Sequence record: OQ174501.1
DNA length: 64,000 nucleotides
DNA from: Escherichia phage REP2
Strand: one strand, 5' to 3'
Shown: positions 1 to 64,000 of the stretch, one piece after another
How positions within the stretch are numbered: position 1 is the first letter of the stretch
Layout of the letters: every line of letters starts with the position of its first letter
Notes under the pieces: generated by a model
Told to the model about the DNA's origin: nothing
Databases searched by the model: none
Seen by the model: the letters and a program-made list of their open reading frames with translations, nothing else
Made by a program: the position numbers and the translations under genes

Positions 1-357
1 TTATCTAAACCTGGATTTTACTTTTTAGTAAGTAAATTAGATGGTCGTCCATTTAGTAATCCATGTGTGTCTGCACGATTTTATGTAGGTAATCAGCGTT
101 CTAAGCAAGGATTCAGTACAGTTCTAAGTCATATTCGTCAACGTCGGTCTCAGCTTGCACGTACTATTGCAAATAACAATATGGTATACACAGTATTTTA
201 TCTGCCTGCTTCTAAGATGAAACCTCTGACGACAGGATTTGGTAAAGGTCAGTTAGCTTTGGCGTTTACCCGTAATCATCATTCCGAGTATCAAACACTT
301 GAAGAAATGAACCGTATGTTGGCTGATAACTTTAAATTCGTTTTGCAGGCATATTAA
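1..357 (+). CDS. Early protein, 5'-truncated at window edge (ORF open from nt 1; the GTG at 67 is not the true start); occupies the position of ndd in T4
   Basis: Frame 1 is open from nt 1 to TAA 355-357; the stop overlaps the stp ATG (TAATG). Identity by synteny only. Confidence 0.5.
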
Positions 358-437
358 TGAGTAATTTCCACAACGAACACGTGATGCAGTTCTATCGTAA
401 TAATCTTAAAACTAAAGGCGTCTTCGGACGCCAGTGA
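357..437 (+). CDS. stp: Stp peptide (26 aa), activator of the host Prr anticodon nuclease / restriction complex
   Basis: 26-codon [29 protein letters not shown] (below the ORF-track size cutoff); matches T4 Stp as remembered; lies between ndd position and ac. Confidence 0.75.
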
Positions 438-444
438 GGAAAAT

Positions 445-603
445 ATGAATATTGCAAAATTATTAGGAGTTATTTCATTTATTTGTTGGATAGTAGCATG
501 TGTTTTAACTATCTGTATTGATGCCAGCAGTGTGTTTTCGCAAGCTTTAGCTCAGGGTATGTGTGCATATTTAACATTTGTGTTGTTATCTACTAATGAT
601 TAA
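445..603 (+). CDS. ac: Small membrane protein, Ac-like (acriflavine sensitivity)
   Basis: 52-aa hydrophobic ORF MNIAKLLGVISFICWIVACVLTICID..., GAGG 6-7 nt upstream of ATG; between stp and gene 52 as in T4. Confidence 0.5.
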   Translation: MNIAKLLGVISFICWIVACVLTICIDASSVFSQALAQGMCAYLTFVLLSTND

Positions 604-736
604 GAAAATCTTGGGCTATTCATTAGCCCTTGCTATTTTATTGATAGCATTATATTACGGAATAATGTTCGGATTAATTCAAGTCGTGCTTTTCATTTCT
701 GATGTTATTATGGCACTACATTCACTAGTATGGTAA
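596..736 (+). CDS. Small hydrophobic peptide (46 aa), hypothetical
   Basis: ATG overlaps the ac stop; product MIKKILGYSLALAILLIALYYGIMFGLIQVVLFISDVIMALHSLVW is a single predicted TM helix; no clear SD; alternative start at 665. Confidence 0.3.
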   Translation: MIKKILGYSLALAILLIALYYGIMFGLIQVVLFISDVIMALHSLVW

Positions 737-740
737 ATTT

Positions 741-2069
741 ATGCAACTGAATAATCGTGATTTAAAAAGTATCATTGATAATGAAGCATTGGCTTATGCT
801 ATGTACACGGTTGAAAATCGTGCTATCCCAAATATGATTGATGGATTTAAGCCAGTTCAACGATTTGTTATTGCTCGAGCTCTTGATTTGGCACGAGGAA
901 ATAAAGATAAGTTTCACAAACTCGCTTCTATTGCAGGTGGTGTAGCAGACCTTGGATATCATCATGGTGAAAACTCTGCACAAGACGCAGGTGCTTTGAT
1001 GGCTAATACTTGGAATAATAACTTTCCTCTGTTAGATGGTCAAGGAAACTTTGGTTCTCGTACCGTTCAAAAAGCAGCGGCAAGTCGTTATATTTTTGCT
1101 CGTGTAAGTAAAAATTTCTATAGCGTATATAAAGATACTGAATATGCTCCGGTACATCAAGATAAAGAACACATTCCGCCTGCTTTCTATTTGCCTATTA
1201 TTCCTACTGTTCTTCTTAATGGTGTTTCCGGTATTGCAACTGGTTATGCAACTTATATTCTTCCTCATAGTGTTTCTTCTGTCAAGAAAGCTGTATTGCA
1301 AGCTCTTCAAGGAAAGAAAGTAACTAAACCGAAGGTAGAATTTCCAGAATTTCGCGGTGAAGTCGTTGAAATTGACGGTCAATATGAAATTCGTGGAACG
1401 TACAAGTTTACTTCACGAACTCAAATGCATATCACTGAGATTCCGTATAAGTATGATCGTGAAACTTACGTGAGCAAAATTTTAGACCCGCTTGAAGATA
1501 AAGGCTTTATTACGTGGGATGATGCTTGCGGTGAGCATGGGTTTGGCTTTAAAGTTAAATTCCGTAAAGAATACTCTTTGAGCGATAACGAAGAAGAACG
1601 CCATGCAAAAATTATGAAAGACTTCGGGTTGATTGAGCGTCGTTCCCAGAATATTACCGTCATTAATGAGAAAGGAAAGCTGCAAGTTTACGATAATGTA
1701 GTTGATTTAATCAAAGACTTCGTTGAAGTTCGTAAAACTTATGTCCAAAAACGAATTGATAACAAAATCAAAGAAACTGAATCAGCATTTCGTTTAGCCT
1801 TTGCCAAGGCGCATTTCATTAAGAAAGTAATTTCAGGTGAAATTGTTGTGCAGGGTAAAACTCGCAAAGAACTGACCGAAGAACTTTCTAAAATTGATAT
1901 GTATTCTTCTTATGTTGATAAACTAGTCGGAATGAATATTTTTCATATGACTTCCGACGAAGCAAAGAAACTTGCTGAAGAAGCTAAAGCTAAGAAAGAA
2001 GAAAACGAATATTGGAAAACTACTGATGTAGTTACCGAATACACTAAAGATTTAGAGGAAATCAAATGA
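741..2069 (+). CDS. 52: DNA topoisomerase II medium subunit (GyrA-like N-terminal domain)
   Basis: 442 aa, same length as T4 gp52; GyrA-like motifs (AIPNMIDGFKPVQRFV, catalytic Tyr region). Confidence 0.95.
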   Translation: MQLNNRDLKSIIDNEALAYAMYTVENRAIPNMIDGFKPVQRFVIARALDLARGNKDKFHKLASIAGGVADLGYHHGENSAQDAGALMANTWNNNFPLLDGQGNFGSRTVQKAAASRYIFARVSKNFYSVYKDTEYAPVHQDKEHIPPAFYLPIIPTVLLNGVSGIATGYATYILPHSVSSVKKAVLQALQGKKVTKPKVEFPEFRGEVVEIDGQYEIRGTYKFTSRTQMHITEIPYKYDRETYVSKILDPLEDKGFITWDDACGEHGFGFKVKFRKEYSLSDNEEERHAKIMKDFGLIERRSQNITVINEKGKLQVYDNVVDLIKDFVEVRKTYVQKRIDNKIKETESAFRLAFAKAHFIKKVISGEIVVQGKTRKELTEELSKIDMYSSYVDKLVGMNIFHMTSDEAKKLAEEAKAKKEENEYWKTTDVVTEYTKDLEEIK

Positions 2070-2220
2070 GTCCATTCATAGGTATTACAAGCGCTGCATT
2101 AGTATCTGGTGGCATTTTACTGGCGGGTTTAGGTGTTGTTCCTGCCGTAGCAGGAGGTCTTCTTGCGTTCGGAATTCAACGTGTTATCATGATAGTTATC
2201 ACAGTCATGCAGTAATTTTA

Positions 2221-2251
2221 GGGAGAGCCTCGGCTCTCCCTTTTTTATTTT
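2221..2251 (+). terminator. Rho-independent terminator after gene 52
   Basis: GGGAGAGCC-TCG-GCTCTCCC hairpin followed by TTTTTTTATTTT. Confidence 0.8.
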
Positions 2252-2270
2252 AAAATTTTTTCACAAAACG

Positions 2271-2300
2271 GTTTACAACCAAAGCATACTGTGGTACTAT
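2271..2300 (+). promoter_or_regulatory. T4 early-type sigma70 promoter
   Basis: GTTTAC (2271-2276), 18-bp spacer, TGGTACTAT extended -10 (2295-2300). Confidence 0.7.
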
Positions 2301-2349
2301 ACAACTATCAAATAAATGAACTGAAACAAACAACCCGGAGATACAAAAA

Positions 2350-2577
2350 ATGAAATTTAAAATCGAAAACGAAATCGTTAAAGCTAAAAATGCTCTGACT
2401 GCTAACAAACTGGTTGTAGATGGTATTGAATATGATATCTGTGGAGTTCGTGAAGAAAAACCTGGTGTTCTGACTTTCTTCACAATGATTTTTAAATTTA
2501 AAGGTGACACAGAATTCAAACAGTTTGATTTTGCCCATGAAGACGAAATCGAAGTTCGTAATCTGAACATTAAGTAA
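2350..2577 (+). CDS. Hypothetical early protein (motA.1 / 52.1 position)
   Basis: 75-aa ORF with AGGAG-like SD (GGAGA) upstream; synteny between 52 and motA. Confidence 0.6.
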   Translation: MKFKIENEIVKAKNALTANKLVVDGIEYDICGVREEKPGVLTFFTMIFKFKGDTEFKQFDFAHEDEIEVRNLNIK

Positions 2578-2616
2578 GTACTTTATTAGAGCTCTTGAAA
2601 AAGAGTGCAAAAAAGT

Positions 2617-2645
2617 GTTTACTTCTGCTTTAAACATGATACTAT
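2617..2645 (+). promoter_or_regulatory. T4 early-type promoter upstream of motA
   Basis: GTTTAC (2617-2622), 17-bp spacer, TGATACTAT (2637-2645). Confidence 0.7.
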
Positions 2646-2682
2646 AGACCTATCAAATAAATGAACTGAAACGGAGATTAAA

Positions 2683-3318
2683 ATGTCTAAAGTAACTTAC
2701 ATCATCAAAGCTTCTAACGATGTTCTGAATGAAAAAACTGCTGCGATTTTAATTACCATTGCTAAGAAAGATTTCATTACAGCCGCAGAAGTTCGTGAGG
2801 TGCATCCAGATTTAGGTAATGCAGTAGTTAATAGTAATATTGGGGTATTGATTAAAAAAGGCCTGGTGGAGAAATCTGGTGATGGATTAATCATTACTGG
2901 TGAAGCTCAGGATATTATTTCAAATGCAGCAACTTTATACGCACAGGAAAACGCTCCGGAACTGCTGAAAAAACGAGCAACTCGTAAAGCTCGCGAAATT
3001 ACTTCTGATATGGAAGAAGATAAAGACTTCATGTTAAAACTTTTAGATGAAAATGGATTTGTTCTTAAAAAGGTTGAAACTTACCGCAGTAACTATCTCG
3101 CTATTTTAGAAAAACGCACTCACGGAATTCGTAATTTTGAAATTAACAACAATGGAAATATGCGAATTTTTGGATACAAAATGATGGAACATCATATTCA
3201 GAAATTTACTGATATCGGAATGTCATGTAAAATCGCTAAAAACGGTAATGTGTATCTTGACATTAAACGCTCGGTAGAAAACATTGAAGCTGTAATCACT
3301 GTAGCATCTGAACTGTGA
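2683..3318 (+). CDS. motA: MotA, middle-promoter transcription activator
   Basis: 211 aa, same length and N-terminal sequence as T4 MotA (MSKVTYIIKASNDVLNEKTAAILITIAKKDF...). Confidence 0.95.
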   Translation: MSKVTYIIKASNDVLNEKTAAILITIAKKDFITAAEVREVHPDLGNAVVNSNIGVLIKKGLVEKSGDGLIITGEAQDIISNAATLYAQENAPELLKKRATRKAREITSDMEEDKDFMLKLLDENGFVLKKVETYRSNYLAILEKRTHGIRNFEINNNGNMRIFGYKMMEHHIQKFTDIGMSCKIAKNGNVYLDIKRSVENIEAVITVASEL

Positions 3319-3328
3319 GGAATAAATA

Positions 3329-3658
3329 ATGAACAAGTTAGAAATTGTCAATGAACTTCGTCGTTGTGCAGAACCCACTCAAGAGGGGTGGGACATCTGG
3401 TACCATGGAGCTTATCTTGGAACTATCGTAAAGATTAAGACTGGTAAATACATGATTATTCGTGAAAGTAAAGATGCTCCAGTAGGTATTCGCAATAATT
3501 TTATGGCAGCGATAAGTTCATTTACGGATGCAGCTTACGAAATTTACCTTGCTGATTATAAAGAATTCCAGGAATCTCAACCAGTTATTCGTTCAATTGG
3601 TGTTAACAAAGCTCAACAGAAAACTTTGTGGCAGCGTATTAAAGGATGGTTTAAATGA
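3329..3658 (+). CDS. Hypothetical early protein (arn.4 position)
   Basis: 109-aa ORF, tight operon spacing; synteny. Confidence 0.6.
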
Positions 3659-4119
3659 AAACATTTGAAGAAAGACTTGAAATGCTAAACGTTGCATTAT
3701 CTCGTGAGACTCCAGAGAGTTTAGCCGAAAAATTTAAATCAGCAGGTTATACTAATTATACGGAAGAAGATGTTCTGAAAGAAGTTCCTGAAATCTGTTG
3801 GCAGCCTGCATACTGGGATGAAAACCAAAAGTATCAACGACGAATTGTATGTGCTGCTAATCGGTTTAAATTAAAGGATGGTGGAACTCTTGTTATTCCT
3901 GGTGCTCGTCATTATTCTAAAGATATGGCAGCAGTTTTAGATGTAGTTAAACCTCAATTAGTTACTCAACAAGTTTGTGATGATGACCAAGGGTTTATTG
4001 ACCAATATAGTAATTATTGGACACGTGAAGAAGCAATGATTATTGCAACTTACGCTGGACAAGTACGTATTGAACGTGGTGGTAGTGAAAAAGAACTTTA
4101 CTCTGAGGACCTTTACTAA
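3655..4119 (+). CDS. Hypothetical early protein (arn.3 position)
   Basis: 154-aa ORF, start overlaps upstream stop (ATGA). Confidence 0.6.
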
Positions 4120-4415
4120 TGAATATTAAAAAGTTTCAAATTGATGGAATTATGAATCAAATCCAGGCGCTGGAATATGCCAATAAAATGATGTCAACTA
4201 ATTGGGGAATTTATACCAATGAACCGGGATTTAAATTCTGTGATATGGAATTAACTAAAAAGCTCGTAGGAAAAGATTATGTATGTCCATTTAGTTCTCC
4301 AGTAAATGGAATGTTAAAACCTGCTTTACGCGATCTTTATATTGCGATGAACGAAGAAATGATAAAAGAATTAAAACGTCAACTGAAGGTGATTCAATTT
4401 GGCCAGGGAAATTAA
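4119..4415 (+). CDS. Hypothetical early protein (arn.2 position)
   Basis: 98-aa ORF, overlapping stop/start. Confidence 0.6.
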   Translation: MNIKKFQIDGIMNQIQALEYANKMMSTNWGIYTNEPGFKFCDMELTKKLVGKDYVCPFSSPVNGMLKPALRDLYIAMNEEMIKELKRQLKVIQFGQGN

Positions 4416-4617
4416 TTCAAAATCTGACTATTTTAATTCTCTCAATGATAAAGATAAAAATCTAATACGGCATTTTATTGTTGAGATGGGATATATTGAT
4501 ACACGTGATTTAAGAGAACATATATTTGAATGTGGTGTAGCTAAAAAGTTTTCATTCACATGCAAATGTTTGAGAGAGGTAATTCAGCACTATGAACAAT
4601 TTAGTCGCAAAACATAA
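4399..4617 (+). CDS. Hypothetical early protein (arn.1 position)
   Basis: 72-aa ORF with four Cys (C45, C55, C57 plus one) that may bind metal. Confidence 0.5.
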   Translation: MAREINSKSDYFNSLNDKDKNLIRHFIVEMGYIDTRDLREHIFECGVAKKFSFTCKCLREVIQHYEQFSRKT

Positions 4618-4700
4618 TTTTAATAAAGCTTCTGTTCATAAGGATAAGAAGAAAGCGTTTAAAGAATCTAATCGCAAACAGAAACATAAGGGGAAGGTCT

Positions 4701-4979
4701 ATGATTATTGATTCTCAATCTGTGGTTCAATACACAATCAAAATTGATATTCTAGAAAAGCTATATAAGTTTCTACCAAATTTATACCACTCAATTGTTA
4801 ATGAATTAATTGAAGAACTACATCTTGAGAATAATGATTTCTTGATTGGAACTTATAAAGACCTCTCAAAAGCAGGATATTTTTACGTAATTCCAGCTCC
4901 AGGAAAAAGTATTGATGATGTATTAAAAACTATAATGATTTATGTCCATGATTATGAAATTGAAGATTATTTCGAATGA
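4701..4979 (+). CDS. arn: Arn, anti-restriction nuclease (McrBC inhibitor, DNA mimic)
   Basis: 92 aa, acidic; matches T4 Arn as remembered; directly upstream of asiA. Confidence 0.85.
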   Translation: MIIDSQSVVQYTIKIDILEKLYKFLPNLYHSIVNELIEELHLENNDFLIGTYKDLSKAGYFYVIPAPGKSIDDVLKTIMIYVHDYEIEDYFE

Positions 4980-5128
4980 GTCATAATCTTGAAAAAGTAA
5001 TCGAGCATAATGTAGCTCAGGAACGCGAGTCGTTCAAGGAATTCGTAGAAAAAATTTTTGAAGAAAATAACACAGACCAGTTTACAAATCAAGCGTCTGA
5101 TGATATTATAATAAAGTCAACTAATTGA
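4976..5128 (+). CDS. Small hypothetical protein (asiA.1 position), 50 aa
   Basis: ATG overlaps the arn stop (ATGA); ORF MSHNLEKVIEHNVAQERESFKEF... is below the track cutoff. Confidence 0.45.
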   Translation: MSHNLEKVIEHNVAQERESFKEFVEKIFEENNTDQFTNQASDDIIIKSTN

Positions 5129-5140
5129 GTGGTATAGTTA

Positions 5141-5413
5141 ATGAATAAAAACATTGATACAGTTCGTGAAATTATTACTGTTGCGTCTATTTTGATTAAA
5201 TTTTCCAGAGAAGATATTGTTGAAAATCGTGCTAATTTTATTGCATTTCTGAATGAGATTGGAGTAACGCATGAAGGTAGAAAGTTAAATCAGAATTCAT
5301 TCCGTAAAATTGTTTCTGAATTAACCCAAGAAGATAAGAAAACCCTCATCGACGAATTCAACGAGGGTTTTGAGGGTGTATATCGATATCTAGAGATGTA
5401 TACAAACAAATAA
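5141..5413 (+). CDS. asiA: AsiA anti-sigma70 factor
   Basis: 90 aa; sequence MNKNIDTVREIITVASILIKFSREDIVENRANFIAFLNEIGVTHEGRKL... matches T4 AsiA. Confidence 0.95.
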   Translation: MNKNIDTVREIITVASILIKFSREDIVENRANFIAFLNEIGVTHEGRKLNQNSFRKIVSELTQEDKKTLIDEFNEGFEGVYRYLEMYTNK

Positions 5414-6070
5414 TTATTTAGCCCTTCCTAATATTCTGGCCGCCTGAGAACATATTGATTCAAGGCGGTCATTACTTATATGATCATTTCTATACCAGTA
5501 CATGGTTATTGTTCCAGCATAGATATTATCCAAATTGAAATATGGACAACTGTACATGTAATTTATTTCGGGAGTAGGCTTTTTAGTTGGTAAAAAAGCA
5601 AATTTTGAGTCGGAATAATAATGACGTCCATTTAAATGAACTGCATATTCATCCATAGTTTTATCAACAGGATATCCTCCAAGTGATTTTTCGCTTATTG
5701 TTGAAGGTAATTTTCCTTCGTATGCTATAATATCAACAAAATAGTTTAAGTTTTTAGGGCGGAAAGAATATACCGCACTAAAGTCTGCCTCAGATGATAT
5801 ATGAACTATCTGGAGTTGTTCCAGGGCGACAGATTCAAAGCGTGCATTTCTTTCCTTTTCAATAATTTCGCTGTATGTTTCATACTTTGATTGCTTATAG
5901 TACTCAAAGAAACTATCTCCCCTATACCAAACAATCGCCATTATAAACAAAAGAATTACGACAGCTACCCGGGAAGCAAGAACTTTCCCGGTAGCATTAT
6001 CTTTGAACAAGCGATCTAGAACACCAAATAGAATATCAGAGGGCGAAAATGATATTCTAGGTGCTGCCAT
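5414..6070 (-). CDS. t: Holin t
   Basis: 218 aa, N-terminal TM helix plus large periplasmic domain; same length as the T4 holin; convergent with asiA. Confidence 0.9.
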   Translation of the reverse strand: MAAPRISFSPSDILFGVLDRLFKDNATGKVLASRVAVVILLFIMAIVWYRGDSFFEYYKQSKYETYSEIIEKERNARFESVALEQLQIVHISSEADFSAVYSFRPKNLNYFVDIIAYEGKLPSTISEKSLGGYPVDKTMDEYAVHLNGRHYYSDSKFAFLPTKKPTPEINYMYSCPYFNLDNIYAGTITMYWYRNDHISNDRLESICSQAARILGRAK

Positions 6071-6100
6071 AGACCCTCCTTTTAAGGGTATTTATTCACA

Positions 6101-6883
6101 TTATACTCTTGGACCATATATTGCTCCAACATTTTGCCATGTTGGAGCGGACCCTATGACAGCATAACCAGCAGCACCGCCATCATATTCAGATCCTTGA
6201 CCGCGAATATTGCATCTACCTCCCGCGGAACCTACTTCACCACCGTTTCCGCCATTATAGATACCATTCACGGATCCTGAGCCAGGTGCAGAAATAGTAC
6301 CACCAGTCGCGCCTGATTGCATATCAATAGATCCGCCTGGCGCACCAAAAGGACGACCGCCACCGCCGCCAAAGGTCAATCTCATTTGTGAAAAAGGAGA
6401 ATAATATCCGCCGCCACCGCCACCGCCGCCGCCTGCAATAGCTCCGCCATTATTAATTCTTAGTCTCCCACCAATATCGTTTTGAATACAATGACCCCCA
6501 GCTGAGCCAGGACTATTGCTACCACCATTACCTCCACGACCATACATCGTTACGCCATGTATATTTAACTGAACATATTCATTTGGTGTATCTCCGTACA
6601 TGAAGAATAAAGGAACATCTTTAGAATATGATACTAAATCACCTGTAATATTAAACACTATAGGTGCACTACCGGCCTCAAAACATCTATCTCGGAACCA
6701 TTGACCATTGAAGTTATGGTCTGCTCCAAGTGTATGAATAATTTCTCGTGAGCGACCTGCAAATTGACTCATCCAGCAAGGAACACCCAATCTTAATTGA
6801 CCAGCCGCTTGACTCATCCATCGTTGCCCTGTTTCATTTGCGGCTGAACTTCCAATCCAACCAGGAACACCAACTACTGCCAT
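6101..6883 (-). CDS. 38: Tail-fibre tip adhesin gp38, T2-type (receptor-recognition protein with glycine-rich motifs)
   Basis: 260 aa; conserved N-terminal gp37-binding part and poly-Gly islands ([23 protein letters not shown]) flanking variable segments; differs from the 183-aa T4 gp38 chaperone. Confidence 0.85.
6355..6440 (-). repeat. GC-rich Gly-codon simple repeats (GGC/GCC runs) inside gene 38
   Basis: CGCCACCGCCGCC and CCGCCGCCACCGCCACCGCCGCCGCC runs in an otherwise AT-rich genome; encode the glycine-rich motifs. Confidence 0.8.
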
Positions 6884-6918
6884 AATTTATCTCCAAAGGG
6901 GGCGTTGCCCCCTTGTTG

Positions 6919-9864
6919 TTAGAATTTAAAATATTTACTAATTTTGCGAGCAATTTTAGTAAAGAAAGGAGTTTTCAATTCTTTAATTTCTTCACTCATT
7001 TCCTGAATAGCCTTAATTAAAAGAGCATTCACAGCAGAGTTAGAAATTGTCAGAACATCAGATCCATCAACTTCAACTTTAGATACAGCTTCCGGTAATT
7101 CCTTTTCAAGGTCCTGAGCAATAATACCAACTTCACGTTTAATAACGCTACGGTCTTTAATAGACTTAACTTTATCGTAAATATAAACTTTCAGTCGGCA
7201 TACTTTTTCGACTGCTCCATATTCTAATTCTTCTTTATTAATCTTGAGACGGGAGTCAGAACGAATATACACATCGCTAAAGCTACCATTTCCTGGTGTA
7301 TAAAAGAATCCATCATGATGGAATTCAAACACAGCTTGTGGGTGTCCAGCATCAGGAGAAGCCTCCGTGGATCCGACACGAATGATTGCTTGCCCCCACT
7401 GTGATGGAATACGACGCATACCAAAGTCAACAGCGGTGCTATATCCTTGATTGGTTATAACGCTTCTTGCTTTAAGAATAGGATAATAACAATCCTGTGA
7501 AACATAACCATGATCAACGAATAATGGAGCTTCTACTCGCCATTGGTTGCCCCAATCACCCGGTTGTCTAGCAATCCATCCAGAACCGTTAATGTGTACA
7601 CGGTCGCGGTTAACGTTAACCATTGCGGTATTTTGCGGGTTTAACGCAATCTCACCATTGTTTGTGATATGTACTGCCGCCTGAGAAGCATAGCTATAAA
7701 ATGCTAGCGAATTATCAGCACCACCCTTGCCAATATACCAGTTACCAGTCCCGTCTATGTCACCGCGAATATGCAAAGAATTACTAGCAGTTGTTGATAA
7801 TACAATAGAATCATTAGGTGCATTGATTGTTAACCGACCTGTCATCGTATCACCGCCTTTACCTACGCGAGTATTCAAGGCAGCATCTAAATTTGTCGCA
7901 TTGTTATATTTCTTCCAGATTGAACCGGCAATATTACCATCTGTATTAAGGAACGCATCACCGACATATACACGTCCTGGAGATTTAAAATAACCTGACG
8001 GCATGAAAGTCCATTGTTTTAACCCATCTGCTGTTCCATTAGCGGATAAATCACCCTGAGCAATGATCTTATATTCGGATGTACCTATAGCCATACCAGT
8101 GGCAAAGGTGATATTACTTACAGTATTTTTCTGTTTAACAATTGGCGCAAACTGGTTTTTATTTGAATCGTCAATAGCCTGATATAATGGCGCAATGGTA
8201 GTATTCTGATTTGCGTAAGTATTAGAACCAGAACCGCTAGCAGGGGCTTGAATATATGCTCCTGGAGCAAGTGAAATTTTCTGATTAGCACCAAGATTAA
8301 CAGCAGCAGTGATATTCAGCAATCCCCTAAAGTTTTGTTGAGCAGTCCAAGTATGTGATCCGTCTTCAAGAACAACACGGCGACAAGTATTAGTCCTACT
8401 TCCTGGATTACCAGCGATACGAACAACGAAATAACGGTAGTTTGTCTGGGATACAGTACCGCGCCAAACCTGAACAGTACGCCCTGTGCCAGTGTGTTCG
8501 CTAGGACCAACGGAAAACATAACCAAGTTTCCGTCAATCGTCCCCCAATCCATATTTGCTGGCATGTTCTTTATTTTGTTCAAAGGAACGCTAAACATAC
8601 TACCAGGAACAAAATCAAAGGTTTGCCAATCTAACTCCGCTAATTGAGCTTTAATACCACCCATACCCAAAGTAATTGGCAGAGAGTAAGATGTATATAC
8701 TTCGTTCCATGCACCCCACGCACCACCAGTATATGCACGCTCAAAAATACGTCCGCGAGTAGTTGCGCCTGTTCCGGCAGTAGTAAATTTTTGGAAAATA
8801 GCACCACCAGAAGCACGCTGTTTAACTTCCAGCAAACCAACAATAACAGGCGGCAAACCTTCACCTGTAGGGCAGTTAATAACGGCATCGGTGCCTAAAA
8901 TATTATATAACCCAGGAGTTTTAAAATCATTAAGGTCACCATCATAGAAAGTCGCTGGTGTGCCATGACCAACCTGCTTCCATTCCTCCCACTTAGGTGC
9001 ACTAGCATCCCATGCAGCAGCGAGACAACGAGTATAAACCATACCCATGCGGGTAGTATAACGCTGAGTTCTCGTGTATAAACCACCTTCAAATATTTCT
9101 AAAAATCCTTGTGCGGCTGATCCTTCTTCTGGATAATGGCGATCAAATGATGCGATTGCGCTTGAACTGTTTCGCCATAAGCCACAATGTTCTAATTCTC
9201 CCAAGCTATCAAGGTCAATCGTTTGTGAAAGTGGACGAGTTGACGCTTGAACATTACGCCACACACCCCATGGACCATCGACGCCATTCCATTTAGCAGA
9301 TAAGGAACGAATATAGACGTTACCAGATCTTACAGTATAACGCTGAGTGCCAGCAAATTGGCCGGCCACAAACACTTCTAGTACACCTACGGCATTTTCT
9401 TCTGGGAATTTATTTGCTGGTTGCGCATTTGTTGAAGTAGATTTCGACCAAACACCAAGATATTCTTCAATGGGCCCATACGTATCTAAATTAGCATCAG
9501 TAGGTAATTCGCCATTATTTTTTATAAATGTTGTGCTATTGACATTTATGTCAGATGGAGTTAAGGTAATGTCTTTTGACCCATCAAAAGATATACCATT
9601 AATTTTCCTAGGTGTTTGCAATTTAGTAGCTGTGCTAGAATTTCCAATTAAAGTTCCAGTTATATTTTCTGTAACCTCTAAAGACCCATTTATAGTTCCT
9701 CCATATTTTAAACCTAATTCTATAACACTACCTGAGTCATCTTTTGTGAAAATTGTTTTATCTTTTAAGTTTATAGCCAATTCACCTTCGGCTAATACTG
9801 AAGCAGCAGGACGTTGACCTGCAGTTTTGCTTCTTTTAAATTGTATTTGTTTTAAAGTAGCCAT
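6919..9864 (-). CDS. 37: Long tail fibre distal subunit gp37 with C-terminal intramolecular-chaperone / self-cleaving domain
   Basis: 981 aa; N-terminus [13 protein letters not shown]... as in T4 gp37; C-terminal ~120 aa contain an SDSRLK motif typical of endosialidase-type auto-proteolytic chaperone domains; lacks the His-rich T4-type tip. Confidence 0.9.
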
Positions 9865-9872
9865 AAGTCCTC

Positions 9873-10523
9873 TTAATAATAGCCGAAATCTTGAACAGAA
9901 TCCTTAATTACGATTTGGTCAAATCGTGGAACGTGTGAAGGTTGAGATGCAGGATTCTGTGAAAAAAGGTTTGGCGCAGTTAAATTTCCTGTCATAGTGT
10001 CTCCAGAGCGTAATACCCTAGAGTTTGCATTTGTTGTAACAGTATTTATTGCTCCATCAACATAATCTTTACGAGTAACATCAGATGCTGCGGAAGGAGT
10101 AGATGTAACAGTTACAGATGGAGCCGTTACAGCCCTGGTAAATGTTGTCAAACCTTCTGGTGTAATAGTAATTTGTCCAGTAGTGATTTCACTACCTGCA
10201 GGTCTAAAACTAATACCGCCGGAAGAGCCACCAACTACAAGAGTATTACCGGTACCGCCACCAGAACGAATTCGAATGGGGGTTTCATTATTACTTAATT
10301 GAAGATAACTATTTACCCCGTAATTAATAGTAATTGGACCGGTGTAAGTACCACCATTAGCTTTAGAAACGAAATCGTTATCAGCTGCCTGCGGTTTATT
10401 ATATTCTGAATATATTTTAAATGATTTGTAGAGTACATCGTCACCGGCTGAATTCAATGGAAAATTTCCTTGATGCCAAATGACAGATCCACCTACAGTT
10501 GAACCTACTTTTAAATCAGCCAT
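9873..10523 (-). CDS. 36: Long tail fibre distal connector gp36
   Basis: 216 aa (T4 gp36 about 221 aa); synteny between 35 and 37. Confidence 0.9.
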
Positions 10524-10546
10524 TATATGCCCCTTTATTTTAATAT

Positions 10547-10554
10547 TATTTATA
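10547..10554 (-). promoter_or_regulatory. Late promoter (TATAAATA) for genes 36-37-38
   Basis: TATAAATA on the - strand, 23 nt upstream of the gene 36 ATG. Confidence 0.75.
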
Positions 10555-10555
10555 A

Positions 10556-10580
10556 AGAAAAAGGGAACCCGAAGGCTCCC
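10556..10580 (-). terminator. Rho-independent terminator between genes 35 and 36
   Basis: On the - strand GGGAGCC-TTCG-GGTTCCC followed by a T-run. Confidence 0.7.
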
Positions 10581-10585
10581 TCAGT

Positions 10586-11701
10586 TTAAACTTCTCTAAA
10601 TTCTTGCCCAAACACTTTGCCAGTTTTAGAAGAGGCTTGTGTAGGAAGTACCATTATATCTGGAGGTGAAGCCGATTCGCAGACATAATTAACGCGAATA
10701 CCGTTGACGCCAAATTCGGCAGGTTTTGAAATGCCGCCATTTCTTGATACTTCAGAAAAGCTTAAATTTCTCATGCCGCCTTGACCTGCTTGGGCAGTTC
10801 TTTGTGCATATATCGTAAATCCTACTGCATTTTCAGGAACAACTACATAATCTTCTTTTAATTCCCAAGACCCAGCTTGCCCAGTAAACTCAGCTTGGGT
10901 CGAGGAAATATATCCATTTGATGCATCATAAAAACGAATAGATATATTTGTAGTTCCAAGATCAAGTAAATCAGCATCAGCATATAGTTGTGCTTTAAGA
11001 TAAAGAACATCACCAGGAATTAAATTGTAGTCAGAAAGTTTACTTATAGCAGCTGAAGTTGGCAATCGCGCAATTTCATTATTAGTTCCTCCAACCGCAG
11101 ACATAAATTGCTCAACGCTTTCGTATGTTCTTTTAGGAAATCCTGTAGCTCCGACGTCTTCTAAACTATCAAATACAACATCTAAAATAGTTTGATAATC
11201 ATCTGTGCTTTTTCTATTACTTAGTTTAACATGCTCTAATGCAATAGCTCTTTTAGAAGAAGTATAAAAAGCAGCATATGACACGTCAAATCTTGACAAT
11301 ACTGAATCTGATGGAAAAACTGAAGTTCCTGCTCCCCTTAACCAAGATACCACTTCAGGAGGAAAATTAACCTTTCCGCTAGTTAATATAGCAACAAGTC
11401 TATTGTTTGACAAAGAATTCATGAAACTGACAAAAGCGGCAGATGTTGTATTGTTTGAAGCAGAAAAAGCATATGACTTGCTATCAACTAATGCTCCCGT
11501 AGAAGGGTCAAAAACTCTTAAATGAAGACCTGCACTAAATGTTTGATTTCCAACGGGATTATCCTGAAATTTAACATATGGTCCCGCAGTAGAAAGCGGG
11601 CAAGAACCCGCTATGCTTATTTTATATCTTACTGAATTGCTTTCCGATAAAAATGGCGTTTGGACATATCCTTGTCCAAACTCTGCCATAAATTTTTCCA
11701 T
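10586..11701 (-). CDS. 35: Long tail fibre hinge protein gp35
   Basis: 371 aa (T4 372 aa); synteny. Confidence 0.9.
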   Translation of the reverse strand: MEKFMAEFGQGYVQTPFLSESNSVRYKISIAGSCPLSTAGPYVKFQDNPVGNQTFSAGLHLRVFDPSTGALVDSKSYAFSASNNTTSAAFVSFMNSLSNNRLVAILTSGKVNFPPEVVSWLRGAGTSVFPSDSVLSRFDVSYAAFYTSSKRAIALEHVKLSNRKSTDDYQTILDVVFDSLEDVGATGFPKRTYESVEQFMSAVGGTNNEIARLPTSAAISKLSDYNLIPGDVLYLKAQLYADADLLDLGTTNISIRFYDASNGYISSTQAEFTGQAGSWELKEDYVVVPENAVGFTIYAQRTAQAGQGGMRNLSFSEVSRNGGISKPAEFGVNGIRVNYVCESASPPDIMVLPTQASSKTGKVFGQEFREV

Positions 11702-11709
11702 AATACCTC

Positions 11710-14700
11710 TTATTCAATCCACTCAAATTTAACAGTTTTATTCACTGGGTCAGGAATAATGCGAACATTACCAATTCGCAAGAAATCGCGAATAGTAAGA
11801 TTACCTATTATTCCATTATCAGATGGGATCGCTCCTATATCTGAAGGTTGAGGAGGGTTACCTCCGTCAAATACCTGAACAAAACTTGACCAAGAGTTTT
11901 TGGTTTTCTGCCATGTACGTGTCCAGCGAGTGGTACGTGCTTCTGGGGTCGTTGGATAAGTAATCCAATCTTGGTAAAGTGAATCAAGTGTGTTACCAAA
12001 CTGAGTCAATGTACCAGGAGATTTAACTTCTTCACCACGTTCTAAGTATGGAAGTCCAGTCACTTCATTAGTTTTTTCAACCATTTTAAAATAACCCGGG
12101 AACTGGTTATAAGTGGCTGAATCATTAATATCGATTGACCAGAATCCTACTGTATCAGATGTTGGCGCACGGGTATATAAATCAGAGGTTTTAGTACCCT
12201 GAGAACGAATTCTCGAGTTAACAGTCAAACCACCCGAACTTATAGTAGCACCTTTTGCAATGATTAAGCTTTCACCAATCGTTACTTGGCCAGATGCATT
12301 ATTAATAGCTAAAGGACGCAATCCATTAAATCCGCCAGTCTGATCACCCGATGCAGTAAGCATAAAATTCGTTACTGACCCGTCATTGCGAACAATGAAA
12401 CCATAATTTCCGCTAATAGCACGGAAAGCATTTGCGCTTCGAGAAATAATTTCACCAGTTGCAGTGACTGAATTACCAAATGTTGCTACACCATTTGCAT
12501 TCAATGTTCCTGAAGCATTAACATTTATCGGTGTTACTGTACCGTTGATATTAAATGTTATATTTCCAGCTTTATTACGCTGAGAATAAAAATGACTAGA
12601 CGTTTCATCACTAACTTCAAATACGGTAGAACGTGTTGTGTCTGATTCCCCACTAAATTGATTTCCCCACACTCTGACTGTCATCGTTTGAGCTGGGTTT
12701 GTTCCAGTTTGAGGTCCTTTCTCAAAAATCAGACGAGTTGCCGTTCCAGTATTAGAAATAGTTAATGTACTATTTGCTGAAACTGATCCACCGAATGTAG
12801 CAGTACTAGATGATACAAGAGGGGCACTCAGATTCGTTTGTTGGGTTAAGGTTAGTGAACCATTAACTGTTTGTGCAATATCCCTACGAATGAACTGGAG
12901 CGAATCTAGACCATCTAATAAATTACTATCTACAGCTTTTGCTTTTAATGGCAAATAATTTGCTAATACGCGATTTAATTCATATGGTGATACTGCATAA
13001 CCATTTTTCTCATATGATTCTAATGGCTGTGTTGAACCTACCGTATCATTACCAACGAATGTAATTGAACCAGATGAAGTTTTAACAAAACCTCTTATCG
13101 CAGTAGTCGCTGCCCAAGTAGGTTCACTCTGCACAATCCATTTTAAATTTTTTGGAGATACAGCAGTATTTGCTGACGTTCCAGCTACAGTTTCAGACCG
13201 AGTTGCAACTTTAATAACGCCTTCCTGTGCTTCAGTAGATTTAGTACCTAAAAGCTTTTTAGGAGTTATTAGAACATTATCTAATGTTCCTGCAGCAGCT
13301 TCAACTTGTGTAGCTACACGAAGTGTACCACGCTGTGTCTCATTTGCTTCAAGAATATTAAGGGTATAATGGTCCCAGAGAGTTCCTGATTCAACTAATC
13401 CAGATAGAGCAACAACAGAAGTACGATCAGTACTATTAAATCTGGTTTTAATTTTTAATGGTGTAGAGATACGAGTATCGTCGACGCCTGCGTCGAATTC
13501 AACCTGTGTAGCAATTTCAGCTATACCACTTAAACTTTCAGTTGCTCTACGGTCATTTAAAGTTTTAGGAGTGACTGCACGAGTATAATCAGTTCCTGTA
13601 TTAACTTCACTTTGTGTAGCAATTTCAATTAAACCAATTCTTGCATCAGTTGATGTCTTTTTATGTAACGTTTCTGGCGTTACAACCGCATTTGCCCATC
13701 CTTCTTGGCTTTGTCCAGCAATTACTTCACTTTCAACTGCTAAAATTACTGCGCCTTGTTGCGTTGGAGTAGCTTTATACTGATCCAAAGCTTTAGGTGA
13801 AACAACTAAATTATTAGTGTTTTTATTATAAACATTCGTACCATTTAATTCACGACTAGAAGCTGGAGTAGCTCCTGCGGTAGATACAAAAGTTACAATA
13901 CCAGATAATGATTCAGAACCTTGACGAGCTTGAAGCTTTTTAGGAGTGATGATTGTAGTATCATCAGTACCTGTATTAGTTTCCTGCTGCGTAGCAATTT
14001 CAGCGACACCTCTACGAGTTTCTGTAGCAGTTCTTTCATTCAGCTTTTTAGGAGTGATGATAAGGTCATCTGCAAAAGAGAATGTAGTGTTCTGATTTAC
14101 TTGAGCAGTAGTTGCTATTCTTGCAATACCTCTGCGAGTTTCAGTAGCAGTACGATTAGCTAACGTTTCTGGAGTAATTGCCAATTCTTTTTGCGGAGAA
14201 TTTTCTAAATCAGCATTTGCTTGAGCTTGTGTAGCTAAAGCAATTACGCCTAATCTTGCTCTAGTAGAATTATTTAAAGAATCGACTCTTTCAACTGTTG
14301 GAACGTTTTGCTGTACAACCCAGTATTTTCCATCAGAATCTTCTATATAAGCAAGTTGCAAAACTGGTACATAATTAGTTTCACCATTAAAAACTAATTC
14401 TTGAACTGTTACCCATTCAGCTTCAGGCGGATATTCTGAACGTTTTGGAAATTGCAGCAATTGAACTGAAGAAGCAATTTTATCTTCACCGGCAGCTTTG
14501 ATTTTAACTGTTTGTCCTTTTCTCATATAATTCATGGAAATCTTAACAGTATCACCGATAGAAATATCAGTTGGAAGCTGAAGTTCAATCGTTTGAGTTG
14601 TTCCATTATTCGCGCCAAATACCATGACTTCTTCATTTGGACGAATATTAGAATTAGTCGTTATAATGCGTAAACGTGCTTTACTATCCCCGTCAAACAA

Positions 14701-15579
14701 TCTCCACAATTTCTCATTATCATCAAACATCAAGAAACCATCAATAGATGTACGACCTTCAATGGAATGAGTTCCAACTTCTTGTACAGAAGTAGTTTCA
14801 TCGTATGTAGTAACGATAGTATGATATAACGGATTTAATTTATCTAAATCAACGAAATTAATGATATCTCCATGATTGGCAAATCTTGGAAGTTTAACAT
14901 TAATCGGTGCGGCAGAAGTAAATCTACGTACGATAAAATCATTAGATTGTGCTTGATATGCAGTCGATGGAGTAACAATTGCAGCTTCTCTGCTATAATC
15001 AGCAATATACATTTGCCACAAACGGTTATTAAAAATGAATACCATCTGTGACTTTGGATGAGTCATTAAAACTGAACGTACTTGTTCACCTCTAAAATTG
15101 ACAATACTCTGATTTGAAGAATTTATTTTAACCTGATTTATGCCAGGTTTTCCACCGATATCTTGAATTATTACGGTTTCTCCATCAAGCGGAGAAGGTG
15201 GTAAAGTAAACTCAATGTCATTGCCAACTGATGTATCTACTGAAATTGCTTCTCCAGATTTTAATTGATATGGTCCAGATGATACAGTTGTATATACAGC
15301 ATCAGTACGTAATGCTTTCCAACGAATTCTATTAAAATTTCCAGCAGGTTTTGGAATATTATCCGTTGCTGCCCAAAAACGATTATTATAAATGATTACA
15401 AAATCTTTTAAATATCCACGAGTTGGATCATATTGCTGAACTGTGTTTTCTTGAATTAAGTAATCAACGTTAACACCGTCAGTTCCTACGGTACGATCAG
15501 CTAAAGCTACGTTGATTATTTTATCGCCACCTGCGTCCAGACCATCTTCTGCTCTGAACTTTCTTTTAATCTCGGCCAT
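11710..15579 (-). CDS. 34: Long tail fibre proximal subunit gp34
   Basis: 1289 aa, same length as T4 gp34; internal fibrous repeats. Confidence 0.95.
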   Translation of the reverse strand: MAEIKRKFRAEDGLDAGGDKIINVALADRTVGTDGVNVDYLIQENTVQQYDPTRGYLKDFVIIYNNRFWAATDNIPKPAGNFNRIRWKALRTDAVYTTVSSGPYQLKSGEAISVDTSVGNDIEFTLPPSPLDGETVIIQDIGGKPGINQVKINSSNQSIVNFRGEQVRSVLMTHPKSQMVFIFNNRLWQMYIADYSREAAIVTPSTAYQAQSNDFIVRRFTSAAPINVKLPRFANHGDIINFVDLDKLNPLYHTIVTTYDETTSVQEVGTHSIEGRTSIDGFLMFDDNEKLWRLFDGDSKARLRIITTNSNIRPNEEVMVFGANNGTTQTIELQLPTDISIGDTVKISMNYMRKGQTVKIKAAGEDKIASSVQLLQFPKRSEYPPEAEWVTVQELVFNGETNYVPVLQLAYIEDSDGKYWVVQQNVPTVERVDSLNNSTRARLGVIALATQAQANADLENSPQKELAITPETLANRTATETRRGIARIATTAQVNQNTTFSFADDLIITPKKLNERTATETRRGVAEIATQQETNTGTDDTTIITPKKLQARQGSESLSGIVTFVSTAGATPASSRELNGTNVYNKNTNNLVVSPKALDQYKATPTQQGAVILAVESEVIAGQSQEGWANAVVTPETLHKKTSTDARIGLIEIATQSEVNTGTDYTRAVTPKTLNDRRATESLSGIAEIATQVEFDAGVDDTRISTPLKIKTRFNSTDRTSVVALSGLVESGTLWDHYTLNILEANETQRGTLRVATQVEAAAGTLDNVLITPKKLLGTKSTEAQEGVIKVATRSETVAGTSANTAVSPKNLKWIVQSEPTWAATTAIRGFVKTSSGSITFVGNDTVGSTQPLESYEKNGYAVSPYELNRVLANYLPLKAKAVDSNLLDGLDSLQFIRRDIAQTVNGSLTLTQQTNLSAPLVSSSTATFGGSVSANSTLTISNTGTATRLIFEKGPQTGTNPAQTMTVRVWGNQFSGESDTTRSTVFEVSDETSSHFYSQRNKAGNITFNINGTVTPINVNASGTLNANGVATFGNSVTATGEIISRSANAFRAISGNYGFIVRNDGSVTNFMLTASGDQTGGFNGLRPLAINNASGQVTIGESLIIAKGATISSGGLTVNSRIRSQGTKTSDLYTRAPTSDTVGFWSIDINDSATYNQFPGYFKMVEKTNEVTGLPYLERGEEVKSPGTLTQFGNTLDSLYQDWITYPTTPEARTTRWTRTWQKTKNSWSSFVQVFDGGNPPQPSDIGAIPSDNGIIGNLTIRDFLRIGNVRIIPDPVNKTVKFEWIE

Positions 15580-15613
15580 TCTCCCGGGCTCCTATTGTGT
15601 TTTCAATAATAAG

Positions 15614-15621
15614 TATTTATA
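15614..15621 (-). promoter_or_regulatory. Late promoter (TATAAATA) for gene 34
   Basis: TATAAATA on the - strand, 34 nt upstream of the gene 34 ATG. Confidence 0.75.
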
Positions 15622-15624
15622 CCT

Positions 15625-15654
15625 GTTTACTTTAAGATTTAGATAGTATATAAT
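15625..15654 (+). promoter_or_regulatory. Early-type promoter for rnh, divergent from P34
   Basis: GTTTAC (15625-15630), 18-bp spacer, TATAAT (15649-15654). Confidence 0.65.
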
Positions 15655-15683
15655 AGAAATCTCACTAATTGAACGAGGTTCAT

Positions 15684-16601
15684 ATGGATTTAGAAATGAT
15701 GCTGGATGAAGATTACAAAGAAGGAATTTGCTTTATTGACTTTAGTCAAATTGCTCTTTCAACTGCTCTGGTAAACTTCCCAGATAAAGAAAAAATTAAT
15801 TTATCGATGGTTCGTCATTTGATATTGAACTCAATTAAGTTTAATGTCAAAAAAGCAAAAACGCTTGGATACACTAAAATTGTACTGTGTATTGATAACG
15901 CGAAATCTGGATATTGGCGTCGTGATTTCGCTTATTATTATAAGAAAAACCGTGGAAAAGCACGAGAAGAATCTACTTGGGACTGGGAAGGTTATTTTGA
16001 ATCCAGTCATAAAGTTATAGATGAATTGAAAGCTTATATGCCATACATTGTTATGGATATTGATAAGTATGAAGCAGATGACCACATTGCTGTTCTTGTT
16101 AAAAAGTTCTCTTTAGAAGGACACAAGATTTTAATCATTTCATCGGATGGTGACTTTACTCAACTTCACAAATATCCAAATGTTAAGCAATGGTCACCGA
16201 TGCACAAGAAATGGGTTAAAATTAAAAGCGGTTCTGCTGAAATTGACTGTATGACTAAAATCCTTAAGGGCGACAAAAAGGATAACGTTGCTTCGGTTAA
16301 AGTACGATCTGATTTTTGGTTTACCAGAGTTGAAGGTGAACGAACTCCTTCAATGAAAACTTCAATAGTTGAAGCTATTGCTAATGACCGTGAGCAAGCT
16401 AAGGTGCTTCTCTCAGAATCTGAGTATAATCGTTATAAAGAAAATTTAGTTCTAATTGATTTTGATTATATTCCTGATAATATTGCTTCAAACATTGTGA
16501 ATTACTATAATTCATATAAATTACCACCGCGTGGCAAAATTTATTCATATTTTGTAAAAGCGGGTCTTTCTAAATTAACTAATAGCATTAATGAATTTTG
16601 A
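15684..16601 (+). CDS. rnh: RNase H (5'-3' exonuclease / flap endonuclease)
   Basis: 305 aa from MDLEMMLDEDYKEG...; matches T4 RNase H. The track ORF starts 5 codons upstream. Confidence 0.95.
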   Translation: MDLEMMLDEDYKEGICFIDFSQIALSTALVNFPDKEKINLSMVRHLILNSIKFNVKKAKTLGYTKIVLCIDNAKSGYWRRDFAYYYKKNRGKAREESTWDWEGYFESSHKVIDELKAYMPYIVMDIDKYEADDHIAVLVKKFSLEGHKILIISSDGDFTQLHKYPNVKQWSPMHKKWVKIKSGSAEIDCMTKILKGDKKDNVASVKVRSDFWFTRVEGERTPSMKTSIVEAIANDREQAKVLLSESEYNRYKENLVLIDFDYIPDNIASNIVNYYNSYKLPPRGKIYSYFVKAGLSKLTNSINEF

Positions 16602-16609
16602 GGTGAATA

Positions 16610-16879
16610 ATGGCTAAAAAAGAAATGGTTGAATTTGATGAAGCTATCCATGGCGAAGACTTGGCTAAATTTATTAAAGAAGCATCTGATCATAAACTGA
16701 AAATTTCCGGTTATAATGAACTGATTAAAGATATTCGAATTCGTGCCAAAGATGAACTTGGCGTTGATGGTAAGATGTTTAATCGTCTATTAGCTTTGTA
16801 TCATAAAGATAACCGTGATGTGTTTGAAGCTGAAACTGAAGAGGTAGTTGAACTTTATGACACAGTTTTCTCTAAATGA
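16610..16879 (+). CDS. dsbA: Double-stranded DNA-binding protein DsbA (late transcription enhancer)
   Basis: 89 aa, as in T4; synteny. Confidence 0.9.
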   Translation: MAKKEMVEFDEAIHGEDLAKFIKEASDHKLKISGYNELIKDIRIRAKDELGVDGKMFNRLLALYHKDNRDVFEAETEEVVELYDTVFSK

Positions 16880-17195
16880 TATTCGTCCGGTCGATGAGAC
16901 CGGTCTTTCAGAAAAAGAACTTTCAATTAAGAAAGAAAAGGATGAAATTGCAAAGCTTCTTGACCGTCAAGAAAACGGATTTATTATTGAAAAAATGGTA
17001 GAAGAGTTTGGAATGAGTTATCTTGAAGCTACGACAGCATTCTTGGAAGAAAACTCTATTCCTGAAACTCAATTTGCTAAATTTATTCCTTCGGGGATAA
17101 TTGAAAAAATCCAGTCAGAAGCTATTGACGAAAATCTTTTACGTCCTTCTGTTGTTCGTTGTGAAAAAACTAATACATTAGATTTTCTACTATGA
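16857..17195 (+). CDS. 33: Late transcription co-activator gp33
   Basis: 112 aa from MTQFSLNDIRPVDETGLSEKE...; matches T4 gp33. Confidence 0.9.
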   Translation: MTQFSLNDIRPVDETGLSEKELSIKKEKDEIAKLLDRQENGFIIEKMVEEFGMSYLEATTAFLEENSIPETQFAKFIPSGIIEKIQSEAIDENLLRPSVVRCEKTNTLDFLL

Positions 17196-17845
17196 TTAAA
17201 CTCCGCATGCCTGCTGGTGGTGAAAGATATATTGATGGTAAATCAGTTTATAAATTATACTTAATGATAAAACAACATATGAATGGAAAGTATGATGTAA
17301 TTAAGTATAATTGGTGCATGCGGGTGTCTGATGCCGCTTATCAAAAGCGAAGGGATAAGTATTTTTTCCAGAAGTTATCAGAAAAATATAAATTAAAGGA
17401 ACTTGCTTTAATCTTTATAAGCAATCTGGTTGCTAACCAAGATGCTTGGATTGGTGACATCTCTGACGCTGATGCACTTGTGTTTTATCGTGAATATATC
17501 GGACGCTTAAAGCAAATTAAATTTAAGTTTGAAGAAGATATTCGCAACATTTATTATTTTAGTAAAAAAGTTGAAGTTTCTGCTTTTAAAGAAATCTTTG
17601 AGTATAATCCAAAAGTTCAGTCGAGTTATATTTTTAAACTACTTCAATCGAATATAATTTCGTTTGAGACGTTTATCTTGCTTGATTCGTTTTTAAATAT
17701 AATCGATAAACATGATGAACAGACTGATAATTTAGTTTGGAACAATTATTCTATAAAGTTAAAAGCTTATAGAAAAATTTTAAATATTGATTCACAGAAA
17801 GCTAAAAATGTTTTCATTGAAACTGTGAAATCTTGCAAGTATTAA
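17192..17845 (+). CDS. 59: Helicase loader gp59
   Basis: 217 aa, as in T4; synteny between 33 and 32. Confidence 0.9.
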   Translation: MIKLRMPAGGERYIDGKSVYKLYLMIKQHMNGKYDVIKYNWCMRVSDAAYQKRRDKYFFQKLSEKYKLKELALIFISNLVANQDAWIGDISDADALVFYREYIGRLKQIKFKFEEDIRNIYYFSKKVEVSAFKEIFEYNPKVQSSYIFKLLQSNIISFETFILLDSFLNIIDKHDEQTDNLVWNNYSIKLKAYRKILNIDSQKAKNVFIETVKSCKY

Positions 17846-17846
17846 T

Positions 17847-17870
17847 TGCTTATTATAAATAGATTATAAT
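17847..17870 (+). promoter_or_regulatory. Middle (MotA-dependent) promoter upstream of gene 32
   Basis: MotA box TTGCTTA (17846-17852), 12 nt, TATAAT (17865-17870). Confidence 0.65.
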
Positions 17871-17872
17871 TA

Positions 17873-17944
17873 TCTCACTGACCAGCTATGAGGTCATACA
17901 TCGTCATAGCACCAACTGTTAATTAAATTAAAAAGGAAATAAAA
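17873..17944 (+). promoter_or_regulatory. Gene 32 autogenous translational operator (structured element plus AU-rich unstructured leader)
   Basis: Leader ...TGACCAGCTATGAGGTCATACATCGTCATAGCAC... followed by TTAATTAAATTAAAAAGGAAATAAAAATG, the motif remembered for the T4 gene 32 operator. Confidence 0.6.
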
Positions 17945-18853
17945 ATGTTTAAACGTAAATCTACTGCTGAACTCGCTGCACAAATGGCTAAACTGGCTGG
18001 AAATAAAGGTGGTTTTTCTTCTGAAGATAAAGGCGAGTGGAAACTGAAACTCGATAATGCGGGTAACGGTCAAGCAGTAATTCGTTTTCTTCCGTCTAAA
18101 AATGATGAACAAGCACCATTCGCAATTCTTGTAAATCACGGTTTCAAGAAAAACGGTAAATGGTATATCGAAAATTGCTCATCTACCCACGGTGATTACG
18201 ATTCTTGCCCAGTATGTCAGTACATCAGTAAAAATGATCTGTACAACACTGACAATAAAGAGTACAGTCTTGTTAAACGTAAAACTTCTTACTGGGCTAA
18301 CATTCTTGTTGTAAAAGACCCAGCTGCTCCAGAAAACGAAGGTAAAGTATTTAAATATCGTTTCGGTAAGAAAATCTGGGATAAAATCAATGCAATGATT
18401 GCAGTTGATGTTGAAATGGGTGAAACTCCGGTTGATGTAACTTGCCCGTGGGAAGGTGCTAACTTTGTACTGAAAGTTAAACAAGTTTCTGGTTTTAGTA
18501 ACTACGACGAATCTAAATTCCTGAATCAATCTGCGATTCCAAACATTGACGATGAATCTTTCCAGAAAGAACTGTTCGAACAAATGGTTGACCTTTCTGA
18601 AATGACTTCTAAAGATAAATTCAAATCATTTGAAGAACTGAGCACTAAATTCAGTCAAGTTATGGGAACTGCTGCAATGGGTGGTGCCGCTGCAACTGCC
18701 GCTAAGAAAGCTGATAAAGTTGCTGATGATTTGGATGCATTCAATGTTGATGACTTCAATACAAAAACTGAAGATGATTTTATGAGCTCAAGCTCTGGCA
18801 GTTCATCTAGTGCTGATGACACAGACCTGGATGACCTTTTGAATGACCTTTAA
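17945..18853 (+). CDS. 32: Single-stranded DNA-binding protein gp32
   Basis: 302 aa; [52 protein letters not shown]...; acidic Ser/Asp-rich C-terminus. Confidence 0.97.
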
Positions 18854-18865
18854 TAGATTATATTA

Positions 18866-18893
18866 CTAATTAATTGGGGACCCTAGAGGTCCC
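18866..18893 (+). terminator. Rho-independent terminator after gene 32
   Basis: GGGGACC-CTAGA-GGTCCCC followed by TTTTTTATTT. Confidence 0.85.
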
Positions 18894-18924
18894 CTTTTTT
18901 ATTTCAAAAATTTTTCATAAAACG

Positions 18925-18954
18925 GTTTACATCCTTGTCCTTCCATGGTACTAT
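18925..18954 (+). promoter_or_regulatory. Early-type promoter
   Basis: GTTTAC (18925-18930), 18-bp spacer, TGGTACTAT; followed by a perfect 8-bp-stem hairpin TATCAGCA-ATAC-TGCTGATA (18960-18979) at the predicted 5' end of the transcript. Confidence 0.65.
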
Positions 18955-18997
18955 ACAACTATCAGCAATACTGCTGATAATTAAAGAGGAAAATAAT

Positions 18998-19228
18998 ATG
19001 GCTAAAGTTGATATTGACATCGTTGATTTTGAATATATTGAAGAAATTATTCGTAATCGTTATCCTGAACTTAGTATCACAAGTATTCACGATGATCCCA
19101 ATTATTGCAATTTTTCTATTGTCATTGAAGGTCCTCTTGAAGACCTCACCCGCTTTATGGCTAATGAATATTGTGATGGTATGGATTCTGAAGACGCAGA
19201 ATTTTACATGGGATTGATTGAACAATAA
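18998..19228 (+). CDS. Hypothetical early protein (frd.3 position)
   Basis: 76 aa from [11 protein letters not shown]..., SD AAGAGGA 7 nt upstream; the track ORF start at 18935 lies upstream of the promoter. Confidence 0.6.
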
Positions 19229-19274
19229 TTATCAAGGGGGCTATTACAAGCCCCGTTAAAATGAGGAAAACGTA

Positions 19275-19640
19275 ATGTATATTGGCAAAAAGTATGAGCT
19301 TGTTCCAAGACTTATTGATACATTTATTAATTATCGCCCACGTTCTAATTCATCAATAGTTAAAATTATTCAAGAAAATGGTGGATGGTTTGAAGTTAAA
19401 GAAGCTTTCTTTGTTGATGGATTTAGAGTAATAAAACACATTGAATGCGCAAATGGAAAGCATTTTTACTTTAACGTTTGTGAAGACGAATTTCATTGTT
19501 TCCGCGAATATAAAGAACCTACTTCTGAAGAGGATGAAGTTAAAGACAAGGTTTCTGGCGTAACAAAAATTCACTGCATTGTTGACGAAAATAATGTAGA
19601 TGAAATCATTGAACTTTTGCGAAAAACTTTCAAAAAGTAG
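19275..19640 (+). CDS. Hypothetical early protein (frd.2 position)
   Basis: 121-aa ORF with SD GAGGA upstream. Confidence 0.6.
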   Translation: MYIGKKYELVPRLIDTFINYRPRSNSSIVKIIQENGGWFEVKEAFFVDGFRVIKHIECANGKHFYFNVCEDEFHCFREYKEPTSEEDEVKDKVSGVTKIHCIVDENNVDEIIELLRKTFKK

Positions 19641-19670
19641 TTTACAACAGGGTAGTAGTGTGATACTATT
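19641..19670 (+). promoter_or_regulatory. Early-type promoter
   Basis: GTTTAC (19641-19646), TGATACTAT -10; inverted repeat GGGTAGTAG / CTATTACCC (19651-19675) embraces the -10. Confidence 0.6.
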
Positions 19671-19699
19671 ACCCTATCAAAACTAATGGAGAAAAGAAA

Positions 19700-19768
19700 A
19701 TGTTCGCACCTTATATTATGGCAGCAGTTATGTTGGTCTGTTTATATCTTTTGATTAAAGCTTGCTAA
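19700..19768 (+). CDS. Small hydrophobic peptide (22 aa), hypothetical
   Basis: MFAPYIMAAVMLVCLYLLIKAC with SD GGAG 8 nt upstream; below the track cutoff. Confidence 0.3.
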   Translation: MFAPYIMAAVMLVCLYLLIKAC

Positions 19769-19778
19769 GGAGAATAAA

Positions 19779-20021
19779 ATGAGATTACAACGCCAGAGCA
19801 TCAAAGATTCGGAAGTTAGAGGTAAATGGTATTTTAATATCATCGGTAAAGATTCTGAACTCATTGAAAAAGCTGAACATCTTTTACGTGATATGGGATG
19901 GGAAGATGAATGCGATGGATGTCCTCTTTATGAAGATGGAGAAAGCGCAGGATTCTGGATTTACCATTCTGATGTTGATCAGTTTAAAGCTGATTGGAAA
20001 ACTGTGAAAAAGTCTATTTGA
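19779..20021 (+). CDS. Hypothetical early protein
   Basis: 80-aa ORF with AAGGAGAATAAAATG start context. Confidence 0.6.
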   Translation: MRLQRQSIKDSEVRGKWYFNIIGKDSELIEKAEHLLRDMGWEDECDGCPLYEDGESAGFWIYHSDVDQFKADWKTVKKSI

Positions 20022-20031
20022 GGAAAATATT

Positions 20032-20387
20032 ATGTCTGACATTCATGTAACTGGAATTTCTCAAGTAAAAATTCGTTGCCAACTTAAAACCGCGCCTGGG
20101 ACGGCTTTTATTAATTTATCACACGACATAGATTCCCGTGAAAGCCAGTTAATGGGTGTAATTACATTTTACGCTGGATTTGGCGGAAACAAATTTACTG
20201 TAGGGGAAATTGTCGGCCGTAAATTAAAAGTTCAGAAGAACGTGTTAGAACTTTTTAATGATCTTTACGATGATAGTGATGAAGTTTTTGATGAAATCGC
20301 ACAAGCAGTTAACAGAGGAATGGTAACTTTAGTTAAAATGATTGACGCTAGCGGATATGCTCATGACTCTTTTCAATGGGAGGTAAT

Positions 20388-20391
<4 letters not shown>
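20032..20391 (+). CDS. Hypothetical early protein (frd.1-region)
   Basis: 119-aa ORF with SD GAGGA upstream. Confidence 0.6.
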
Positions 20392-21217
<826 letters not shown>

Positions 21218-21219
21218 AA

Positions 21220-21627
21220 TAACACGTGGCGGAAATATGAATTTTAATTATTACCCTATTCTATTAGAAAAAGACGAGAAACAGCCAAAGTGGCAGGGTC
21301 CTCAGTTTATTAAAGGTGTCTATCAATTAGTAGTTCCTAAAGACAAGATTTATAGCAGTTGTTTCACTGAATCCGCTTGCAGTATTTTCGGTAATAGTTC
21401 TCCATATTGGAATTTTGACATAAAGCTGGATAGAAATATCGATATTTGGTTGAAAGCTATGGATATTGGTAATATCACGTTTGATGAGAATAATTATCAT
21501 ATTATTGGTCGCTTTTCCAAACGCGGTAAAGAATTATATTTCACGCCTGAAATTGAGAGAAAATTTGATGCTAAACCGTATTGATTATTTAGCTTCATAA
21601 AATGTATTATAATTTATATAAGGTACT
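21220..21627 (+). other. Inserted cassette at the frd/td junction, bounded by 8-bp direct repeat AAATGAAA
   Basis: AAATGAAA at 21212-21219 (containing the frd stop TGA and a vestigial ATGAAATAA start) and again at 21628-21635 (true td start); carries the 115-codon ORF. Confidence 0.55.
21237..21584 (+). CDS. Hypothetical protein encoded by the frd/td insert
   Basis: 115-aa ORF MNFNYYPILLEKDEKQPKWQGPQFIKGVYQLVVPKDKIYSS...; no motif recognised. Confidence 0.55.
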   Translation: MNFNYYPILLEKDEKQPKWQGPQFIKGVYQLVVPKDKIYSSCFTESACSIFGNSSPYWNFDIKLDRNIDIWLKAMDIGNITFDENNYHIIGRFSKRGKELYFTPEIERKFDAKPY

Positions 21628-21629
21628 AA

Positions 21630-22490
21630 ATGAAACAATACCAAGATTTAATTAAAGACATTTTTGAAAATGGCTATGAAACCGATGACCGAACGGGCAC
21701 AGGAACAATTGCTCTGTTCGGTACTAAATTGCGTTGGGATTTAACTAAAGGCTTTCCTGCAGTAACAACTAAAAAGCTCGCCTGGAATGCATGCATTGCT
21801 GAGCTAATATGGTTTTTATCAGGAAGCACAAATGTCAATGATTTACGATTAATTCAACATGATTCATTAATTCAAGGCAAAACAGTCTGGGATGAAAATT
21901 ACGAAAATCAAGCAAAAGATTTAGGATACCATAGTGGTGAACTTGGTCCAATTTATGGAAAACAGTGGCGTGATTTTGGCGGTGTAGACCAAATTATAGA
22001 AGTTATTGATCGTATTAAAAAACTGCCAAATGATAGGCGTCAAATTGTTTCTGCATGGAATCCAGCTGAACTTAAATATATGGCATTACCGCCTTGTCAT
22101 ATGTTCTATCAGTTTAATGTGCGTAATGGCTATTTGGATTTGCAGTGGTATCAACGTTCGGTAGATGTTTTCCTCGGTCTTCCATTTAATATTGCATCAT
22201 ATGCTACGTTAGTTCATATTGTAGCTAAAATGTGTAATCTTATTCCTGGAGATTTGATATTTTCTGGTGGTAATACTCATATCTATATGAATCACGTAGA
22301 ACAATGTAAAGAAATTTTACGTCGTGAACCTATGGATTTATGCGAATTACAATTAAAATTTCCAGATGAATTTGATGAATGGGACACAGAATCGCAGGTA
22401 TTTTGGTTGAGTCAATTTGCAAAGCCTCATAATTTTGTTCTTAACAACTATGAATCACATCCTCCTATTAAAGGAAAGATGGCGGTGTAA
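21630..22490 (+). CDS. td: Thymidylate synthase, uninterrupted (no group I intron)
   Basis: 286 aa contiguous, equal to the spliced T4 Td length; active-site region [11 protein letters not shown] present in one ORF. Confidence 0.95.
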
Positions 22491-22498
22491 TTTTATTA

Positions 22499-22774
22499 TT
22501 GCGAGGATATATGATTTTACGATTTAAAGATACTTCTGGTGTAGTTCTTTTTACACTTCCTAACCCAAGCGAGTTAGAAGTTCCAGGACCAAATCAGCCT
22601 ATTATCATTTATGGCAAAAAATATTATACTCATAAAATGACCCGTGAGTATTTTGATAATAAAATTTCCACAGTTAAAACTTCTTCTGACTGTTACTACG
22701 ATATTACTGTTTTAACGGAAGAACAATATGAACACTTACAACCGCGCAGGCCGTATATGCCGAGTAGTGAATAA
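22499..22774 (+). CDS. Hypothetical early protein (nrdA.2 position)
   Basis: 91-aa ORF; synteny. Confidence 0.55.
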
Positions 22775-23054
22775 ATACAAATCCGACTTTGATGTTAATA
22801 TTCACCGCGGTACATTTTGGGGAAATTACGTCGGTAAAGATGCTGGCAGCCGAGAGGCTGCCATTGAATTATTCAAAAAAGATTTTATACGTCGAATTAA
22901 ATCCGGAGAAATAACTAAAGCACATTTAGAGCCTTTACGTGGAATGAGGCTAGGATGCACATGTAAACCAAAGCCGTGTCATGGTGATATAATAGCTCAT
23001 ATAGTTAACCGATTGTTTAAAGACGATTTTCAAGTTGAGGACTTATGCAATTAA
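22728..23054 (+). CDS. Hypothetical early protein (nrdA.1 position)
   Basis: 108-aa ORF with conserved Cys/His ([12 protein letters not shown]). Confidence 0.55.
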
Positions 23055-24478
23055 TTAATGTTATCAAAAGTAGTGGTGTTTCTCAGAGCTTTGACCCGCA
23101 AAAAATTATTAAAGTTTTATCTTGGGCAGCTGAAGGAACATCTGTAGATCCTTATGAATTATATGAAAATATTAAATCATATCTCCGTGATGGAATGACC
23201 ACTGATGACATTCAGACTATTGTCATTAAGGCTGCTGCGAATTCTATTTCAGTTGAAGAGCCTGATTATCAATACGTAGCTGCACGCTGTTTAATGTTTG
23301 CTCTTCGTAAGCATGTTTACGGGCAATATGAACCACGTTCATTTATTGACCATATTTCTTACTGTGTAAATGAAGGTAAATATGACCCCGAATTATTGTC
23401 AAAATATTCAGCAGAAGAAATTACATTTTTAGAATCAAAAATTAAGCACGAACGGGATATGGAATTTACTTATTCCGGGGCGATGCAATTAAAAGAAAAA
23501 TATCTAGTTAAAGATAAAACCACTGGTCAAATTTATGAAACTCCACAGTTTGCATTTATGACTATTGGAATGGCATTGCATCAAGATGAACCTGTTGATA
23601 GATTAAAACATGTTATTCGTTTTTATGAAGCAGTATCTACTCGACAGATTTCACTGCCAACTCCTATTATGGCTGGTTGCCGTACTCCGACTCGACAGTT
23701 CAGTTCATGCGTTGTTATTGAGGCAGGAGATTCATTGAAGTCTATCAATAAGGCTTCCGCTTCGATTGTTGAATATATCTCTAAACGCGCTGGAATTGGT
23801 ATTAACGTTGGTATGATTCGTGCTGAAGGTTCTAAGATTGGCATGGGTGAAGTACGCCATACTGGTGTTATTCCTTTTTGGAAACATTTTCAGACTGCAG
23901 TTAAATCATGTTCACAGGGTGGAATTCGTGGCGGCGCTGCTACTGCTTATTATCCTATTTGGCATTTGGAAGTTGAAAATCTTCTTGTTTTGAAAAATAA
24001 CAAAGGCGTAGAAGAAAACCGCATTCGTCATATGGATTATGGTGTTCAACTGAATGATTTGATGATGGAACGTTTTGGAAAGAACGATTACATTACTTTG
24101 TTCAGTCCCCATGAAATGGGCGGAGAGCTTTATTATTCTTATTTTAAAGACCAAGACCGTTTCCGTGAATTGTATGAAGCCGCAGAAAAAGACCCTAATA
24201 TTCGTAAAAAGCGTATTAAAGCTCGTGAACTATTTGAATTGCTCATGACTGAACGCTCAGGAACAGCAAGGATTTATGTACAGTTCATTGATAATACGAA
24301 TAACTATACTCCATTTATTCGTGAAAAGGCACCTATTCGTCAGAGTAACTTGTGCTGTGAAATTGCTATTCCAACAAATGACGTGAATAGCCAACAAACC
24401 CGTTTAATCAAAATTAAGAAGTCGGATGTAGCTAAGTTTTATGAAGCTAATCCTGGCGGTATAATTCAAAGCAAATAA
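23045..24478 (+). CDS. nrdA: Ribonucleotide reductase large subunit, N-terminal piece (NrdA-a)
   Basis: 477 aa; ATP-cone and catalytic barrel up to the SNLCCEIAIPTNDVN motif (N437/C439/E441 equivalents), then 29 unrelated codons and a stop. Confidence 0.9.
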   Translation: MQLINVIKSSGVSQSFDPQKIIKVLSWAAEGTSVDPYELYENIKSYLRDGMTTDDIQTIVIKAAANSISVEEPDYQYVAARCLMFALRKHVYGQYEPRSFIDHISYCVNEGKYDPELLSKYSAEEITFLESKIKHERDMEFTYSGAMQLKEKYLVKDKTTGQIYETPQFAFMTIGMALHQDEPVDRLKHVIRFYEAVSTRQISLPTPIMAGCRTPTRQFSSCVVIEAGDSLKSINKASASIVEYISKRAGIGINVGMIRAEGSKIGMGEVRHTGVIPFWKHFQTAVKSCSQGGIRGGAATAYYPIWHLEVENLLVLKNNKGVEENRIRHMDYGVQLNDLMMERFGKNDYITLFSPHEMGGELYYSYFKDQDRFRELYEAAEKDPNIRKKRIKARELFELLMTERSGTARIYVQFIDNTNNYTPFIREKAPIRQSNLCCEIAIPTNDVNSQQTRLIKIKKSDVAKFYEANPGGIIQSK

Positions 24479-25292
24479 AGTACACAGACCGTTAATAAAT
24501 AATCCATAACAAGAGGAAAAGTTATGGATTATTCTAAAATTTACAATAACCTTATTTCTAAAGCTAAGAACAGAAAATTAGATTGCTATACCGAATCACA
24601 CCATATTATACCTCTGTGTATTGGTGGTTCTGATACAAAGGAAAACCTGGTAGATTTGACACCCGAAGAGCATTACATAGCTCATCAATTATTAGTAAAG
24701 ATATATCCAGATAATCATAAATTGGTATTTGCCGCTAATATGATGTGTGTTTATTCTGAAGATAATATTGAACGAAAGAACACCAATAAACGCCATGGGT
24801 GGCTTAGAAGAAAATTGGCTATTTCTGTATCTGAAAATAATAAAGGCAAACCAGCTTGGAACAAAGGTATTCCGGTAACTGACGAGCATAGAGAAAAACT
24901 TCAAACAACTTGGGTATTTACTTTCCCGGACGGTCATGAAGAAATCCATAAAGGCCTAAGAGAATTTTGCGAACTACATTCACTCAATGCTTCGGCAATG
25001 TCGGCCGTATGCAAAGGCAAAAGGTCTCAACATAAAGGCTTTAAGTGTCGAAAGCTTGATAATATCTCTGAAAACGATAATCAAGAATACGTCAGTAAAC
25101 CTCATCCAAAGGGATTAAAACCCCATAACTTAATTGCTGTAAAAATAAACGGTATAGAATATCAATCAATACATCGAGCATCTAAAGCTCTAGGAATATC
25201 TCGAAAAAAGGTAGAAGAATTAAATGAATATTGATTATGAATTTGTAGATGAATTTTACGAAGATGATGAGTATACAACAATACAAGTTATT
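24389..25292 (+). mobile_element. 904-bp insert in nrdA carrying a free-standing HNH homing-endonuclease gene
   Basis: NrdA homology breaks after codon 448 and resumes 23 codons into the downstream ORF; boundaries are approximate. Confidence 0.6.
24524..25234 (+). CDS. HNH-family homing endonuclease (MobE / I-HmuI-like)
   Basis: 236 aa; HNH motif ESHHIIPLCIGGSDTKENLVDLTPEEHYIAH, NUMOD3-like KGKPAWNKGIPVTDEHREKL, C-terminal HTH-like INGIEYQSIHRASKALGISRKKV; SD GAGGA upstream. Confidence 0.85.
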   Translation: MDYSKIYNNLISKAKNRKLDCYTESHHIIPLCIGGSDTKENLVDLTPEEHYIAHQLLVKIYPDNHKLVFAANMMCVYSEDNIERKNTNKRHGWLRRKLAISVSENNKGKPAWNKGIPVTDEHREKLQTTWVFTFPDGHEEIHKGLREFCELHSLNASAMSAVCKGKRSQHKGFKCRKLDNISENDNQEYVSKPHPKGLKPHNLIAVKINGIEYQSIHRASKALGISRKKVEELNEY

Positions 25293-26213
25293 GAAAACAA
25301 AGGTGAAGTGGGCCTCTGTACTCTCTCTGCATTCGTACTGGATAATTTTGACTGGCAAGACCAAGATAAAATTAATGAATTGGCAGAAGTCCAGGTTCGT
25401 GCTCTTGATAATCTTTTGGATTACCAAGGATATCCAGTTCCTGAAGCAGAAAAAGCTAAAAAGCGTCGTAACCTCGGTGTAGGTGTTACTAACTATGCAG
25501 CTTGGTTGGCAAGTAACTTTGCTTCTTATGAAGATGCTAACGATTTAACACATGAACTATTTGAGAGATTACAGTATGGACTCATTAAAGCATCCATTAA
25601 ACTCGCCAAAGAAAAAGGACCTTGTGAATATTATTCAGACACTCGTTGGTCTCGAGGCGAATTACCTATCGACTGGTACAATAAAAAGATTGACCAAATC
25701 GCAGCTCCAAAATACGTTTGTGACTGGTCGTCGCTGCGGGAAGACCTTAAGCTCTTTGGCATCCGTAATAGCACATTATCAGCACTTATGCCATGTGAGT
25801 CATCTTCCCAAGTTTCTAACAGTACAAACGGTATCGAGCCTCCACGTGGACCAGTCTCTGTTAAAGAATCAAAAGAGGGCTCCTTTAATCAAGTCGTGCC
25901 CAATATTGAGCATAACATAGACCTTTATGATTATACATGGAAATTAGCTAAGAAAGGTAATAAACCTTATCTTACGCAGGTAGCTATTATGCTGAAATGG
26001 GTTTGTCAATCAGCTTCGGCGAATACATACTATGACCCCCAAATCTTCCCTAAAGGCAAGGTTCCAATGTCAATAATGATTGATGACCTTTTGTATTTCT
26101 GGTATTTTGGCGGAAAAAATTTCTATTATCATAATACCCGTGACGGTTCTGGTACTGATGATTATGAAATAGAAACTCCAAAAGCTGAAGATTGTTCATC
26201 CTGTAAATTATGA
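25224..26213 (+). CDS. nrdA: Ribonucleotide reductase large subunit, C-terminal piece (NrdA-b)
   Basis: 329 aa; after a 23-aa leader, matches class Ia NrdA from ENKGEVGLCTLSAF (C462 equivalent) to the C-terminal CSSC pair; ATG overlaps the HNH ORF 3' end. Confidence 0.9.
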   Translation: MNIDYEFVDEFYEDDEYTTIQVIENKGEVGLCTLSAFVLDNFDWQDQDKINELAEVQVRALDNLLDYQGYPVPEAEKAKKRRNLGVGVTNYAAWLASNFASYEDANDLTHELFERLQYGLIKASIKLAKEKGPCEYYSDTRWSRGELPIDWYNKKIDQIAAPKYVCDWSSLREDLKLFGIRNSTLSALMPCESSSQVSNSTNGIEPPRGPVSVKESKEGSFNQVVPNIEHNIDLYDYTWKLAKKGNKPYLTQVAIMLKWVCQSASANTYYDPQIFPKGKVPMSIMIDDLLYFWYFGGKNFYYHNTRDGSGTDDYEIETPKAEDCSSCKL

Positions 26214-26264
26214 TATAATTTGACTCACGGACGAGTCACCAACTATTAACTAAGCGGAAAATTT

Positions 26265-27443
26265 ATGAGCACAGTTTTTAATACAAATCCAGTTGATGTT
26301 TTAAAAGAACCTATGTTTTTTGGTTCAGGTCTTGGTATTGCGCGTTATGATATTCAACGTCATAAAGTTTTTGAAGATTTAACCGAAAAGCAGTTGTCAT
26401 TTTTCTGGCGTCCTGAAGAAGTAAACTTAATGATGGATGCTGCACAGTTTAATAAGCTTCCTCAATATCAGCAGAATATTTTTACTAATAATCTGAAGTA
26501 TCAATCACTTCTGGATAGCATTCAGGGTCGTGCACCGTCTGCTGTACTTATGTCGTTAATTTCAGACCCAAGTCTTGATACATGGGTTGCTACATGGACT
26601 TTTAGTGAAACTATTCACAGTCGTTCATACACTCATATTATGCGAAATCTTTATACTGATCCGTCAAAGGTATTTGATGAGATTGTATTAGATAAAGCTA
26701 TCATGAAACGTGCTGAATCTATTGGTCGTTATTATGATGATGTTCTGGTTAAGACGCGCGAATGGGAAAATGCAAAAGAAATTTTTAAATGTTTTTCCGA
26801 AAATGAATATGATTTAGATGCATATTCAAATAGTCTTATGCATGTGGAAGAATGTAAATATGCATTGATGAAGTCGCTTTATCTCTGCCTTCATGTTATC
26901 AATGCCCTGGAAGCTATTCGTTTTTATGTATCCTTTGCATGTACTTTCAACTTCCATAAAAATATGGAAATCATGGAAGGTAATGCGAAGATTATGAAAT
27001 TCATTGCTCGAGACGAACAACTCCACCTTAAAGGCACCCAGTATATTATTCGTCAGCTCCAACTTGGCACTGATGGTGATGAATGGGTTAAAATTGCCAA
27101 AGAGTGTGAACAAGAAGCAGTTGATATTTTCATGGAAGTTAACCGCCAAGAAAAAGATTGGGCAGTTCATTTATTTAAAGATGGCGATGTTCCTGGATTA
27201 AATACAAATAGCATGTGGAGCTTTATTGATTACTTAACTGTGTCTCGTATGAAACAGTGTGGTCTTCCATGTCCAATTACCGATGCTCCGGTTAAACATC
27301 CATATCCTTGGATTCGTGAATACCTTAATTCTGATAATGTTCAATCCGCGCCGCAAGAAGTAGAACTGTCATCTTATCTTGTTGCACAGATTGATAATGA
27401 TGTTGATGATAAAGTTATGATGAGTTTTAAAAAATATTTTTAA
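26265..27443 (+). CDS. nrdB: Ribonucleotide reductase small subunit, uninterrupted
   Basis: 392 aa; di-iron ligand motifs (ETIHSRSYTH, EAIRFY, EQLHLKG); no intron. Confidence 0.95.
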   Translation: MSTVFNTNPVDVLKEPMFFGSGLGIARYDIQRHKVFEDLTEKQLSFFWRPEEVNLMMDAAQFNKLPQYQQNIFTNNLKYQSLLDSIQGRAPSAVLMSLISDPSLDTWVATWTFSETIHSRSYTHIMRNLYTDPSKVFDEIVLDKAIMKRAESIGRYYDDVLVKTREWENAKEIFKCFSENEYDLDAYSNSLMHVEECKYALMKSLYLCLHVINALEAIRFYVSFACTFNFHKNMEIMEGNAKIMKFIARDEQLHLKGTQYIIRQLQLGTDGDEWVKIAKECEQEAVDIFMEVNRQEKDWAVHLFKDGDVPGLNTNSMWSFIDYLTVSRMKQCGLPCPITDAPVKHPYPWIREYLNSDNVQSAPQEVELSSYLVAQIDNDVDDKVMMSFKKYF

Positions 27444-27447
27444 GGAG

Positions 27448-27463
27448 TGGGCCGCAAGGCCCA
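27448..27463 (+). promoter_or_regulatory. Stable hairpin inside the SD-AUG spacer of denA (structured ribosome-binding site)
   Basis: TGGGCC-GCAA-GGCCCA lies between SD AAGGAG (27442-27447) and ATG 27471. Confidence 0.5.
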
Positions 27464-27470
27464 TTTTATT

Positions 27471-29058
<1,588 letters not shown>

Positions 29059-29061
29059 GCT

Positions 29062-29091
29062 GTTTACAAGTCCCTCGTGTTGTGTTATAAT
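29062..29091 (+). promoter_or_regulatory. Early-type promoter upstream of alc with embedded anti-SD arm
   Basis: GTTTAC (29062-29067), 18-bp spacer, TATAAT (29086-29091); CCTCGTGTT (29073-29081) is complementary to AACATGAGG (29106-29114) overlapping the SD. Confidence 0.6.
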
Positions 29092-29122
29092 AATCTTACT
29101 GACATAACATGAGGACTTTATA

Positions 29123-29626
29123 ATGGATTTGCAGCTTATTACTACTGAGATGGTCGTTGAAGCATACGGTGATACTACAGATGGGATTTCTGTATTCAAA
29201 GGAAATCGTCGAGTTGGATATATCACCGATCTTAAGAAAGATTTAGCTAAGCAAGTCAAGCGGAAAACTACCATTAAAGAATATCGAAATCGTCGTCTTG
29301 AGCAAGCCCGCGATATGCTTCCTGATGCGGTTGAAGAGATGAAAGTCTTTTTAGAAAATCAACTCGCTAAGTATGAGTGCGAAGTGTTCATTAATCAGAC
29401 TCAGCCCAATGTTCATATCAATAGCTGTAAATGCTATATCATCGTTAATCCTTTGACTGGAAAGCATCGTCTTGGAATTAGTAATCCAAATCGTAGTGCA
29501 TCGGATATGGCAGAAGATGTTGAGGCATGCTTTAAAATTTCTAAATCTCCGGCTGAACATCATATTTTAATTAACGGTCTTTCTCAAGACGATATTGTAG
29601 AGGTTATTAAAACTTTATGCATGTAA
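29123..29626 (+). CDS. alc: Alc, host transcription-elongation inhibitor
   Basis: 167 aa, same length as T4 Alc; synteny after rnlA. Confidence 0.8.
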   Translation: MDLQLITTEMVVEAYGDTTDGISVFKGNRRVGYITDLKKDLAKQVKRKTTIKEYRNRRLEQARDMLPDAVEEMKVFLENQLAKYECEVFINQTQPNVHINSCKCYIIVNPLTGKHRLGISNPNRSASDMAEDVEACFKISKSPAEHHILINGLSQDDIVEVIKTLCM

Positions 29627-29970
29627 GTAATTTTACAGCTGGATTGCTATTACTTGTAATAGCATTTGGCGGAACATCTATTATTTTAAAAAATAAGGTA
29701 GAAAGATTAGAAACATCAGTTACTGAAATTACAAAAACGGCCAATGAAAACGCCTTAGCATTAAATAATTTACGAATTCAGTATAATTATATTGATGCGA
29801 TGAATAATAAAAATCGTGAGGCGATTGCTGCTATTGAGCGTGAAAATGAAAAACTGCGCAAAGACGCAAAGAAGGCGGATGTGGTGGCTCGTAAGCCAGG
29901 ATTGGTTGAAAAACAAATCAACAACTCCTTCAACAAGTTCGCAGAAGACATCCAGGACCTTTCTAAATGA
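29617..29970 (+). CDS. i-spanin (Rz-like inner-membrane spanin; pseT.3 position)
   Basis: 117 aa; N-terminal TM FTAGLLLLVIAFGGTSIIL followed by a charged coiled-coil periplasmic domain. Confidence 0.75.
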   Translation: MHVSNFTAGLLLLVIAFGGTSIILKNKVERLETSVTEITKTANENALALNNLRIQYNYIDAMNNKNREAIAAIERENEKLRKDAKKADVVARKPGLVEKQINNSFNKFAEDIQDLSK

Positions 29971-30266
29971 TTAAACTATCAGCAGTAATATTATCTATTG
30001 GTCTTCTAGTTGGTTGTTCGACAAAGCCTCTAGAAGTAAAGAAAGAAACAGTTCATCCTAATTGGCCTGTACAAATAAAGTCATATGACGAAGCTAAACT
30101 ATCTTGGCAAGTTAAAGTTATTGATGGTAAAGCTTGGGTCGGTATGCCATTTGAAGATTCTCAGGAATTTCGTATTTGGCTTAATGATGTAAAACGATAT
30201 GTACACGACCAGAAAACTATGATATGTTATTATCGTCAAGAGTTAAAAGAGGATAAATGTAAATGA
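29967..30266 (+). CDS. o-spanin (Rz1-like outer-membrane lipoprotein; pseT.2 position)
   Basis: 99 aa; signal peptide with lipobox LLVGC (MIKLSAVILSIGLLVGCSTKP); immediately downstream of the i-spanin. Confidence 0.75.
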   Translation: MIKLSAVILSIGLLVGCSTKPLEVKKETVHPNWPVQIKSYDEAKLSWQVKVIDGKAWVGMPFEDSQEFRIWLNDVKRYVHDQKTMICYYRQELKEDKCK

Positions 30267-30489
30267 TTTCATGGCATCAATTTGAACATCTCAAAGGATT
30301 GATTTATGAATCCGAGATGGCTGCAATGATTTATGGACGCCAGATTCAGCGATTAGAATCTTTACCTCCAACTAATGATGTTTTATTAGCTCAATCACGT
30401 GCTAATCTTAAAAATGAATATCAAAATAAGTGGGGTAAAGCATCTAAAGACCTGCATGATTATATTCAATCATTAGTTGAGAAAAATAA

Positions 30490-30493
<4 letters not shown>
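30263..30493 (+). CDS. Hypothetical early protein (pseT.1 region)
   Basis: 76-aa ORF, overlapping stop/start. Confidence 0.55.
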
Positions 30494-31712
<1,219 letters not shown>

Positions 31713-31909
31713 TGGCTTGGCACCATGAAACTTGGGCTATTGTTATTGTAAATAGCGGTTTAGTTGGTACTAGTAATGGGCAATTTTGTGTATTTACTAG
31801 TGAAAATAGAGCATGGGAGGAATGCCTTAAATTAAGAGAAAAGAATCCTGATGTTGAACTAGTAGTAAAGAAAACTAAACTGCCTTTACCATGGAAAACG
31901 TATGAATAA
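31713..31909 (+). CDS. Hypothetical early protein
   Basis: 65 aa from MAWHHETWAIV..., SD GGAG upstream; ATG overlaps the pseT stop. Confidence 0.5.
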
Positions 31910-32102
31910 CCTAGAAAAGATTTATCGTCTTTGTGATAAAATTGAAAAAGAAAAGAAATATCTATTTTGTCTATGGCCTATTGTTGACGGAAGAGTAGGC
32001 CTAGATGTTCTTGATTATGAAACAGAAGACAAAGTAGATGGCGCAACTTTTGATAACGCTTTGGATGTTATTGATTGGCTTGAAGAAAATTATGTGAGGT
32101 AA
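31902..32102 (+). CDS. Hypothetical early protein
   Basis: 66-aa ORF. Confidence 0.5.
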   Translation: MNNLEKIYRLCDKIEKEKKYLFCLWPIVDGRVGLDVLDYETEDKVDGATFDNALDVIDWLEENYVR

Positions 32103-32104
32103 AT

Positions 32105-32380
32105 ATGTTTCCGACTTACTCTAAAATCGTAGAAGTAGTGTTTAGCCAAATTATCGCTAATAATATGTTTGAAAAACTTGATAACGCAGCTGAGCTTCGA
32201 ATCCATGCTCAAGTGATTCATGTATTGAACACTTTGCTTCCAGACCAGGTGGATTCTGTTGCCATCACGTTGTATCCAGGTTCCGCGCATATCATTGTCG
32301 TATTCGGTCTTGATGCTGAGCTAGTCATCAAAGGCGATATTCGCTTTGAATCACAGACATCAGAATTCAAAGCAATTTAA
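32105..32380 (+). CDS. Hypothetical early protein
   Basis: 91-aa ORF. Confidence 0.5.
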   Translation: MFPTYSKIVEVVFSQIIANNMFEKLDNAAELRIHAQVIHVLNTLLPDQVDSVAITLYPGSAHIIVVFGLDAELVIKGDIRFESQTSEFKAI

Positions 32381-32381
32381 A

Positions 32382-32420
32382 GTTTACTTTACGGTAGAGT
32401 TGTGATATTATAGCTCTACC
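32382..32420 (+). promoter_or_regulatory. Early-type promoter with inverted repeat embracing the -10
   Basis: GTTTAC (32382-32387); GGTAGAG (32393-32399) ... TGTGATATTATAG ... CTCTACC (32414-32420). Confidence 0.6.
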
Positions 32421-32441
32421 AAAACAAACGAGGAAATTGAA

Positions 32442-32969
32442 ATGAGCGAATGGTTTGAAGAAGATAAGGTTTATCGCTTTAAAACTGGGTATAAAGATAT
32501 TTTTAATGAAACTTGCGGGGCTAATAAACGAATTGCCCAGTTTATTGGGGAAAATTCATTTAAAGTAAAAATAGATCCTGCGAAAAATGTTATTAGCATT
32601 AAACGTGAAATTGATGATTGTTGGTATAAAGCTGTTGATGTAATGGGTGAATCCTATAAAGTTAGCCCGTTATTTTCAATTGCTTATATGTTAGAATATT
32701 CTTTTTTCGAAGAAGTTCAAAAAGATGATTCTGTAAGTAAATTTGAAATTAAAACTGATAAAGAAATTAAGTGGAAAGTAGTAGGTATTACTGGTTGTAT
32801 GTTCTATATCTATGCTCAAACTGATACGAAGGAAGAAGCTAAAAAGAAAGCTCTAGAATATCTTGAAGAGCATGAAGAAGGTCCGGTAATGATTACCCAA
32901 GATGCTGAATTAGTTTCTGTCAAATTAGTTAAAAATGTTGAAAGTAAGGAGCTAGGATCAACATGCTAA
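32442..32969 (+). CDS. Hypothetical early protein (cd.x region)
   Basis: 175-aa ORF with SD GAGGA upstream. Confidence 0.6.
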   Translation: MSEWFEEDKVYRFKTGYKDIFNETCGANKRIAQFIGENSFKVKIDPAKNVISIKREIDDCWYKAVDVMGESYKVSPLFSIAYMLEYSFFEEVQKDDSVSKFEIKTDKEIKWKVVGITGCMFYIYAQTDTKEEAKKKALEYLEEHEEGPVMITQDAELVSVKLVKNVESKELGSTC

Positions 32970-33199
32970 GCGAAAAACCAATTACTGTTAAAGAATTCCA
33001 AGAAAAAGTTAAACTATTTGCTCAAGAATTGGTAAATAAGGTTTCTGAACGATTTCCTGAAACGTCGGTTCGTGTTATTACCGAAACTCCTCGTTCGGTA
33101 TTAGTAATTGTGAATCCAGGTGATGGTGACCAAATAACACATCTCAAATTGGATTTTGATGGATTAGTTGAAGCACAAAGGGTGTATGGCGTACTATGA
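32963..33199 (+). CDS. Hypothetical early protein
   Basis: 78-aa ORF. Confidence 0.5.
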   Translation: MLSEKPITVKEFQEKVKLFAQELVNKVSERFPETSVRVITETPRSVLVIVNPGDGDQITHLKLDFDGLVEAQRVYGVL

Positions 33200-33534
33200 T
33201 GAATTTAACTGATATAATTGATAATTGTCTTGAAAATGATACTGGCGATCATAGAGCGCTTGACTCTGAAACAGCAAAGTTCATTAGAATAACTTTAATG
33301 AATGATACTCTGGTGAATAGTATTCATCCTTCTGTGTATGATGCTATTATTGTGACGAAGTATCCGGTTGAGCTTCATAAAAAGATGGTTGGCGCAATTT
33401 TTATTGATAAGAAAAACCGCTTTAAAGATGGGCAGAATATAATTAGTTCTGTTATTAAAAGTATAACTAAACTTCGTCACGAAATTTATCGTGTTGAAAC
33501 TGCTAAATCTGCTTATCTGGTGATTATGAAATGA
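33196..33534 (+). CDS. Hypothetical early protein
   Basis: 112-aa ORF. Confidence 0.55.
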   Translation: MMNLTDIIDNCLENDTGDHRALDSETAKFIRITLMNDTLVNSIHPSVYDAIIVTKYPVELHKKMVGAIFIDKKNRFKDGQNIISSVIKSITKLRHEIYRVETAKSAYLVIMK

Positions 33535-34112
33535 AAGCGAGTACAGTACTTCAAATTGCATATTTAGTATCACAAGAATCAAAATGTTGCTCCTGGAAAG
33601 TAGGAGCAGTAATTGAAAAGAATGGACGTATTATTTCTACTGGATATAATGGTTCACCTGCAGGTGGTGTGAACTGCTGTGATTATGCTGCTGAGCAAGG
33701 TTGGTTGCTGAATAAGCCTAAACATACTATCATTCAAGGTCATAAGCCTGAATGTGTATCGTTTGGTTCAACTGATCGTTTTGTATTGGCGAAAGAACAT
33801 CGTAGCGCGCACTCTGAATGGTCGTCTAAAAATGAAATTCATGCTGAACTAAATGCGATTTTGTTTGCTGCACGAAACGGTTCTTCAATTGAAGGTGCTA
33901 CTATGTATGTAACACTTTCTCCTTGCCCAGATTGTGCAAAAGCAATAGCTCAATCTGGAATTAAAAAGCTGGTTTATTGTGAAACATACGATAAAAATAA
34001 ACCTGGCTGGGATGATATTCTGCGAAATGCAGGTATTGAAGTGTTTAATGTTCCTAAGAAAAACTTAAATAAGTTAAACTGGGAAAATATCAACGAATTC
34101 TGTGGTGAATAA
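33531..34112 (+). CDS. cd: dCMP deaminase
   Basis: 193 aa; zinc-binding HAELNAI ... PCPDCA motifs; matches T4 Cd. Confidence 0.95.
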   Translation: MKASTVLQIAYLVSQESKCCSWKVGAVIEKNGRIISTGYNGSPAGGVNCCDYAAEQGWLLNKPKHTIIQGHKPECVSFGSTDRFVLAKEHRSAHSEWSSKNEIHAELNAILFAARNGSSIEGATMYVTLSPCPDCAKAIAQSGIKKLVYCETYDKNKPGWDDILRNAGIEVFNVPKKNLNKLNWENINEFCGE

Positions 34113-34348
34113 TGAAATTTCGTTTGGTACAGCTCACAGCAATTAGTTCTTATTCCAACGAGAACATTTCATTTGCTGTAGAGTATAAGAAGTATTTTTT
34201 CTCTAAATGGAAGCAGTATTATAAGTCAAACTGGGTTTGTATTGATAGACCACATAGTTGGAAATCTGATTTAGAAAAATGCCAAAAATTACTTTCCACT
34301 CTTAAAGAACGTGGAACAACTCATATTAAAACTGTAATAGGTAAATAA
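34112..34348 (+). CDS. Hypothetical protein (31.2 position)
   Basis: 78-aa ORF; synteny. Confidence 0.55.
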   Translation: MKFRLVQLTAISSYSNENISFAVEYKKYFFSKWKQYYKSNWVCIDRPHSWKSDLEKCQKLLSTLKERGTTHIKTVIGK

Positions 34349-34657
34349 ATGAAACTGACGACTGAACAAAAAGTAGCAATTCGTGAAATTTTGAAAACTA
34401 AATTGTCCATGGGTGTTTCAAACGTAGTTTTTGAAAAATCTGATGGTACTATTCGTATTATGAAAGGTACTCGTGATGCAGACTTTATGCCAACCATGCA
34501 AACTGGTAAATTGACTGAATCTACTCGGAAAGAATCTACTGATATGATTCCGATATTTGATGTTGAACTTGGCGCATGGCGAGGTTTTTCTATTGACAAA
34601 TTGATTTCTGTTAATGGTATGAAAGTTGAGCATTTGCTTCAATTTATTGGTAAATAA
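34349..34657 (+). CDS. Hypothetical protein (31.1 position)
   Basis: 102-aa ORF; synteny. Confidence 0.55.
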   Translation: MKLTTEQKVAIREILKTKLSMGVSNVVFEKSDGTIRIMKGTRDADFMPTMQTGKLTESTRKESTDMIPIFDVELGAWRGFSIDKLISVNGMKVEHLLQFIGK

Positions 34658-34713
34658 ATGCTTTAAGAATTATTTGTTATTATTAATTCATCTGTTAACA
34701 AAAAGGAAAAACG

Positions 34714-35049
34714 ATGTCTGAAGTACAACAGCTACCAATTCGTGCTGTCGGTGAATATGTTATTTTAGTTTCTGAACCTGCACAGGCTGGTGATGAAGAA
34801 GTTACAGAATCAGGACTTATTATCGGTAAACGTGTTCAAGGTGAAGTTCCTGAACTGTGTGTAGTTCACTCTGTTGGTCCTGATGTTCCTGAAGGTTTCT
34901 GCGAAGTCGGTGATTTGACTTCTCTTCCAGTTGGTCAAATTCGAAATGTTCCGCATCCTTTTGTAGCTCTGGGTCTTAAGCAGCCAAAAGAAATTAAACA
35001 AAAATTCGTTACTTGTCACTATAAAGCTATTCCATGTCTTTATAAGTGA
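34714..35049 (+). CDS. 31: Co-chaperonin gp31 (GroES analogue for capsid protein folding)
   Basis: 111 aa; [40 protein letters not shown]...; matches T4 gp31. Confidence 0.95.
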
Positions 35050-35056
35050 TATAAAT
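35049..35056 (+). promoter_or_regulatory. Candidate late promoter (TATAAATA) upstream of rIII
   Basis: Exact TATAAATA overlapping the gene 31 stop, about 140 nt upstream of the rIII ATG. Confidence 0.35.
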
Positions 35057-35196
35057 AATAATATGAATTGGGTGTCGGAATAATAAGTTAACCGAACAAT
35101 TCTATGTGGTAGTCTACAACTGAGAGATCTGTCGAAAGAAGATGAAATTCAGAAGAACGTGACTACCGAGTTTTAATCTCTAACGAGAATTTTTAA

Positions 35197-35445
35197 ATGA
35201 TTAAACAATTACAACACGCTCTTGAACTGCAACGAAACGCATGGAATAATGGTCACGAAAACTATGGCGCATCTATTGATGTTGAAGCCGAAGCTCTTGA
35301 AATCCTGCGTTATTTCAAACATCTAAATCCTGCTCAAACTGCATTAGCTGCTGAGCTTCAGGAAAAAGATGAACTTAAGTATGCTAAGCCTCTGGCTTCT
35401 GCTGCACGAAAAGCAGTTCGTCACTTTGTGGTAACATTGAAGTAA
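35197..35445 (+). CDS. rIII: rIII lysis-inhibition accessory protein
   Basis: 82 aa; MIKQLQHALELQRNAWNNGHENYG...; matches T4 rIII. Confidence 0.9.
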   Translation: MIKQLQHALELQRNAWNNGHENYGASIDVEAEALEILRYFKHLNPAQTALAAELQEKDELKYAKPLASAARKAVRHFVVTLK

Positions 35446-35649
35446 TTTATTGGAGATTCACTGCCTTAGTGTGAGCTAAAATCGAGGAGCCATCGAACTG
35501 TCTGATTAATGATTTGCGAATCATTATAGTTTTAAGACCCCGGCAGTTTTATGGTGTACCTCTTGAATGTGAATGATGACGGGTTTATGGTTATCCTGGT
35601 CGTTAAATACCCAAAAAACCTATGTTCCCCTTGAGGGCTTGCGCAGGCA

Positions 35650-35868
35650 ATGCCAATAAGTCCTGCATTTTCATTTAAAAGAGAATTTATAATGGCAAAA
35701 CAAGCTAAAGCAAAGAAAGCAGTTGAAAAGAAAGTTGGTGATTCTAAACGCGCTGGCTACAAGCGTGGGTCGAACTCTCGTATCAATCAAACTGTTGAGA
35801 AGATCATGCGCCGAGCACGTGCGGTTCTTCGAGATGATGCTTCTCGTTTTGGTAAGCAGAAAGCATAA
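35650..35868 (+). CDS. Small basic protein, hypothetical (30.9 position)
   Basis: 72 aa, Lys/Arg-rich (MAKQAKAKKAVEKKVGDSKRAGYKRG... from the internal ATG at 35692); followed by a terminator. Confidence 0.5.
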   Translation: MPISPAFSFKREFIMAKQAKAKKAVEKKVGDSKRAGYKRGSNSRINQTVEKIMRRARAVLRDDASRFGKQKA

Positions 35869-35871
35869 GTT

Positions 35872-35900
35872 GAGGACTCCTTCGGGAGTCCTTTTTTATT
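35872..35900 (+). terminator. Rho-independent terminator
   Basis: GAGGACTCC-TTCG-GGAGTCCT followed by TTTTTTATTTT. Confidence 0.85.
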
Positions 35901-35922
35901 TTCCAAAGACTGCATAAAGTTG

Positions 35923-35972
35923 TTTACAGTATGGTTCCTTTGTGATAGTATTATCTTACACAAACAAAGGAG
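35923..35972 (+). promoter_or_regulatory. Early-type promoter with inverted repeat linking promoter spacer to SD
   Basis: GTTTAC (35923-35928), TGATAGTAT -10; CCTTTGT (35937-35943) pairs with ACAAAGG (35964-35970) overlapping SD AAGGAG. Confidence 0.6.
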
Positions 35973-35978
35973 AATAAA

Positions 35979-36311
35979 ATGAAAACGATTAATCTGAACG
36001 CTGCAGTTAAAACTAAATGCTTCAATGGTAAATATGATGAAACTATGTGGTTCTTAATGGCAGTTGAAGGTGATATTATTGAAGTAGAAACAACAGAAGG
36101 TATGGGAACAGATTTCACCTTTACAATTCAAGTTCATAATTTCTTTACTGGTTGGATTTATGAATTGAATACAGTAATCGTTGGAAAAATTGAACAAAAT
36201 GAATTAGGTGAATGGTATTATGTTACAGCTCGCCAACGTGCCGAACGCTTAATTGAGAAGATGAAAAAAGTTGGTAAACTTGATATGCAGCATTGGAAAG
36301 TAGTAAAATAA
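35979..36311 (+). CDS. Hypothetical early protein (30.8 position)
   Basis: 110-aa ORF; AAGGAGAATAAAATG start context. Confidence 0.6.
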   Translation: MKTINLNAAVKTKCFNGKYDETMWFLMAVEGDIIEVETTEGMGTDFTFTIQVHNFFTGWIYELNTVIVGKIEQNELGEWYYVTARQRAERLIEKMKKVGKLDMQHWKVVK

Positions 36312-36313
36312 TT

Positions 36314-36353
36314 GTTTACTTTGGTACAGGATATGATATTATATACCTGTACC
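36314..36353 (+). promoter_or_regulatory. Early-type promoter with perfect 8-bp inverted repeat embracing the -10
   Basis: GTTTAC (36314-36319); GGTACAGG (36323-36330) ... ATATGATATTATATA ... CCTGTACC (36346-36353). Confidence 0.6.
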
Positions 36354-36378
36354 GCAATTAAACATCTTGGAGAATAAA

Positions 36379-36744
36379 ATGAACTACATCAACTTTGAAC
36401 GTAAATATGTTTCTAATGGTATTGCAGGTTCTATTGATACTATTTGCCTTTGGAAACATCAAAATGGATCAGTATGCGAAATTGAACAGTATATGACTCC
36501 TAACTACGTTTATATGCGATTTGAAAACGGTATCACGGTTTCAATCACAATGGAAGGTTCCAACTTCAAAATCGCTCTGGATGATGATTTTCGTCAACGC
36601 GATTTAGGGACCCATCCTTGCTGGAATGGCGCTAATCGTAAGCTTCTGGTTAAAACTTGGATTCGTCATATTTTGAGTAACAGAGCTAAACCTGAGCATC
36701 TTGAAGCAATCTTTGATGTAGTTCTTAACGAATTTGATATTTAA
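36379..36744 (+). CDS. Hypothetical early protein (30.7 position)
   Basis: 121 aa from MNYINFERKY..., SD GGAG 6 nt upstream; the track start is an upstream TTG. Confidence 0.6.
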   Translation: MNYINFERKYVSNGIAGSIDTICLWKHQNGSVCEIEQYMTPNYVYMRFENGITVSITMEGSNFKIALDDDFRQRDLGTHPCWNGANRKLLVKTWIRHILSNRAKPEHLEAIFDVVLNEFDI

Positions 36745-36784
36745 AATAAAACAGGGGCTTCGGCCCCTTACTGAGGAAAATACT

Positions 36785-37072
36785 ATGTTTATGACTACTT
36801 ATTTTGATACCCGCAAAAATTTCTGTGAAGTTGTTTTCTCTAAGGCGCCTAAAGACCTTCCTGCTCATTTGCAACCTACCAGTGAATCGATTAAAAATTA
36901 TGTTGATGTGGTTTGTCCTTTAGAGTTTCGCACTGTAAATGGGCGTGATACTTTGTCTATCATTAAACTTAATGGCGAAATTGACATTGATCCCTCAATT
37001 GCGCGTGAAATTAATATTTCTGATATTGGCGGCGGTAATGTTAAATCACATGGGTTTCAGATGAGGTTCTAA
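36785..37072 (+). CDS. Hypothetical early protein (30.6 position)
   Basis: 95 aa from MFMTTYFD..., SD GAGGA upstream; a hairpin AGGGGC-TTCG-GCCCCT precedes it. Confidence 0.55.
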   Translation: MFMTTYFDTRKNFCEVVFSKAPKDLPAHLQPTSESIKNYVDVVCPLEFRTVNGRDTLSIIKLNGEIDIDPSIAREINISDIGGGNVKSHGFQMRF

Positions 37073-37269
37073 TGAAATTCTTTTTAGGTCAAACCGTTGA
37101 ATTAAAGGGAGTTGGTATACCTGGATTAATTTCTAAGGTTTTACCCGCATTTAAATTGGGAGATGTTCAAGTAAAAGAGGCTTATATTGTTTCTTGGGTA
37201 GATGGAAATGAAGACCTTCATATGGGCGATGAATTATCTCCTATCTATGGATTAAAGGAATTAATATGA
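37072..37269 (+). CDS. Hypothetical early protein (30.5 position)
   Basis: 65-aa ORF. Confidence 0.5.
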   Translation: MKFFLGQTVELKGVGIPGLISKVLPAFKLGDVQVKEAYIVSWVDGNEDLHMGDELSPIYGLKELI

Positions 37270-37472
37270 ATATAATTAATAAGATTTTTGGAATTCAGTA
37301 CATTAAGGTCACATATAAAGTAACAGATAAAAATCCGTATACTGATGAACACGAAGAACCACAAGTTGAGTCTATTATATTAGAAAAGGACCCTAACTGG
37401 CCAGTTGAATTTCGTCTTCCTTGCTATGGTCATTGGGCTGATGTTGAAATTATAAGCATTGAAAATGTCTGA
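37266..37472 (+). CDS. Hypothetical early protein (30.4 position)
   Basis: 68-aa ORF. Confidence 0.5.
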   Translation: MNIINKIFGIQYIKVTYKVTDKNPYTDEHEEPQVESIILEKDPNWPVEFRLPCYGHWADVEIISIENV

Positions 37473-37923
37473 GTTAGAGATTAGAAGTAATTTTAGATGG
37501 CCATCATGTGCATTAAGTAATTTCGCTCAATGGCCTTTCGTTATGGATGGTATTCAATTTGGAGGTCTCGAAGGATTCCTCCAAGGATGCAAGGTGAAAA
37601 ATGTTGAACAACAACGTCGTATATTTGGGTTATCTGGGCTTGCCGCCCAACAAGCTGGAAGGTCTTATGCTAGAGCTCAGGACCGTGGGACCCTCTTCTG
37701 GCTTGGAGTTCCGTTTTCAAGATACTCCCCGGCGTGGAAAGAATTATACACAAATGCATATTTTGAAGCAGCGATCCAAAACAAGGGCTTTCGTGATGCA
37801 TTACAAGCCTCGAAAGGAAAAGTTTTGAAGCACAGCATGGCTAGTGGTCTAACAAAAGATGATACAATACTAACCGAAGCTGAATTTATTAATGTGTTAA
37901 ACCTATTAAGAGATTCTCTATGA
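37459..37923 (+). CDS. NADAR-family (YbiA / DUF1768-like) protein, candidate ADP-ribose / N-glycosidic hydrolase (30.3 position)
   Basis: 154 aa; CALSNFAQWPFVMDGIQFGGLEGFLQGCK resembles the NADAR signature FSNFA-WP-VDG ... EHYFQA-K of E. coli YbiA as remembered. Confidence 0.6.
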   Translation: MKMSELEIRSNFRWPSCALSNFAQWPFVMDGIQFGGLEGFLQGCKVKNVEQQRRIFGLSGLAAQQAGRSYARAQDRGTLFWLGVPFSRYSPAWKELYTNAYFEAAIQNKGFRDALQASKGKVLKHSMASGLTKDDTILTEAEFINVLNLLRDSL

Positions 37924-38783
37924 AGCCTACTATTTTAACTGATATTGATGGAGTATGTTTAAGCTGGCAATCAGGTCTTCCTTATTTTGCCCAGAAATAT
38001 AATCTTCCGTTAGAACATATTTTAAAAATGATCCAGGATGAGAAATTTATTTCTCCTGGTAAACTATTTAATTGCGATGAAGAACTTGGCGTTAAGCTAA
38101 TTGAAAAATACAATCGTTCGGATTTTATTCGATACTTGTCTCCATATAAAGATGCCCTGTGTGTAATTAACAAATTAAAAGAAGATTATAATTTTGTAGC
38201 TGTTACAGCATTGGGTGATTCTATTGACGCTCTGTTGAATCGTCAATTTAATTTGAATGCTCTTTTTCCTGGTGCCTTCTCAGAAGTAATGATGTGTGGT
38301 CATGATTCTTCAAAAGAAGAGTTGTTCAAAAAGGCAAAAGAGAAATATAACGTAATTTGTTATATTGACGATCTCGCTCACCACTGCGACCACGCGAGTG
38401 AAATATTAAATGTTCCGGTTTATTGGATGGCTCGAGGAGAGCGTGACAATATTCCAAAAACTGCTCAGCGAGTTTATACATGGAATGATATAGAAAATAA
38501 GCTTTTTTCACCGAAGGAAAATAAAGAAAGTTTTGATAGTGAAAAAGCTATAAAAGATGTAATTGAGAAGATGGTTAAAAACGATTCTTTTCGTTGGAAC
38601 ACTACCTGGAGAACTCCTGGATTTAATCCGTATAATCCATATTATACACATCCATATAATCCATATTATACACACCCGTATCATATGAATCCATTCCATA
38701 CGTGGAGTTATACTAAGCCTGGTGATGCAGGGTATTTTAATAGATTTACTAGTGGTGATAATATTTTCCAAGGAGCATTCTAA
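37920..38783 (+). CDS. HAD-like hydrolase-fold protein with Tyr/Pro-rich tandem-repeat C-terminus (30.2 position)
   Basis: 287 aa; N-terminal ILTDIDGVCLSW (HAD motif I, DxDG); C-terminal NPYNPYYTHPYNPYYTHPYHMNPFHTW. Confidence 0.6.
   Translation: MKPTILTDIDGVCLSWQSGLPYFAQKYNLPLEHILKMIQDEKFISPGKLFNCDEELGVKLIEKYNRSDFIRYLSPYKDALCVINKLKEDYNFVAVTALGDSIDALLNRQFNLNALFPGAFSEVMMCGHDSSKEELFKKAKEKYNVICYIDDLAHHCDHASEILNVPVYWMARGERDNIPKTAQRVYTWNDIENKLFSPKENKESFDSEKAIKDVIEKMVKNDSFRWNTTWRTPGFNPYNPYYTHPYNPYYTHPYHMNPFHTWSYTKPGDAGYFNRFTSGDNIFQGAF
38628..38699 (+). repeat. 3 x 24-bp tandem direct repeat inside the 30.2-position gene
   Basis: CCGTATAATCCATATTATACACAT / CCATATAATCCATATTATACACAC / degenerate third unit. 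Confidence 0.8.
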
Positions 38784-39052
38784 TGTTTGTCGTTCACACT
38801 ATTTATGAAAATGAAGGTAATACTACACGTGATTACGGTCACGTAAATCAATTTTTTAGATGCAATCCAGAATTCCGAGCTCAAAAAGACGAACGAATTT
38901 TTAAAAAATGTGTAGAGCAAGGTTTCATTTATATCAAGCACTGGATGCAAGGAAATAAAGTTAGAACTACATATCATAAGTCTTTACCTGAGCTTAATGA
39001 TGAATTGATTTATAATAGAGCTGTAAACCAAACCTTGAAGGATGAGCAATGA
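38783..39052 (+). CDS. Hypothetical early protein (30.1 position)
   Basis: 89-aa ORF; overlapping stop/start with neighbours. Confidence 0.55.
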   Translation: MFVVHTIYENEGNTTRDYGHVNQFFRCNPEFRAQKDERIFKKCVEQGFIYIKHWMQGNKVRTTYHKSLPELNDELIYNRAVNQTLKDEQ

Positions 39053-40509
39053 TTCTTAAAATTCTGAATGAAATAGCATCTATTGGATCAACTAAGCAGA
39101 AGCAAGCAATTCTTGAAAAGAATAAAGATAATGAATTGCTTAAACGGGTATATCGTCTGACTTATTCTCGTGGGTTACAGTATTATATCAAGAAATGGCC
39201 TAAACCTGGTATTGCTACCCAGAGTTTTGGAATGCTGACTATTACCGATATGCTTGACTTCATTGAATTCACGTTAGCTACTCGGAAATTGACCGGAAAT
39301 GCTGCAATTGAGGAATTGACTGGATATATCACCGATGGTAAAAAGGATGATGTTGAAGTTTTGCGTCGAGTGATGATGCGAGACCTTGAATGCGGTGCTT
39401 CAGTATCTATTGCAAACAAAGTTTGGCCAGGTTTAATTCCTGAACAACCTCAAATGCTGGCAAGTTCTTATGATGAAAAAGGCATTAATAAGAATATCAA
39501 ATTTCCAGCCTTTGCCCAGTTAAAAGCTGATGGAGCTCGGTGTTTTGCTGAAGTCCGAGGTGATGAATTAGATGATGTTCGTCTTTTATCACGAGCTGGT
39601 AATGAATATCTAGGATTAGATCTTCTTAAGGAAGAGTTAATCAAAATGACCGCTGAAGCCCGCCAGATTCATCCAGAAGGCGTGTTAATTGATGGCGAAT
39701 TGGTATATCATGAGCAAGTTGAAAAAGAGCCAGAAGGTCTAGATTTTCTTTTTGATGCTCCTGAAATCAGTAAAGCTAAAGAGTTTGCCGAAGTAGCTGA
39801 ATCTCGTACTGCATCTAATGGCATCGCCAATAAATCTTTAAAGGGAACCATTTCTGAAAAAGAAGCTCAATGCATGAAGTTTCAGGTCTGGGATTATGTC
39901 CCGTTGGTAGAAATATACGGTCTTCCTGCATTTCGTTTGAAATATGATGTACGTTTTTCTAAACTAGAACAAATGACATCAGGTTATGATAAAGTAATTT
40001 TAATTGAAAACCAGGTAGTAAATAACCTAGATGAAGCTAAGGTAATTTATAAAAAGTATATTGATCAAGGTCTTGAAGGTATTATTCTCAAAAATACCGA
40101 TGGATTATGGGAAAATGCTCGTTCAAAAAATCTTTATAAATTTAAAGAAGTAATTGATGTTGATTTAAAAATTGTAGGAATTTATCCTCACCGTAAAGAC
40201 CCTACTAAAGCAGGTGGTTTCATTCTTGAATCAGAGTGTGGAAAAATTAAAGTAAATGCTGGTTCAGGCTTAAAAGATAAAGCCGGTATAAAATCGCATG
40301 AACTTGATCGTACTCGCATTATGGAAAACCAAAATTATTATATTGGAAAAATTCTAGAGTGCGAATGCAACGGCTGGGTAAAATTAGATGGACGTACTGA
40401 TTACGTTAAGCTATTTCTTCCAATTGCAATTCGTTTACGTGAAGATAAAACTAAAGCTAATACGTTCGAAGATGTATTTGGCGATTTTCATGAGGTAACT
40501 GGTTTATGA
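39049..40509 (+). CDS. 30: ATP-dependent DNA ligase
   Basis: 486 aa; adenylylation motif KADGAR; MILKILNEIASIGSTKQKQAILEKNKDNELLKRVYRLTYSRG... matches T4 ligase. Confidence 0.97.
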   Translation: MILKILNEIASIGSTKQKQAILEKNKDNELLKRVYRLTYSRGLQYYIKKWPKPGIATQSFGMLTITDMLDFIEFTLATRKLTGNAAIEELTGYITDGKKDDVEVLRRVMMRDLECGASVSIANKVWPGLIPEQPQMLASSYDEKGINKNIKFPAFAQLKADGARCFAEVRGDELDDVRLLSRAGNEYLGLDLLKEELIKMTAEARQIHPEGVLIDGELVYHEQVEKEPEGLDFLFDAPEISKAKEFAEVAESRTASNGIANKSLKGTISEKEAQCMKFQVWDYVPLVEIYGLPAFRLKYDVRFSKLEQMTSGYDKVILIENQVVNNLDEAKVIYKKYIDQGLEGIILKNTDGLWENARSKNLYKFKEVIDVDLKIVGIYPHRKDPTKAGGFILESECGKIKVNAGSGLKDKAGIKSHELDRTRIMENQNYYIGKILECECNGWVKLDGRTDYVKLFLPIAIRLREDKTKANTFEDVFGDFHEVTGL

Positions 40510-40691
40510 AAGCTTACTTAGAAACAATTGTCGTGGCTCAAAAAGAAGGTGGAGATGTTTCCACTGCGGTATCGCAGGTTATTCTTGAATTCCCAGATAA
40601 ACTAGCATATGATGAATTCACGGAAAGATTTGATCCATATGAAAAAGGTCCAAAGTTTGAAGTATATCGTACTCTTTTAGCTCTCTATTAA
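40506..40691 (+). CDS. Hypothetical protein
   Basis: 61-aa ORF followed by a hairpin. Confidence 0.5.
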   Translation: MKAYLETIVVAQKEGGDVSTAVSQVILEFPDKLAYDEFTERFDPYEKGPKFEVYRTLLALY

Positions 40692-40692
40692 T

Positions 40693-40720
40693 TAAAGGCC
40701 TTCGGGCCTTTAATTTTATA
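40693..40720 (+). terminator. Hairpin / putative terminator
   Basis: AAAGGCC-TTCG-GGCCTTT followed by AATTTTAT (weak U-tract). Confidence 0.5.
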
Positions 40721-40747
40721 AATAGAATAAACACTAGAGAGGATAAC

Positions 40748-42841
40748 ATGGAACTTATTACAGAATTATTTGACGAAGATACTACTCTTCCGATTACAAA
40801 CTTAAATCCAAAGAAGAAAATACCACAAATTTTTTCAGTTCATGTTGATGATGCAATTGAACAACCAGGCTTTCGTTTATGTACCTATACATCTGGAGGT
40901 GATACTAATCGTGATTTAAAGATGGGCGATAAAATGATGCACATTGTTCCTTTTACATTAACTGCTAAAGGTTCAATTGCTAAATTAAAAGGTCTTGGTC
41001 CAAGCCCGATTAATTATATCAATTCAGTTTTTACTGTTGCAATGCAAACAATGCGTCAATATAAAATTGATGCCTGTATGCTTCGTATTCTTAAGTCTAA
41101 AACCGCCGGTCAAGCTCGACAAATTCAACTTATTGCTGATAGACTCATCCGCAGTCGTTCAGGTGGCAGATACGTCCTTCTTAAGGAACTCTGGGATTAC
41201 GATAAAAAGTATGCATATATTCTTATACATCGTAAAAATGTATCACTAGAAGACATTCCAGGAGTTCCAGAAATTAGCACCGAGCTTTTTACTAAAGTTG
41301 AATCGAAGGTCGGTGATGTTTATATCAATAAAGATACTGGAGCTCAAGTAACCAAAAATGAGGCAATTGCTGCATCTATTGCACAAGAAAATGATAAACG
41401 TTCTGACCAAGCCGTAATCGTTAAAGTTAAAATTTCCCGTAGAGCAATTGCACAAAGTCAGTCATTGGAATCTTCTAGATTTGAAAGTGAATTATTCCAG
41501 AAGTATGAATCTACAGCAGCTAATTTTAATAAACCAGCTACTGCACCTTTAATTCCCGAAGCAGAAGAAATGAAAATTGGAATTAATTCATTAGCTTCTA
41601 AAACAAAGGCAGCAAAAATTATTGCTGAAGGAACGGCAGATGAACTTCACTATGATTATAAATTCTTTCCAATGAGTCAAGTCGGTGAAGTTTCAGAAAA
41701 AATTAAAGAAGTAATTTTTAATGCAATTAAAAATGAACCAACTACTTCAATAAAATGTTTAGAGAAATACGCAGCAGCTGTAAATCAATTCTTTGAAGAT
41801 TATAAAGATAAATGGCTTGCTAATCATAATAAAAATCGTAAAGGACAACCAGATGAAGTCTGGGAAGAAATAACTAAAAATTCCTGGAACGCAGCAAAAA
41901 CTAAATTCCTCAAACGAATGATTTACAGTTTTTCTGGAATTGGTGCTGGTCCAATGATTGATATTACTATTGCCCGCGATGGTTCTAAATATACTCCATC
42001 ACAAAAGCGTGGCATTAGAGAATATTGCGGTTCAGGATATACTGACATCAATAATCTTCTTTTAGGTCGTTACAATCCAGAACGATACGATGTAATGAGT
42101 GAAAAAGAAATTGAATCTGCTATAAATAACTTAGATTCAGCTTTTGAAAATGGTGACCGTATACCAGAAGGCATTACAGTTTATCGTGCTCAAAGTATGA
42201 CTGCTCCTATATATGAAGCGTTAGTTAAAAATAAAGTGTTCTACTTCAGAAATTTTGTATCTACTTCTTTAACTCCTATCATTTTTGGACGTTTTGGAAT
42301 CACACATGCTGGTATTGGTCTTTTAGAACCAGAAGCTCGTAACGAATTAACAGTTGATAAAAATGAAGAAGGAATAACTATTAATCCAAACGAAATAAGA
42401 GCGTATAAAGAAAATCCTGAATATGTTAAAGTTCAAATAGGATGGGCAATTGATGGAGCTCATAAAGTTAATGTTGTATATCCAGGAAGTCTCGGAATAG
42501 CAACAGAAGCTGAAGTTATTCTACCACGCGGATTGATGGTCAAGGTTAATAAAATAACTGATGCTTCTAATAATGACGGAACAACATCTAATAATACAAA
42601 ACTCATTCAAGCTGAAGTTATGACCACGGAAGAGCTCACCGAATCGGTAATCTATGATGGAGACCATTTAATGGAAACTGGTGAATTGGTTGCAATGACA
42701 GGTGATATTGAAATAGAAGACAGAGTTGACTTTGCATCATTTGTTTCATCAAATATTAAACAGAAAGTAGAATCATCTCTTGGAATTATTGCGTCTTGCA
42801 TAGATATTACAAACATGCCTTACAAGTTCGTTCAAGGATAA
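40748..42841 (+). CDS. alt: Alt ADP-ribosyltransferase (virion-injected)
   Basis: 697 aa; N-terminus MELITELFDEDTTLPITNL...; R-S-E ART motifs (YRAQ, FVSTSL, EAEVILPRG); matches T4 Alt. Confidence 0.9.
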   Translation: MELITELFDEDTTLPITNLNPKKKIPQIFSVHVDDAIEQPGFRLCTYTSGGDTNRDLKMGDKMMHIVPFTLTAKGSIAKLKGLGPSPINYINSVFTVAMQTMRQYKIDACMLRILKSKTAGQARQIQLIADRLIRSRSGGRYVLLKELWDYDKKYAYILIHRKNVSLEDIPGVPEISTELFTKVESKVGDVYINKDTGAQVTKNEAIAASIAQENDKRSDQAVIVKVKISRRAIAQSQSLESSRFESELFQKYESTAANFNKPATAPLIPEAEEMKIGINSLASKTKAAKIIAEGTADELHYDYKFFPMSQVGEVSEKIKEVIFNAIKNEPTTSIKCLEKYAAAVNQFFEDYKDKWLANHNKNRKGQPDEVWEEITKNSWNAAKTKFLKRMIYSFSGIGAGPMIDITIARDGSKYTPSQKRGIREYCGSGYTDINNLLLGRYNPERYDVMSEKEIESAINNLDSAFENGDRIPEGITVYRAQSMTAPIYEALVKNKVFYFRNFVSTSLTPIIFGRFGITHAGIGLLEPEARNELTVDKNEEGITINPNEIRAYKENPEYVKVQIGWAIDGAHKVNVVYPGSLGIATEAEVILPRGLMVKVNKITDASNNDGTTSNNTKLIQAEVMTTEELTESVIYDGDHLMETGELVAMTGDIEIEDRVDFASFVSSNIKQKVESSLGIIASCIDITNMPYKFVQG

Positions 42842-42844
42842 ATC

Positions 42845-44902
42845 ATGGAACTTATTACAGAATTATTTGACGGCGCCGAAGCGCCGGTTGTTAACTTAAA
42901 TCCTAAGCATAAAATACCTCAAATTTTTGCTATTCAAGCCGGTGAAGAAAGCGTTCTTCCTGGATTTCGATTTTGTACATACACCTCTGGCGGTGATACG
43001 AATAAAAACGTTAAGCCAGGCGACAAAATGATGCATATCGTAATGATAGGTGTTAATGAGAAACTATCATTAGTTAAGCTTAAAAACTTGGGTGGAAATC
43101 CAATTGGCGTCATTAATGCTGTTTTTGATACTGCTCTTCAAACAATGAAGCAGTATAAAATTGATGCATGCCTATTCCGCGTACTAAAAAGTAAAACAAA
43201 TGGCGCAGCTCGTCAAATGCAAGTTATTGCTGACCGTTTAGTACGTACTAAAGGAGCAGGTCGATATGTTCTTTTAAAGGAAATCTGGGATTATGATAAA
43301 AAGTACGCATATATTATGGTTTACCGTAAAAATGCCAATTTAGAAGACATTCCAGGTGTACCTCCTATTTCAACCGAGTTATTCACAAAAGTTGAATCAA
43401 AGGTTGGTGATGTTTATGTAGACGTTAAAACAGGTAATGCTGTTCCTAAAGCTGTTGCTGTTGCTGCTTCTATTGCTTTAGAAAATGATAAGCGCACGGA
43501 TCAAGCTGTTATTCAGAAAACTAAAATTAGTCGTCGATTAGCAGCACAAGCTCAATATTCTACTGTTGATGCTTCACTTCAGGGTGATAGCTTCGCTGCT
43601 AAGAAATATCAAGAGTTTGAATCTAAAGTTCCGGTATATAAAGCAGAAGGACCAATGAACTCTGGCGTTATTCAGATTGGTTCAAACTTTAGCAAAGGAG
43701 CTATCGGTGGTATGAGAAGTGCTTCTCGTTTTAAATCTAGTGATTATGAACTCGAAAGCTTCCGAAATCATATTGCATTGGCTCATGCACGTTTACGTGA
43801 TCCATCTATCAAGTTACAGAGCGATATAACATATCAAGGTTCTCAAGAATATTTAAAGAATAAAGAATTCTTTGATTATAAAACTGATAAAATTTTAAGC
43901 GATCTTGCTGATATTAATATTTCTAATAGCTTTGATGTTATTAAGAAAATTATCAATGATTTAGTTAAAGGTTCTAAAGCTACACCAGATGAAAAGACAG
44001 CTATTATTCAATTTGTAATGAATGGAATTTATAAATTAATTGATGAATCTACTGCTCAGGCATATGAATATGCAAGCACTGAAGTAACTCCAAAAGGATT
44101 AACTCAGGCTGAATCTGATGTAATTGAAGATTATTGCGCAGATTCATATGTTGAAATGAACTCGTTCCTTCTAGGTAAACCTGATTCTACACGTGAAGAA
44201 TATATGGAACGTGCTATTAAGCACATTGAGACGTTGGATTCTGCATTTGCTAAAGGTTCAGTTCTTCCTCCGGGAACTACACTTTACCGTGGCCAAGAAG
44301 TTACTTTTAAAACTTTACGTCATAATATAGAAAATAAAATGTTCTATTTCAAGAACTTTGTATCTACTTCACTCAAGCCAAATATCTTCGGTGAATATGG
44401 TAAAAATTATATGGCTTTAGATGACGCTGGAACAGTATTTTCTGGTGAAGGAGAAGGTTCAGTTGATGCTGAAGATTTAATGCATATGGGTAGTCATTCT
44501 ACATATGCGAATGAAGACGCTGAAACTAATGTAGGTATGGTAATTAAAGGAGCTGAACGAGTTAAAGTTATCGTTCCAGGTCATTTATCAGGATTTCCAT
44601 CCGAAGCTGAAGTTATTTTGCCGCGTGGAATTTTACTGAAGATTAATAAAGTAAGTACGTACATGATGAAAGAAACCGCTTATAATAAGTATCTAATTGA
44701 AGGCACGATTGTTCCTCCTTCTGAACAATTAGAGGAATCGGTATATGATGGTGACCATTTGATGGAAACCGGAGAAGTTCGTCCAATGGCTGGATTTAAT
44801 CAATTCCTTGTAGAAGAATCAAAAGAAGAGGAAAGCGAAGTTTCTCAAATCTTAGCTTCTTTGGTTAACATCAACGGAATGTCTAAAAAGTTCAAAATGT
44901 AG
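42845..44902 (+). CDS. Alt-like ADP-ribosyltransferase paralog
   Basis: 685 aa; same N-terminal ~200 aa scaffold (MELITELFDGAEAPVVNL...), diverged middle, retained YRGQ / FVSTSL / EAEVILPRG motifs. Confidence 0.85.
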   Translation: MELITELFDGAEAPVVNLNPKHKIPQIFAIQAGEESVLPGFRFCTYTSGGDTNKNVKPGDKMMHIVMIGVNEKLSLVKLKNLGGNPIGVINAVFDTALQTMKQYKIDACLFRVLKSKTNGAARQMQVIADRLVRTKGAGRYVLLKEIWDYDKKYAYIMVYRKNANLEDIPGVPPISTELFTKVESKVGDVYVDVKTGNAVPKAVAVAASIALENDKRTDQAVIQKTKISRRLAAQAQYSTVDASLQGDSFAAKKYQEFESKVPVYKAEGPMNSGVIQIGSNFSKGAIGGMRSASRFKSSDYELESFRNHIALAHARLRDPSIKLQSDITYQGSQEYLKNKEFFDYKTDKILSDLADINISNSFDVIKKIINDLVKGSKATPDEKTAIIQFVMNGIYKLIDESTAQAYEYASTEVTPKGLTQAESDVIEDYCADSYVEMNSFLLGKPDSTREEYMERAIKHIETLDSAFAKGSVLPPGTTLYRGQEVTFKTLRHNIENKMFYFKNFVSTSLKPNIFGEYGKNYMALDDAGTVFSGEGEGSVDAEDLMHMGSHSTYANEDAETNVGMVIKGAERVKVIVPGHLSGFPSEAEVILPRGILLKINKVSTYMMKETAYNKYLIEGTIVPPSEQLEESVYDGDHLMETGEVRPMAGFNQFLVEESKEEESEVSQILASLVNINGMSKKFKM

Positions 44903-44931
44903 TTTACAAGTCCCTCGTGTTGTGTTATAGT
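44902..44931 (+). promoter_or_regulatory. Early-type promoter, second copy of the alc promoter-leader cassette
   Basis: GTTTACAAGTCCCTCGTGTTGTGTTATA identical to 29062-29089; ACTGACATAACATGAGGA identical to the alc leader. Confidence 0.6.
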
Positions 44932-44962
44932 AGTTTTACTGACATAACATGAGGAACACAAA

Positions 44963-45253
44963 ATGAAATCTTCTTTGCGCTTTTTAGGTCAAGAACTCGT
45001 CGTTGAGGGCGTTATTCCCGCTGATAACGCTTTCAATGAAGCAGTTTATGATGAATTTATTAAAATTTTCGGAACCGATAAAAAGTTTGGAATTTTTCCT
45101 TCTGAAAATTTTTCAAAGCCAGAACAGACTGAAAGTATTTTCCAAGGTGTAGTAACAGGTAAATTTGAGTCAGAAGCTCCGGTAAAAATTGAGGTTTATA
45201 TTGAAGAAACCTCTGTTGCTTCAGTTGCTGCTTTTATTTCATTCCGTAAATAA
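44963..45253 (+). CDS. Hypothetical protein (alt.-1 region)
   Basis: 96-aa ORF with SD GAGGA upstream. Confidence 0.55.
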   Translation: MKSSLRFLGQELVVEGVIPADNAFNEAVYDEFIKIFGTDKKFGIFPSENFSKPEQTESIFQGVVTGKFESEAPVKIEVYIEETSVASVAAFISFRK

Positions 45254-45257
45254 AAAT

Positions 45258-45282
45258 ATGGGGACCTTTCGGTCCCCATTGT
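45258..45282. terminator. Bidirectional hairpin terminator between the alt block (+) and gene 54 (-)
   Basis: TGGGGACC-TTTC-GGTCCCCA flanked by A/T runs on both sides. Confidence 0.7.
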
Positions 45283-46247
45283 TATATTGCTCCTAATATT
45301 TTACTTTGCGAATTGACAATTCCTGTCATAGTATTAATATTTGAAATGCTTCCTGCAGTTCCCCCTAATCTACTAAGTCGTGAAAGCGAATTAGATAGTC
45401 CAGTAACACCTCCACTATTTCCGAGAACGCTTTGAATACCATTTATAGTAGCAGATTCAAGCCATTCAAGGGCAGCTTGTCTATCAACTGCTCCAGCCTG
45501 CATCACTCTATACGCAAAAGTAACGTCAAATGTAGTTATTTGGTTATCTCCATCATATGATAACTCAGGAGCGCTCACTGATATTGGAATGCATCCAGTG
45601 AACATCACCGCAGTATGAGGTAATCCATTGCGAGAATGAAGATTAACCTGAATATCTGCCTCGACATCTTGCGGCAAAGCACGCAATCCAGTTACTGGGT
45701 CTTGAACAGCGTTAACCCAGTCTTGCATTGCACGATAGTTACAAGCTTCTGAATCCATTCTGAATGAAATAACCAAAGGGTCTAATTCTCTTCCAGTTAT
45801 ACGAATATTAGGAGAATTATAGTTCCAGTCAGTTTCATAGGATAATCTATTCTCTGGCATTTTTACAGAATATATCATCAATCCAGATGAGTTATATGCC
45901 ATGTTAAAGAAGTCAATTAAATATGTACCAACTGTAAATGAGCCTAATAAACTCTGAACAGTACGCTGACTCATAGCGCCAATAAGATATTTACTGACTC
46001 CCGATTTTCTTATTAGTTTTTGTGTGCCAGCGGTAATTAGCGTGGTAATTCCCTGATTAATATCACCTTGAGTTAATCCCAACCAATCTGAATTTAGACC
46101 CAAGTTATTATAAGCAAAGTTACTAATTGAGCTTATTAACGATGAGCTTTTAGTTGATGGAGTTGTAGCAAAAACACAGCTGAACATATTATTACGTTGG
46201 AAGTCTGCGTTTATTGCTTGATTATTAAATTCCTCTAAAGAATACAT
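45282..46247 (-). CDS. 54: Baseplate tail-tube initiator gp54
   Basis: 321 aa (T4 about 320); synteny. Confidence 0.9.
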   Translation of the reverse strand: MYSLEEFNNQAINADFQRNNMFSCVFATTPSTKSSSLISSISNFAYNNLGLNSDWLGLTQGDINQGITTLITAGTQKLIRKSGVSKYLIGAMSQRTVQSLLGSFTVGTYLIDFFNMAYNSSGLMIYSVKMPENRLSYETDWNYNSPNIRITGRELDPLVISFRMDSEACNYRAMQDWVNAVQDPVTGLRALPQDVEADIQVNLHSRNGLPHTAVMFTGCIPISVSAPELSYDGDNQITTFDVTFAYRVMQAGAVDRQAALEWLESATINGIQSVLGNSGGVTGLSNSLSRLSRLGGTAGSISNINTMTGIVNSQSKILGAI

Positions 46248-47341
46248 TAGAAAGTCCCCGTATATAAAGAAGCACGGTTTAACGTAATAATCTCTCTCAT
46301 AGTAATCTCGAGTGTAAAAGAACTTGGAAGGTTAGGAGCAATAGCTAATCCATTAAAGTTACCATTTGGTGTTTTATCAAATCTAATACTCTGTATTTGG
46401 CATGGACCGAATACTTCAGTCTTTCCATCAAATTTAGAAGTTGCACCAAAGTTTTTCACCATCCAAATTGTCGGGTTTGAAACTACAAGAACGTTCGTTA
46501 AACTCGATGTCATTTTTTCAAATAACGTCTTGTTTTTAATCGCGTCTTCTGGCGTTAATGGTTCAATAAATGTAGAACGATACCACTCATCTAAATATCC
46601 TTTTATTTCAGCAGCATATTGAGATTTACCAGTTTCACCGTAAGAAAAATAGTTAAAATACTGATAGATATTAATAATAGCCATTAAATCTTCTGTTGAG
46701 CGCGGAGTTAAATCCCAAGTGAACACTTTAGTTCTATTTTCAGCACCGCCGTACATGCTTCTGGCTGTTGTATAGATCTGTTCATTATTATCAGCCATTA
46801 TACCTTGTGTTATACTTTCCAACGCTCCAAATACTGCGGTTGAAGCCATATTGCTTAGAACACCAGTAGCAGTACCTCCGCCTTTTGTAATAAGACTATC
46901 TTGAACATCATTAAATCTATGTGATGACGTATCGACGTCAGATTTAGATCTAGGTAAAAGAATATTTGCAACAGGAACTTTACTTATTGTTCCTGAATTA
47001 TTATCTGATATTAGTCCATTTGATAGTTTTGATACTGTATTACTGATAGTGTTTCTGGCTGTACGTAAAATACTCGAAGATGAAGAAGAGTAGTTAGATC
47101 TCATCGTTCTAAGACTTCCAGAATCCCTAGATGACATATTGTATGCAGTAAATAATAATCCATTCTTATATAGATCTGTTACCTGGAAGTCCCCTGTAGT
47201 GTCATTACCACTAGCACGCCCAGTTGGAAACTGGGCTGTGTATGTTTTAGTTCCTACTTCTGATTTAGTACTCTGTCCGGCTGAAATTGTTTCACCGGAC
47301 TTTTTAATTAAATCAGCAGTTATTTCTTTAACAATTGCCAT
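46247..47341 (-). CDS. 48: Baseplate tail-tube cap gp48
   Basis: 364 aa, as in T4. Confidence 0.9.
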   Translation of the reverse strand: MAIVKEITADLIKKSGETISAGQSTKSEVGTKTYTAQFPTGRASGNDTTGDFQVTDLYKNGLLFTAYNMSSRDSGSLRTMRSNYSSSSSSILRTARNTISNTVSKLSNGLISDNNSGTISKVPVANILLPRSKSDVDTSSHRFNDVQDSLITKGGGTATGVLSNMASTAVFGALESITQGIMADNNEQIYTTARSMYGGAENRTKVFTWDLTPRSTEDLMAIINIYQYFNYFSYGETGKSQYAAEIKGYLDEWYRSTFIEPLTPEDAIKNKTLFEKMTSSLTNVLVVSNPTIWMVKNFGATSKFDGKTEVFGPCQIQSIRFDKTPNGNFNGLAIAPNLPSSFTLEITMREIITLNRASLYTGTF

Positions 47342-47349
47342 ATTATTCC

Positions 47350-49122
47350 TTAATTAACTCCCGTCGCACCAAATACACCAGGAGCAGTTGTGCTTGTGAC
47401 AGGTGTCATATTATGAACGACAGTATTTTTCTTAATAACATTATTAGTATTATTGATTGAAGGAGATGCTTGTTGAACAGGAGCTTGTTGTGCTTTGTTC
47501 TTTTCAATCACCTGGACCTGTTTTGCCTCTGGTGATTTAGCAGAAGTTTCAGGTTTTGCTTCAGGTTGATTTTTCTTGAGCTCTTGATAAGTGGCATCAA
47601 TTTTAGCAAATCTAGAAGCAAGTTCTTTTTTAACTGCTGGTGAATTATTTAAATCCGGATCATTCATTCGTTTTTTAAGGTCTTCATGAGCAGCTTCAAT
47701 TGATTTAACTGTCGAGTCTTTGCTCATATCAGCTGAATCAGCGTATTTTTCAAAACGAATCATCGCAGCACGAGCTTCATTAGCTTTCATTAAAGCATTT
47801 TTTCTTTCTTCCGGTGAAAGTTGTTTTAATTTTTCTTCTTCTGCTGCACGTTCTTCGTCAGTAGTCAATGCTTCTTTATTATCTACACCACGAATCCAGT
47901 TAGATGCACGAGTTTTCCAGTTCGCAATTTTGTCTAATCCTTTTGCTATTGGGCCAAGATCATCATTCATTCGTTTATCTTGATAATTTGCTACTTTTTC
48001 TTGGTCTTCTTTATTAAGAGATGCTCCAGTAGAATTTTGGAAATTTTCTAATGCTCTTCCTTCTACTTCATCAGCAGTATCCTTCATGCCAGGAATGACT
48101 CGAAGAATTGCTGCAGATAATTTAGCCATACCTAATTGAATAAGCTCTCCTAAATTATAAAGAACACTTCCAAGCCCTTCAACAATAGCTACTGTCAATC
48201 CGCCCCAATCTCCAGCTTCCCAAAGTTGTTTAATTTTATCAATAGAATCAAAGATGCTCTGTAATAAAGGACCCCATGTTCCGGTTTCGCTAGAGAATTT
48301 AGTAAAATCAGTGCTAAATAAATCCCAGGCTTTTGAAAATTTATCTGACCAGTATTTAAAATGAACCATCAGCAGGTCTATTCCAATAACAACAGCCATT
48401 ATCAATGCAACCATTTTAGCAGCTTCAATAGCAGCACTGACGGTATACTTAAATAGCATGCTAGATATTTTATCAGTAATTGAAATAGATTTCTTAAATC
48501 CGAAATCAACTGTCTTTGTTAATTTATCTAAAGCTTGAGATAATTTTAAGTTAAATGCGTCTCTTTTTTGCTTCTCTTCTGGAGACTCTTGTTTTGGTTC
48601 AATTGGCTGAGGAGTAGGGAAAAAATCAGCATCAGGATCATTATTAACTGCTTCAGGAGCCGGTAATAAAGGACCCACAGATTCAGCTGTATCATCCTCG
48701 ACGACTTTAACAGGAATAGCATTTTCGACTACTGCTAAACTCGTTCCAGTTTGCTGAATTCCAGCTGTCTGAATTTTTTGTTCCAGTAAACTTGTTAATT
48801 TATCTAATTTGCTTCCGAGCGATTCACCGATTTCTTTATTAATATTGTTTCCAATTTCAACAGTTTCAGCAATTAACTCAGAACCGGCAGTAGTATCACT
48901 TACTGCGCTTTCAACGTTATCAATTGCTCCAACTATTTCATTTGATTTTTCTTCAACAGTCTGAGCTATTAATTCAGAAGCAGCTTGAGCATCATCTAAT
49001 TTTGTAGAAATGTCATTAAGACCAGATAAAGTATTAGAAGCGGATTTAGCCGCGTCCTGTGTTGGTTTATTATCTGAAATAACTTTTCTACGCATCGTTT
49101 GCATTTCTTGTGGCTTTTTCAT
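47350..49122 (-). CDS. 29: Baseplate hub / tail-length determinator gp29
   Basis: 590 aa, as in T4. Confidence 0.9.
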   Translation of the reverse strand: MKKPQEMQTMRRKVISDNKPTQDAAKSASNTLSGLNDISTKLDDAQAASELIAQTVEEKSNEIVGAIDNVESAVSDTTAGSELIAETVEIGNNINKEIGESLGSKLDKLTSLLEQKIQTAGIQQTGTSLAVVENAIPVKVVEDDTAESVGPLLPAPEAVNNDPDADFFPTPQPIEPKQESPEEKQKRDAFNLKLSQALDKLTKTVDFGFKKSISITDKISSMLFKYTVSAAIEAAKMVALIMAVVIGIDLLMVHFKYWSDKFSKAWDLFSTDFTKFSSETGTWGPLLQSIFDSIDKIKQLWEAGDWGGLTVAIVEGLGSVLYNLGELIQLGMAKLSAAILRVIPGMKDTADEVEGRALENFQNSTGASLNKEDQEKVANYQDKRMNDDLGPIAKGLDKIANWKTRASNWIRGVDNKEALTTDEERAAEEEKLKQLSPEERKNALMKANEARAAMIRFEKYADSADMSKDSTVKSIEAAHEDLKKRMNDPDLNNSPAVKKELASRFAKIDATYQELKKNQPEAKPETSAKSPEAKQVQVIEKNKAQQAPVQQASPSINNTNNVIKKNTVVHNMTPVTSTTAPGVFGATGVN

Positions 49123-49652
49123 TCAAATAATCCAATAATATTGCCAATTCCGGTTATTGGACCATTAGGGCCAGGAATTGCTAAAGTTGTAGAAATATCA
49201 TTTGCCCATTTTAAAACAAATGCTGGCATCTCAAGAAAATTAATTTCTTTAACTTCATCATTGACCTTAAGCAAGCATTTGGATAACATATCGCTTACAG
49301 TTAAAAATTGTTCAAATTTTCCAGGAGGTCTAAAATAAAATGTATTTCCTTGGTATTGAAATTCCAATCTTTGACATACATAAACGTCATTAATATCATA
49401 AGTATAACCATCTATTTCTTTACGAGATTTAATCTTTCCATTAAATTCTAGCAAATGAATAGAAACGAAATCAACTTCTGCCGGTGATAAATTTGGACAA
49501 ATAGAATCAATAAGAAGCTTTAAATTTTCATCAGGACCTTTAACATCTTTTAAAATGTTATAATGTTTAAGACCCATCTTAGGAATAGAAACTTCTTTAT
49601 TACTTATCGGAAGAACTACTTTCTTCAGTGGTAGTATCAGTTTTAAATTCAT
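49119..49652 (-). CDS. 28: Baseplate hub distal subunit gp28
   Basis: 177 aa from [11 protein letters not shown]..., SD AAGG 6 nt upstream; the track ORF extends 14 codons further. Confidence 0.8.
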
Positions 49653-50772
49653 TTTTAACCTTAACTGGGTCGATTGTTTCCAGTTTCGTTGCATTAGTGA
49701 ACATATATAGATGAGTTACTGAATTATTATTGGATAATTCATGGATAACTTCATCAACGTAAAATTCTGTTTTAAATTGGTTTTTACTATCATTAAAAAT
49801 AATTTTAACGCCAGGAGTCAAGTTAAAATTACCGACAGTAGAACATTTAGCATAGCCATCGTATTGTGCCATAGTTTGAAGACGAATAGCTTCTTCATAG
49901 CCATTCCTATAAGTCATTTCAGAATAAGCACCTGACCTTGACACTACAATAGAGTTTTCGCCCTTTCCTGTAGTAATCATTGGCAATGAAGAATCTAAAA
50001 ATGAATGAGCATAGATAGTAGCATTTTTCATTGGGTCGCGTTTATGAGGATTCGATTTAGTCAACCAAACGAAATCATATGCTAATGGATATTTTAATTC
50101 TTGGATGAATTGACCTATTAAAGATGGCTCACCGACAATCATTGGATACGGTTCTTGATTTATCATCATATCATAGTCCATCATGTTAACTCCCATGATG
50201 TCTTGCCATACAAATACAAATTTGTCACTTCCTACAGCTAGAGCAACTTCTCTGACATACGACAAATAGTTTTCAAATGTGCTAGTCCATGGAATATCAG
50301 GAACATAAGCATTTATAGCATTTATTGCTGGAGTTAATAACGTGCGATCCTGATAAATGACACCAAGCATTTCCTTTATAGATTCGCCTGCATCAGAGAA
50401 AAACGGTCTGCCAAATTTAAGATTTTCTATAGAATGAATAGTTCCCAATTCAATAGCAATGATGTTATCACCCTTTGAATCTACCGATACGGAAAAGTGC
50501 TTACATCCATAAATTCGTGTTTTAACATTATTAATATCGTTTGCATTAGCTACAGAAATCTGAATTATTTCATTTCCATCCATTTTTGTATGGATATTTT
50601 TAGAATCATAAAACTGCAGCATTCCTTCATTTCGACCATAAAGAGAATCCCGCATAGTTAATGTGGTAATAGTAGCAGCTAATTCAACAAATCTATTATT
50701 ACTCCAAGCGTCATAACTCTCAAATAATTTAACGCTGAGATTTGGATATCCGGGGCGTTGCAACATACTCAT
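49600..50772 (-). CDS. 27: Baseplate hub protein gp27
   Basis: 390 aa (T4 391); synteny. Confidence 0.9.
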
Positions 50773-51521
50773 TGTTGTTTATCCTTCTCAATCAGTTTTA
50801 ATACGAATCCGCGCTCAGCAGGAATCATTTTCATTATTGAATTTAAGCTATAATTACTTTTTACAAGTGTGTGATTAATTTGATAAAAAGTAAATATCTC
50901 ATCTGGATTAACTAATAGCTTAAACACATCTACTATATCAGTGTATTTTTTTACATACTTATTACAACACGACATATGCAGTGTTAAATTAATAGGATTC
51001 ATTGCATCGAGAATTTTTTCTAATGTTTCTATCTCGATGGCATCAACAAGTTCTATTTGACTCGATTCGCTAATTTCCTTCCAATCATACCACATTTCAT
51101 CTACTTGAACGGAATGAATATTTTCAGTAATCATCTTTGCTTTATTTTCATAAAACTCAGAAGGAAACTTTAATTTAATTTTAACATTAGCTACATCAAA
51201 AACAGGTTCCTTTAATTCTTTTTGATATATTTCAAATGGAACTGTCTTTTCTTTTTTGCATTTTGGACATACAAATGTGACCGGTACTTTAGTTTTACCT
51301 ATTGACCCTACAAATACCTGCAAAAATATAAATGGTTGCCAAGTCTTCGGATAGTCTCCAAAATAATCGGCAATTAAATCAGCAATTATTTCTTTTTGTT
51401 CTTGTGGTGACCGATGTTCTATATCGTTTCGAACTAACAAAAAATCTCGATAATCTTCTACCGTAAATGGTTTAAAACGATGAACACCATCTGGTAATTT
51501 ACAACGAATAATGTTTGCCAT
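50769..51521 (-). CDS. 51: Baseplate hub assembly catalyst gp51
   Basis: 250 aa (T4 249); Cys-rich. Confidence 0.9.
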
Positions 51522-51538
51522 AGATGCTCCTTTTATTC

Positions 51539-51550
51539 TATTTATAAATA
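51539..51550. promoter_or_regulatory. Divergent late promoters in a 12-bp palindrome TATTTATAAATA (P51 on -, P26 on +)
   Basis: TATAAATA on the + strand at 51543-51550 (21 nt from the gene 26 ATG) and on the - strand at 51539-51546 (18 nt from the gene 51 ATG). Confidence 0.7.
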
Positions 51551-51571
51551 TGATAAATAAAGGAGCTAAAT

Positions 51572-52198
51572 ATGTATGAATACAAATTTGATGTGAGAGT
51601 TGGTTCTAAAATAATCAACTGTCGCGCATTTACTCTTAAAGAATATCTAGAACTTATTACTGCTAAAAAGAACGGTTCAGTAGAAGAGATCGTTAAAAAG
51701 CTAATTAAAGACTGTACAAATGCAAAAGATTTAAACCGTCAAGAATCAGAATTATTGCTGATTCATTTATGGGCGCATTCTCTTGGAGAAGTTAATCACG
51801 AAAACTCCTGGAAGTGCACCTGTGGAACTGAAATACCAACCCATATAAATCTATTACATACACAAATAGATGCACCAGAAGACCTCTGGTATACACTGGG
51901 TGACATTAAAATTAAGTTCCATTACCCTAAAATTTTTGATGATAAAAACATAGCCAACATGATAGTATCATGTATAGAAACGATTCATGCTAACGGTGAA
52001 AGCATTCCAATTGAAGACTTAAATGAAAAAGAGTTGGAAGATTTATATTCTATCATCACAGAGTCAGATATTGTAGCTATAAAAGATATGCTTTTAAAGC
52101 CTACTGTTTATTTGGCTGTTCCAATTAAGTGTCCAGAGTGTGGAAAAACTCACGCTCATGTAATAAGAGGACTCAAAGAATTCTTTGAGCTATTGTAA
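51572..52198 (+). CDS. 26: Baseplate hub subunit gp26
   Basis: 208 aa, as in T4. Confidence 0.9.
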
Positions 52199-52596
52199 TG
52201 GCAAATATTAATAAGCTTTATTCTGACATTGACCCAGAAATGAAAATGGATTGGGACAAAGATGTTTCAAGATCTCTTGGATTAAGGTCAATTAAAAATA
52301 GCCTTTTAGGAATTATTACAACCAGGAAAGGGTCAAGGCCATTTGACCCAGAATTTGGATGTGATTTATCTGATCAGCTTTTTGAGAATATGACTCCTCT
52401 TACTGCTGATACTGTTGAGCGTAACATTGAAAGCGCAGTAAGAAACTACGAGCCACGTATTGATAAATTAGCAGTTAATGTAATACCGGTTTATGATGAT
52501 TATACTCTGATAGTAGAAATACGCTTTTCAGTCATCGATAACCCTGATGATATTGAGCAGATAAAACTACAACTAGCTTCCAGTAACAGAGTATAA
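52198..52596 (+). CDS. 25: Baseplate wedge subunit gp25
   Basis: 132 aa, as in T4. Confidence 0.9.
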   Translation: MANINKLYSDIDPEMKMDWDKDVSRSLGLRSIKNSLLGIITTRKGSRPFDPEFGCDLSDQLFENMTPLTADTVERNIESAVRNYEPRIDKLAVNVIPVYDDYTLIVEIRFSVIDNPDDIEQIKLQLASSNRV

Positions 52597-52622
52597 TGCT
52601 TCACGTATAAACGTGGTATAAT
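52597..52622 (+). promoter_or_regulatory. Middle (MotA-dependent) promoter for uvsY
   Basis: MotA box TGCTTCA (52597-52603), 13 nt, TATAAT (52617-52622). Confidence 0.65.
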
Positions 52623-52662
52623 GAATCTAAGTCCATCCAATAACAATTGAATAGAGAACAAT

Positions 52663-53076
52663 ATGAAATTAGAAGATCTTCAAGAAGAATTGAAGAAAGA
52701 TGTGTTTATAGATTCGACTAAATTACAGTATGAAGCAGCTAATAATGTGATGTTATATAGTAAATGGCTCAATAAGCATTCAAGTATTAAAAAGGAAATG
52801 CTTAGAATTGATGCACAGAAAAAAGTTGCTCTTAAAGCTAAATTAGACTACTACTCGGGACGAGGAGATGGTGATGAATTTAGTATGGACCGTTATGAGA
52901 AATCAGAAATGAAGACAGTTCTATCAGCTGATAAGGATGTTTTAAAAGTTGATACTTCATTACAATATTGGGGAATTTTATTGGATTTCTGTAGCGGAGC
53001 TCTTGATGCTATTAAATCACGCGGATTTGCTATTAAGCATATTCAAGACATGCGAGCATTTGAGGCTGGAAAATAA
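52663..53076 (+). CDS. uvsY: Recombination mediator UvsY
   Basis: 137 aa; MKLEDLQEELKKDVFIDSTKLQYEAANNVMLYSKWL...; matches T4 UvsY. Confidence 0.95.
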   Translation: MKLEDLQEELKKDVFIDSTKLQYEAANNVMLYSKWLNKHSSIKKEMLRIDAQKKVALKAKLDYYSGRGDGDEFSMDRYEKSEMKTVLSADKDVLKVDTSLQYWGILLDFCSGALDAIKSRGFAIKHIQDMRAFEAGK

Positions 53077-53300
53077 TGAAATATAGCATTGATGATGCTT
53101 TTAATTATGAAGAAGAATTCGAAACGGAAATTCAATTCTTAATGAAAAAGTATAATCTCAAGCGTCAGGATATTCGTATCCTGGCCGACCACCCATGCGG
53201 TGAAGATGTACTTTATGTTAAAGGAAAATTTGCTGGATATCTTGATGAATATTTTTATTCCAAAGATATGGGCATTGATATGCATATGAGAGTTATATAA
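53076..53300 (+). CDS. Hypothetical protein (uvsY.-1 position)
   Basis: 74-aa ORF, ATGA overlap with uvsY. Confidence 0.6.
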   Translation: MKYSIDDAFNYEEEFETEIQFLMKKYNLKRQDIRILADHPCGEDVLYVKGKFAGYLDEYFYSKDMGIDMHMRVI

Positions 53301-53303
53301 ATA
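53296..53303 (+). promoter_or_regulatory. Late promoter (TATAAATA)
   Basis: Exact TATAAATA 26 nt upstream of the 55-codon ORF at 53329. Confidence 0.6.
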
Positions 53304-53328
53304 GATATATAATTTAGAGGAGACAATC

Positions 53329-53496
53329 ATGTCAGATAAGATTTGTGTTGTCTGTAAAACTCCAATCGATTCTGCATTGGTTGTTGAAACAGACAAAGGT
53401 CCTGTACATCCTGGGCCTTGCTATAATTACATTAAAGAACTACCAGTTTCAGAAAGTTCGGAAGAACAATTAAATGAAACACAACTTTTGCTATAG
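53329..53496 (+). CDS. Small Cys-containing protein (uvsY.-2 position), 55 aa
   Basis: MSDKICVVCKTPIDSALVVETDKGPVHPGPCYNY... with CxxC...C; SD GGAG upstream; below the track cutoff. Confidence 0.5.
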   Translation: MSDKICVVCKTPIDSALVVETDKGPVHPGPCYNYIKELPVSESSEEQLNETQLLL

Positions 53497-53551
53497 TGTG
53501 ACCTTTAGTCTATAGTTTTGGCCCTTCCTTTTTGGTTGGGCCTTTTTTAAT

Positions 53552-53782
53552 TTAAAAGCTTTCTTCTACTTCATCGTCTGAATCTTCTAATTCAGCTCTT
53601 TTTCCTGCCAAAGCATCTCTCACAGAGATGTCATCAGTATCTTTTAATTCAGTTTCTTTAACTCTTTTCTTATAATAAGCTTCAAGTTCTTCTAAACCTT
53701 CTAATGTTTGACAAGAGGCAATTTTACCCATAAATTCATCAATAGAAGCTTCATAAAGAAATTGTTTAAATTCTAGTAACAT
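53552..53782 (-). CDS. uvsW.1: UvsW.1 (76 aa), acidic small protein / UvsW C-terminal module
   Basis: 76 aa from MLLEFKQFLYEASIDEF...; the track start is an upstream TTG. Confidence 0.75.
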   Translation of the reverse strand: MLLEFKQFLYEASIDEFMGKIASCQTLEGLEELEAYYKKRVKETELKDTDDISVRDALAGKRAELEDSDDEVEESF

Positions 53783-53807
53783 CTTTTTCTCCAAAGGGCC
53801 GAAGCCC

Positions 53808-55319
53808 TTATAAATTAACTGTTTTCATTACGTAATTAAATTTTTCATCTGCGTAGCGCTGAATACGATCAATGCCGTGTTTTAAAAGATAGTTCAAATG
53901 AACGTATTTCTTTTTCGTATTAGCAGATTTTGGCTTGACGCCTGCGTCATCTATAAGATCCCAGACTGTTGCAATTGTTTTAGAACCATGTTTACGTAAT
54001 ACGCGACCTATTGTTTGCAATACAATAATTTTAGATTTAACACCGTGTGCTAAAACAACGTGATGCAGATTTTTAACTGAAATACCAGTAGAAAATACAC
54101 CATAACTAGCTACTATAATTATTCCTTTACCGTTTTCAGCTAAGGTTTTCATTATATTGCGGGTTTCGGTATCAACTTCCCCTGATACGTAATAAACTTT
54201 ATCGTATTCATTTTTAATTAAATCGAAAATAGCTTTACCATGCGATACATGTTTAAACATGACAAAAGCGTTTTCATCTTTTTGTGCAAGCTTAATAGCT
54301 AATTTAGCGATCCATTTATTTCTTTTACTGAGCCCAGTAATAATTTTTATTTCTTCTTGGTAATTTTTTCCCTTTAATTTAGTAGTGAACTCATCGGGAT
54401 AGCGAAGAAAAATGCTATTAATTTTTAACTCAGTTACTTGTCCATCTTCCATTAATTTAGAGGTCGTTACTGGCTTAAATATTTCACCAAACATTCCAAC
54501 ATACTGCATGATATTGGCTTTGCCATCGCGCAATGAACCAGACAAACCAAATTTAAACATGCAGTTATTTAAACCTGATATTATAGATGAAATACTTTTT
54601 CCTGTAGCAAGATGACATTCATCATTCATCATCATTCCAAACTGTGAGAACCATTCTTTTGGTTGTTTTACTACAGTTTGCCATGTACCAACAACGACTG
54701 GTGCATCATTTTTATATTTATCATCTTTTGATGCTCCACCGCCGATTTTCTTTATCATTGCATGACTGAATAAACGATAGTCAACAAAGTCATCAGCCAT
54801 CTGAGTTGTCAGAGCAGTTGTTGGAACAATAATAAGAATTTTGCCTTCATAATTTTCCAAATAATATCGAGCAAGCAAAGCTTGAATTAAAGATTTACCT
54901 GCGGATGTTGGAAGATTAAGAATTCTACGACGATTAACTAATCCTTCGAACACTGCATCTTTTTGATACCAATGCGGTTCAATTCTTTTATTTCCTGAAT
55001 AGATTTCTAATTTAGAAAGCCATTCATCAAAATCTTTTCTTGATAATTCTTCTTTTTCGTTAATCTGTGGGTCAATCCAGGCTTTATAGCCAAAGTTATC
55101 GCAGAACTTTTTAATTTGCCCGACTAAACCGAATGGAAGAAGGCGATTATAATCTAAAAGACGAATTCGTCCATCCCAGTGGCCATATTTGTACTTCGGA
55201 TTAAAACGATACCCATCAGCTTCAAAGCTAAAGAAATCACGGAGTTCATGAAATGTACTTTCTTCGCAATCAATTCTCACGTGACTAAAATCATAAAAAT
55301 GTACTTTAATGTCAGTCAT
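53808..55319 (-). CDS. uvsW: UvsW RNA-DNA / DNA helicase (SF2)
   Basis: 503 aa; Walker A-like NLPTSAGKS, DExH-like MNDECH. Confidence 0.95.
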   Translation of the reverse strand: MTDIKVHFYDFSHVRIDCEESTFHELRDFFSFEADGYRFNPKYKYGHWDGRIRLLDYNRLLPFGLVGQIKKFCDNFGYKAWIDPQINEKEELSRKDFDEWLSKLEIYSGNKRIEPHWYQKDAVFEGLVNRRRILNLPTSAGKSLIQALLARYYLENYEGKILIIVPTTALTTQMADDFVDYRLFSHAMIKKIGGGASKDDKYKNDAPVVVGTWQTVVKQPKEWFSQFGMMMNDECHLATGKSISSIISGLNNCMFKFGLSGSLRDGKANIMQYVGMFGEIFKPVTTSKLMEDGQVTELKINSIFLRYPDEFTTKLKGKNYQEEIKIITGLSKRNKWIAKLAIKLAQKDENAFVMFKHVSHGKAIFDLIKNEYDKVYYVSGEVDTETRNIMKTLAENGKGIIIVASYGVFSTGISVKNLHHVVLAHGVKSKIIVLQTIGRVLRKHGSKTIATVWDLIDDAGVKPKSANTKKKYVHLNYLLKHGIDRIQRYADEKFNYVMKTVNL

Positions 55320-55348
55320 GTCTAAATACCATGTAATAAATATATCTA

Positions 55349-55356
55349 TATTTATA
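55349..55356 (-). promoter_or_regulatory. Late promoter (TATAAATA) for uvsW
   Basis: TATAAATA on the - strand, 30 nt upstream of the uvsW ATG. Confidence 0.6.
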
Positions 55357-55369
55357 CTGAGGAAATATT

Positions 55370-56050
55370 ATGATAGATAAAGATTATATTGCAGAGCTGA
55401 AGGCTCTTGATGATAATAAAGAAGCTAAAGCTAAATTAGCTGAATATGCTGAACAGTTTGGTATAAAGGTCAAAAAGAATAAATCTTTTGATAATATCGT
55501 TAATGATATTGAAGAAGCTCTCCAGAAGCTCGCTAGTGAACCTATGCCAGAGACTGATGGGTTATCTATTAAAGACTTAATTGATGCTGCTGATGCCACA
55601 GACGGATTAAAATATGACGATGAAGAAGTCAATCCAGAGGCAGCACTTCTGATTGATTCTCCGGTTAAATCTGACATTAAAATTGAAGTAGTAGAAACGG
55701 ATAAAATTCCTGAAAATACCACTGTTTTAATTGAAGATACTCCTTTTGTTGAAGAAAAATTCGAACAGGCTGTAGCTGAGATTATTGAATCTGAAAAGCC
55801 GTCTGTATTTACTCTTCCGGAAAACTTTAGTCCGAATCTTCAGCTGATTGGAAAAAATCCAGGATTCTGCACTGTTCCTTGGTGGATTTATCAATGGATT
55901 GCTGAAACCCCAGATTGGAAATCTCACCCAACTAGTTTTGAACATGCGTCGGCACACCAAACTTTATTTAGCTTAATTTACTACATTAATCGTGACGGAT
56001 CAGTTCTAATTCGTGAAACACGTAATTCTTCTTTCGTAACATTAAAATAA
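55370..56050 (+). CDS. inh: Inh, inhibitor of prohead protease gp21
   Basis: 226-aa acidic protein; position between uvsW and hoc as in T4 (segD absent). Confidence 0.7.
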   Translation: MIDKDYIAELKALDDNKEAKAKLAEYAEQFGIKVKKNKSFDNIVNDIEEALQKLASEPMPETDGLSIKDLIDAADATDGLKYDDEEVNPEAALLIDSPVKSDIKIEVVETDKIPENTTVLIEDTPFVEEKFEQAVAEIIESEKPSVFTLPENFSPNLQLIGKNPGFCTVPWWIYQWIAETPDWKSHPTSFEHASAHQTLFSLIYYINRDGSVLIRETRNSSFVTLK

Positions 56051-56059
56051 GGATAACTT

Positions 56060-57484
56060 ATGGCTTTTACAGTTGATATAACTCCTAAAACCCCAACAGG
56101 AGTTATTGATGAAACCAAGCAGTTTACTGCTGCACCCAGTGGTCAAACTGAAGGTGGAACTATTACCTATGCTTGGAGTGTAGATAATGTTCCACAGGAT
56201 GGAGCTGAAGCAACTTTTAGCTATGTACTAAAAGGACCTGCAGGTCAAAAGACTATTAAAGTAGTTGCAACAAATACAGTTCCAGAATCTGAAGCTGAAC
56301 CTGAAACAGCAGAAACTACGACAACTATCACAGTTCAAAATAAGACACAGACTACTACAATAACAGTAACTCCTGATAGTCCTTCGGAAGGAGTAATCGG
56401 AACAGCTGTTCAATTTACCGCTGCCTTAGATTCACAGCCGCCAGGTGCATCTGCTACGTATCAATGGCACGTCGACGGTTCTCCTGTGGGAGAAGCAACT
56501 GACGCTACATTTAACTATACTCCTGCCATAAGCGGAGTTAAAAAAATTAAGTGTGTAGCTCAAGTAACTGCGACAGATTATGATACAAAGACCGTTACTT
56601 CTGACGAAGTGTCGCTGACTGTTAACAAGAAAACCCAAGCGACTACTTTAGTTGTAACTCCTAATAGTCCTTCAGCTGGAGTAATTGGAACTCCAGTTCA
56701 ATTTACTGCTGCCTTAGCTTCTCAACCTGATGGAGCGTCTGCTACATATAAGTGGTATGTAGATGATTCTCAAATTGGTGGAGAAACTAACTCTACATTT
56801 AACTATACTCCAACTACAAGTGGAGTAAAAAGAATTAAATGTGTAGCGCAAGTAACTGCAGAAAATTACAATGAAAAGGAAGTTACTTCTAATGAAGTAT
56901 CATTGACAGTTAATAAGAAGACAATGAATCCACAGGTTACATTGACTCCTCCTTCTATTAACGTTCAGCAAGATGCTTCGGCTACATTTACGGCTAATGT
57001 TACTGGAGCACCTGAAGCAGCACAAATTACTTATTCATGGAAGAAAGATTCTTCTCCTGTAGAAGGGTCAACTAACGTATACACCGTTGACACCTCATCT
57101 ATTGGAAGTCAAACTATTGAAGTTACTGCTGTCGTTACAGCAACCGACTATGATAGTAAAACAGTTAAAGCAACAGGCCAAGTTCAGGTAACTGATAAAG
57201 TTGCTCCGGAACCAGAAGGTGAATTGCCTTATGTTCATCCTCTTCCACATCGTACTTCAGCTTATATCTGGTGCGGTTGGTGGGTTATGGATGAAATCCA
57301 AAAAATGACCGAAGAAGGTAAAGATTGGAAAACTGAAGATCCAGACAGTAAATACTACCTGCATCGTTACACTCTTCAGAAGATGATGAAAGACTATCCA
57401 GAAGTTGATGTTCAAGAATCACGCAATGGATACATCATTCATAAAACTGCTTTAGAAACTGGTATCATCTATACCTATCCATAA
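56060..57484 (+). CDS. hoc: Hoc, highly immunogenic outer capsid protein, with an extra Ig-like domain
   Basis: 474 aa versus 376 in T4; four Ig-like repeats plus the conserved capsid-binding C-terminus ...EGELPYVHPLPHR...TGIIYTYP. Confidence 0.9.
   Translation: MAFTVDITPKTPTGVIDETKQFTAAPSGQTEGGTITYAWSVDNVPQDGAEATFSYVLKGPAGQKTIKVVATNTVPESEAEPETAETTTTITVQNKTQTTTITVTPDSPSEGVIGTAVQFTAALDSQPPGASATYQWHVDGSPVGEATDATFNYTPAISGVKKIKCVAQVTATDYDTKTVTSDEVSLTVNKKTQATTLVVTPNSPSAGVIGTPVQFTAALASQPDGASATYKWYVDDSQIGGETNSTFNYTPTTSGVKRIKCVAQVTAENYNEKEVTSNEVSLTVNKKTMNPQVTLTPPSINVQQDASATFTANVTGAPEAAQITYSWKKDSSPVEGSTNVYTVDTSSIGSQTIEVTAVVTATDYDSKTVKATGQVQVTDKVAPEPEGELPYVHPLPHRTSAYIWCGWWVMDEIQKMTEEGKDWKTEDPDSKYYLHRYTLQKMMKDYPEVDVQESRNGYIIHKTALETGIIYTYP
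56348..56935 (+). repeat. Tandem duplication of a ~294-bp Ig-domain-coding unit in hoc
   Basis: Protein units TTITVTPDSPSEGVIGTAVQFTAALDSQPPGASATYQWHVDGS... and TTLVVTPNSPSAGVIGTPVQFTAALASQPDGASATYKWYVDDS... are highly similar. Confidence 0.8.
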
Positions 57485-57502
57485 TCATAATCATAATCAT
57501 AA
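57482..57502 (+). repeat. (TAATCA)3 hexamer microsatellite at the hoc stop
   Basis: CCATAATCATAATCATAATCATAAGG. Confidence 0.7.
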
Positions 57503-57525
57503 GGGGCTTCGGCCCCTTTCTTCAT
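57500..57525 (+). terminator. Rho-independent terminator after hoc
   Basis: AAGGGGC-TTCG-GCCCCTT followed by a T-rich tract. Confidence 0.75.
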
Positions 57526-57585
57526 TTTGAAAGCACACAAAACATACTCAGAAAATGATGTATATAATGGCATCAACTCGATAAC

Positions 57586-57801
57586 ATGAGATTGATTATG
57601 AGAACTGAGGTTGTGGTGTTTACTCTTCATGAGTCTGGAAAGTCATTCATTGAAATTGCTCGTGAATTAAACTTACAGGCGAAAGAAGTGGCTGTATTAT
57701 GGGCTCGAGCTATGACTGCTAAGAATAAATTTGAAACTCGAGAAAAAGTTGTCTATAGAAAAAGGCATATTAATAAAAAGGTGAAAAATGGAACAGTATG
57801 A
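57586..57801 (+). CDS. Hypothetical protein (24.3 position), possible HTH
   Basis: 71-aa ORF; SFIEIARELNLQAKEV resembles a helix-turn-helix. Confidence 0.55.
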   Translation: MRLIMRTEVVVFTLHESGKSFIEIARELNLQAKEVAVLWARAMTAKNKFETREKVVYRKRHINKKVKNGTV

Positions 57802-58066
57802 TCTTTATGAAAATGAATCTTTTGCTAATCAATTACGTGAAAAAGCACTTAAAAGTAAACAGTTTAAGCTAGAGTGTTTTATTAAAGATTTTTCGGAACT
57901 TGCTAATAAAGCAGCTGAACAAGGTAAAACATATTTTAGTTATTATTGTACTGCTCGCGATAAATTGATTACTGAAGAAATTGGTGATTGGCTGAGAAAA
58001 GAAGGATTTAGCTTTAAAGTCAATAGTGATCAGCGTGATGGTGATTGGTTAGAAATTACATTTTGA
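57788..58066 (+). CDS. Hypothetical protein (24.2 position)
   Basis: 92-aa ORF; synteny. Confidence 0.55.
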   Translation: MEQYDLYENESFANQLREKALKSKQFKLECFIKDFSELANKAAEQGKTYFSYYCTARDKLITEEIGDWLRKEGFSFKVNSDQRDGDWLEITF

Positions 58067-58075
58067 GGATTAATT

Positions 58076-59080
58076 ATGTTTAAAAAGTATAGCAGTCTTG
58101 AAAATCATTACAACTCTAAATTTATTGAAAAACTTTACAGTTTAGGATTGACTGGCGGCGAATGGGTAGCTCGTGAAAAGATTCATGGCACAAATTTCTC
58201 ATTAATTATTGAGCGTGATAAAGTAACTTGTGCTAAACGCACTGGTCCTATTCTTCCTGCTGAAGATTTCTTTGGGTATGAAATTATTTTGAAGAATTAC
58301 GCTGATTCCATTAAAGCAGTACAAGATATTATGGAAACTTCAGCGGTTGTATCTTATCAAGTCTTCGGTGAATTCGCCGGACCTGGCATTCAGAAGAATG
58401 TCGATTATGGTGATAAAGATTTTTATGTATTTGACATTATTGTTACTACAGAAAGTGGTGATGTAACTTATGTCGATGATTATATGATGGAATCATTCTG
58501 TAATACATTTAAATTTAAAATGGCTCCACTTTTAGGTCGTGGTAAATTTGAAGAACTTATTAAATTGCCAAATGATTTAGATTCTGTCGTACAGGATTAT
58601 AATTTTACGGTAGACCATGCTGGATTAGTTGATGCAAATAAATGCGTTTGGAATGCTGAAGCAAAAGGCGAAGTATTTACCGCTGAAGGATATGTATTGA
58701 AACCTTGTTATCCTTCTTGGCTGCCTAATCGCAATCGTGTAGCCATCAAATGCAAGAACTCTAAATTTAGTGAAAAGAAAAAGTCTGATAAGCCTATTAA
58801 AGCTAAAGTTGAGTTGTCAGAAGCTGATAATAAATTGCTGGGAATTTTAGCTTGTTATGTTACACTGAACCGAGTAAATAACGTTATTTCTAAAATTGGT
58901 GAAATTGGTCCAAAAGATTTTGGAAAGGTGATGGGACTAACGGTTCAAGATATTTTGGAAGAAACTTCTCGTGAAGGTATTACTCTAACTCAAGCGGATA
59001 ATCCTTCTTTGATTAAGAAGGAATTAGTTAAAATGGTACAAGATGTACTTCGTCCGGCTTGGATTGAATTGGTAAGTTAA
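58076..59080 (+). CDS. rnlB: RNA ligase 2
   Basis: 334 aa; adenylylation Lys motif KIHGTN; matches T4 Rnl2. Confidence 0.95.
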
Positions 59081-59082
59081 AT

Positions 59083-59112
59083 AAAAAGGGACCAAAAGGT
59101 CCCTTTGTTTTA
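59083..59112. terminator. Bidirectional hairpin terminator between rnlB (+) and gene 24 (-)
   Basis: AAAAAGGGACC-AAAA-GGTCCCTTTGTTTTATT, with A/T runs on both sides. Confidence 0.75.
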
Positions 59113-60393
59113 TTCATCAATGATAATTTTTGGTAGCTTAACACCTAATAAAACAGACAAATCTGAACGACCCGCCATTTTATCCATGTCTCCACCATCA
59201 ATTACTCTTGCTTCTTTTTCATCTTTTGCTACAGTGTAAGGATTTGCAGATAAAGCATATCTAACTAATAAACCGATAGATGGCTGCAAACTTTCTGGAT
59301 CAACTACAACTTTAAATGCACCTACATGTTCAGGGTCATCTAAGTCGAGACCTTCTGTATACGGAGCATAGAAAATTGATCCAACAATTTCTTTTTCACC
59401 GATATTTTCTACTACGCCAACGATTACATAATCTAATGGGCTGTTAGTATCGCAATAAAGCGGTAAACCATTAGCTAAGAACCCGTAGGCATTTTGTGAA
59501 AGATATTTATCATCTTCTGGTTTATGTTTTAACCAACCAGATGCAGCAAGAATCGCAGCGGCACGAGCTGAAGCAACACAAAACGTTGCTGTATAAGTTG
59601 ATTCTTTTTGGATATGCGAAACCATTTCACATACCATTCGGTATAATGAACGACCAGCTTCAGGTGCAGATGCATAACTCAAATCAATGAATCCAGTATC
59701 AGTAATTCCTGTAACTTTATAACGTTTTGATACTGTAATCAAAGACTGCAGAATATCTTTATTGATTTCATCTGCCATTTCAGTTGCAAGCAAATCTTCC
59801 AAGAAATTAGGAGCATCGAATCCATTTGCTTCTAAATCTTGTGCTAATTCAACTGTGATACCAGTTTTAAGTTTACGAGATTTAACTGCGGTTTGCCATT
59901 TATTAATCTGGAATCTAGCATCCGCAATTTCACTATCAGAGCTTTCAAATTTGCTTGTTGACGCTGCGTCAGAAAATAGACGAACCTTTAAAAGAACAAT
60001 TGCAATCTGAAGAGCTAATTCTAAATCACTTTCTTCAATATCAGCAAATGGTGTATCTTCTAATACTTTATAAACGATATTATTATATTTGAATAAATCG
60101 CCTTTATTGAGAGTTAATTTAGACTCTTCTGTTAATTCTGTGATTTGTTCTCGGTCTACATATCCAGCTTCGCCAGCGTAAGTAGCACCAGTTTTAAATG
60201 TAAATTCATTGTCTGGGTTAAGGTATTTGATACCATAAAAAGCAGCAACAGGTTGATTAGTTCTTTGCGTTGCTACAATGTCAGAATATATTAATTTAGT
60301 GGTAGCGCGAGTCAAAGCAACGAGATTTGGGCGACCGATTGAGTTGCTATTCGTTGTGGTTGATTCGCGCAGAAGTTCGTTGATTTTAGCCAT
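59110..60393 (-). CDS. 24: Capsid vertex protein gp24
   Basis: 427 aa, as in T4; paralogous to gp23. Confidence 0.95.
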   Translation of the reverse strand: MAKINELLRESTTTNSNSIGRPNLVALTRATTKLIYSDIVATQRTNQPVAAFYGIKYLNPDNEFTFKTGATYAGEAGYVDREQITELTEESKLTLNKGDLFKYNNIVYKVLEDTPFADIEESDLELALQIAIVLLKVRLFSDAASTSKFESSDSEIADARFQINKWQTAVKSRKLKTGITVELAQDLEANGFDAPNFLEDLLATEMADEINKDILQSLITVSKRYKVTGITDTGFIDLSYASAPEAGRSLYRMVCEMVSHIQKESTYTATFCVASARAAAILAASGWLKHKPEDDKYLSQNAYGFLANGLPLYCDTNSPLDYVIVGVVENIGEKEIVGSIFYAPYTEGLDLDDPEHVGAFKVVVDPESLQPSIGLLVRYALSANPYTVAKDEKEARVIDGGDMDKMAGRSDLSVLLGVKLPKIIIDE

Positions 60394-60420
60394 TGCGCTT
60401 TCCTTTCAGTTTATATGATT

Positions 60421-60428
60421 TATTTATA
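60421..60428 (-). promoter_or_regulatory. Late promoter (TATAAATA) for gene 24
   Basis: TATAAATA on the - strand, 28 nt upstream of the gene 24 ATG. Confidence 0.7.
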
Positions 60429-60439
60429 CCATAAAAACA

Positions 60440-60462
60440 ACTAAAGGGACCCGAAGGTCCCT
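60440..60462 (-). terminator. Rho-independent terminator after gene 23
   Basis: On the - strand GGGACC-TTCG-GGTCCC followed by TTTAGTTGTTTTTAT. Confidence 0.75.
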
Positions 60463-60476
60463 TAAATCGTCAAAGA

Positions 60477-62042
60477 TTAGATACCTTTAACATATACACG
60501 GCGGAAGTAAGCGTTCTTACCAAGGCTGTTCAGGATAGAAGGCATACCACTCTGAATGCGAGAAGCCGGAGCCTGAGCAGCGGATTCTGCAAATGGGTTG
60601 ATACCGATACCGTAACGAGTTTTGAATCCCATTACCGGTTGGAAGTTCTTCGGATCAGAACCACGCAGCGGAGTCAGAGCTACATATGGAGCATAGTAAA
60701 TACCAGCATCCATTTCGTTCGGACCTTTATAACCTACGGTGAAATAATCCTGTTTAGCATACTGGTCGATATATACACGGTATTTACCACCCAGAACACC
60801 AGCAAATACTGACTTGGTAGTATCAGTGTTAAAGCCAGTAGCCAGACCTTGTGCAGCATAAGAAATGCCGGTATCAACTGAAGCCAGAACGTTAACTACG
60901 TTACGGGAAGCGATAATGAAGTTACCTTCGCCGCGACCAGTCTGACGAGCAATTTCAACTGCTTCTTTGTCAATCTGGAACAACAGAGCTTTAAAGGATT
61001 CACCTGCCCAGCGAGCACCACGAATATCGATTGGGTCCTGGAAGTCAAATACACCAGCTTTAGAACCCGGAGTCAGGGTCATACCAGATTTACCAACCTG
61101 AGCGGAGTAGTTAATCCAATCAACAACTTCGCGGTTGATTTCCAGCATAATTTCTGTAGCCAGAATACCAGACAGTTCAGCATCAGCATCCATACCGTGA
61201 ACAGCGCGGAGGTCTTGTGCTAATTCGATAGAGTAAGCAGCTTTCAGCTGACGAGATTTAGCTTCGATAACTTGTTTATCGATACGGAAGCCCATTTCAT
61301 TCCATGGGTTATCGGTAGAACCGTTGAAACCTTCCTGAAGTTCAGCGATAGAAGTAGCCATACCTTCAGCGATTTCTACCAATGCGCCAGCTTCCATTTG
61401 TTTCTTAATTTCAGCATCTAATTTAGCTGCATCATCTGCAGTAGAACTAATTGTTACTTGAGCAGAAGCTTGCAGATATACAGTACCAGTTTCCTGGAAG
61501 AAGTGAGTATAGATATCACCTACTTTGGTTTGTGTGCTAGCAGCCAGAGCTGGGAATTTCTTAGCAGCACCCTGACCAGAGAACATTGCATCTGGACCAT
61601 ACATTGGGTGGAATGCTTCTTTAGCATCAGCAGCGATTGGGTCTTTACCATATACTGCACGCAGTGCGAATACCTGGCCAGTCGGGCTATTCATCGGCTG
61701 AACACCGCAAATATCGAAAGCAATCAGGTTAGGAATAGCACGACGTACCATACCCATAACAGCTGGGCCAATCTGAGTTACTGCGCCAGAAGTCTGACCA
61801 GCAGCAATGTTAGTAGCGTTGTAACCGTGGTCACCACCGATTTCAGCTTCTGTTAAGAAAGAACCAAATGCCTGGGCGATTTTTTCGTCTTTATACTCTG
61901 GAGCTGTCTGGAAATCTTTTTCCTGGTTTTCAAAGATTTTAGCGATAATCGCTTGTTTGCTATTAGCAATTTCCGGTAAACCTTCACCTTCCAGTAATGG
62001 CTTCCATTTGTTCAAAAGTTCAGCTTTAGTTTTGATAGTCAT
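60477..62042 (-). CDS. 23: Major capsid protein gp23
   Basis: 521 aa, as in T4; MTIKTKAELLNKWKPLLEGEGLPEIANSKQAIIAKIFENQEKDFQTAPEYKDEKIAQ... Confidence 0.97.
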   Translation of the reverse strand: MTIKTKAELLNKWKPLLEGEGLPEIANSKQAIIAKIFENQEKDFQTAPEYKDEKIAQAFGSFLTEAEIGGDHGYNATNIAAGQTSGAVTQIGPAVMGMVRRAIPNLIAFDICGVQPMNSPTGQVFALRAVYGKDPIAADAKEAFHPMYGPDAMFSGQGAAKKFPALAASTQTKVGDIYTHFFQETGTVYLQASAQVTISSTADDAAKLDAEIKKQMEAGALVEIAEGMATSIAELQEGFNGSTDNPWNEMGFRIDKQVIEAKSRQLKAAYSIELAQDLRAVHGMDADAELSGILATEIMLEINREVVDWINYSAQVGKSGMTLTPGSKAGVFDFQDPIDIRGARWAGESFKALLFQIDKEAVEIARQTGRGEGNFIIASRNVVNVLASVDTGISYAAQGLATGFNTDTTKSVFAGVLGGKYRVYIDQYAKQDYFTVGYKGPNEMDAGIYYAPYVALTPLRGSDPKNFQPVMGFKTRYGIGINPFAESAAQAPASRIQSGMPSILNSLGKNAYFRRVYVKGI

Positions 62043-62060
62043 TTGTGTTAACCTTTAAAA

Positions 62061-62870
62061 TTAGAAACGAGATGCGACTTTCGCATATACACTTACAATA
62101 TCTTCTGCACCAGGTGCAGTTTTATCTTCTACAGCTTCAGTGACGAAATTCAGTCCGGCTGCTTCAGTATCAGGAGTATTTATACCCTCAGTAATAGTGC
62201 TTTCATCTTTATTAGACTTCTTCACCATTTCTACGATGGCACTCAATTTACTTGAGAATGCATCTGAATAATCCATACCTTCGACCAGAGCAGAGACTTT
62301 TTCTTTTTGAGACTCAGTCAGATCTTTAGTACTTTCGCTCAATGCCACTTCACGCTGCACATAATTGATATATGCGTCGCGCATATTGAGTTCTTCGAAC
62401 AGACGAGCTGATTCTTCTTTATGTTCTTGCAGCTCTTCTTCCATTTCAGCTACAACATCAACTGATTCTTCTGGAACAACAACGTTGTGTTCAACAAAGA
62501 GCTCTTTTAATCCACCAAGCATGGATTCAAACAGTTCGGCTTTGATGCCTTTATCAACTGCTAATTTATTTTCAGCGAGCCATTCTTTCGCAAGATGGTC
62601 AATGAATTTAGAAGCTTGCTCAGCGATTTTCTTCTCAGCTTTTTCTTCGGCTTCTTCTTTATTTTTTTCTACTTCTTCTTCTGCTTTTTCAGCAATTTTA
62701 GCGATATGAGATTCAGCTAATTTAACGGCGTGCTGCTTGACGGTAGCTTCGAATACAGTGCCGAAAGTTTCTTTTGCTTCCGGAGAAATATTAACTGATT
62801 CGAAAATACTATCAAGAGCAACGGAAGCATCAATTTTTTGCGCTTCAGCAATCAGTTGTTCTTTAAGCAT
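62061..62870 (-). CDS. 22: Prohead core scaffold protein gp22
   Basis: 269 aa, acidic, coiled-coil; as in T4. Confidence 0.95.
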   Translation of the reverse strand: MLKEQLIAEAQKIDASVALDSIFESVNISPEAKETFGTVFEATVKQHAVKLAESHIAKIAEKAEEEVEKNKEEAEEKAEKKIAEQASKFIDHLAKEWLAENKLAVDKGIKAELFESMLGGLKELFVEHNVVVPEESVDVVAEMEEELQEHKEESARLFEELNMRDAYINYVQREVALSESTKDLTESQKEKVSALVEGMDYSDAFSSKLSAIVEMVKKSNKDESTITEGINTPDTEAAGLNFVTEAVEDKTAPGAEDIVSVYAKVASRF

Positions 62871-62897
62871 TTTGTAGTCCTGTTGTTTAGATAATAA

Positions 62898-62905
62898 TAT
62901 TTATA
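62898..62905 (-). promoter_or_regulatory. Late promoter (TATAAATA) for gene 22
   Basis: TATAAATA on the - strand, 28 nt upstream of the gene 22 ATG, overlapping the 3' end of gene 21. Confidence 0.65.
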
Positions 62906-63539
62906 ACGCTTTTTTCATGGCCTCTGCGAGAGCCATATAGGCGTCATCGGCACTTGTATCGGCTTCCGCCGTCTGTGATTCGGTAATTTCCTTAGGAGTT
63001 ACCCATGCATCTGGAGCACTTGGACCCCATACTGCATCAACACCTACAGTTAATTTGAATCCTTCGTTTACGATACGATAACCTTTATTTGTGTCAGTCA
63101 ATGAACCTAATCCACGAGAAGAAACTCCTGGAATCCATCCGGCACGAATATTAGCTGCTAATTTATCTCCAGGACCATGGTCACCTTCAATAACACGAGC
63201 TCGTCCGTATACGTCATTTCCTTTCCACCACATATCTTCTATAATGATAGCGGCTTGCATCGGGTCAACATTAGCGCGTGGAGGATGATTTAATTCTCCG
63301 AGAGCTTGTTTAGTTAAAACTTGCTCATTAATATAGTCTTTTACCGCTTTTTCTAATATACGTTTTGGATAAAGACGTTTATTTCTATTGACGACTTCCG
63401 CTTGCATGAATATTCCTTCGATGTATAAACCCGGTTTTAAACCTAAGTCTTTTCCATCATGAGATTCAAGCATTGGCACGCCATCAATAATTTCGCCAGG
63501 TTGACCCCAAGTTTCAATTAGTAATTGGGGTTCATTCAT
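62901..63539 (-). CDS. 21: Prohead protease gp21
   Basis: 212 aa, as in T4. Confidence 0.95.
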   Translation of the reverse strand: MNEPQLLIETWGQPGEIIDGVPMLESHDGKDLGLKPGLYIEGIFMQAEVVNRNKRLYPKRILEKAVKDYINEQVLTKQALGELNHPPRANVDPMQAAIIIEDMWWKGNDVYGRARVIEGDHGPGDKLAANIRAGWIPGVSSRGLGSLTDTNKGYRIVNEGFKLTVGVDAVWGPSAPDAWVTPKEITESQTAEADTSADDAYMALAEAMKKAL

Positions 63540-63964
63540 TAGCTTAATCCTAATGCTTTACGGCGTTTAAGAGCTTTTTTACGCTTACGCTGAGCACGAG
63601 ATTGACCTGCTGGATTGGCAATCTTCGTTTTGGTAGCTTTACGAGCAATTTGTCTACGTTTTGCTTTAGACAGCCCAGTGGTTTGAAATGCATTACGTTC
63701 ACGCGTTTTGCGGTCTTTAGTGCGAGTAATTTCACCACGGGCGGAAACATGTTTAACGATGAATTCATTTAACGGCATATTTTCATTAATAGAAGCTAAT
63801 GCAACCGCTAAATCAGTTTCATCATCAAGCATATTCTCGACAATTGTATTTATATCGTCTTTATTTAAAGCAGAAGACAATTCGTCAAAGCGACCCTGTG
63901 CTTCAGGAATAAGTGCTTCGACATTCTCGAGAACTAATTCATGAGTTTCAGGGATCAGAAGCAT
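63539..63964 (-). CDS. 68: Prohead core protein gp68
   Basis: 141 aa, as in T4; basic C-terminus. Confidence 0.9.
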
Positions 63965-64000
63965 TATTCATCATCCTCGTCTTCGTCATCTTCATCAGAG
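63961..64000 (-). CDS. 67: Prohead core protein gp67, 3' end only (truncated by window edge)
   Basis: Reverse complement encodes ...[11 protein letters not shown] stop, overlapping the gene 68 ATG. Confidence 0.6.

Follow-up and report, generated by a model that had tools for sequence, protein, structure and literature searches.

The nrdA gene of the window (the whole 64 kb stretch of DNA analysed here, which matches the Tequatrovirus Escherichia phage REP3 with 100 % identity) was found in two ORFs with an HNH endonuclease gene between them. Very probably, a cassette built around a free-standing HNH homing endonuclease of the MobE family, a homologue of mobE of Aeromonas phage Aeh1, has been inserted into a loop of nrdA, with the two halves of the enzyme reassembling and the cassette homing.

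Organization of the split nrdA locus

The features of the locus, in window coordinates, are as follows.

23045..24478, + strand: nrdA-a, 477 aa; comprises the ATP cone, the all-alpha domain and the barrel's first half; Cys222 corresponds to E. coli C225, and Asn435, Cys437 and Glu439 to E. coli N437, C439 and E441
24392..25304, + strand: mobile cassette, 913 bp in place of 9 bp (CCTGATGCT) of the intact allele; C-terminal tail codons with stop, spacer, HNH gene, start codon and N-terminal leader
24392..24478, + strand: C-terminal extension (CTE) of NrdA-a, QQTRLIKIKKSDVAKFYEANPGGIIQSK plus stop, 28 codons
24494..24501, + strand: late-promoter-like site AATAAATA, agreeing with the T4 late-promoter consensus TATAAATA at 7 of 8 positions
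24498..24533, + strand: predicted RNA hairpin, perfect 13-bp stem with arms AAUAAUCCAUAAC and GUUAUGGAUUAUU
24524..25234, + strand: free-standing HNH homing endonuclease of the MobE family, 236 aa, ORF preceded by AAGAGGAAAA
25224..26213, + strand: nrdA-b, 329 aa; comprises the barrel's second half; Cys32 corresponds to E. coli C462 and Tyr301/302 to Y730/Y731; C-terminal CSSC
25224..25304, + strand: N-terminal extension (NTE) of NrdA-b, MNIDYEFVDEFYEDDEYTTIQVIENKG, 27 codons
25305..25316, + strand: recoded junction, GAAGTGGGCCTC here and GAAATTGGATTG in intact alleles
26265..27443, + strand: nrdB, 392 aa; contiguous, without an intron and without an intergenic mobE, unlike T4

The first-pass annotation of this DNA had described nrdA as two ORFs separated by a 236-aa HNH gene with a Shine–Dalgarno sequence of its own, and all ORFs were recovered where it had placed them, with AAGAGGAAAA upstream of the endonuclease; its 29-codon tail and its 23-codon leader overlapping the endonuclease 3′ end agree with the ORF coordinates, the leader being of 23–27 codons. 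The overlap between nrdA-b and the HNH ORF is 11 nt. The annotation was also right that nrdA-b is followed directly by nrdB, unlike in T4, the gap being 51 nt and containing no mobE. The locus sits in the canonical td–nrdA–nrdB–denA context.

Residues 220–446 of NrdA-a cover positions 1–221 of the Pfam barrel profile and residues 24–303 of NrdA-b cover positions 219–523; by this profile the barrel domain is complete across the two halves and nothing is missing. The insertion site is a surface loop of NrdA between the finger loop (Asn435/Cys437/Glu439) and the redox Cys32 of NrdA-b. It was placed by alignment to intact T4-like, Aeh1 and E. coli NrdA, a comparison proposed with the first-pass annotation, and these alignments fix the breakpoint in the loop before the Cys462 equivalent. 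Together with the Pfam match they uphold the earlier placement between the Asn/Cys/Glu finger loop and that cysteine.

Comparison with intact alleles

The intact nrdA of phage G157lw comprises 2265 nt (754 aa), compared with 3169 nt here; the difference is exactly 904 nt, and the 754 aa bear out the sum 448 + 306 = 754 on which a clean interruption of the phage gene had been postulated. Residues 1–449 of NrdA-a are identical to the intact G157lw protein, and residues 28–329 of NrdA-b contain a single difference. Since Ser449 is still common to both alleles (AGC vs AGT) and DNA-level identity returns at nrdA-b codon 28 (GAA), the unique DNA is 24392..25304. The loop position of the earlier breakpoint stood, but the inserted stretch was refined from 24389..25292 to these limits and is a replacement of 9 bp, CCTGATGCT of the intact allele encoding Pro-Asp-Ala. 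Only 45 nt of the cassette are non-coding. The last residues of the NrdA-b leader (QVIENKG) resemble a diverged donor copy of the DVNxxxG loop segment.

The recoded junction GAAGTGGGCCTC carries five changes in 12 nt, with one amino-acid change, relative to intact alleles. The endonuclease may recognize the intact loop-coding sequence AATGATGTGAATAGTCCTGATGCTGAAATTGGATTG, and the recoding would probably destroy the enzyme's own target.

Cassette-free relatives very close to REP3 exist, a difference from Aeh1, so the insertion is recent and polymorphic. The near-perfect identity of the two halves to intact alleles marks this recency and says nothing of function.

The endonuclease

The 236-aa protein possesses a putative N-terminal HNH motif (residues 21–54), an I-HmuI NUMOD-like domain (residues 135–173) and a C-terminal NUMOD1/I-TevI-like helix-turn-helix (about residues 196–230). 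It matched PHROG 655 (E 3e-60) and, above cut-off, Pfam PF22083; its Pfam HNH match was below the curated cut-off (17.9 vs 21.4 bits), and its motif HHIIPLCIGGSDTKENLVDLTPEEHYIAH aligned with the McrA HNH motif (E 0.0035). The comparison with MobE that the first-pass annotation had suggested gave 46 % identity to T4 MobE over 127 aa (E 5e-32) and 48 % identity to Aeh1 MobE over the full length (236/237 aa), the C-terminal DNA-binding part included. The nearest database relatives of Aeh1 MobE are exactly the REP3-like group, and an IMG/VR scan with the endonuclease alignment gave a full-length match to Aeh1 only.

T4 MobE is likewise a free-standing homing endonuclease of the RNR operon with a homologous N-terminal HNH region. 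It differs in its length (141 aa), in the absence of the C-terminal NUMOD-like and helix-turn-helix region, and in that its gene is intergenic between nrdA and nrdB and splits no gene; T4 MobE nicks nrdB (Wilson & Edgell, 2009; PMC2790892). Another parallel is mobA in the T4 topoisomerase gene 39/60, where an HNH Mob cassette has divided an essential gene and lengthened its products at the C- and the N-terminus, the N-terminal extension carrying a copy of the homologous target region, although the host gene is another one, the cassette includes a 50-nt translational bypass and the extensions are of about 44 aa (10.1101/2022.08.31.505936).

Distribution and mobility

The endonuclease was found in 34 database records representing about 27 distinct phages, with the same split structure, and at least 80 % of the region was covered in 32 records; the structure is therefore neither chance nor artefact. 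An intact 754-aa nrdA is present in about 800 T4-like phages, compared with REP3 and about 27 other phages for the cassette, and the presence of the cassette is patchy among close relatives. Between REP3 and phage F2 identity is 96.8 % inside the cassette but 77–79 % in the nrdA flanks, and the block of high identity is sharply bounded, at about 24383 on one side and 25299 on the other. Endonuclease and tails thus travel as one unit, and the element is inherited horizontally, independently of its flanks. In carriers whose flanks differ by 21–23 % at the DNA level, both nrdA halves are open and full-length in all cases.

The earlier identification of Aeh1 as a precedent was correct. About 27 sequenced Tequatrovirus genomes already carry the cassette and are annotated in GenBank with two nrdA pieces and a homing endonuclease. 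A 2022 preprint mentions MobE insertions of this kind in 'several other Myoviridae', marked as unpublished (10.1101/2022.08.31.505936); apart from this one remark, literature searches found no open-access account of the coliphage split nrdA.

Comparison with the Aeh1 system

The nrdA-a/mobE/nrdA-b system of Aeh1 was reportedly treated by Friedrich et al. in 2007 (as relayed by Crona et al. in 2010) and by Gibb and Edgell in 2007 and 2009. It constitutes a 'genes in pieces' RNR (Crona et al., 2010; PMC3045599), in which mass spectrometry identified separate polypeptides with intact tails, the tails are essential for activity and the split enzyme is fully active (PMC3045599). The likeness to Aeh1 noted in the first pass proved to go beyond analogy to homology, in the endonuclease over its full length and in the tails, basic at the C-terminus and acidic at the N-terminus in both phages. 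The insertion occupies the same loop of NrdA, which in E. coli numbering separates the Cys439/Glu441 finger loop from Cys462, and the redox cysteines are on separate chains (C222/C32 here, C219/C31 in Aeh1). The spacer measures 45 nt here and 46 nt in Aeh1, and the endonuclease/nrdA-b overlap 11 and 14 nt, respectively.

The two systems differ in lineage, the present one belonging to Tequatrovirus coliphages and the Aeh1 nrd operon lying elsewhere, and in REP3, unlike Aeh1, the loop is partly duplicated, with 'DVNS' retained upstream and a diverged 'QVIENKG' downstream. Assembly and activity were demonstrated experimentally for Aeh1; by analogy, separate polypeptides, tail-dependent assembly and enzyme activity would be expected in REP3 as well.

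The terminal extensions and alternative explanations

The NrdA-a tail is basic, with a pI of about 10 and a net charge of +3.5 (counting Ser449), and the NrdA-b leader is acidic (net charge about −8.5); the published pI values of the Aeh1 tails are 10.4 and 3.8 (PMC3045599). In global alignment the REP3 and Aeh1 tails scored z = 8.5, with none of 2000 shuffles as good. Their identity is 42–47 % in the NTE and the 17-residue CTE core and 31 % over the whole CTE, compared with 52–60 % for the NrdA cores and 48 % for the endonuclease, so that tail-core conservation is similar. A CTE motif, h-x-h-KK-x-[DE]-h-x-KF, is common to REP3, Aeh1 and the metagenomic contigs L022 and L024. This conservation, near that of the enzyme and the endonuclease, argues for selection on the tails.

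The same data bear on the possibility that the split has inactivated nrdA, the halves being recent pseudogenes tolerated thanks to dNTPs from host NrdAB or phage NrdDG and the tails meaningless read-through. Since T4 nrdA is known to be dispensable in nrd+ hosts, a split gene without activity could survive for some time. The halves are too similar to intact alleles for decay to show yet, and one genome paper on a related phage gives nrdA as 'not predicted'. Nevertheless, inactivation is improbable, because the tails have stayed about as conserved as enzyme and endonuclease despite 40–50 % protein divergence between REP3 and Aeh1, the CTE motif recurs in metagenomic splits with different endonucleases or none, both halves are full-length even in the carriers with divergent flanks, and the Aeh1 enzyme is active (PMC3045599).

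The first-pass annotation had considered a group I intron, which by splicing would restore a continuous 754-codon nrdA mRNA, the less likely reading, and the present results make it very unlikely. A scan of 23800..25800 against Rfam (E ≤ 10) returned no group I match, nor any credible RNA family, although group I introns are found in td, nrdB and nrdD of T4 relatives. The sum 448 + 306 = 754 would allow an in-frame join and the last base of the putative 5′ exon would be U, but at the length-preserving boundary the 3′ end of the putative intron is T and not G, and the intact allele reveals a 9-bp replacement instead of a clean insertion. Beyond the 45 non-coding nt, the remainder encodes peptides conserved with Aeh1, whose mature proteins retain these tails (PMC3045599).

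That the tails are two halves of a split intein joining the NrdA halves by protein trans-splicing can be practically dismissed: although split-intein-fractured nrdA is common in metagenomes (Dassa et al., 2009; PMC2677866) and many NrdA-b-like proteins of ~350 aa start with ...VYDI.V....NF.AN.ILVHN|C, those inteins are located 12 residues before the split here, at the catalytic Cys439, the tails of 28 and 27 aa have neither a terminal HN + Cys/Ser/Thr nor an N-terminal Cys/Ser block, and the Aeh1 tails stay on the mature proteins. Genuine split-intein NrdA-b proteins (...ILVHN|C) were recovered for contrast. Such fractured genes resemble the present one in having the break near the active site and often an endonuclease between the halves; they differ in their canonical intein blocks and covalent trans-splicing (PMC2677866), whereas assembly here would be non-covalent.

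Predicted control of endonuclease expression

The predicted hairpin places the Shine–Dalgarno sequence AAGAGGAAAA in its loop and the endonuclease AUG (24524) in its 3′ arm; the folding z-score was −2.2 for a 121-nt context, and the carriers that were compared have 100 % identical spacers. On read-through transcripts the hairpin may repress translation of the endonuclease. The late-promoter-like site AATAAATA, which occurs only four times on the + strand of the 64 kb, adjoins the 5′ arm of the hairpin and is a candidate late promoter. An arrangement of late promoter and hairpin like this one has been described for I-TevI and Aeh1 mobE (PMC2988022), and repression by the Aeh1 hairpin has been shown by experiment (PMC3045599, PMC2988022). 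The Aeh1 hairpin occludes translation initiation of the endonuclease, and the predicted REP3 hairpin may do likewise, but it covers the AUG in REP3 and the Shine–Dalgarno sequence in Aeh1, and there is no sequence homology between the two.

Proposed mechanism and significance

Under the preferred explanation of a MobE-type cassette, the insertion would supply a basic tail and stop codon to the upstream half of nrdA, the endonuclease gene, and a start codon and acidic leader to the downstream half. The two halves would be separate translation products that come together without covalent linkage as an (aa/ab)2 large subunit, with the oppositely charged tails serving as assembly domains, and a composite active site, to which the two chains contribute Cys222 and Cys32 respectively, would work with NrdB. 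On early read-through mRNA the hairpin over the AUG would keep endonuclease translation down, and the late-promoter-like site, starting inside the hairpin, would probably lift this repression. In a mixed infection the endonuclease would nick or cleave cassette-free nrdA at the loop-coding sequence, repair would then copy the whole cassette into the cut gene, and the recoded junction would shield the carrier genome.

Among essential enzymes that have survived being split by a homing endonuclease, only that of Aeh1 has been studied well. The arrangement is now found in T4-type coliphages, where the genetics of E. coli is available, close relatives without the cassette can be used in homing crosses, and intact alleles can serve as controls. 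Two 'nrdA' fragments and a 'homing endonuclease' in a Tequatrovirus genome should accordingly be annotated as a probably functional split RNR and not as a pseudogene or assembly error. The origin of the tails was left open in 2010, when database searches with them gave nothing (Crona et al., 2010; PMC3045599); that the assembly tails move with the endonuclease as one conserved unit bears on this origin.

Metagenomic splits and the Acinetobacter phage insert

Metagenomic nrdA genes split at the same loop contain GIY-YIG endonucleases or none. In contigs L022 and L024 the tails flank GIY-YIG endonucleases, that of L022 sharing the C-terminal DNA-binding domain of the HNH protein (37 % identity); in L023 they flank an ORF of no assigned function, and in L026 and L027 nothing lies between them (TAA-G-ATG). 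All NrdAs of Acinetobacter T4-like phages possess a contiguous 51-aa insert at exactly this loop, basic in its first half and acidic in its second.

An HMM of this insert did not match the fused tails significantly in local mode (p about 0.07 and 0.3). In anchored global alignment with the insert the REP3 CTE was significant (z = 7.5), while Aeh1 was marginal (z about 2.6–2.8). An HMM of four split CTEs detected three Acinetobacter sequences at p about 0.001–0.01 and missed two others and P0276, and with six CTEs the Acinetobacter signal was weaker (p about 0.02–0.04). Given these mixed results, homology between tails and insert is not claimed; the resemblance is weak and unproven. Protein-database searches gave no candidates with the 65-aa insert alone, mostly truncated fragments with a 179-aa segment and only near-identical T4-like NrdAs with NrdA-a, and tblastn with the insert (E ≤ 10) returned Acinetobacter phages only.

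It is conceivable, if rather doubtful, that the tails form a 'fission-tolerance' module of the NrdA loop that is autonomous, lasting longer and ranging more widely than any single endonuclease, with the Acinetobacter insert as its unsplit form. If so, this insert would be either the ancestral target or the healed scar of an old invasion.

Organization of the nrdA locus

Over this region the window matched Escherichia phage REP3 (Tequatrovirus; OQ174502.1), after which the locus is named here, at 100 % identity, and the gene order was frd–td–nrdA.2–nrdA.1–nrdA-a–HNH–nrdA-b–nrdB–denA–rnlA. The ORFs described in the first-pass annotation, which had proposed that an HNH endonuclease gene splits nrdA, matched exactly.

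Principal features of the locus
23045..24478, nrdA-a, 477 aa
24524..25234, HNH endonuclease ORF, 236 aa, with AAGAGGAAAA just upstream
25224..26213, nrdA-b, 329 aa, overlapping the HNH ORF by 11 nt
26265..27443, nrdB, separated from nrdA-b by a 51-nt gap (26214..26264)

NrdA-a comprised the Pfam ATP cone, the all-alpha domain and positions 1–221 of the barrel profile, and NrdA-b covered barrel positions 219–523, so that no part of the barrel is missing. The catalytic residues were shared out over the two chains, with Cys222 and Asn435/Cys437/Glu439 on NrdA-a, and Cys32, Tyr301/302 and the C-terminal CSSC on NrdA-b.

A 108-aa nrdA.1 homologue (22728..23054; Pfam DUF4326, E 5.5e-22) overlapped the start of nrdA-a by 10 nt. 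The mobile elements of the T4 operon were absent: td (21630..22490) lacked an intron and I-TevI, nrdB lacked an intron and I-TevIII and, unlike T4, the nrdA-b/nrdB gap held neither an intergenic mobE nor nrdB.1. The nrdA cassette (the inserted block with both of its tails) was the sole mobile element of the REP3 operon.

Breakpoint and nature of the insertion

The breakpoint was determined against phage G157lw, which carries an intact 754-aa nrdA with flanks 98.7 % identical to those of REP3; the two nrdA regions differed in length by exactly 904 nt. At the junction the intact allele reads ...PTNDVNS-PDA-EIGLCTLSAF..., whereas NrdA-a ends ...PTNDVNS-QQTRLIKIKKSDVAKFYEANPGGIIQSK* and NrdA-b starts MNIDYEFVDEFYEDDEYTTIQVIENKG-EVGLCTLSAF.... 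Alignment of the junctions therefore places 913 bp (24392..25304) where the intact allele has 9 bp. Residues 1–449 of NrdA-a showed no differences from the intact protein, and residues 28–329 of NrdA-b differed at a single residue adjoining the junction. With the barrel complete and both halves matching intact NrdA, the earlier reading of an HNH insertion into an otherwise intact gene is supported. The 12 nt directly after the junction were recoded (GAAGTGGGCCTC in REP3, GAAATTGGATTG in the intact allele), from which we infer that the carrier has lost the endonuclease's own target.

A group I intron had already been considered less likely, and this judgement was borne out: neither a group I intron nor any other credible RNA family was found in an Rfam scan at E≤10, only 45 nt of the cassette are non-coding, and the 3' boundary that preserves length ends in T. 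An intein was likewise rejected, as neither tail contains intein blocks. NrdA-b proteins with a genuine split intein, known from metagenomes, begin ...ILVHN/C; their split site is the catalytic Cys, which lies 12 residues upstream of that in REP3. An assembly artefact was ruled out because the structure recurred in 34 database records from ~27 distinct phages, including HY01, PEC04, vB_EcoM_112, UFV-AREG1, fPS-2, fPS-90, F2 and Salmonella phage Manna.

The ORFs, the 904-nt difference from G157lw and these 34 records together confirm the split. GenBank records of the carrier phages already annotate nrdA as two fragments, together with a homing endonuclease; our literature search found no open-access paper describing the coliphage split, and one genome paper on a related phage gives nrdA as 'not predicted'. 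The coliphage locus offers a tractable model and evidence for the tails as conserved cassette cargo.

The endonuclease and its predicted regulation

The endonuclease matched PHROG 655 (E 3e-60). Its HNH motif (residues 21–54) fell below the Pfam HNH cut-off and aligned to McrA (E 0.0035); an I-HmuI NUMOD-like domain scored above the Pfam cut-off, and a C-terminal NUMOD1/I-TevI-type helix-turn-helix gave a weak match. Identity to T4 MobE (46 %) was confined to the N-terminal HNH region.

A perfect 13-bp hairpin (24498..24533) is predicted to hold the Shine–Dalgarno sequence in its loop and the endonuclease AUG in its stem. At 24494..24501, AATAAATA fits the T4 late-promoter consensus at 7/8 positions, and only four sites of this type occur on the + strand in 64 kb; a late transcript from this site would start within the 5' arm of the hairpin. 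Such an arrangement has been described for I-TevI, segB and mobE of Aeromonas phage Aeh1 (PMC2988022). The analogous Aeh1 hairpin covers the ribosome binding site and is unrelated in sequence to that of REP3.

Comparison with Aeh1

The Aeh1 locus encodes NrdA-A (473 aa), MobE (237 aa) and NrdA-B (323 aa). Its NrdA pieces are separate polypeptides that retain their tails and form a fully active (aa/ab)2b2 enzyme for which the tails are essential, and MobE is repressed by the hairpin (PMC3045599; PMC2988022). The suggestion that Aeh1 is the precedent for REP3 held up well: the endonucleases were 48 % identical over their full length, the tails aligned with a global score of z = 8.5 (reached by 0/2000 shuffles), and the geometry was alike in REP3 and Aeh1, respectively, for the spacer (45 and 46 nt), the endonuclease/nrdA-b overlap (11 and 14 nt) and the redox Cys of NrdA-b (Cys32 and Cys31). 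The closest relatives of Aeh1 MobE in the phage database were exactly the REP3-like group, followed by endonucleases adjoining uvsW (~31 % identity). Membership of the REP3 locus in the Aeh1 mobE genes-in-pieces kind is thus supported at the sequence level.

Cassette-derived tails
C-terminal extension of NrdA-a (CTE): REP3 SQQTRLIKIKKSDVAKF; Aeh1 KKEKMLFKVKKSEVDKF
N-terminal leader of NrdA-b (NTE): REP3 MNIDYEFVDEFYEDDEYTTI; Aeh1 M-IEHERIYEVYEDEEYTTV

The REP3 tail charges, +3.5 (CTE) and -8.5 (NTE), agree with the pI values of 10.4 and 3.8 of the Aeh1 tails (PMC3045599). Tail identity between the two phages was 42–47 % in the NTE and a 17-residue CTE core (31 % over the whole CTE). The NTE and the CTE core are thus conserved to a degree comparable with that of the endonucleases (48 %) and NrdA cores (52–60 %), an argument that the tails are under purifying selection.

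Transfer of the cassette

REP3 and the carrier F2, both Tequatrovirus, shared 76.7 % (nrdA-a) and 79.2 % (nrdA-b) identity in the native parts of nrdA, compared with 96.8 % over the 904-bp cassette (spacer 100 %, tails ~96–98 %), the block having sharp edges at ~24383 and ~25299. The cassette, tails included, has therefore been transferred between diverged phages as a unit. This is the signature expected of homing, and it shows directly that the mobile element carries the repair tails as cargo. Within the endonuclease gene, 20 REP3/F2 differences fell in 45 nt (24853..24897), the remainder being ~99 % identical; this small mosaic patch suggests recombination with a third variant.

Other splits at the same loop

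The family was extended by searching the full library with NrdA-b and looking up the genomic context of the matches. In metagenome contig L022 (Logan SRR24908162), nrdA is split at the REP3 loop by a SegE-like GIY-YIG endonuclease (1600..2376; nrdA-b at 2373..3308) that shares 37 % identity with the REP3 HNH protein over its C-terminal 130 residues (E 6e-26). This common DNA-binding region marks a swap of nuclease domains on one targeting module. The L022 CTE contains ...KRVRVKKQDLAKF... and its leader is strongly acidic; its nrdA-b also carries an apparent intein after ALMPAE/C. The intervening endonuclease of L024 (CTE ...YTVAVKKERTREF...) has an N-terminus that is GIY-YIG-like by eye, with no Pfam match to a nuclease domain, and six NUMOD3 repeats; the 146-aa intervening ORF of L023 had no Pfam match. 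Two further metagenome contigs, L026 (250..370) and L027, had no gene between the nrdA halves (TAA-G-ATG) and kept both extensions, possibly representing a stage after endonuclease loss. The split and its extensions thus recur with different nuclease heads and appear to outlast the endonuclease.

Many metagenome NrdA-b-like proteins of ~350 aa (e.g. P0210, P0218, P0224, P0264, P0281, P0316, P0327 and P0340) start with a split-intein C-half, ...VYDI.V....NF.AN.ILVHN/C, at the catalytic Cys439. Taken with the loop splits, these mark the 25 residues round the NrdA active site as a hotspot of gene fission, which takes at least two forms there.

All 66 records of Acinetobacter T4-like phages in the database encoded a contiguous NrdA of ~803 aa, with a 51-aa insert (first half basic, second half acidic) at exactly the REP3/Aeh1 split loop, corresponding to the N450–D451 junction in E. 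coli. In phage DLP2 (L006 1013..3424) the insert contains ...QRLAVAKGDIIKF..., which lines up with the CTE motif of the split forms. In anchored global tests against the insert, the REP3 CTE scored z = 7.5 and that of Aeh1 z ~2.6–2.8; a local HMM test of insert against tails was not significant, and a CTE HMM matched 3/5 Acinetobacter sequences (p ~0.001–0.01), more weakly once further split members were added. Other NrdA lineages (P0332 and P0333) carried unrelated inserts in the same loop, which simply tolerates insertions. The resemblance of the Acinetobacter insert to the split tails is suggestive, if statistically insecure, and a common origin of the two is possible but less likely than not. 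Acinetobacter phage 133 has an annotated split rnlA (rnlA-A; L009 5071..5207), and in Acj9 a gene for a Hef-like endonuclease separates nrdA from nrdB (L010 3645..5207).

The next-closest full-length relatives of the REP3 endonuclease (30–36 % identity) adjoined or overlapped the uvsW helicase gene in other T4-like phages (e.g. PSD2002, HY03, SP18 and Proteus PM2), and may mark an analogous split of uvsW.

Follow-up and report, generated by a model that had tools for sequence, protein, structure and literature searches.

Two copies of a promoter-leader cassette in a phage genome probably restrict the translation of the genes behind them, alc and a homologue of alt.-3, to RNA started at the cassette promoter itself. 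Based on the sequence and its predicted folds, we consider it rather likely that each cassette is a self-insulating expression unit, in which the 17-nt spacer of a strong early promoter encodes an anti-Shine-Dalgarno (anti-SD) sequence. Within this explanation, we infer where transcription starts, how much read-through occurs, and how translation is affected. The cassettes were found in a 64-kb stretch of DNA (hereafter, the window), which is 100% identical to Escherichia phage REP3 (OQ174502.1), a Tequatrovirus. The + strand of the window is the direction of early transcription.

A repeat search of the window identified a cassette family of 54 nt, the two copies of which are identical at 51 of 54 positions and lie 15,840 nt apart. 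The repeat extends from the G of GTTTACA to the A of GAGGA, i.e., from the -35 element to the Shine-Dalgarno sequence (SD). An earlier note on this DNA described a unit of approximately 57 bp that occurs twice; the two copies were found, but the similarity spans 54 nt, not 57-61. The same note named two blocks as identical in both copies, and this was borne out: GTTTACAAGTCCCTCGTGTTGTGTTATA occurs exactly twice in the window (29062-29089 and 44902-44929), as does ACTGACATAACATGAGGA (29098-29115 and 44938-44955), and shuffles of the whole window contained no match to either block. The window also contains a tandem direct repeat of 288 nt in two copies that are 74% identical (56330-56905).

Repeat search and block matches placed copy 1 at 29062..29115 and copy 2 at 44902..44955, both on the + strand. 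Copy 1 sits in the 64-nt gap between the rnlA stop codon (TAA, 29056..29058, +; coding sequence 27934-29058), which ends 3 nt before the cassette, and the ATG of alc at 29123. The gene alc (29123..29626, +) encodes an inhibitor of host transcription (Pfam PF17527, E 2.5e-92). Copy 2 follows the second of two alt-like genes, the stop codon of which (TAG, 44900..44902, +) provides with its G the first base of the cassette. It precedes the alt.-3 homologue (44963..45253, +), which encodes 96 aa (DUF5498, E 3e-62). A bidirectional terminator-like hairpin (45258..45279) between alt.-3 and the convergent late gene 54 ends this early unit.

By sequence, each unit consists of an early promoter of the sigma-70/T4 type, close to consensus, and a leader. 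The promoter of copy 1, TTTACA-17-TATAAT with TGn, matches the consensus at 11 of 12 positions and is the best sigma-70 site of its region. Its -35 hexamer TTTACA (29063..29068, +) is of the T4 early type, GTTTACA, which was invariant across the genera examined. The extended -10, TGT plus TATAAT, is located at 29083..29091 (+; hexamer 29086-29091), and promoter geometry predicts transcription to start at an A 7 nt past the -10 (29098, +). The promoter of copy 2, TTTACA-17-TATAGT with TGn (44903..44931, +), matches at 10 of 12 positions, with a predicted start A at 44938 (+). The T4 early promoter consensus has been described (PMC2988021, PMC4122927), and it was given for PST/T4 phages as TTTACW-N17-TAYWAT (PMC4122927). 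Both copies have the features of a T4-type early promoter, namely, a -35 GTTTAC(A), a 17-bp spacer, TGn, a -10 TAnnAT, and an A/T-rich upstream region; the sequence 5' of both promoters is A-rich. The late-promoter consensus TATAAATA was absent from the cassette.

The earlier note also proposed that the spacer pairs with the segment containing the SD. The pairing stood, but its extent was understated: 16-17 bp form between the spacer and leader, not just the 9 bp, with one G.U, between CCTCGTGTT (29073-29081) and AACATGAGG (29106-29114). RNAfold predicted a hairpin of 22 pairs that includes these spacer-leader pairs, with energies of -22.8 kcal/mol for alc and -23.0 kcal/mol for alt.-3. The respective z-scores were -4.8 and -5.0, and none of 200 shuffles was as stable. 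The 5' arm comprises the spacer and part of the -10, the loop comprises the -10 and discriminator, and the 3' arm extends from approximately +1 to the SD. In the fold of copy 1, the 5' arm occupies 29068..29090 (+), with the anti-SD CCTC at 29073-29076, and the 3' arm, running from the initial transcribed region through the SD, occupies 29096..29118 (+). The SD, GAGGA (29111..29115, +), lies at the end of a leader of approximately 25 nt, 7 nt 5' of the ATG, and all four of its core bases are paired with the spacer in read-through RNA. In the fold of copy 2, the arms are located at 44910..44932 (+) and 44937..44957 (+), the latter including the SD GAGGA (44951-44955). The hairpin was retained with 50-300 nt of upstream context, including 141 and 300 nt.

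Since the 5' arm lies between the -35 and -10, it is absent from RNA started at the cassette promoter. RNA folded from the predicted +1 was nearly unstructured (-3 to -5 kcal/mol, with positive z-scores). Read-through RNA left the alc SD unpaired with a predicted probability of 0.02, compared with 0.89 for own-promoter RNA. Averaged over a wide stretch of sequence, this probability discriminated poorly, as the difference is obscured by weak alternative pairs that form in the short transcript; opening energies were used instead. Opening the SD core of alc was predicted to require 9.7 kcal/mol in read-through RNA versus 0.5 kcal/mol in own-promoter RNA; the corresponding values for alt.-3 were 11.3 and 1.2 kcal/mol. 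The accessibility of the alc SD did not change for any start from 29094 to 29102. The comparison of read-through and promoter-proximal folds suggested by the earlier note yielded, therefore, a strong hairpin in the former and nearly unstructured RNA in the latter, and these predictions agree with its claims that read-through RNA can sequester the SD and that transcripts from the cassette promoter lack the 5' arm and leave the SD free.

When the window was scanned for T4-type early promoters, both cassettes stood out clearly from the other matches in promoter-leader pairing. Among nine promoter/SD/ORF cassettes on the + strand, they also had the SD that was most strongly occluded in read-through RNA relative to own-promoter RNA. 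The cassette at 35923 ranked third (7.3 vs 0.1 kcal/mol), and the remainder differed by 3.6 kcal/mol or less. At this third early promoter (TTTACAGTATGGTTCCTTTGTGATAGTAT; 35923-36311), the spacer TTCCTTTG pairs with CAAAGGAG, the SD region of an ORF of 110 aa that belongs to the rIII-to-gene 30 region. Given this site, SD-sequestering promoter spacers may be present at more loci. Rfam 15 gave no match at the gathering threshold anywhere in the window, and a known RNA family was rejected for the cassette on this ground.

With a 76-nt cassette query, 499 phage records gave 997 matches, two for each genome. These phages were all T4-like and included T4 itself, in which both copies, before alc and before alt.-3, were read directly. 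We then collected the regions upstream of alc from 14 further lineages. The same architecture was present before alc in seven other genera (Gelderland-, Karam-, Jiaoda-, Roskilde-, Dhaka-, Marfa-, and Winklervirus), each with the invariant GTTTACA, an anti-SD (TCTCC, TCCTC, or CCTC) from base 1 or 2 of the spacer, TAnnAT, and a leader that is complementary to its own spacer and ends in the SD. While the spacer varied, all genera with this architecture kept both the -35 and the -10. The arm sequences differed by genus, e.g., TCTCCATTTGGTT/AACCAAATGGAGA versus CCTCGTGTTGTG/CATAACATGAGG, with TCCTCGTCAG/CTGATGAGGA and CCTCGTTTGTT/AACAAACGAGG as further pairs. The helices of the other genera had 12-18 pairs and short loops. 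Among ten sequences from the eight helix-bearing genera, the SD core was paired at four of four positions in all but one, in which three of four were paired.

RNAalifold predicted no pairs on a MAFFT alignment of 11 cassettes. This null result arose because the register of the helix relative to the -35 shifts between genera; therefore, we used per-sequence folds and a chimera test, in which the promoter half of one genus was joined to the leader half of another. Across 10 genera, cognate halves folded with a mean energy of -19.6 kcal/mol and swapped halves with -11.6 kcal/mol, and none of 20,000 permutations was as low. Substitutions at paired positions within Tequatrovirus all kept pairing in the + strand RNA (C-G to U.G, G.U to A-U, A-U to G.U, U-A to U.G, G-C to G.U, and U.G to U-A). 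A metagenome scan returned 15 stretches, 11 of which were Tequatrovirus cassettes; these were informative for variants, but too few for statistics. Taken together, covariation, chimeras, and substitutions strongly indicate that selection maintains a structure of which the SD is part.

It may be argued that the complementarity has no function and is a by-product of a recent duplication and shared consensus sequences (TGTG before the -10 and ACAC near +1). The GUGU/ACAC of the upper stem coincides with motifs that recur in many early promoters of these phages. However, the lower stem (anti-SD, SD, and their neighbors) is not consensus, and it differs by genus yet stays complementary. A hairpin z-score of about -5 and the permutations of the chimera test also disfavor this explanation, which we regard as extremely improbable.

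A constraint at the level of DNA was also considered, in which the inverted repeat around the -10 modulates promoter opening, as a cruciform or a protein-binding site. An inverted repeat is centered on the -10 in all lineages, and the antisense strand folds equally well or better in several genera. Nevertheless, the arms are not conserved between genera, which makes a sequence-specific binding site unlikely, and three G.T pairs in the Tequatrovirus stem weaken a DNA hairpin, while variants within the genus keep RNA-type wobbles. Moreover, the 3' arm always reaches the SD. We consider a DNA-level constraint to be very unlikely. A sequence-specific protein-binding site was rejected because the arm sequences differ between genera. 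Strand asymmetry gave mixed results: G.U pairs favor the sense RNA by 5-9 kcal/mol in Tequatrovirus, whereas the mismatches of Gelderlandvirus are A.C in the sense strand and the sense RNA is not favored there. As proof of a constraint on RNA, strand asymmetry was only partly successful.

The occlusion of the SD was not found in every lineage. In Mosigvirus (151 records), the promoter before alc is kept, but the spacer-SD pairing is absent. The alc leader of Mosigvirus, CAACAACACGAGGAG, is a near-perfect complement of the Tequatrovirus spacer, and a chimera of the two folded with -20.3 kcal/mol. This suggests that the promoter half was replaced in Mosigvirus alc. In Tegunavirus, a strong spacer-leader hairpin is present before alc; however, it stops 3-4 nt before the SD, which is not occluded. 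Given Tegunavirus, the hairpin may have another or an additional role. The helix is degraded before alc of Potts1, the position of the cassette is taken by an extra ORF in Gaprivervirus, and the region upstream of alc differs in the Acinetobacter and Aeromonas phages. In three lineages with an Alc that is 57% identical and in Aeromonas phage avDM1, the alc SD is located in a short local hairpin with its 5' arm just 3' of the -10, e.g., GGTTCCATCA-ACTAC-TGATGAGGACC.

The sequestration of ribosome-binding sites in transcripts initiated upstream has been described for T4 e, soc, 49, and I-TevI, and also for I-TevII/III, mobE, and segB (PMC3014915). In gene e, late promoters lie inside the region encoding the 5' strand (PMC3014915). 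A 2010 review of T4 post-transcriptional control does not mention alc, and alt.-3 is not among its examples (PMC3014915). Our literature searches, the coverage of which was incomplete, found no earlier account of a hairpin before alc or alt.-3. These genes are apparently a further, unlisted example of the mechanism known from other T4 genes. As in e, soc, 49, and I-TevI, which belong to the same phage family, the SD is in the read-through helix, the 5' strand overlaps the promoter, and RNA from the gene's own promoter lacks this strand. The internal promoter of those genes, in contrast, is a late promoter (TATAAATA), and their translation is delayed until late. In the alc and alt.-3 cassettes, the promoter is a sigma-70 early promoter, the spacer of which holds the anti-SD, and translation would be limited to the early period. 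The likeness to T4 e and soc drawn in the earlier note consequently holds for the mechanism, but not for the timing of the promoter, which is late in those genes and early here.

A comparable arrangement is known from IS10/Tn10. Davis, Simons, and Kleckner reportedly described in 1985 how fold-back inhibition protects the element against activation by outside promoters. In IS10 RNA that reads through from outside, a segment 5' of the element's own sigma-70 start is said to pair with the transposase ribosome-binding site, whereas RNA from its own promoter lacks this segment. The logic is the same as in the present cassettes, although IS10 concerns a transposon rather than the temporal program of a phage, and there is no sequence relationship.

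Promoter-early stem-loop (PeSL) cassettes of T4-type phages have also been described (PMC2839356, PMC4122927). The cassettes before alc and alt.-3 share with them an upstream stop codon in an intergenic position, an early promoter, a stem-loop, an SD, and an ATG; both types are repeated, and the stem-loop may overlap the -10. PeSL cassettes recombine, and the present ones may do so as well. By layout, our cassettes belong with the PeSL subclass in which the stem-loop overlaps the -10 (PMC2839356). They differ in that PeSL stem-loops were described as terminators or attenuators, with those of PST/T4 placed just 5' of the promoter, and the PeSL SD was described as a separate 3' element. The SD of alc and alt.-3 is an arm of the stem, which lacks a U-tract. 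Classical PeSL-like units, with the stem-loop 5' of the promoter, are found elsewhere in the window (2213-2310, 18867-18964, and 35890-35928) as repeated cassettes of a terminator hairpin, a T-run, an A/T-rich segment, and a GTTTACA promoter.

Therefore, the cassettes may be read as PeSL units in which the stem-loop attenuates or terminates incoming transcription and provides homology for recombination, with the overlap of the SD being incidental. Most PeSL stem-loops of RB49/phi1 lie between the -35 and -10 or overlap the -10, and one of them reduced the expression of a reporter like a strong terminator (PMC2839356). At three other early promoters of the window (36315-36343, 19641-19669, and 32383-32411), the spacer pairs just past the -10 with -16 to -19 kcal/mol without reaching the SD. 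These hairpins resemble the RB49/phi1 subclass that overlaps the -10 and, together with that of Tegunavirus alc, they fit the PeSL reading, as hairpins across the -10 that fall short of the SD. The unit boundaries from -35 to SD and the copy at alt.-3 also fit an exchange of cassettes. On the other hand, the stem had no U-tract in any genus, and its tails are A-rich (e.g., AAAACGAAAUG and AACCAAAAAUG). The terminator scan was negative at both sites. Furthermore, a mere attenuator does not need an anti-SD right after the -35 and a paired SD core in eight genera. An intrinsic terminator was rejected because of the missing U-run after the stem and the negative scan at both sites, while factor-dependent attenuation at the stem is possible. 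We favor SD sequestration over the PeSL reading, which is unlikely, because there is no U-tract, no terminator was detected, and the SD is always in the 3' arm. The two roles are compatible with each other.

The copy before alt.-3 is probably due to the kind of recombination in which PeSL cassettes take part. The spacers of the two loci, alc and alt.-3, match at 17 of 17 positions in Tequatrovirus, whereas those of Dhakavirus are unrelated (identity of 0.35). A different promoter type, with a small palindrome in the spacer, precedes alt.-3 in Gapriver-, Dhaka-, Mosig-, and Marfavirus, and a Kanagawavirus phage has yet another spacer there, which is nearer to the Marfavirus alc type. Spacer-SD pairing before alt.-3 was absent in all five other genera examined. 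Since the spacers are identical in Tequatrovirus only and other genera have different alt.-3 promoters, the duplication is specific to Tequatrovirus. Judging from these sequences, the alt.-3 cassette probably originated when recombination between early-promoter cassettes duplicated the alc unit from -35 to SD, and the likely direction of copying was from alc to alt.-3. The spacer identity confined to Tequatrovirus, the alt.-3 promoter types, and the Mosigvirus leader all fit copying; no event was observed.

The promoter type found at alt.-3 of Gapriver-, Dhaka-, Mosig-, and Marfavirus and at alc of Mosigvirus is a second conserved type. Its mini-palindrome spacers include CCAC-AAGGA-GTGG, GCAC-AAGGAA-GTGC, and ACACC-AAGGAA-GGTGT, with 94% identity between the Dhaka- and Marfavirus spacers. 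The two alt-like genes of the window (40748-42841 and 42845-44902) are full-length, tandem ADP-ribosyltransferase genes, with repeats spaced approximately 2,094-2,103 nt apart. T4 has a single alt gene and the remnants alt.-1 and alt.-2. Due to these remnants in place of a second alt, the T4 alt.-3 cassette overlaps the end of alt.-2.

Insulation presupposes transcripts that enter the cassettes from upstream. The terminator scan detected no + strand terminator between the upstream genes and the cassette at either site. In T4, the mapped middle promoters PnrdA, PnrdB, PI-TevIII, P30, and P30.2 point towards these genes (PMC2988021). In the nrd region of the window, the gene for the NrdA large subunit is split into two coding sequences with a homing-endonuclease gene between them (23045-26213; REP3 annotation). 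The T4 late-promoter consensus TATAAATA is present at 40717..40724 (+), 24 nt 5' of the first alt-like gene; judging by this sequence, late transcripts that read through to alt.-3 are likely to start there. Time-resolved omics of T4 classified alc and alt.-3 as early RNA and early protein, rnlA as early RNA and late protein, alt as middle RNA and late protein, and alt.-1 and alt.-2 as middle RNA without a protein class (PMC9697503). The switch in RNA class at alt.-3 is compatible with an early promoter being active at that point, as are the protein classes with insulation at the level of translation, but neither observation is decisive.

The late protein class of both rnlA and alt in T4 is also consistent with a role of the stem in RNA processing or stability, as an RNase III site or as a stem that protects the 3' ends of the rnlA and alt messages, which are needed late. 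The length of the Tequatrovirus stem, approximately 22 pairs, fits such an element, whereas the stems of other genera have only 12-18 pairs and short loops. A stabilizer may sit anywhere in the gap and need not covary with the SD, and an Rfam family match was absent. A processing or stability element is, therefore, quite unlikely.

We return to the self-insulating cassette. Transcripts started upstream, likely at middle promoters of the nrd region and at the late-type promoter before alt, would carry both arms of the hairpin. This read-through RNA would fold with approximately -23 kcal/mol and bury the SD of alc or alt.-3, leading to poor translation. Transcripts from the cassette promoter would begin inside the loop or the 3' arm, without the 5' arm, and their ribosome-binding site would be open. 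The synthesis of Alc and Alt.-3 would be tied to the short period in which the early promoter fires and would be independent of the continued transcription of rnlA and alt through the middle and late periods. The products of these two upstream genes act late, RnlA in the attachment of tail fibers and Alt as a protein packaged into the head. The position of the upstream stop codons is a complication: those of rnlA and alt end 3 and 0 nt before the cassette, respectively, and ribosomes terminating there might fray the base of the helix.

On a broader view, the spacer anti-SD may be an old, selected, and portable switch of Tevenvirinae that permits translation only from the gene's own promoter, thereby limiting Alc to promoter-proximal immediate-early RNA and reversing the timing of e and soc. 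According to this history, the switch moved as a -35-to-SD cassette from alc to alt.-3 in Tequatrovirus and was lost from Mosigvirus alc when the promoter half was replaced. We give this wider proposal an even chance.

If confirmed, the present results would add two T4 genes, one of which, alc, is a key gene in host shutoff, to those with translation that depends on the promoter of origin, and these would be the first T4 example in which this dependence rests on an early promoter. They would also explain how early genes located 3' of rnlA and alt, which are transcribed in the middle and late periods, stay early as proteins. Promoter spacers are usually deemed neutral; the cassette suggests that they can carry regulatory RNA information. 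As a compact part of 54 nt, it may be of use in synthetic designs in which read-through from a neighboring gene must stay untranslated. The pattern across genera would represent a clear example of regulatory cassettes that are exchanged between loci.

What the first reader, a model, noticed from the sequence alone, without database searches (positions are those of the whole stretch)
37459..38783. NADAR-like protein next to a HAD-like protein with a tandem-repeat tail, directly upstream of the ligase and ADP-ribosyltransferase genes
The 154-aa ORF carries CALSNFAQWPFVMDGIQFGGLEGFLQGCK, which resembles the NADAR (YbiA/DUF1768) signature. NADAR enzymes have been reported to remove ADP-ribose from guanine in DNA and so reverse DarT-type toxins, which makes this a candidate counter-defence gene. 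The adjacent 287-aa ORF begins with a HAD-type DIDGV motif and ends with the repeat NPYYTHPY NPYYTHPY, encoded by a 3 x 24-bp tandem repeat at 38628..38699.
Basis: partly seen in the sequence, partly recalled or inferred. Interest (0 to 1): 0.45.

Follow-up and report, generated by a model that had tools for sequence, protein, structure and literature searches.

The report
Known anti-DarT gene adfN plus phosphatase
This stretch of a T4-like coliphage holds adfN (gene 30.3), an already characterised enzyme that strips ADP-ribose off phage DNA to defeat the bacterial DarTG1 defence. Next to it lies gene 30.2, a conserved but unstudied nucleotidase-like phosphatase whose floppy tail carries a small lineage-specific 24-bp duplication, so the finding is correct but largely ordinary.

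Summary
The window is Escherichia phage REP3, a T4-like phage (100% DNA identity). The "154-aa ORF" is gene 30.3 (adfN). Its real start is the ATG at 37465, giving 152 aa, of which 150 are identical to T4 AdfN. T4 AdfN is a published NADAR-fold DNA ADP-ribosylglycohydrolase, necessary and sufficient to overcome DarTG1 (Nat Commun 2025; Toxins 2024). Here the catalytic residues E36, K43 and H123 and the C-terminal helix are intact, and the predicted fold matches only the three solved NADAR structures.

The tail is disordered and hypervariable. The repeat has 2.3 copies of 24 bp (38626..38681), not three. About 58 phage records share this allele at 95% identity or more; T4 lacks it.

The only open angle is whether gp30.2 is the unidentified T-even factor that AdfN needs, which is speculative.

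The parts
37465..37923 (+). adfN (T4 gene 30.3): NADAR-fold DNA ADP-ribosylglycohydrolase, an anti-DarTG1 counter-defence gene, 152 aa
   Evidence: Pfam PF08010 E 5e-70. 150/152 identical to T4 gp30.3. The model matches only YbiA 2b3w, PnNADAR 8bau and G. lovleyi NADAR 8bat. Function was shown for the T4 protein (PMC11825919).
37507..37593 (+). NADAR core motif (ALSNF ... EGFLQ..K) holding catalytic E36 and K43 (T4 numbering)
   Evidence: A16, L17, S18, N19, F20, F25, E36, G37, F38 and Q40 are invariant, and K43 is present in 88 of 90 relatives. The stretch aligns to YbiA residues 29-85.
37831..37833 (+). Codon for His123, the third catalytic residue typical of the phage gp30.3 clade of NADARs
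   Evidence: H123 is invariant in 90/90 sequences. PMC11125620 describes His at this position as the mark of phage NADARs.
37876..37917 (+). C-terminal helix of AdfN (residues 138-151), intact here; its loss in RB69 gives DarTG1 sensitivity
   Evidence: Helix 138-151 in the model. RB69 truncation and T4 truncation data are in PMC11825919.
37601..37828 (+). 30.3' : 75-aa ORF in another frame inside adfN, annotated in T4; doubtful as a gene
   Evidence: 96% identical to T4 30.3'. The frame stays open in most close relatives, but the ATG is lost in 8 of the 11 close loci examined and one has an internal stop.
37920..38783 (+). Gene 30.2: HAD-superfamily, NT5C-like phosphatase with a disordered C-terminal tail, 287 aa
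37920..38507 (+). Catalytic HAD core plus helical C1 cap (residues 1-196)
   Evidence: pLDDT is 94-98 over residues 1-190. The Rossmann-like strands are 4-7, 91-96, 120-125, 145-150 and 167-169, with cap helices at 16-72. tblastn finds this core in 1438 phage records.
38508..38780 (+). Variable tail (residues 197-287): one helix (207-220), then a Pro/Tyr/Trp/Asn/His-rich disordered region
   Evidence: pLDDT is below 60 from residue ~200 apart from the helix block at 211-220 (83), and below 50 for most of 250-287. The tail is shorter than 25 aa in 35 of 96 relatives and of several unrelated types in the rest.
38626..38681 (+). 24-bp tandem duplication (2.3 copies) encoding NPYYTHPY twice
   Evidence: TRF period 24, 2.3 copies, 90% matches, score 98. 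T4 lacks 30 nt here and another allele lacks 15 nt. The same allele occurs at 95-100% identity in about 58 phage records.
37266..37472 (+). Gene 30.4, upstream neighbour; its stop codon overlaps the adfN start by 8 nt
   Evidence: 98.5% identical to T4 gp30.4; sequence read.
38783..39052 (+). Gene 30.1 (DUF3045), between 30.2 and the ligase; TAATG and ATGA overlaps with its neighbours
   Evidence: PF11243 E 2e-63; junction sequences read.
39049..40509 (+). Gene 30, ATP-dependent DNA ligase; the most consistently conserved neighbour of the 30.2 family
   Evidence: PF01068 E 6.5e-33. 98% identical to T4 gp30. A ligase lies within 5 kb of the HAD gene in 68 of 79 loci.
40748..42841 (+). alt, ADP-ribosyltransferase (697 aa), orthologue of T4 Alt
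   Evidence: PF03496 E 1e-37; 71% identical to T4 Alt.
42845..44902 (+). Second, intact Alt paralogue (685 aa)
   Evidence: PF03496 E 5e-20. 41% identical to the first Alt. Its N-terminal 116 residues are 93-98% identical to the T4 fragments alt.-1 and alt.-2.

Best explanation
The region is the gene 30.4-30.3-30.2-30.1-30 block of a T4-like phage (Escherichia phage REP3). The genes are tightly packed and overlap at their start and stop codons.

Gene 30.3 is adfN. Its product has the NADAR (YbiA) fold. Using Glu36, Lys43 and His123, it hydrolyses the bond between ADP-ribose and guanine that the host toxin DarT1 places on phage DNA. Replication can then proceed in DarTG1-carrying cells. This mechanism was shown for the 98.7%-identical T4 protein and is inferred here by near-identity.

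Gene 30.2 encodes a separate enzyme. It is a Mg2+-dependent HAD phosphatase with a helical cap, most like 5'(3')-deoxyribonucleotidases. It most probably dephosphorylates a nucleoside-monophosphate-like small molecule through an aspartyl-phosphate intermediate on Asp8. The fold and motifs are shown here; the substrate and role are inferred.

Its C-terminal ~90 residues form a disordered, fast-evolving extension. The NPYYTHPY-NPYYTHPY repeat is a replication-slippage duplication inside that low-complexity tail. It is fixed in one sublineage of Tequatrovirus, and nothing suggests it has a function of its own.

The adjacency of adfN and 30.2 is inherited T4-type synteny rather than a demonstrated two-gene module.
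For: Identity of the window: 100% DNA identity to REP3 over 3.6 kb, and more than 490 T4-like records cover at least 80% of it.

AdfN:
- PF08010 E 5e-70 and 150/152 identity to T4.
- The two differences (I125M, D143N) fall in variable columns.
- E36 and H123 are invariant and K43 is present in 88/90.
- 34 of 90 family members also hit Pfam NADAR, best E 1.5e-7.
- The family profile finds only YbiA in the PDB, E 0.006.
- The pLDDT-93 model matches 2b3w, 8bau and 8bat and nothing else.
- Published genetics and biochemistry on T4 AdfN.

gp30.2:
- D8, D10 and K132 are invariant; T96, D150 and D151 are conserved in at least 90% of sequences.
- The core has pLDDT above 94.
- All 50 listed Foldseek matches are HAD-fold structures; the deoxyribonucleotidases fit best, at rmsd 4.3-4.8.
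- The family profile's best PDB hit is mouse cdN. It aligns W16, F43 and Y64 with cdN F20, F46 and Y67.
- 22 of 96 members hit PF00702 and 17 of 96 hit NT5C.
- Remote relatives pass the NT5C gathering score: 41, 34.6 and 26.4 bits against 24.8.
- Some GenBank records already call it a phosphatase, 5' nucleotidase or HAD protein.

Repeat and tail:
- TRF result and the indel pattern among alleles.
- Low pLDDT in the tail.
- This is the only exact tandem peptide repeat among 58 tail-bearing relatives.

Linkage:
- A HAD gene lies within 5 kb in 19 of 80 NADAR loci.
- A NADAR gene lies within 5 kb in 32 of 79 HAD loci, against a ligase in 68 of 79.
- At least nine IMG/VR contigs appear in both scans with the two genes roughly 50-70 kb apart.
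Against: - Nothing was tested on the REP3 proteins themselves.
- Neither window protein reaches E<=1 against Pfam NADAR, HAD or NT5C directly. NCBIfam and PADLOC give nothing.
- The roles I assign to cdN F18, F44 and Y65 in base stacking come from memory. I could not confirm them in the paper library.
- The many invariant cap residues (W16, S18, Y64, S67, R108, N111, R172) suggest a specific substrate that may not be a plain dNMP.
- AdfN(T4) does not work outside T-even infection. The authors suspect a missing phage partner, so 'independent enzymes' is not proven.
Confidence: 0.87

Rival explanations
1. gp30.2 and AdfN form a functional pair. gp30.2 would be the unidentified 'additional T-even protein' that AdfN needs to work in vivo. 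It might clear the released ADP-ribose or a phosphorylated by-product, or its tail might recruit AdfN to replicating DNA.
For: The genes overlap by ATGA and are probably translationally coupled. AdfN(T4) fails as an antitoxin in uninfected E. coli and barely rescues T5 and Bas25, yet it fully rescues RB69. The authors propose a missing T-even factor. Both gene families occur in about 1450-1500 phage records with almost the same genus distribution.
Against: Adjacency is confined to part of the T4-like phages. Only 19 of 80 NADAR loci have the HAD gene within 5 kb, none of about 60 distant NADAR loci do, and at least nine contigs hold the two genes roughly 50-70 kb apart. Genome-level co-occurrence is expected for any two quasi-core Straboviridae genes. 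Purified AdfN alone de-ADP-ribosylates DNA in vitro. Roughly a hundred other T-even-specific genes are equally compatible candidates.
Confidence: 0.06
2. gp30.2 is a nucleic-acid end-healing phosphatase, for example a DNA 3'-phosphatase, that prepares ends for the neighbouring DNA ligase gp30. On this view it is not a small-molecule nucleotidase.
Against: The model has a large five-helix C1 cap over the active site (residues 16-72). Established HAD knowledge is that such caps go with small substrates, whereas polynucleotide 3'-phosphatases such as T4 Pnkp are cap-less. The Pnkp match covers only the 125-129-residue core. T4-like phages already encode Pnkp. Conserved adjacency inside one virus family may be inherited synteny.
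Confidence: 0.08
3. AdfN's main job is housekeeping for the phage's own ADP-ribosyltransferases (Alt, ModA, ModB). It would remove stray ADP-ribose from phage nucleic acid, and DarT1 reversal would be a side benefit.
For: adfN lies about 3 kb upstream of two Alt genes. [quoted passage not shown]
Against: Deleting adfN gives a clear DarTG1-specific phenotype, and no defect without DarTG1 is reported. NADAR activity is specific for guanosine-ADPr, whereas Alt is known (from my own knowledge) to target proteins. In many T4-like genomes the NADAR gene is far from alt.
Confidence: 0.05
4. The NPYYTHPY tandem repeat is a functional, copy-number-tuned binding motif, and its expansion is adaptive.
For: The two-copy allele is fixed and 95-100% conserved in about 58 phage records from different hosts and countries. 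The tail carries other short motifs conserved across genera, WRTPG and G-I/L-E-Y..Q/R-P-T.
Against: T4 and many relatives lack the duplication. The tail is shorter than 25 residues in 35 of 96 relatives. No other relative has an exact tandem repeat. The region is predicted to be disordered. In this same allele the conserved GIEY..RPT motif is degraded to GDAGYFNRFT, which suggests relaxed constraint.
Confidence: 0.04

Closest known systems
T4 AdfN (gp30.3), anti-DarT factor NADAR (Johannesman et al., Nat Commun 2025, PMC11825919)
   Same: 150 of 152 residues are identical. It has the same length, the same catalytic E36, K43 and H123, the same C-terminal helix and the same genomic position between 30.4 and 30.2.
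   Different: Only I125M and D143N differ, both at variable family positions. The REP3 protein itself has not been tested.
DarG1 / DarT1-associated NADAR antitoxins (e.g. Geobacter lovleyi NADAR 8bat; Schuller et al., Mol Cell 2023, PMC11543638)
   Same: Same YbiA/NADAR fold (Foldseek probability 0.99). Same chemistry, the removal of ADP-ribose from guanine in DNA.
   Different: AdfN is an orphan with no linked DarT. It has His instead of Asp as the third catalytic residue. It cannot act as an antitoxin in uninfected cells. Sequence identity is about 16%.
E. coli YbiA (PDB 2b3w), founding NADAR/DUF1768 member
   Same: It is the best structural match (E 8e-5, TM 0.68/0.63) and the only PDB sequence found by the family profile (E 0.006). 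The SNF ... E..FQ..K motif is shared.
   Different: YbiA has Glu in the last strand where the phage clade has His. It belongs to a host gene context, not a phage one. Identity is 18%.
5'(3')-deoxyribonucleotidases, Pfam NT5C (human/mouse cdN and mdN; S. epidermidis 3bwv)
   Different: gp30.2 itself does not hit the NT5C model. Identity is 16-20%. It has an extra ~90-residue disordered tail. Its substrate is untested.
Phage T5 Dmp, deoxynucleoside-5'-monophosphatase
   Same: It is a phage-encoded early enzyme annotated as degrading dNMPs, so it is a functional precedent for a phage nucleotidase. It has a DLDGT motif, like HAD motif I.
   Different: There is no detectable homology beyond motif I (hhalign probability 2%), and Dmp has no Pfam hit. 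It is an analogue at most, not a relative.
T4 Pnkp 3'-phosphatase domain (PDB 1ltq, 5uj0)
   Different: The match covers only 125-129 core residues. Pnkp lacks the helical cap that gp30.2 has (the cap's significance comes from general HAD knowledge).

Membership tests
NADAR superfamily (YbiA fold) | [quoted passage not shown] | tested here: met
   The AlphaFold model has pLDDT 93 and pTM 0.88. Its top three PDB matches are the three NADAR structures 2b3w, 8bau and 8bat (probability 0.99-1.00). The next hit has E 3.
NADAR superfamily (YbiA fold) | Conserved catalytic Glu and Lys in the E-x-F-Q-x-x-K motif | tested here: met
   E36 is present in 90/90 and K43 in 88/90 relatives, and both are present in the window protein. 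E36A and K43A impair T4 AdfN.
NADAR superfamily (YbiA fold) | Significant match of the protein itself to the Pfam NADAR model PF08719 | tested here: not met
   There is no PF08719 hit at E<=1 for the window protein. However, it hits the phage-specific family PF08010 at 5e-70, and 34 of 90 of its relatives hit PF08719 (best 1.5e-7). This is a sensitivity limit of the model, not evidence against membership.
NADAR superfamily (YbiA fold) | ADP-ribosyl N-glycohydrolase activity on guanine-ADPr | not testable with these tools
   Shown for T4 gp30.3 in vitro (PMC11125620; PMC11825919). Inferred here from 98.7% identity.
AdfN / phage gp30.3 clade | [quoted passage not shown] | tested here: met
   H123 is invariant in 90/90 sequences and lies in strand 120-122/123 of the model. 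The criterion comes from PMC11125620.
AdfN / phage gp30.3 clade | Intact C-terminal helix (lost in the inactive RB69 allele) | tested here: met
   The protein is full length at 152 aa, with helix 138-151. The RB69 truncation of 15 residues reduces activity.
AdfN / phage gp30.3 clade | Confers resistance to DarTG1 during infection | not testable with these tools
   Shown for T4 and T2 by deletion and complementation. Not tested for REP3.
HAD (haloacid dehalogenase-like) superfamily | Four catalytic motifs: I DxDx(T/V), II S/T, III K/R, IV DD or similar | tested here: met
   D8-I-D10-G-V. T96 is at the end of strand 91-96. K132 precedes helix 133-142. D150-D151 are at the end of strand 145-150. 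D8, D10 and K132 are invariant, and T96, D150 and D151 are conserved in at least 90% of 96 sequences.
HAD (haloacid dehalogenase-like) superfamily | Rossmann-like HAD core fold | tested here: met
HAD (haloacid dehalogenase-like) superfamily | Direct match to Pfam HAD models (PF00702, PF13419) | tested here: not met
   There is no hit for the window protein at E<=1. 22 of 96 relatives hit PF00702 (best 9.6e-5) and 10 of 96 hit HAD_2. The family is divergent.
HAD (haloacid dehalogenase-like) superfamily | Mg2+-dependent phosphoryl transfer via an aspartyl-phosphate intermediate | not testable with these tools
   Inferred from the motifs only.
NT5C family, 5'(3')-deoxyribonucleotidases (PF06941) | Match to the NT5C profile above the gathering score | tested here: inconclusive
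   The window protein gives no hit. 17 of 96 relatives hit below or near threshold (best 1.2e-4). Remote relatives found with the gp30.2 profile pass it: L163 ORF 41 bits, P0320 34.6 bits and P0340 26.4 bits, against GA 24.8.
NT5C family, 5'(3')-deoxyribonucleotidases (PF06941) | C1 helical cap with aromatic residues that stack on the base | tested here: inconclusive
   Cap helices at 16-72. W16, F43 and Y64 align with mouse cdN F20, F46 and Y67 and are invariant or nearly so. The base-stacking role of the cdN residues is recalled from the literature and was not verified here.
NT5C family, 5'(3')-deoxyribonucleotidases (PF06941) | dNMP phosphatase activity | not testable with these tools
   I found no published assay of gp30.2: zero papers mention 'gp30.2'.

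The most novel reading that the evidence does not exclude
gp30.2, the capped NT5C-like phosphatase translationally coupled to adfN, is the unidentified T-even-encoded factor that AdfN needs to neutralise DarT1 in vivo. If so, 30.3-30.2 would be a two-enzyme counter-defence module: a glycohydrolase plus a phosphatase that removes an inhibitory or toxic nucleotide product, or that tethers AdfN through its tail.
Probability: 0.06. Interest if true: 0.55.

Novelty: already known. Interest (0 to 1): 0.12.

Why it matters
This window therefore adds only one more carrier of adfN.

The remaining value is modest. It lies in gene 30.2, a quasi-core gene of T4-like phages (about 1400 sequenced phages, and more than 1200 clusters at 50% identity in metagenomes). 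No one has assayed it. It can now be described as a capped, NT5C-like HAD phosphatase that travels with the DNA ligase gene.

Because AdfN is reported to need an unknown T-even partner, the adjacent gene is a cheap first candidate to test. If that failed, 30.2 would still be worth a substrate screen as a possible phage nucleotide-pool or anti-defence enzyme.

Tried and rejected
- Direct Pfam scans of both window proteins for NADAR, HAD and NT5C gave nothing at E<=1. NCBIfam and PADLOC also gave nothing.
- Single-sequence phmmer against PDB sequences gave only chance hits.
- T5 Dmp is not a relative of gp30.2: hhalign probability 2%, motif I only, and Dmp has no Pfam hit.
- The sigma-70 promoter and terminator scan of 34.5-45.2 kb was no better than shuffles (43 found against 38.6 +/- 5.5) and was not used.
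- Rfam found no RNA family in 34-46 kb.
- Literature searches for 'gp30.2', for 30.x gene names and for phage deoxyribonucleotidases returned nothing on gene 30.2. A search to confirm the cdN base-stacking residues failed.
- Longer homologues whose extra sequence lies outside the HAD domain (P0207, P0248, P0256, P0303) have no recognisable extra Pfam domain, so they give no functional hint.
- I rejected the idea that the NADAR-HAD pair is a conserved operon, on the locus counts.
- I rejected the idea that the repeat is a family feature.
Full report
**What the window is.** Bases 37000-40600 are 100% identical to Escherichia phage REP3 (OQ174502.1). They are 96-97% identical to many other Tequatrovirus genomes; 493 records cover at least 80% of the query. 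Comparison with the annotated T4 genome shows the region is the T4 block 31 - rIII - 30.9...30.4 - 30.3 - 30.2 - 30.1 - 30 (ligase) - alt.1 - alt, read here on the + strand.

**Checking the observation.**
- Both ORFs exist.
- The quoted NADAR-like string lies at 37507..37593.
- DIDGV is at residues 8-12 of the second ORF (37941..37955).
- NPYYTHPY occurs twice in tandem, at residues 239-254.
- Tandem Repeats Finder reports 2.3 copies of a 24-bp unit at 38626..38681 (90% matches, score 98). The stated 3 x 24 bp at 38628..38699 is therefore wrong, because the sequence after the 8-base partial copy is unrelated.
- 33 residues follow the repeat, so it is not the end of the protein.
- The TTG start at 37459 is only the first in-frame start. 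T4 annotates the ATG at 37465, giving 152 aa. The published residue numbers (E36, K43) fit only that start.
- Gene 30.1 (DUF3045) lies between the second ORF and the ligase.
- Gene boundaries overlap: 30.4/30.3 by 8 nt, 30.3/30.2 by ATGA, 30.2/30.1 by TAATG and 30.1/30 by ATGA. This is typical of a co-transcribed, translationally coupled T4 early block.

**The 152-aa protein is AdfN.**
- It hits Pfam PF08010 (Phage_30_3) at 5e-70 and is 150/152 identical to T4 gp30.3.
- The literature already covers this protein. Suskiewicz-group work showed that T4 gp30.3 hydrolyses guanosine-linked ADP-ribose in vitro but does not protect uninfected cells from DarT1 (PMC11125620).
- Johannesman et al. renamed it AdfN. 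Deleting it makes T4 and T2 unable to plaque on DarTG1 cells, and expressing it restores RB69. E36A, K43A and loss of the C-terminal helix impair it. The purified protein removes ADP-ribose from DarT1-modified DNA (PMC11825919).

My independent tests agree with these reports:
- In an alignment of 90 relatives, ALSNF, F25, E36, G37, F38, Q40 and H123 are invariant, and K43 is present in 88/90.
- The two REP3/T4 differences (I125M, D143N) fall in variable columns.
- A profile of the family finds only E. coli YbiA among all PDB sequences (E 0.006).
- 34 of 90 relatives also match Pfam NADAR.
- The AlphaFold model (pLDDT 93) matches YbiA, Phytophthora NADAR and Geobacter lovleyi NADAR, and then nothing below E = 3.

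The window protein does not itself reach E<=1 against Pfam NADAR.

**The 287-aa protein is gp30.2, a divergent HAD phosphatase.**

Direct searches are almost silent:
- There is no Pfam hit at E<=1 and no NCBIfam hit.
- It matches phrog_420 (unknown function).
- It gives weak hits to a polynucleotide-kinase PHROG and a phosphoheptose-isomerase PHROG.

An alignment of 96 relatives shows the four HAD motifs:
- D8 and D10, invariant, after strand 1.
- T96, at the end of strand 91-96.
- K132, invariant.
- D150-D151, at the end of strand 145-150.

Structure and profile comparisons agree:
- The model is confident for residues 1-190 (pLDDT 94-98). It has a five-helix cap inserted after motif I.
- All 50 listed Foldseek matches in the PDB are HAD-fold structures, and the cytosolic and mitochondrial 5'(3')-deoxyribonucleotidases fit best.
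- The family profile's best PDB sequence hit is mouse cdN (E 0.08). W16, F43 and Y64 align to cdN F20, F46 and Y67. As I recall, these residues line the base pocket, but I could not verify that here.
- 22 of 96 members hit PF00702 and 17 of 96 hit NT5C.
- An exhaustive profile search finds 1264 clusters at 50% identity (E<=1e-3), mostly stand-alone proteins of about 200 aa.
- Remote members pass the NT5C gathering score.

Some GenBank records already label this gene 'HAD-like hydrolase', 'putative phosphatase' or '5' nucleotidase'. No paper in the library mentions gp30.2. The fold assignment is therefore solid, while the substrate is inferred.

**The tail and the repeat.**
- Residues ~197-287 are predicted to be one helix followed by disorder.
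- Across relatives the tail is shorter than 25 residues in 35 of 96 and at least 40 residues in 58 of 96. It comes in several unrelated types.
- Two short motifs recur across genera: W-R/x-x-P-G and G-I/L-E-Y..Q/R-P-T.
- Among close relatives this spot is an indel hotspot. T4 lacks 30 nt, another allele lacks 15 nt, one has an extra SG, and one has NHLY instead of NPY.
- The REP3 allele is not private. 58 phage records match this 151-bp stretch at 95% identity or more, and the 40 listed all cover it fully at 98-100% (Shfl2, HY01, PST, REP4 and others).
- No other relative has an exact tandem peptide repeat.
- In the REP3-type allele the conserved GIEYLYNRPT motif is degraded to GDAGYFNRFT.
- I read the repeat as a slippage duplication in a low-complexity, weakly constrained tail.

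**Are the two genes a module?**
- I fetched 80 IMG/VR loci around gp30.3 relatives and 79 around gp30.2 relatives.
- A gp30.2-like gene lies within 5 kb of the NADAR gene in 19 of 80 loci. These are the 13 close T-even loci that extend past the NADAR gene plus six others, and none of about 60 loci with ~40%-identical NADARs.
- Conversely, a NADAR gene lies within 5 kb of the HAD gene in 32 of 79 loci. A ligase gene does so in 68 of 79, often immediately downstream, even where all the other 30.x genes are gone.
- At least nine IMG/VR contigs appear in both scans with the two genes roughly 50-70 kb apart.
- Both families occur in about 1450-1500 sequenced phages with the same genus distribution. 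That is expected for two quasi-core genes of Straboviridae.
- The adjacency in REP3 and T4 is therefore synteny, not evidence of coupling. The more persistent partner of 30.2 is the ligase.

**The one open angle.** Johannesman et al. report that AdfN(T4) works fully only during T-even infection and that DNA modification is not the reason. They suggest that another T-even protein is required. The overlapping downstream gene is an obvious candidate, and my data do not exclude it. They do not favour it over many other T-even genes either. I give it about 6%.

**Verdict.** The interpretation (NADAR counter-defence gene and HAD-like neighbour) is right but already published or annotated. The repeat is an ordinary allele-level duplication. 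Novelty: already known. Interest: low.

Noticed in passing
window 42845..44902 (+), with 40748..42841: REP3 carries a second, full-length Alt-type ADP-ribosyltransferase (685 aa, 41% identical to the first). In T4 only two short fragments, alt.-1 and alt.-2, remain at this position. They are 93-98% identical to the first 116 residues of this protein, so T4 looks like the deleted state.
   Followed up: partly
window 37500..37800: G+C rises to 0.46 inside adfN against about 0.32-0.36 in the flanking genes. This fits the published view that the gene was captured from a cellular NADAR source.
   Followed up: no
window 37601..37828 (+): The alternative-frame ORF 30.3' inside adfN (annotated in T4) is 96% conserved here. 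In close relatives the frame stays open, but the ATG is replaced in 8 of the 11 close loci examined and one locus has an internal stop. Its status as a gene is doubtful.
   Followed up: partly
loci L092-L162 (IMG/VR), HAD gene at about 5000-5650 and ligase just downstream: The gp30.2-type phosphatase gene keeps a DNA ligase gene within 5 kb in 68 of 79 loci. This includes distant T4-like phages of Acinetobacter, Aeromonas and Vibrio in which genes 30.1 and 30.4-30.8 are missing. Whether this reflects function or only synteny is open.
   Followed up: partly
L155:4291-4986, L167:5584-6279, L163:5692-5997: In small marine or metagenomic phage contigs without a nearby ligase, the remote NT5C-like relatives of gp30.2 sit next to PD-(D/E)XK nucleases or a MazG-like pyrophosphohydrolase (the latter a weak hit, E 9.5e-4). 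That setting hints at nucleotide metabolism.
   Followed up: partly
window 38700..38740: The tail motif G-G-I-E-Y-L-Y-N-R-P-T, conserved in T4 and across genera, reads G-D-A-G-Y-F-N-R-F-T in REP3-type alleles. That is about seven substitutions plus a 3-nt deletion within roughly 33 nt, far above the local ~4% divergence.
   Followed up: partly
PMC11125620, Methods 4.2: The Toxins 2024 paper lists its T4 gp30.3 construct as 'residues 1-208', whereas the T4 and REP3 genes encode 152 aa. This may be a tag-inclusive count or a different accession; I did not resolve it.
   Followed up: no

Follow-up and report, generated by a model that had tools for sequence, protein, structure and literature searches.

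Alt is a textbook example of an enzyme that is injected by the phage along with its DNA. The locus analysed here, in a 64,000-nucleotide stretch of Escherichia phage REP2 (OQ174501.1; hereafter the window), carries two Alt-type ADP-ribosyltransferase (ART) genes in tandem, and raises the question of whether the second gene is a spare copy, an artefact, or an injected effector in its own right. Our main reading, with a probability of about 80%, is that the locus holds two co-transcribed late genes for injected ARTs of the Alt family, sharing a four-part build and having the history traced below.

Organisation of the alt locus

The gene order is DNA ligase (gene 30), a small ORF, ORF1, ORF2, a homologue of alt.-3 and the tail-tube gene 54. 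Both tandem ORFs are intact and lie on the + strand exactly where the original prediction had placed them. The features at and upstream of the pair are:

40506..40691, + strand: small ORF, 61 aa (PF24647 Phage_blade, 6.8e-28; phrog_1976), with a T4 counterpart at the equal position
40694..40711, + strand: G+C-rich terminator-like hairpin (AAAGGCC-TTCG-GGCCTTT), read from the sequence, which would end upstream transcription
40717..40724, + strand: TATAAATA, T4 late-promoter consensus, 24 nt 5' of the ORF1 start
40748..42841, + strand: ORF1 (A1), 697 aa, T6-type allele and positional orthologue of T4 alt
42845..44902, + strand: ORF2 (A2), 685 aa, second Alt paralogue, the intact form of T4 alt.-1/alt.-2

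The 61-aa ORF is a homologue of the gene between 30 and alt (alt.1 in the T4 RefSeq record); it forms the upstream boundary and is outside the pair. Annotations of phages OE5505 and KAW1E185 place a terminator at the site equivalent to the hairpin, and a conserved terminator 5' of alt has been reported (Nolan 2006). The TATAAATA at 40717 is the presumed late promoter serving both alt genes, by analogy with T4. About eight occurrences of this motif per strand are expected by chance in 64 kb (our base-composition estimate), so the promoter call draws on position and T4 precedent. The only other copy between 38 and 47 kb, at 42121 within ORF1, was considered as a separate ORF2 promoter and put down to chance because of the A+T-rich composition. 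The gap between the ORFs is 3 nt, with AAGGA six nt 5' of the ORF2 ATG, and neither a promoter-like site nor a terminator was found in it. The pair occupies the usual place of the Alt family, between genes 30 and 54 and behind a late-promoter consensus.

Two paralogues with a common four-part build

ORF1 and ORF2 are 41% identical overall (BLASTP, E = 1e-160), far past chance, and share the same arrangement of an N-terminal part, a helical region, an ART domain and a C-terminal tail:

40748-41452, + strand: ORF1 N-domain (1-235)
41453-41992, + strand: ORF1 centre (236-415)
41993-42637, + strand: ORF1 ART domain (416-630), followed by the C-tail (631-697)
42845-43549, + strand: ORF2 N-domain (1-235)
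43550-44104, + strand: ORF2 centre (236-420)
44105-44719, + strand: ORF2 ART domain (421-625), followed by the C-tail (626-685)

In the structure models, built from shallow alignments (19-22 sequences) and moderately confident at pTM 0.53-0.58, the N-terminal part is predicted to be a short propeptide followed by an alpha/beta domain of about 200 residues, and both centres are predicted to be all-helical. The ART domain is of the C3/VIP2 type, and the disordered tail carries the conserved motif YDGDHLMETGE (at 636 in ORF1 and 634 in ORF2), which is kept in T4 Alt too.

The shared N-terminal part that had been predicted was confirmed by pairwise comparison: identity is 67-68% over residues 1-235 and complete over the first nine (MELITELFD). 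The centres, compared as isolated segments (ORF1 236-415, ORF2 236-420), show no detectable similarity (BLASTP E = 3.6), which left nothing to support a hidden homology between them; the unrelated centre of the original prediction was therefore upheld, with a length of about 180 residues, not about 300. An internal loop of the ART domain (about 536-580) is just 7-22% identical between the two proteins, and the aromatic position of the ARTT loop before ExE is F in ORF2, I in ORF1 and A in T4. Even within the conserved N-domain, dS between the two genes is about 1.6.

Family membership and catalytic residues

Both proteins match PF03496 (ADPrib_exo_Tox, Alt/VIP2 clade; curated cut-off 23.4 bits), ORF1 at 9.6e-38 (129.9 bits) and ORF2 at 4.6e-20 (72.2 bits), and both match phrog_802 ('Alt-like RNA polymerase ADP-ribosyltransferase') end to end (ORF1 1-696, 1e-272; ORF2 1-685, 2e-256). 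PF26846 is present in the precomputed annotations of all full-length homologues; it gave no match in our local Pfam scan. Of the three ART motifs predicted to be shared, FVSTSL (503 in ORF1, 505 in ORF2) and EAEVILPRG (587 in both) occur in the two proteins, whereas YRGQ belongs to ORF2 only (481), ORF1 having YRAQ (479). No catalytic residue is lost, as R, S-T-S and E-x-E are kept in both ORFs: R480, S505-T-S507 and E587/E589 in ORF1, from the motif positions; and R482, S507, S509, E587 and E589 in ORF2, all invariant across an alignment of 22 Alt homologues. In alignments with CdtA, CPILE-a and C3cer, the R and ExE residues fall in register, and the ART fold of R-S-E mono-ADP-ribosyltransferases is present. 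Each ORF is thus predicted to encode an arginine-specific (ExE-type) mono-ADP-ribosyltransferase. A glutamate-to-alanine mutant of T4 Alt, published as E577A, is without ADP-ribosylation activity (PMC11404850); we take this to be a residue of the ExE motif, which RefSeq numbering puts at E574/E576.

The R-S-E enzymes C3, VIP2, iota-Ia and Vis are toxins secreted by bacteria and have different delivery domains, whereas Alt has a phage-specific N-domain and a helical centre; C3 has QxE (in the C3cer alignment) where Alt has ExE. A sequence search of the PDB returned no solved Alt structure (0 matches for ORF2; weak CdtA/iota matches only, at 413-482, for ORF1), and a profile search got to ART domains alone, finding no homologue of the N-domain or the helical centre there. 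No homologue of the centre is known, and a part for it in recognising targets is accordingly conjecture.

ORF1 differs from T4 Alt in its effector part

T4 Alt (gpAlt, NAD+--arginine ADP-ribosyltransferase, 682 aa, NP_049811) has in common with both ORFs the locus, the phrog_802/PF03496 assignment, the four-part architecture and the motifs MELITELFD, R/STS/ExE and YDGDHLMETGE. The original prediction that ORF1 matches T4 Alt holds at the ends of the gene (codons 1-235, about 97% nucleotide identity; codons 625-697, 95-98%) and fails for codons ~245-610 (41-72%). As proteins, ORF1 and T4 Alt are 99-100% identical over residues 1-235; identity falls to 34% in the centre and 63-65% in the ART domain, and returns to about 93% in the final 67 residues. 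The YRSQ and EME of T4 are YRAQ and EAE in ORF1. Compared with T6 A1, ORF1 is 92-100% identical in every module compared. By sequence, ORF1 is thus the T6-type allele and not the T4 allele, from which it differs in codons ~240-620. ORF2 is further from T4 Alt (9-12% identity in the centre, 36% in the ART domain). Neither ORF1 nor ORF2 carries the T4 Alt effector cassette that a strict functional orthologue would have. The known targets of T4 Alt are RNA polymerase alpha and others (PMC5512222, PMC9958956); the effector parts differ, therefore these targets are not simply transferable to ORF1 or ORF2.

T4 retains the remnant of an ORF2-type gene

The T4 reading frames alt.-1 and alt.-2 (NP_049810, NP_049809) correspond to the first ~117 codons of ORF2 and are about 94% identical in nucleotides to window positions 42845-43192. 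The two loci are colinear on both sides of a gap (T4 locus 4400-4899 against 42686-43192, 94.3%; 4891-5300 against 44883-45294, 93.2%). Two lesions break the T4 gene: a frameshift from the loss of 1 nt in an A-run, and the loss of 1699 bp between 9-bp repeats, which are located in the window at:

43184..43192, + strand: CTAAAAAGT, left direct repeat of the 1699-bp loss, from the T4 comparison
44883..44891, + strand: CTAAAAAGT, right direct repeat, T4 deletion junction, from the T4 comparison

In the T4 record, alt.-1/alt.-2 are put down to duplication of the 'first part' of alt, whereas our comparison shows the remnant of a full-length ORF2-type gene, intact here (685 aa) and wrecked in T4.

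Distribution, selection and history of the pair

Escherichia phage REP3 (OQ174502.1) matches the whole window at 100% identity, and both genes are annotated there as Alt-like. The second gene is full-length in 401 of 498 Tequatrovirus-level records (~80%), at 90-100% nucleotide identity, and the ORF2 protein is 97.8% identical to the T6 copy. Its dN/dS is 0.042 compared to T6 and 0.033 compared to OE5505, and 0.036-0.06 in each of the four segments: ORF2 is under strong purifying selection, and hence a functional gene. The duplication of an effector that had been proposed was borne out, although it is not a recent event or one peculiar to this phage, the pair being the majority state and T4 the exception. 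The pair is the normal state of the genus, with a conserved and nearly monomorphic ORF2 that T4 has lost. The duplication is older than the split between Tequatrovirus and Dhakavirus; an orthologous A2 also occurs in Dhakavirus.

The ORF1 position is polymorphic: recombination in the conserved flanks exchanges its centre-plus-ART cassette among alleles, and even across genera. Codons 404-620 are 88-93% identical in nucleotides between REP3 and Dhakavirus IME281, compared with 65% in the neighbouring ligase gene. KAW1E185 has a single ORF1::ORF2 chimera, a case of recombination between paralogues.

Tandem pairs are also in place in T6 (BBF63616/BBF63615), RB51 (alt and alt.-2), SHFML-11, 6phi13, the JS98-group Dhakavirus and Aeromonas phage 44RR, and these pairs of other Straboviridae show no essential difference from the one described here. 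The full-length duplication of alt in 44RR has been described (Nolan 2006), as have Alt paralogues with 43% identity (PMC13600099). The sequence observation itself is thus already known, from a note in the T4 GenBank record, a 2006 paper, a 2026 paper and database annotations; what is added here is the mechanism behind the T4 remnant, the allele and cassette mosaic of ORF1, the KAW1E185 chimera, the selection on ORF2 and the confirmation of the alc repeat.

Packaging, processing and injection

T4 Alt is a core protein present in ~40 copies (PMC9958956) and is cut by gp21 at both termini (PMC9026906). The N-terminal MELITE and the C-terminal HLME (L-x-E, gp21-type sites) are conserved in ORF1 and ORF2, with cleavage documented for T4 Alt only (PMC9026906). 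The N-terminal ~200 residues had been called the capsid-targeting part; this stands for the short gp21-processed propeptides at both termini of T4 Alt (PMC9026906), whereas for the whole N-domain it is inferred. By analogy with T4 Alt, we infer that ORF2 is expressed late, packaged, processed and injected: ORF1 and ORF2 would be co-transcribed late from the one upstream promoter, their products would be built into the prohead core and trimmed by the gp21 protease at both ends, and the trimmed proteins would leave the head together with the DNA and modify host proteins by NAD+-dependent ADP-ribosylation.

The N-domain occurs in only 69 representative clusters, nearly all of them Alt-like proteins of 600-712 aa. 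Its use as a delivery module fused to other types of effector was considered and dropped, the odd-length cases being too few to support it: seven of the ten scanned match an ART family (one weakly) and three have no Pfam match, among them one without an ART motif (P0184) and one that looks like a degenerate ART (P0183).

Alternative explanations and host targets

It is hardly credible that the second copy was created in assembly or sequencing, or that it is a pseudogene in decay: the tandem arrangement alone would suggest this, together with the true pseudogene remnant in the homologous T4 region, and it is refuted by the divergence of the copies (41% identity, dS about 1.6), the intact 685-aa frame under strong purifying selection and the presence of the gene in 401 independent records. 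It is also improbable that ORF2 is unpackaged, or acts late in the producing cell, from within, like ModA/ModB. Its packaging is presumed by analogy and the N-domain has no assigned function, which leaves some room for this view; against it stand an N-terminal propeptide that ORF1 and T4 Alt have in identical form, the retention of the whole N-domain (67%) and of the C-terminal motif around the L-x-E site, the probable co-transcription with ORF1 behind a late-promoter consensus, and the near confinement of the N-domain to Alt-like proteins.

Somewhat less improbable, though still unlikely, is that ORF2 is a redundant back-up or mainly a structural core protein with the activity and targets of ORF1, its divergence being neutral drift. 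T4 lost its ORF2-type gene, so the gene is dispensable at least in T4; Alt itself is non-essential (PMC9026906), and KAW1E185 gets by with one chimeric gene. However, dN/dS is about 0.04 in every segment, the centre and ART domain included, the catalytic residues are invariant, and the gene is kept in about 80% of the genus and as A2 in Dhakavirus; unrelated centres and a differing ARTT-loop residue are also hard to square with identical substrates. Given two injected ARTs, it is plausible that ORF1 and ORF2 hit different host targets, because their helical centres are unrelated and both their ARTT-loop residues and their ART loops differ.

Nearly all Alt experiments in the literature searched concern T4, and the searchable literature yielded no experiments on ORF2 or on orthologues of it. 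In a wider reading, to which we give slightly less than even odds, alt would be a polymorphic-effector locus with an exchangeable cassette, and ORF2 a conserved second injected ART with its own targets. The lineage-specific delivery parts (the propeptides with the N-domain, and the C-tail) would serve as recombination anchors; the cassette between them, helical centre and ART, would move between alleles and even genera; and the ORF2 target could be a defence or takeover protein other than RNA polymerase alpha, and its deletion from the model phage T4 would explain why the ORF2 gene has escaped notice. About four fifths of the close relatives of T4 have an intact second Alt gene, under strong purifying selection, where T4 itself has a wreck, and the 'first' Alt of many relatives, this phage and T6 included, has an effector cassette unlike that of T4; T-even phages may therefore differ in which host proteins they modify in the very first seconds after infection begins. 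The T4 Alt target list should not be carried over to other T-even phages, and the targets of the second Alt are a worthwhile experimental lead.

An early promoter-leader repeated downstream of the pair

The region 3' of ORF2, and its counterpart at alc, include:

29062..29115, + strand: second promoter-leader copy, 5' of alc (29123..29626)
44902..44955, + strand: early (sigma-70 type) promoter and leader (GTTTACA, 17 nt, TATAGT, leader with a GAGGA Shine-Dalgarno), overlapping the ORF2 stop codon
44963..45253, + strand: 96-aa homologue of T4 Alt.-3 (DUF5498; PF17602, 3e-62; T4 annotation; PMC11618068)
45258..45279, no strand assigned: bidirectional terminator hairpin separating the alt.-3 homologue from gene 54, annotated at the matching place in OE5505

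The promoter-leaders at 44902-44955 and 29062-29115 are identical in 51 of 54 nt, and the gene after the latter is Alc (phrog_1253, 3.2e-82), in agreement with the earlier claim that the downstream cassette reuses the alc promoter-leader. The alt.-3 homologue would be driven by this repeated early promoter, as a transcription unit distinct from the alt pair. The PeSL cassettes of T4-like phages (PMC2839356, PMC4122927) are defined by a stem-loop, which together with an early promoter recurs where variable modules begin and end. For the present repeat only two copies were found in the 64-kb window; the likeness established is that of the repeat itself, and PeSL membership is not claimed. What the two systems have in common is a near-identical early promoter-leader at two distant loci, here standing at the edge of a variable region.

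Two Alt-type genes in tandem

Between 38 and 49 kb of the window the gene order is that of the T4 30-to-29 region, and the stretch 40400-45300 shows 100% identity with the Tequatrovirus member Escherichia phage REP3 (OQ174502.1), whose record already labels both ORF1 and ORF2 'Alt-like RNA polymerase ADP-ribosyltransferase'.

Features of the alt region
5' of DNA ligase, + strand: homologues of 30.2 and 30.1
39049..40509, + strand: DNA ligase
between DNA ligase and ORF1, + strand: 61-aa ORF
40748..42841, + strand: ORF1, the first alt gene (A1), 697 aa
42845..44902, + strand: ORF2, the second alt gene (A2), 685 aa
44963..45253, + strand: 96-aa ORF, homologue of T4 Alt.-3 (Pfam DUF5498)
beyond the 96-aa ORF, - strand: genes 54, 48 and 29

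The 30.2-like protein (ORF 37920..38783) carries a short tandem peptide repeat, NPYNPYYTHPYNPYYTHPYHMNPF, at its C-terminal end (window 38590..38700).

The original prediction of two tandem Alt-type genes with a common N-terminus was confirmed: both proteins pass Pfam PF03496 and are covered by the Alt PHROG from one terminus to the other, and they are 41% identical over the full-length alignment (E = 1e-160). The identity differs between modules: 67-68% in the N-domain (residues 1-235, with MELITELFD identical in both), about 17-20% in the centre (236-415), 36-37% in the ADP-ribosyltransferase (ART) domain, including a loop (~536-580) at 20-22%, and about 36-42% in the C-tail, where YDGDHLMETGE is common to both. 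No similarity was found when the two centres were aligned in isolation (E = 3.6); the centre was therefore rightly described as unrelated, but over ~180 residues, not 300. The catalytic motifs said to be shared were correctly placed (481, 505 and 587 in ORF2; 479, 503 and 587 in ORF1); FVSTSL and EAEVILPRG occur in both proteins, but YRGQ is found only in ORF2, ORF1 having YRAQ. There was no loss of catalytic residues in the second copy: none of R482, S507, S509, E587 and E589 of ORF2 varies among the 22 Alt homologues aligned, whose identity goes down to 42%. An assembly duplication is excluded by a dS of about 1.6 even in the N-domain, and by the presence of ORF2-specific DNA in 401 independent phage records.

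ORF2 and its remnant in T4

The order in T4 is 30, alt.1, alt (682 aa), alt.-1 (61 aa), alt.-2 (67 aa), alt.-3 and 54, and the T4 record remarks that alt.-1 and alt.-2 resemble a duplicated initial part of alt. In the DNA comparison, alt.-1/alt.-2 align colinearly with ORF2 over its first ~117 codons (about 94% nucleotide identity) and are broken by a 1-nt deletion within an A-run; the T4 sequence then leaves off at window 43192 and resumes at 44892, with the junction inside a 9-bp direct repeat (CTAAAAAGT, window 43184-43192 and 44883-44891). Therefore, a full-length gene of the ORF2 type has lost 1699 bp in T4, and ORF2 is its intact form.

The ORF2 part missing from T4 was found in 401 of the 498 records bearing the neighbouring ligase gene (about 80%), which served as the denominator; thus the two-gene state is the rule in the genus, and T4 the exception. 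Two Dhakavirus phages (IME281, MN04) and Aeromonas phage 44RR likewise have tandem alt pairs, in line with Nolan et al. 2006 (PMC1524935). The same pair in 6phi13 and SHFML-11 is presented in a 2026 paper as paralogues (43% identity) whose function has probably diverged (PMC13600099). The tandem Alt pair is thus already annotated and published, and represents the usual condition in the genus, not a peculiarity of the window. LR597657.1 ('Escherichia phage T4_ev240'), by name a T4 derivative, harbours, at 94.3% nucleotide identity, the full ORF2-specific segment absent from reference T4; the phage may be recombinant or have another T-even background.

ORF2 is nearly monomorphic within Tequatrovirus: in 396 records the identity of its best match reaches 95% or more, and no record falls in the 60-80% range. 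Identity to the second gene of Dhakavirus is 44-56%. The dN/dS of ORF2 is 0.042 between REP3 and T6 and 0.033 against OE5505 (0.036-0.06 in each of the four modules). The N-domains of within-genome paralogues (67-68%, 66-68% and 56%) are closer than those of cross-genus orthologues (about 45-47%), an opposite grouping that may reflect ancient gene conversion or an adaptation to the capsid core that ran in parallel.

Alleles of ORF1 and cassette exchange

The predicted match between ORF1 and T4 Alt is true of the ends (99-100% identity in residues 1-235, about 93% in the last 67), but not of the centre (34%) and the ART domain (63-65%); the DNA identity to T4 alt is about 97% in codons 1-235, 41-72% in codons ~245-610 and 95-98% from codon ~625. 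ORF1 is the T6 allele (92-100% identity per module), the other allele being common to T4 and OE5505. The same pattern of conserved ends with a divergent centre and ART domain was observed between the first alt genes of the Dhakavirus phages IME281 and MN04 (ends 97-98%, centre 36%, ART domain 62% identity). In the first alt gene of IME281 (3495-5579 of the sequence compared), the ART part (codons ~404-620) shows 88-93% nucleotide identity to REP3 ORF1 (window 41960-42610), compared with 41-63% in the flanks and 65% in the ligase genes, indicating that this part of A1 was exchanged fairly recently between the genera Tequatrovirus and Dhakavirus.

Escherichia phage vB_EcoM_KAW1E185 has a single 685-aa alt gene (3501-5558 of the sequence compared), an ORF1::ORF2 chimera: nucleotides 1-1806 are ORF1-like (95%) and 1698-2058 ORF2-like (88%), the crossover lying within the shared EAEVILPRG-coding region. 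The chimera was presumably made by unequal crossover; recombination between alt paralogues thus does take place.

Structural models and substrate recognition

No Alt structure was found in a sequence search of the PDB. In the AlphaFold models (pLDDT 72.7 for ORF2, 72.0 for ORF1), both proteins are predicted to have a dozen disordered residues at the N-terminus, an alpha/beta domain (~15-216), an all-helical region (~230-470) whose end portion falls inside the Pfam-defined ART domain, and the ART beta-core, followed by a low-confidence tail from ~630 (ORF2) or ~645 (ORF1). The three cassettes (centre plus ART domain) differ in the residue just before ExE that aligns with the C3cer aromatic (AYPGQYE): it is F in ORF2 (...SGFPSEAE), I in ORF1 (...LGIATEAE) and A in T4 (...LAPSNEME); we take this position to belong to the ARTT substrate-recognition loop of C3-like ARTs. 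Considered with the lack of relation between the centres and with the variation of the internal loop, this residue leads us to expect different substrates, and the general idea of a duplicated injected effector with diversified targets is reasonable.

Among 1.84 billion representative proteins, the N-domain turned up in no more than 69 clusters, nearly always of 600-712 aa; 7 of the 10 odd-length proteins scanned match the ART family, one of them weakly. The N-domain therefore appears dedicated to the Alt family. Two metagenomic proteins deviate: P0184 (541 aa), with a weak Alt-type N-domain (E = 7.5e-7) and a C-terminal part lacking any ART motif or Pfam match, may carry a non-ART cargo; and P0183 (485 aa), an N-domain with a short ART-like end (YK at the catalytic Arg position, ENSE at ExE), may be a degenerate ART. 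All full-length Alt homologues have a precomputed match to PF26846.1, absent from the results of the local Pfam scan; this family probably covers the Alt N-terminal or central region.

Expression signals and proposed mode of action

A hairpin (40694-40711) is followed by a T4 late-promoter consensus (TATAAATA) at 40717; the ORF2 start lies 3 nt past the stop codon of ORF1 and is preceded, at six nt, by AAGGA. Presumably, therefore, ORF1 and ORF2 are expressed as one late transcription unit from 40717. The alt.-3 homologue has its own early promoter at 44902, and a bidirectional terminator (45258-45279) closes the unit.

In T4, Alt belongs to the prohead core (about 40 copies), has both termini cut by gp21, and leaves the head with the DNA to ADP-ribosylate RNA polymerase and further proteins of the host (PMC9958956, PMC9026906, PMC5512222). 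Its glutamate-to-alanine mutant, published as E577A, lacks ADP-ribosylation activity (PMC11404850); ExE is E574/E576 in RefSeq numbering, and we take E577A to fall in this motif. The N-terminal MELITE and C-terminal HLME sites are kept in both ORFs, so for either protein the T4 Alt route would be the most likely one: by analogy, they would be packaged, trimmed by gp21, ejected and active as ADP-ribosyltransferases. No experimental work on the host proteins modified by the second Alt or the T6-type first Alt was found in the literature searched.

The alc promoter-leader repeat

The predicted reuse of the alc promoter-leader was borne out: the segment 44902-44955, which contains GTTTACA, then TATAGT after 17 nt and a leader whose ribosome-binding site is GAGGA, has a second copy at 29062-29115 (identity at 51 of 54 bases), the coding parts being unrelated. 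Repeated promoter cassettes at module borders of T4-like genomes are known as PeSLs (PMC2839356, PMC4122927). The alt.-3 homologue (44963..45253) ends ...ISFRK*, with a terminator hairpin directly downstream; in T4, mutations extending the Alt.-3 C-terminus to 110 or 117 aa allow the phage to escape from the defence system CmdTAC through blocked CmdA degradation (PMC11618068). Three ORFs lie 3' of the second promoter-leader copy.

Features 3' of the second promoter-leader copy
29123..29626: Alc (phrog_1253, 3.2e-82)
29617..29970: 117-aa ORF
29967..30266: 99-aa ORF

The N-terminus of the 99-aa ORF (MIKLSAVILSIGLLVGCS) resembles a lipoprotein signal, and the 117-aa and 99-aa ORFs would be Rz/Rz1-type spanin genes (pseT.3/pseT.2 in T4).
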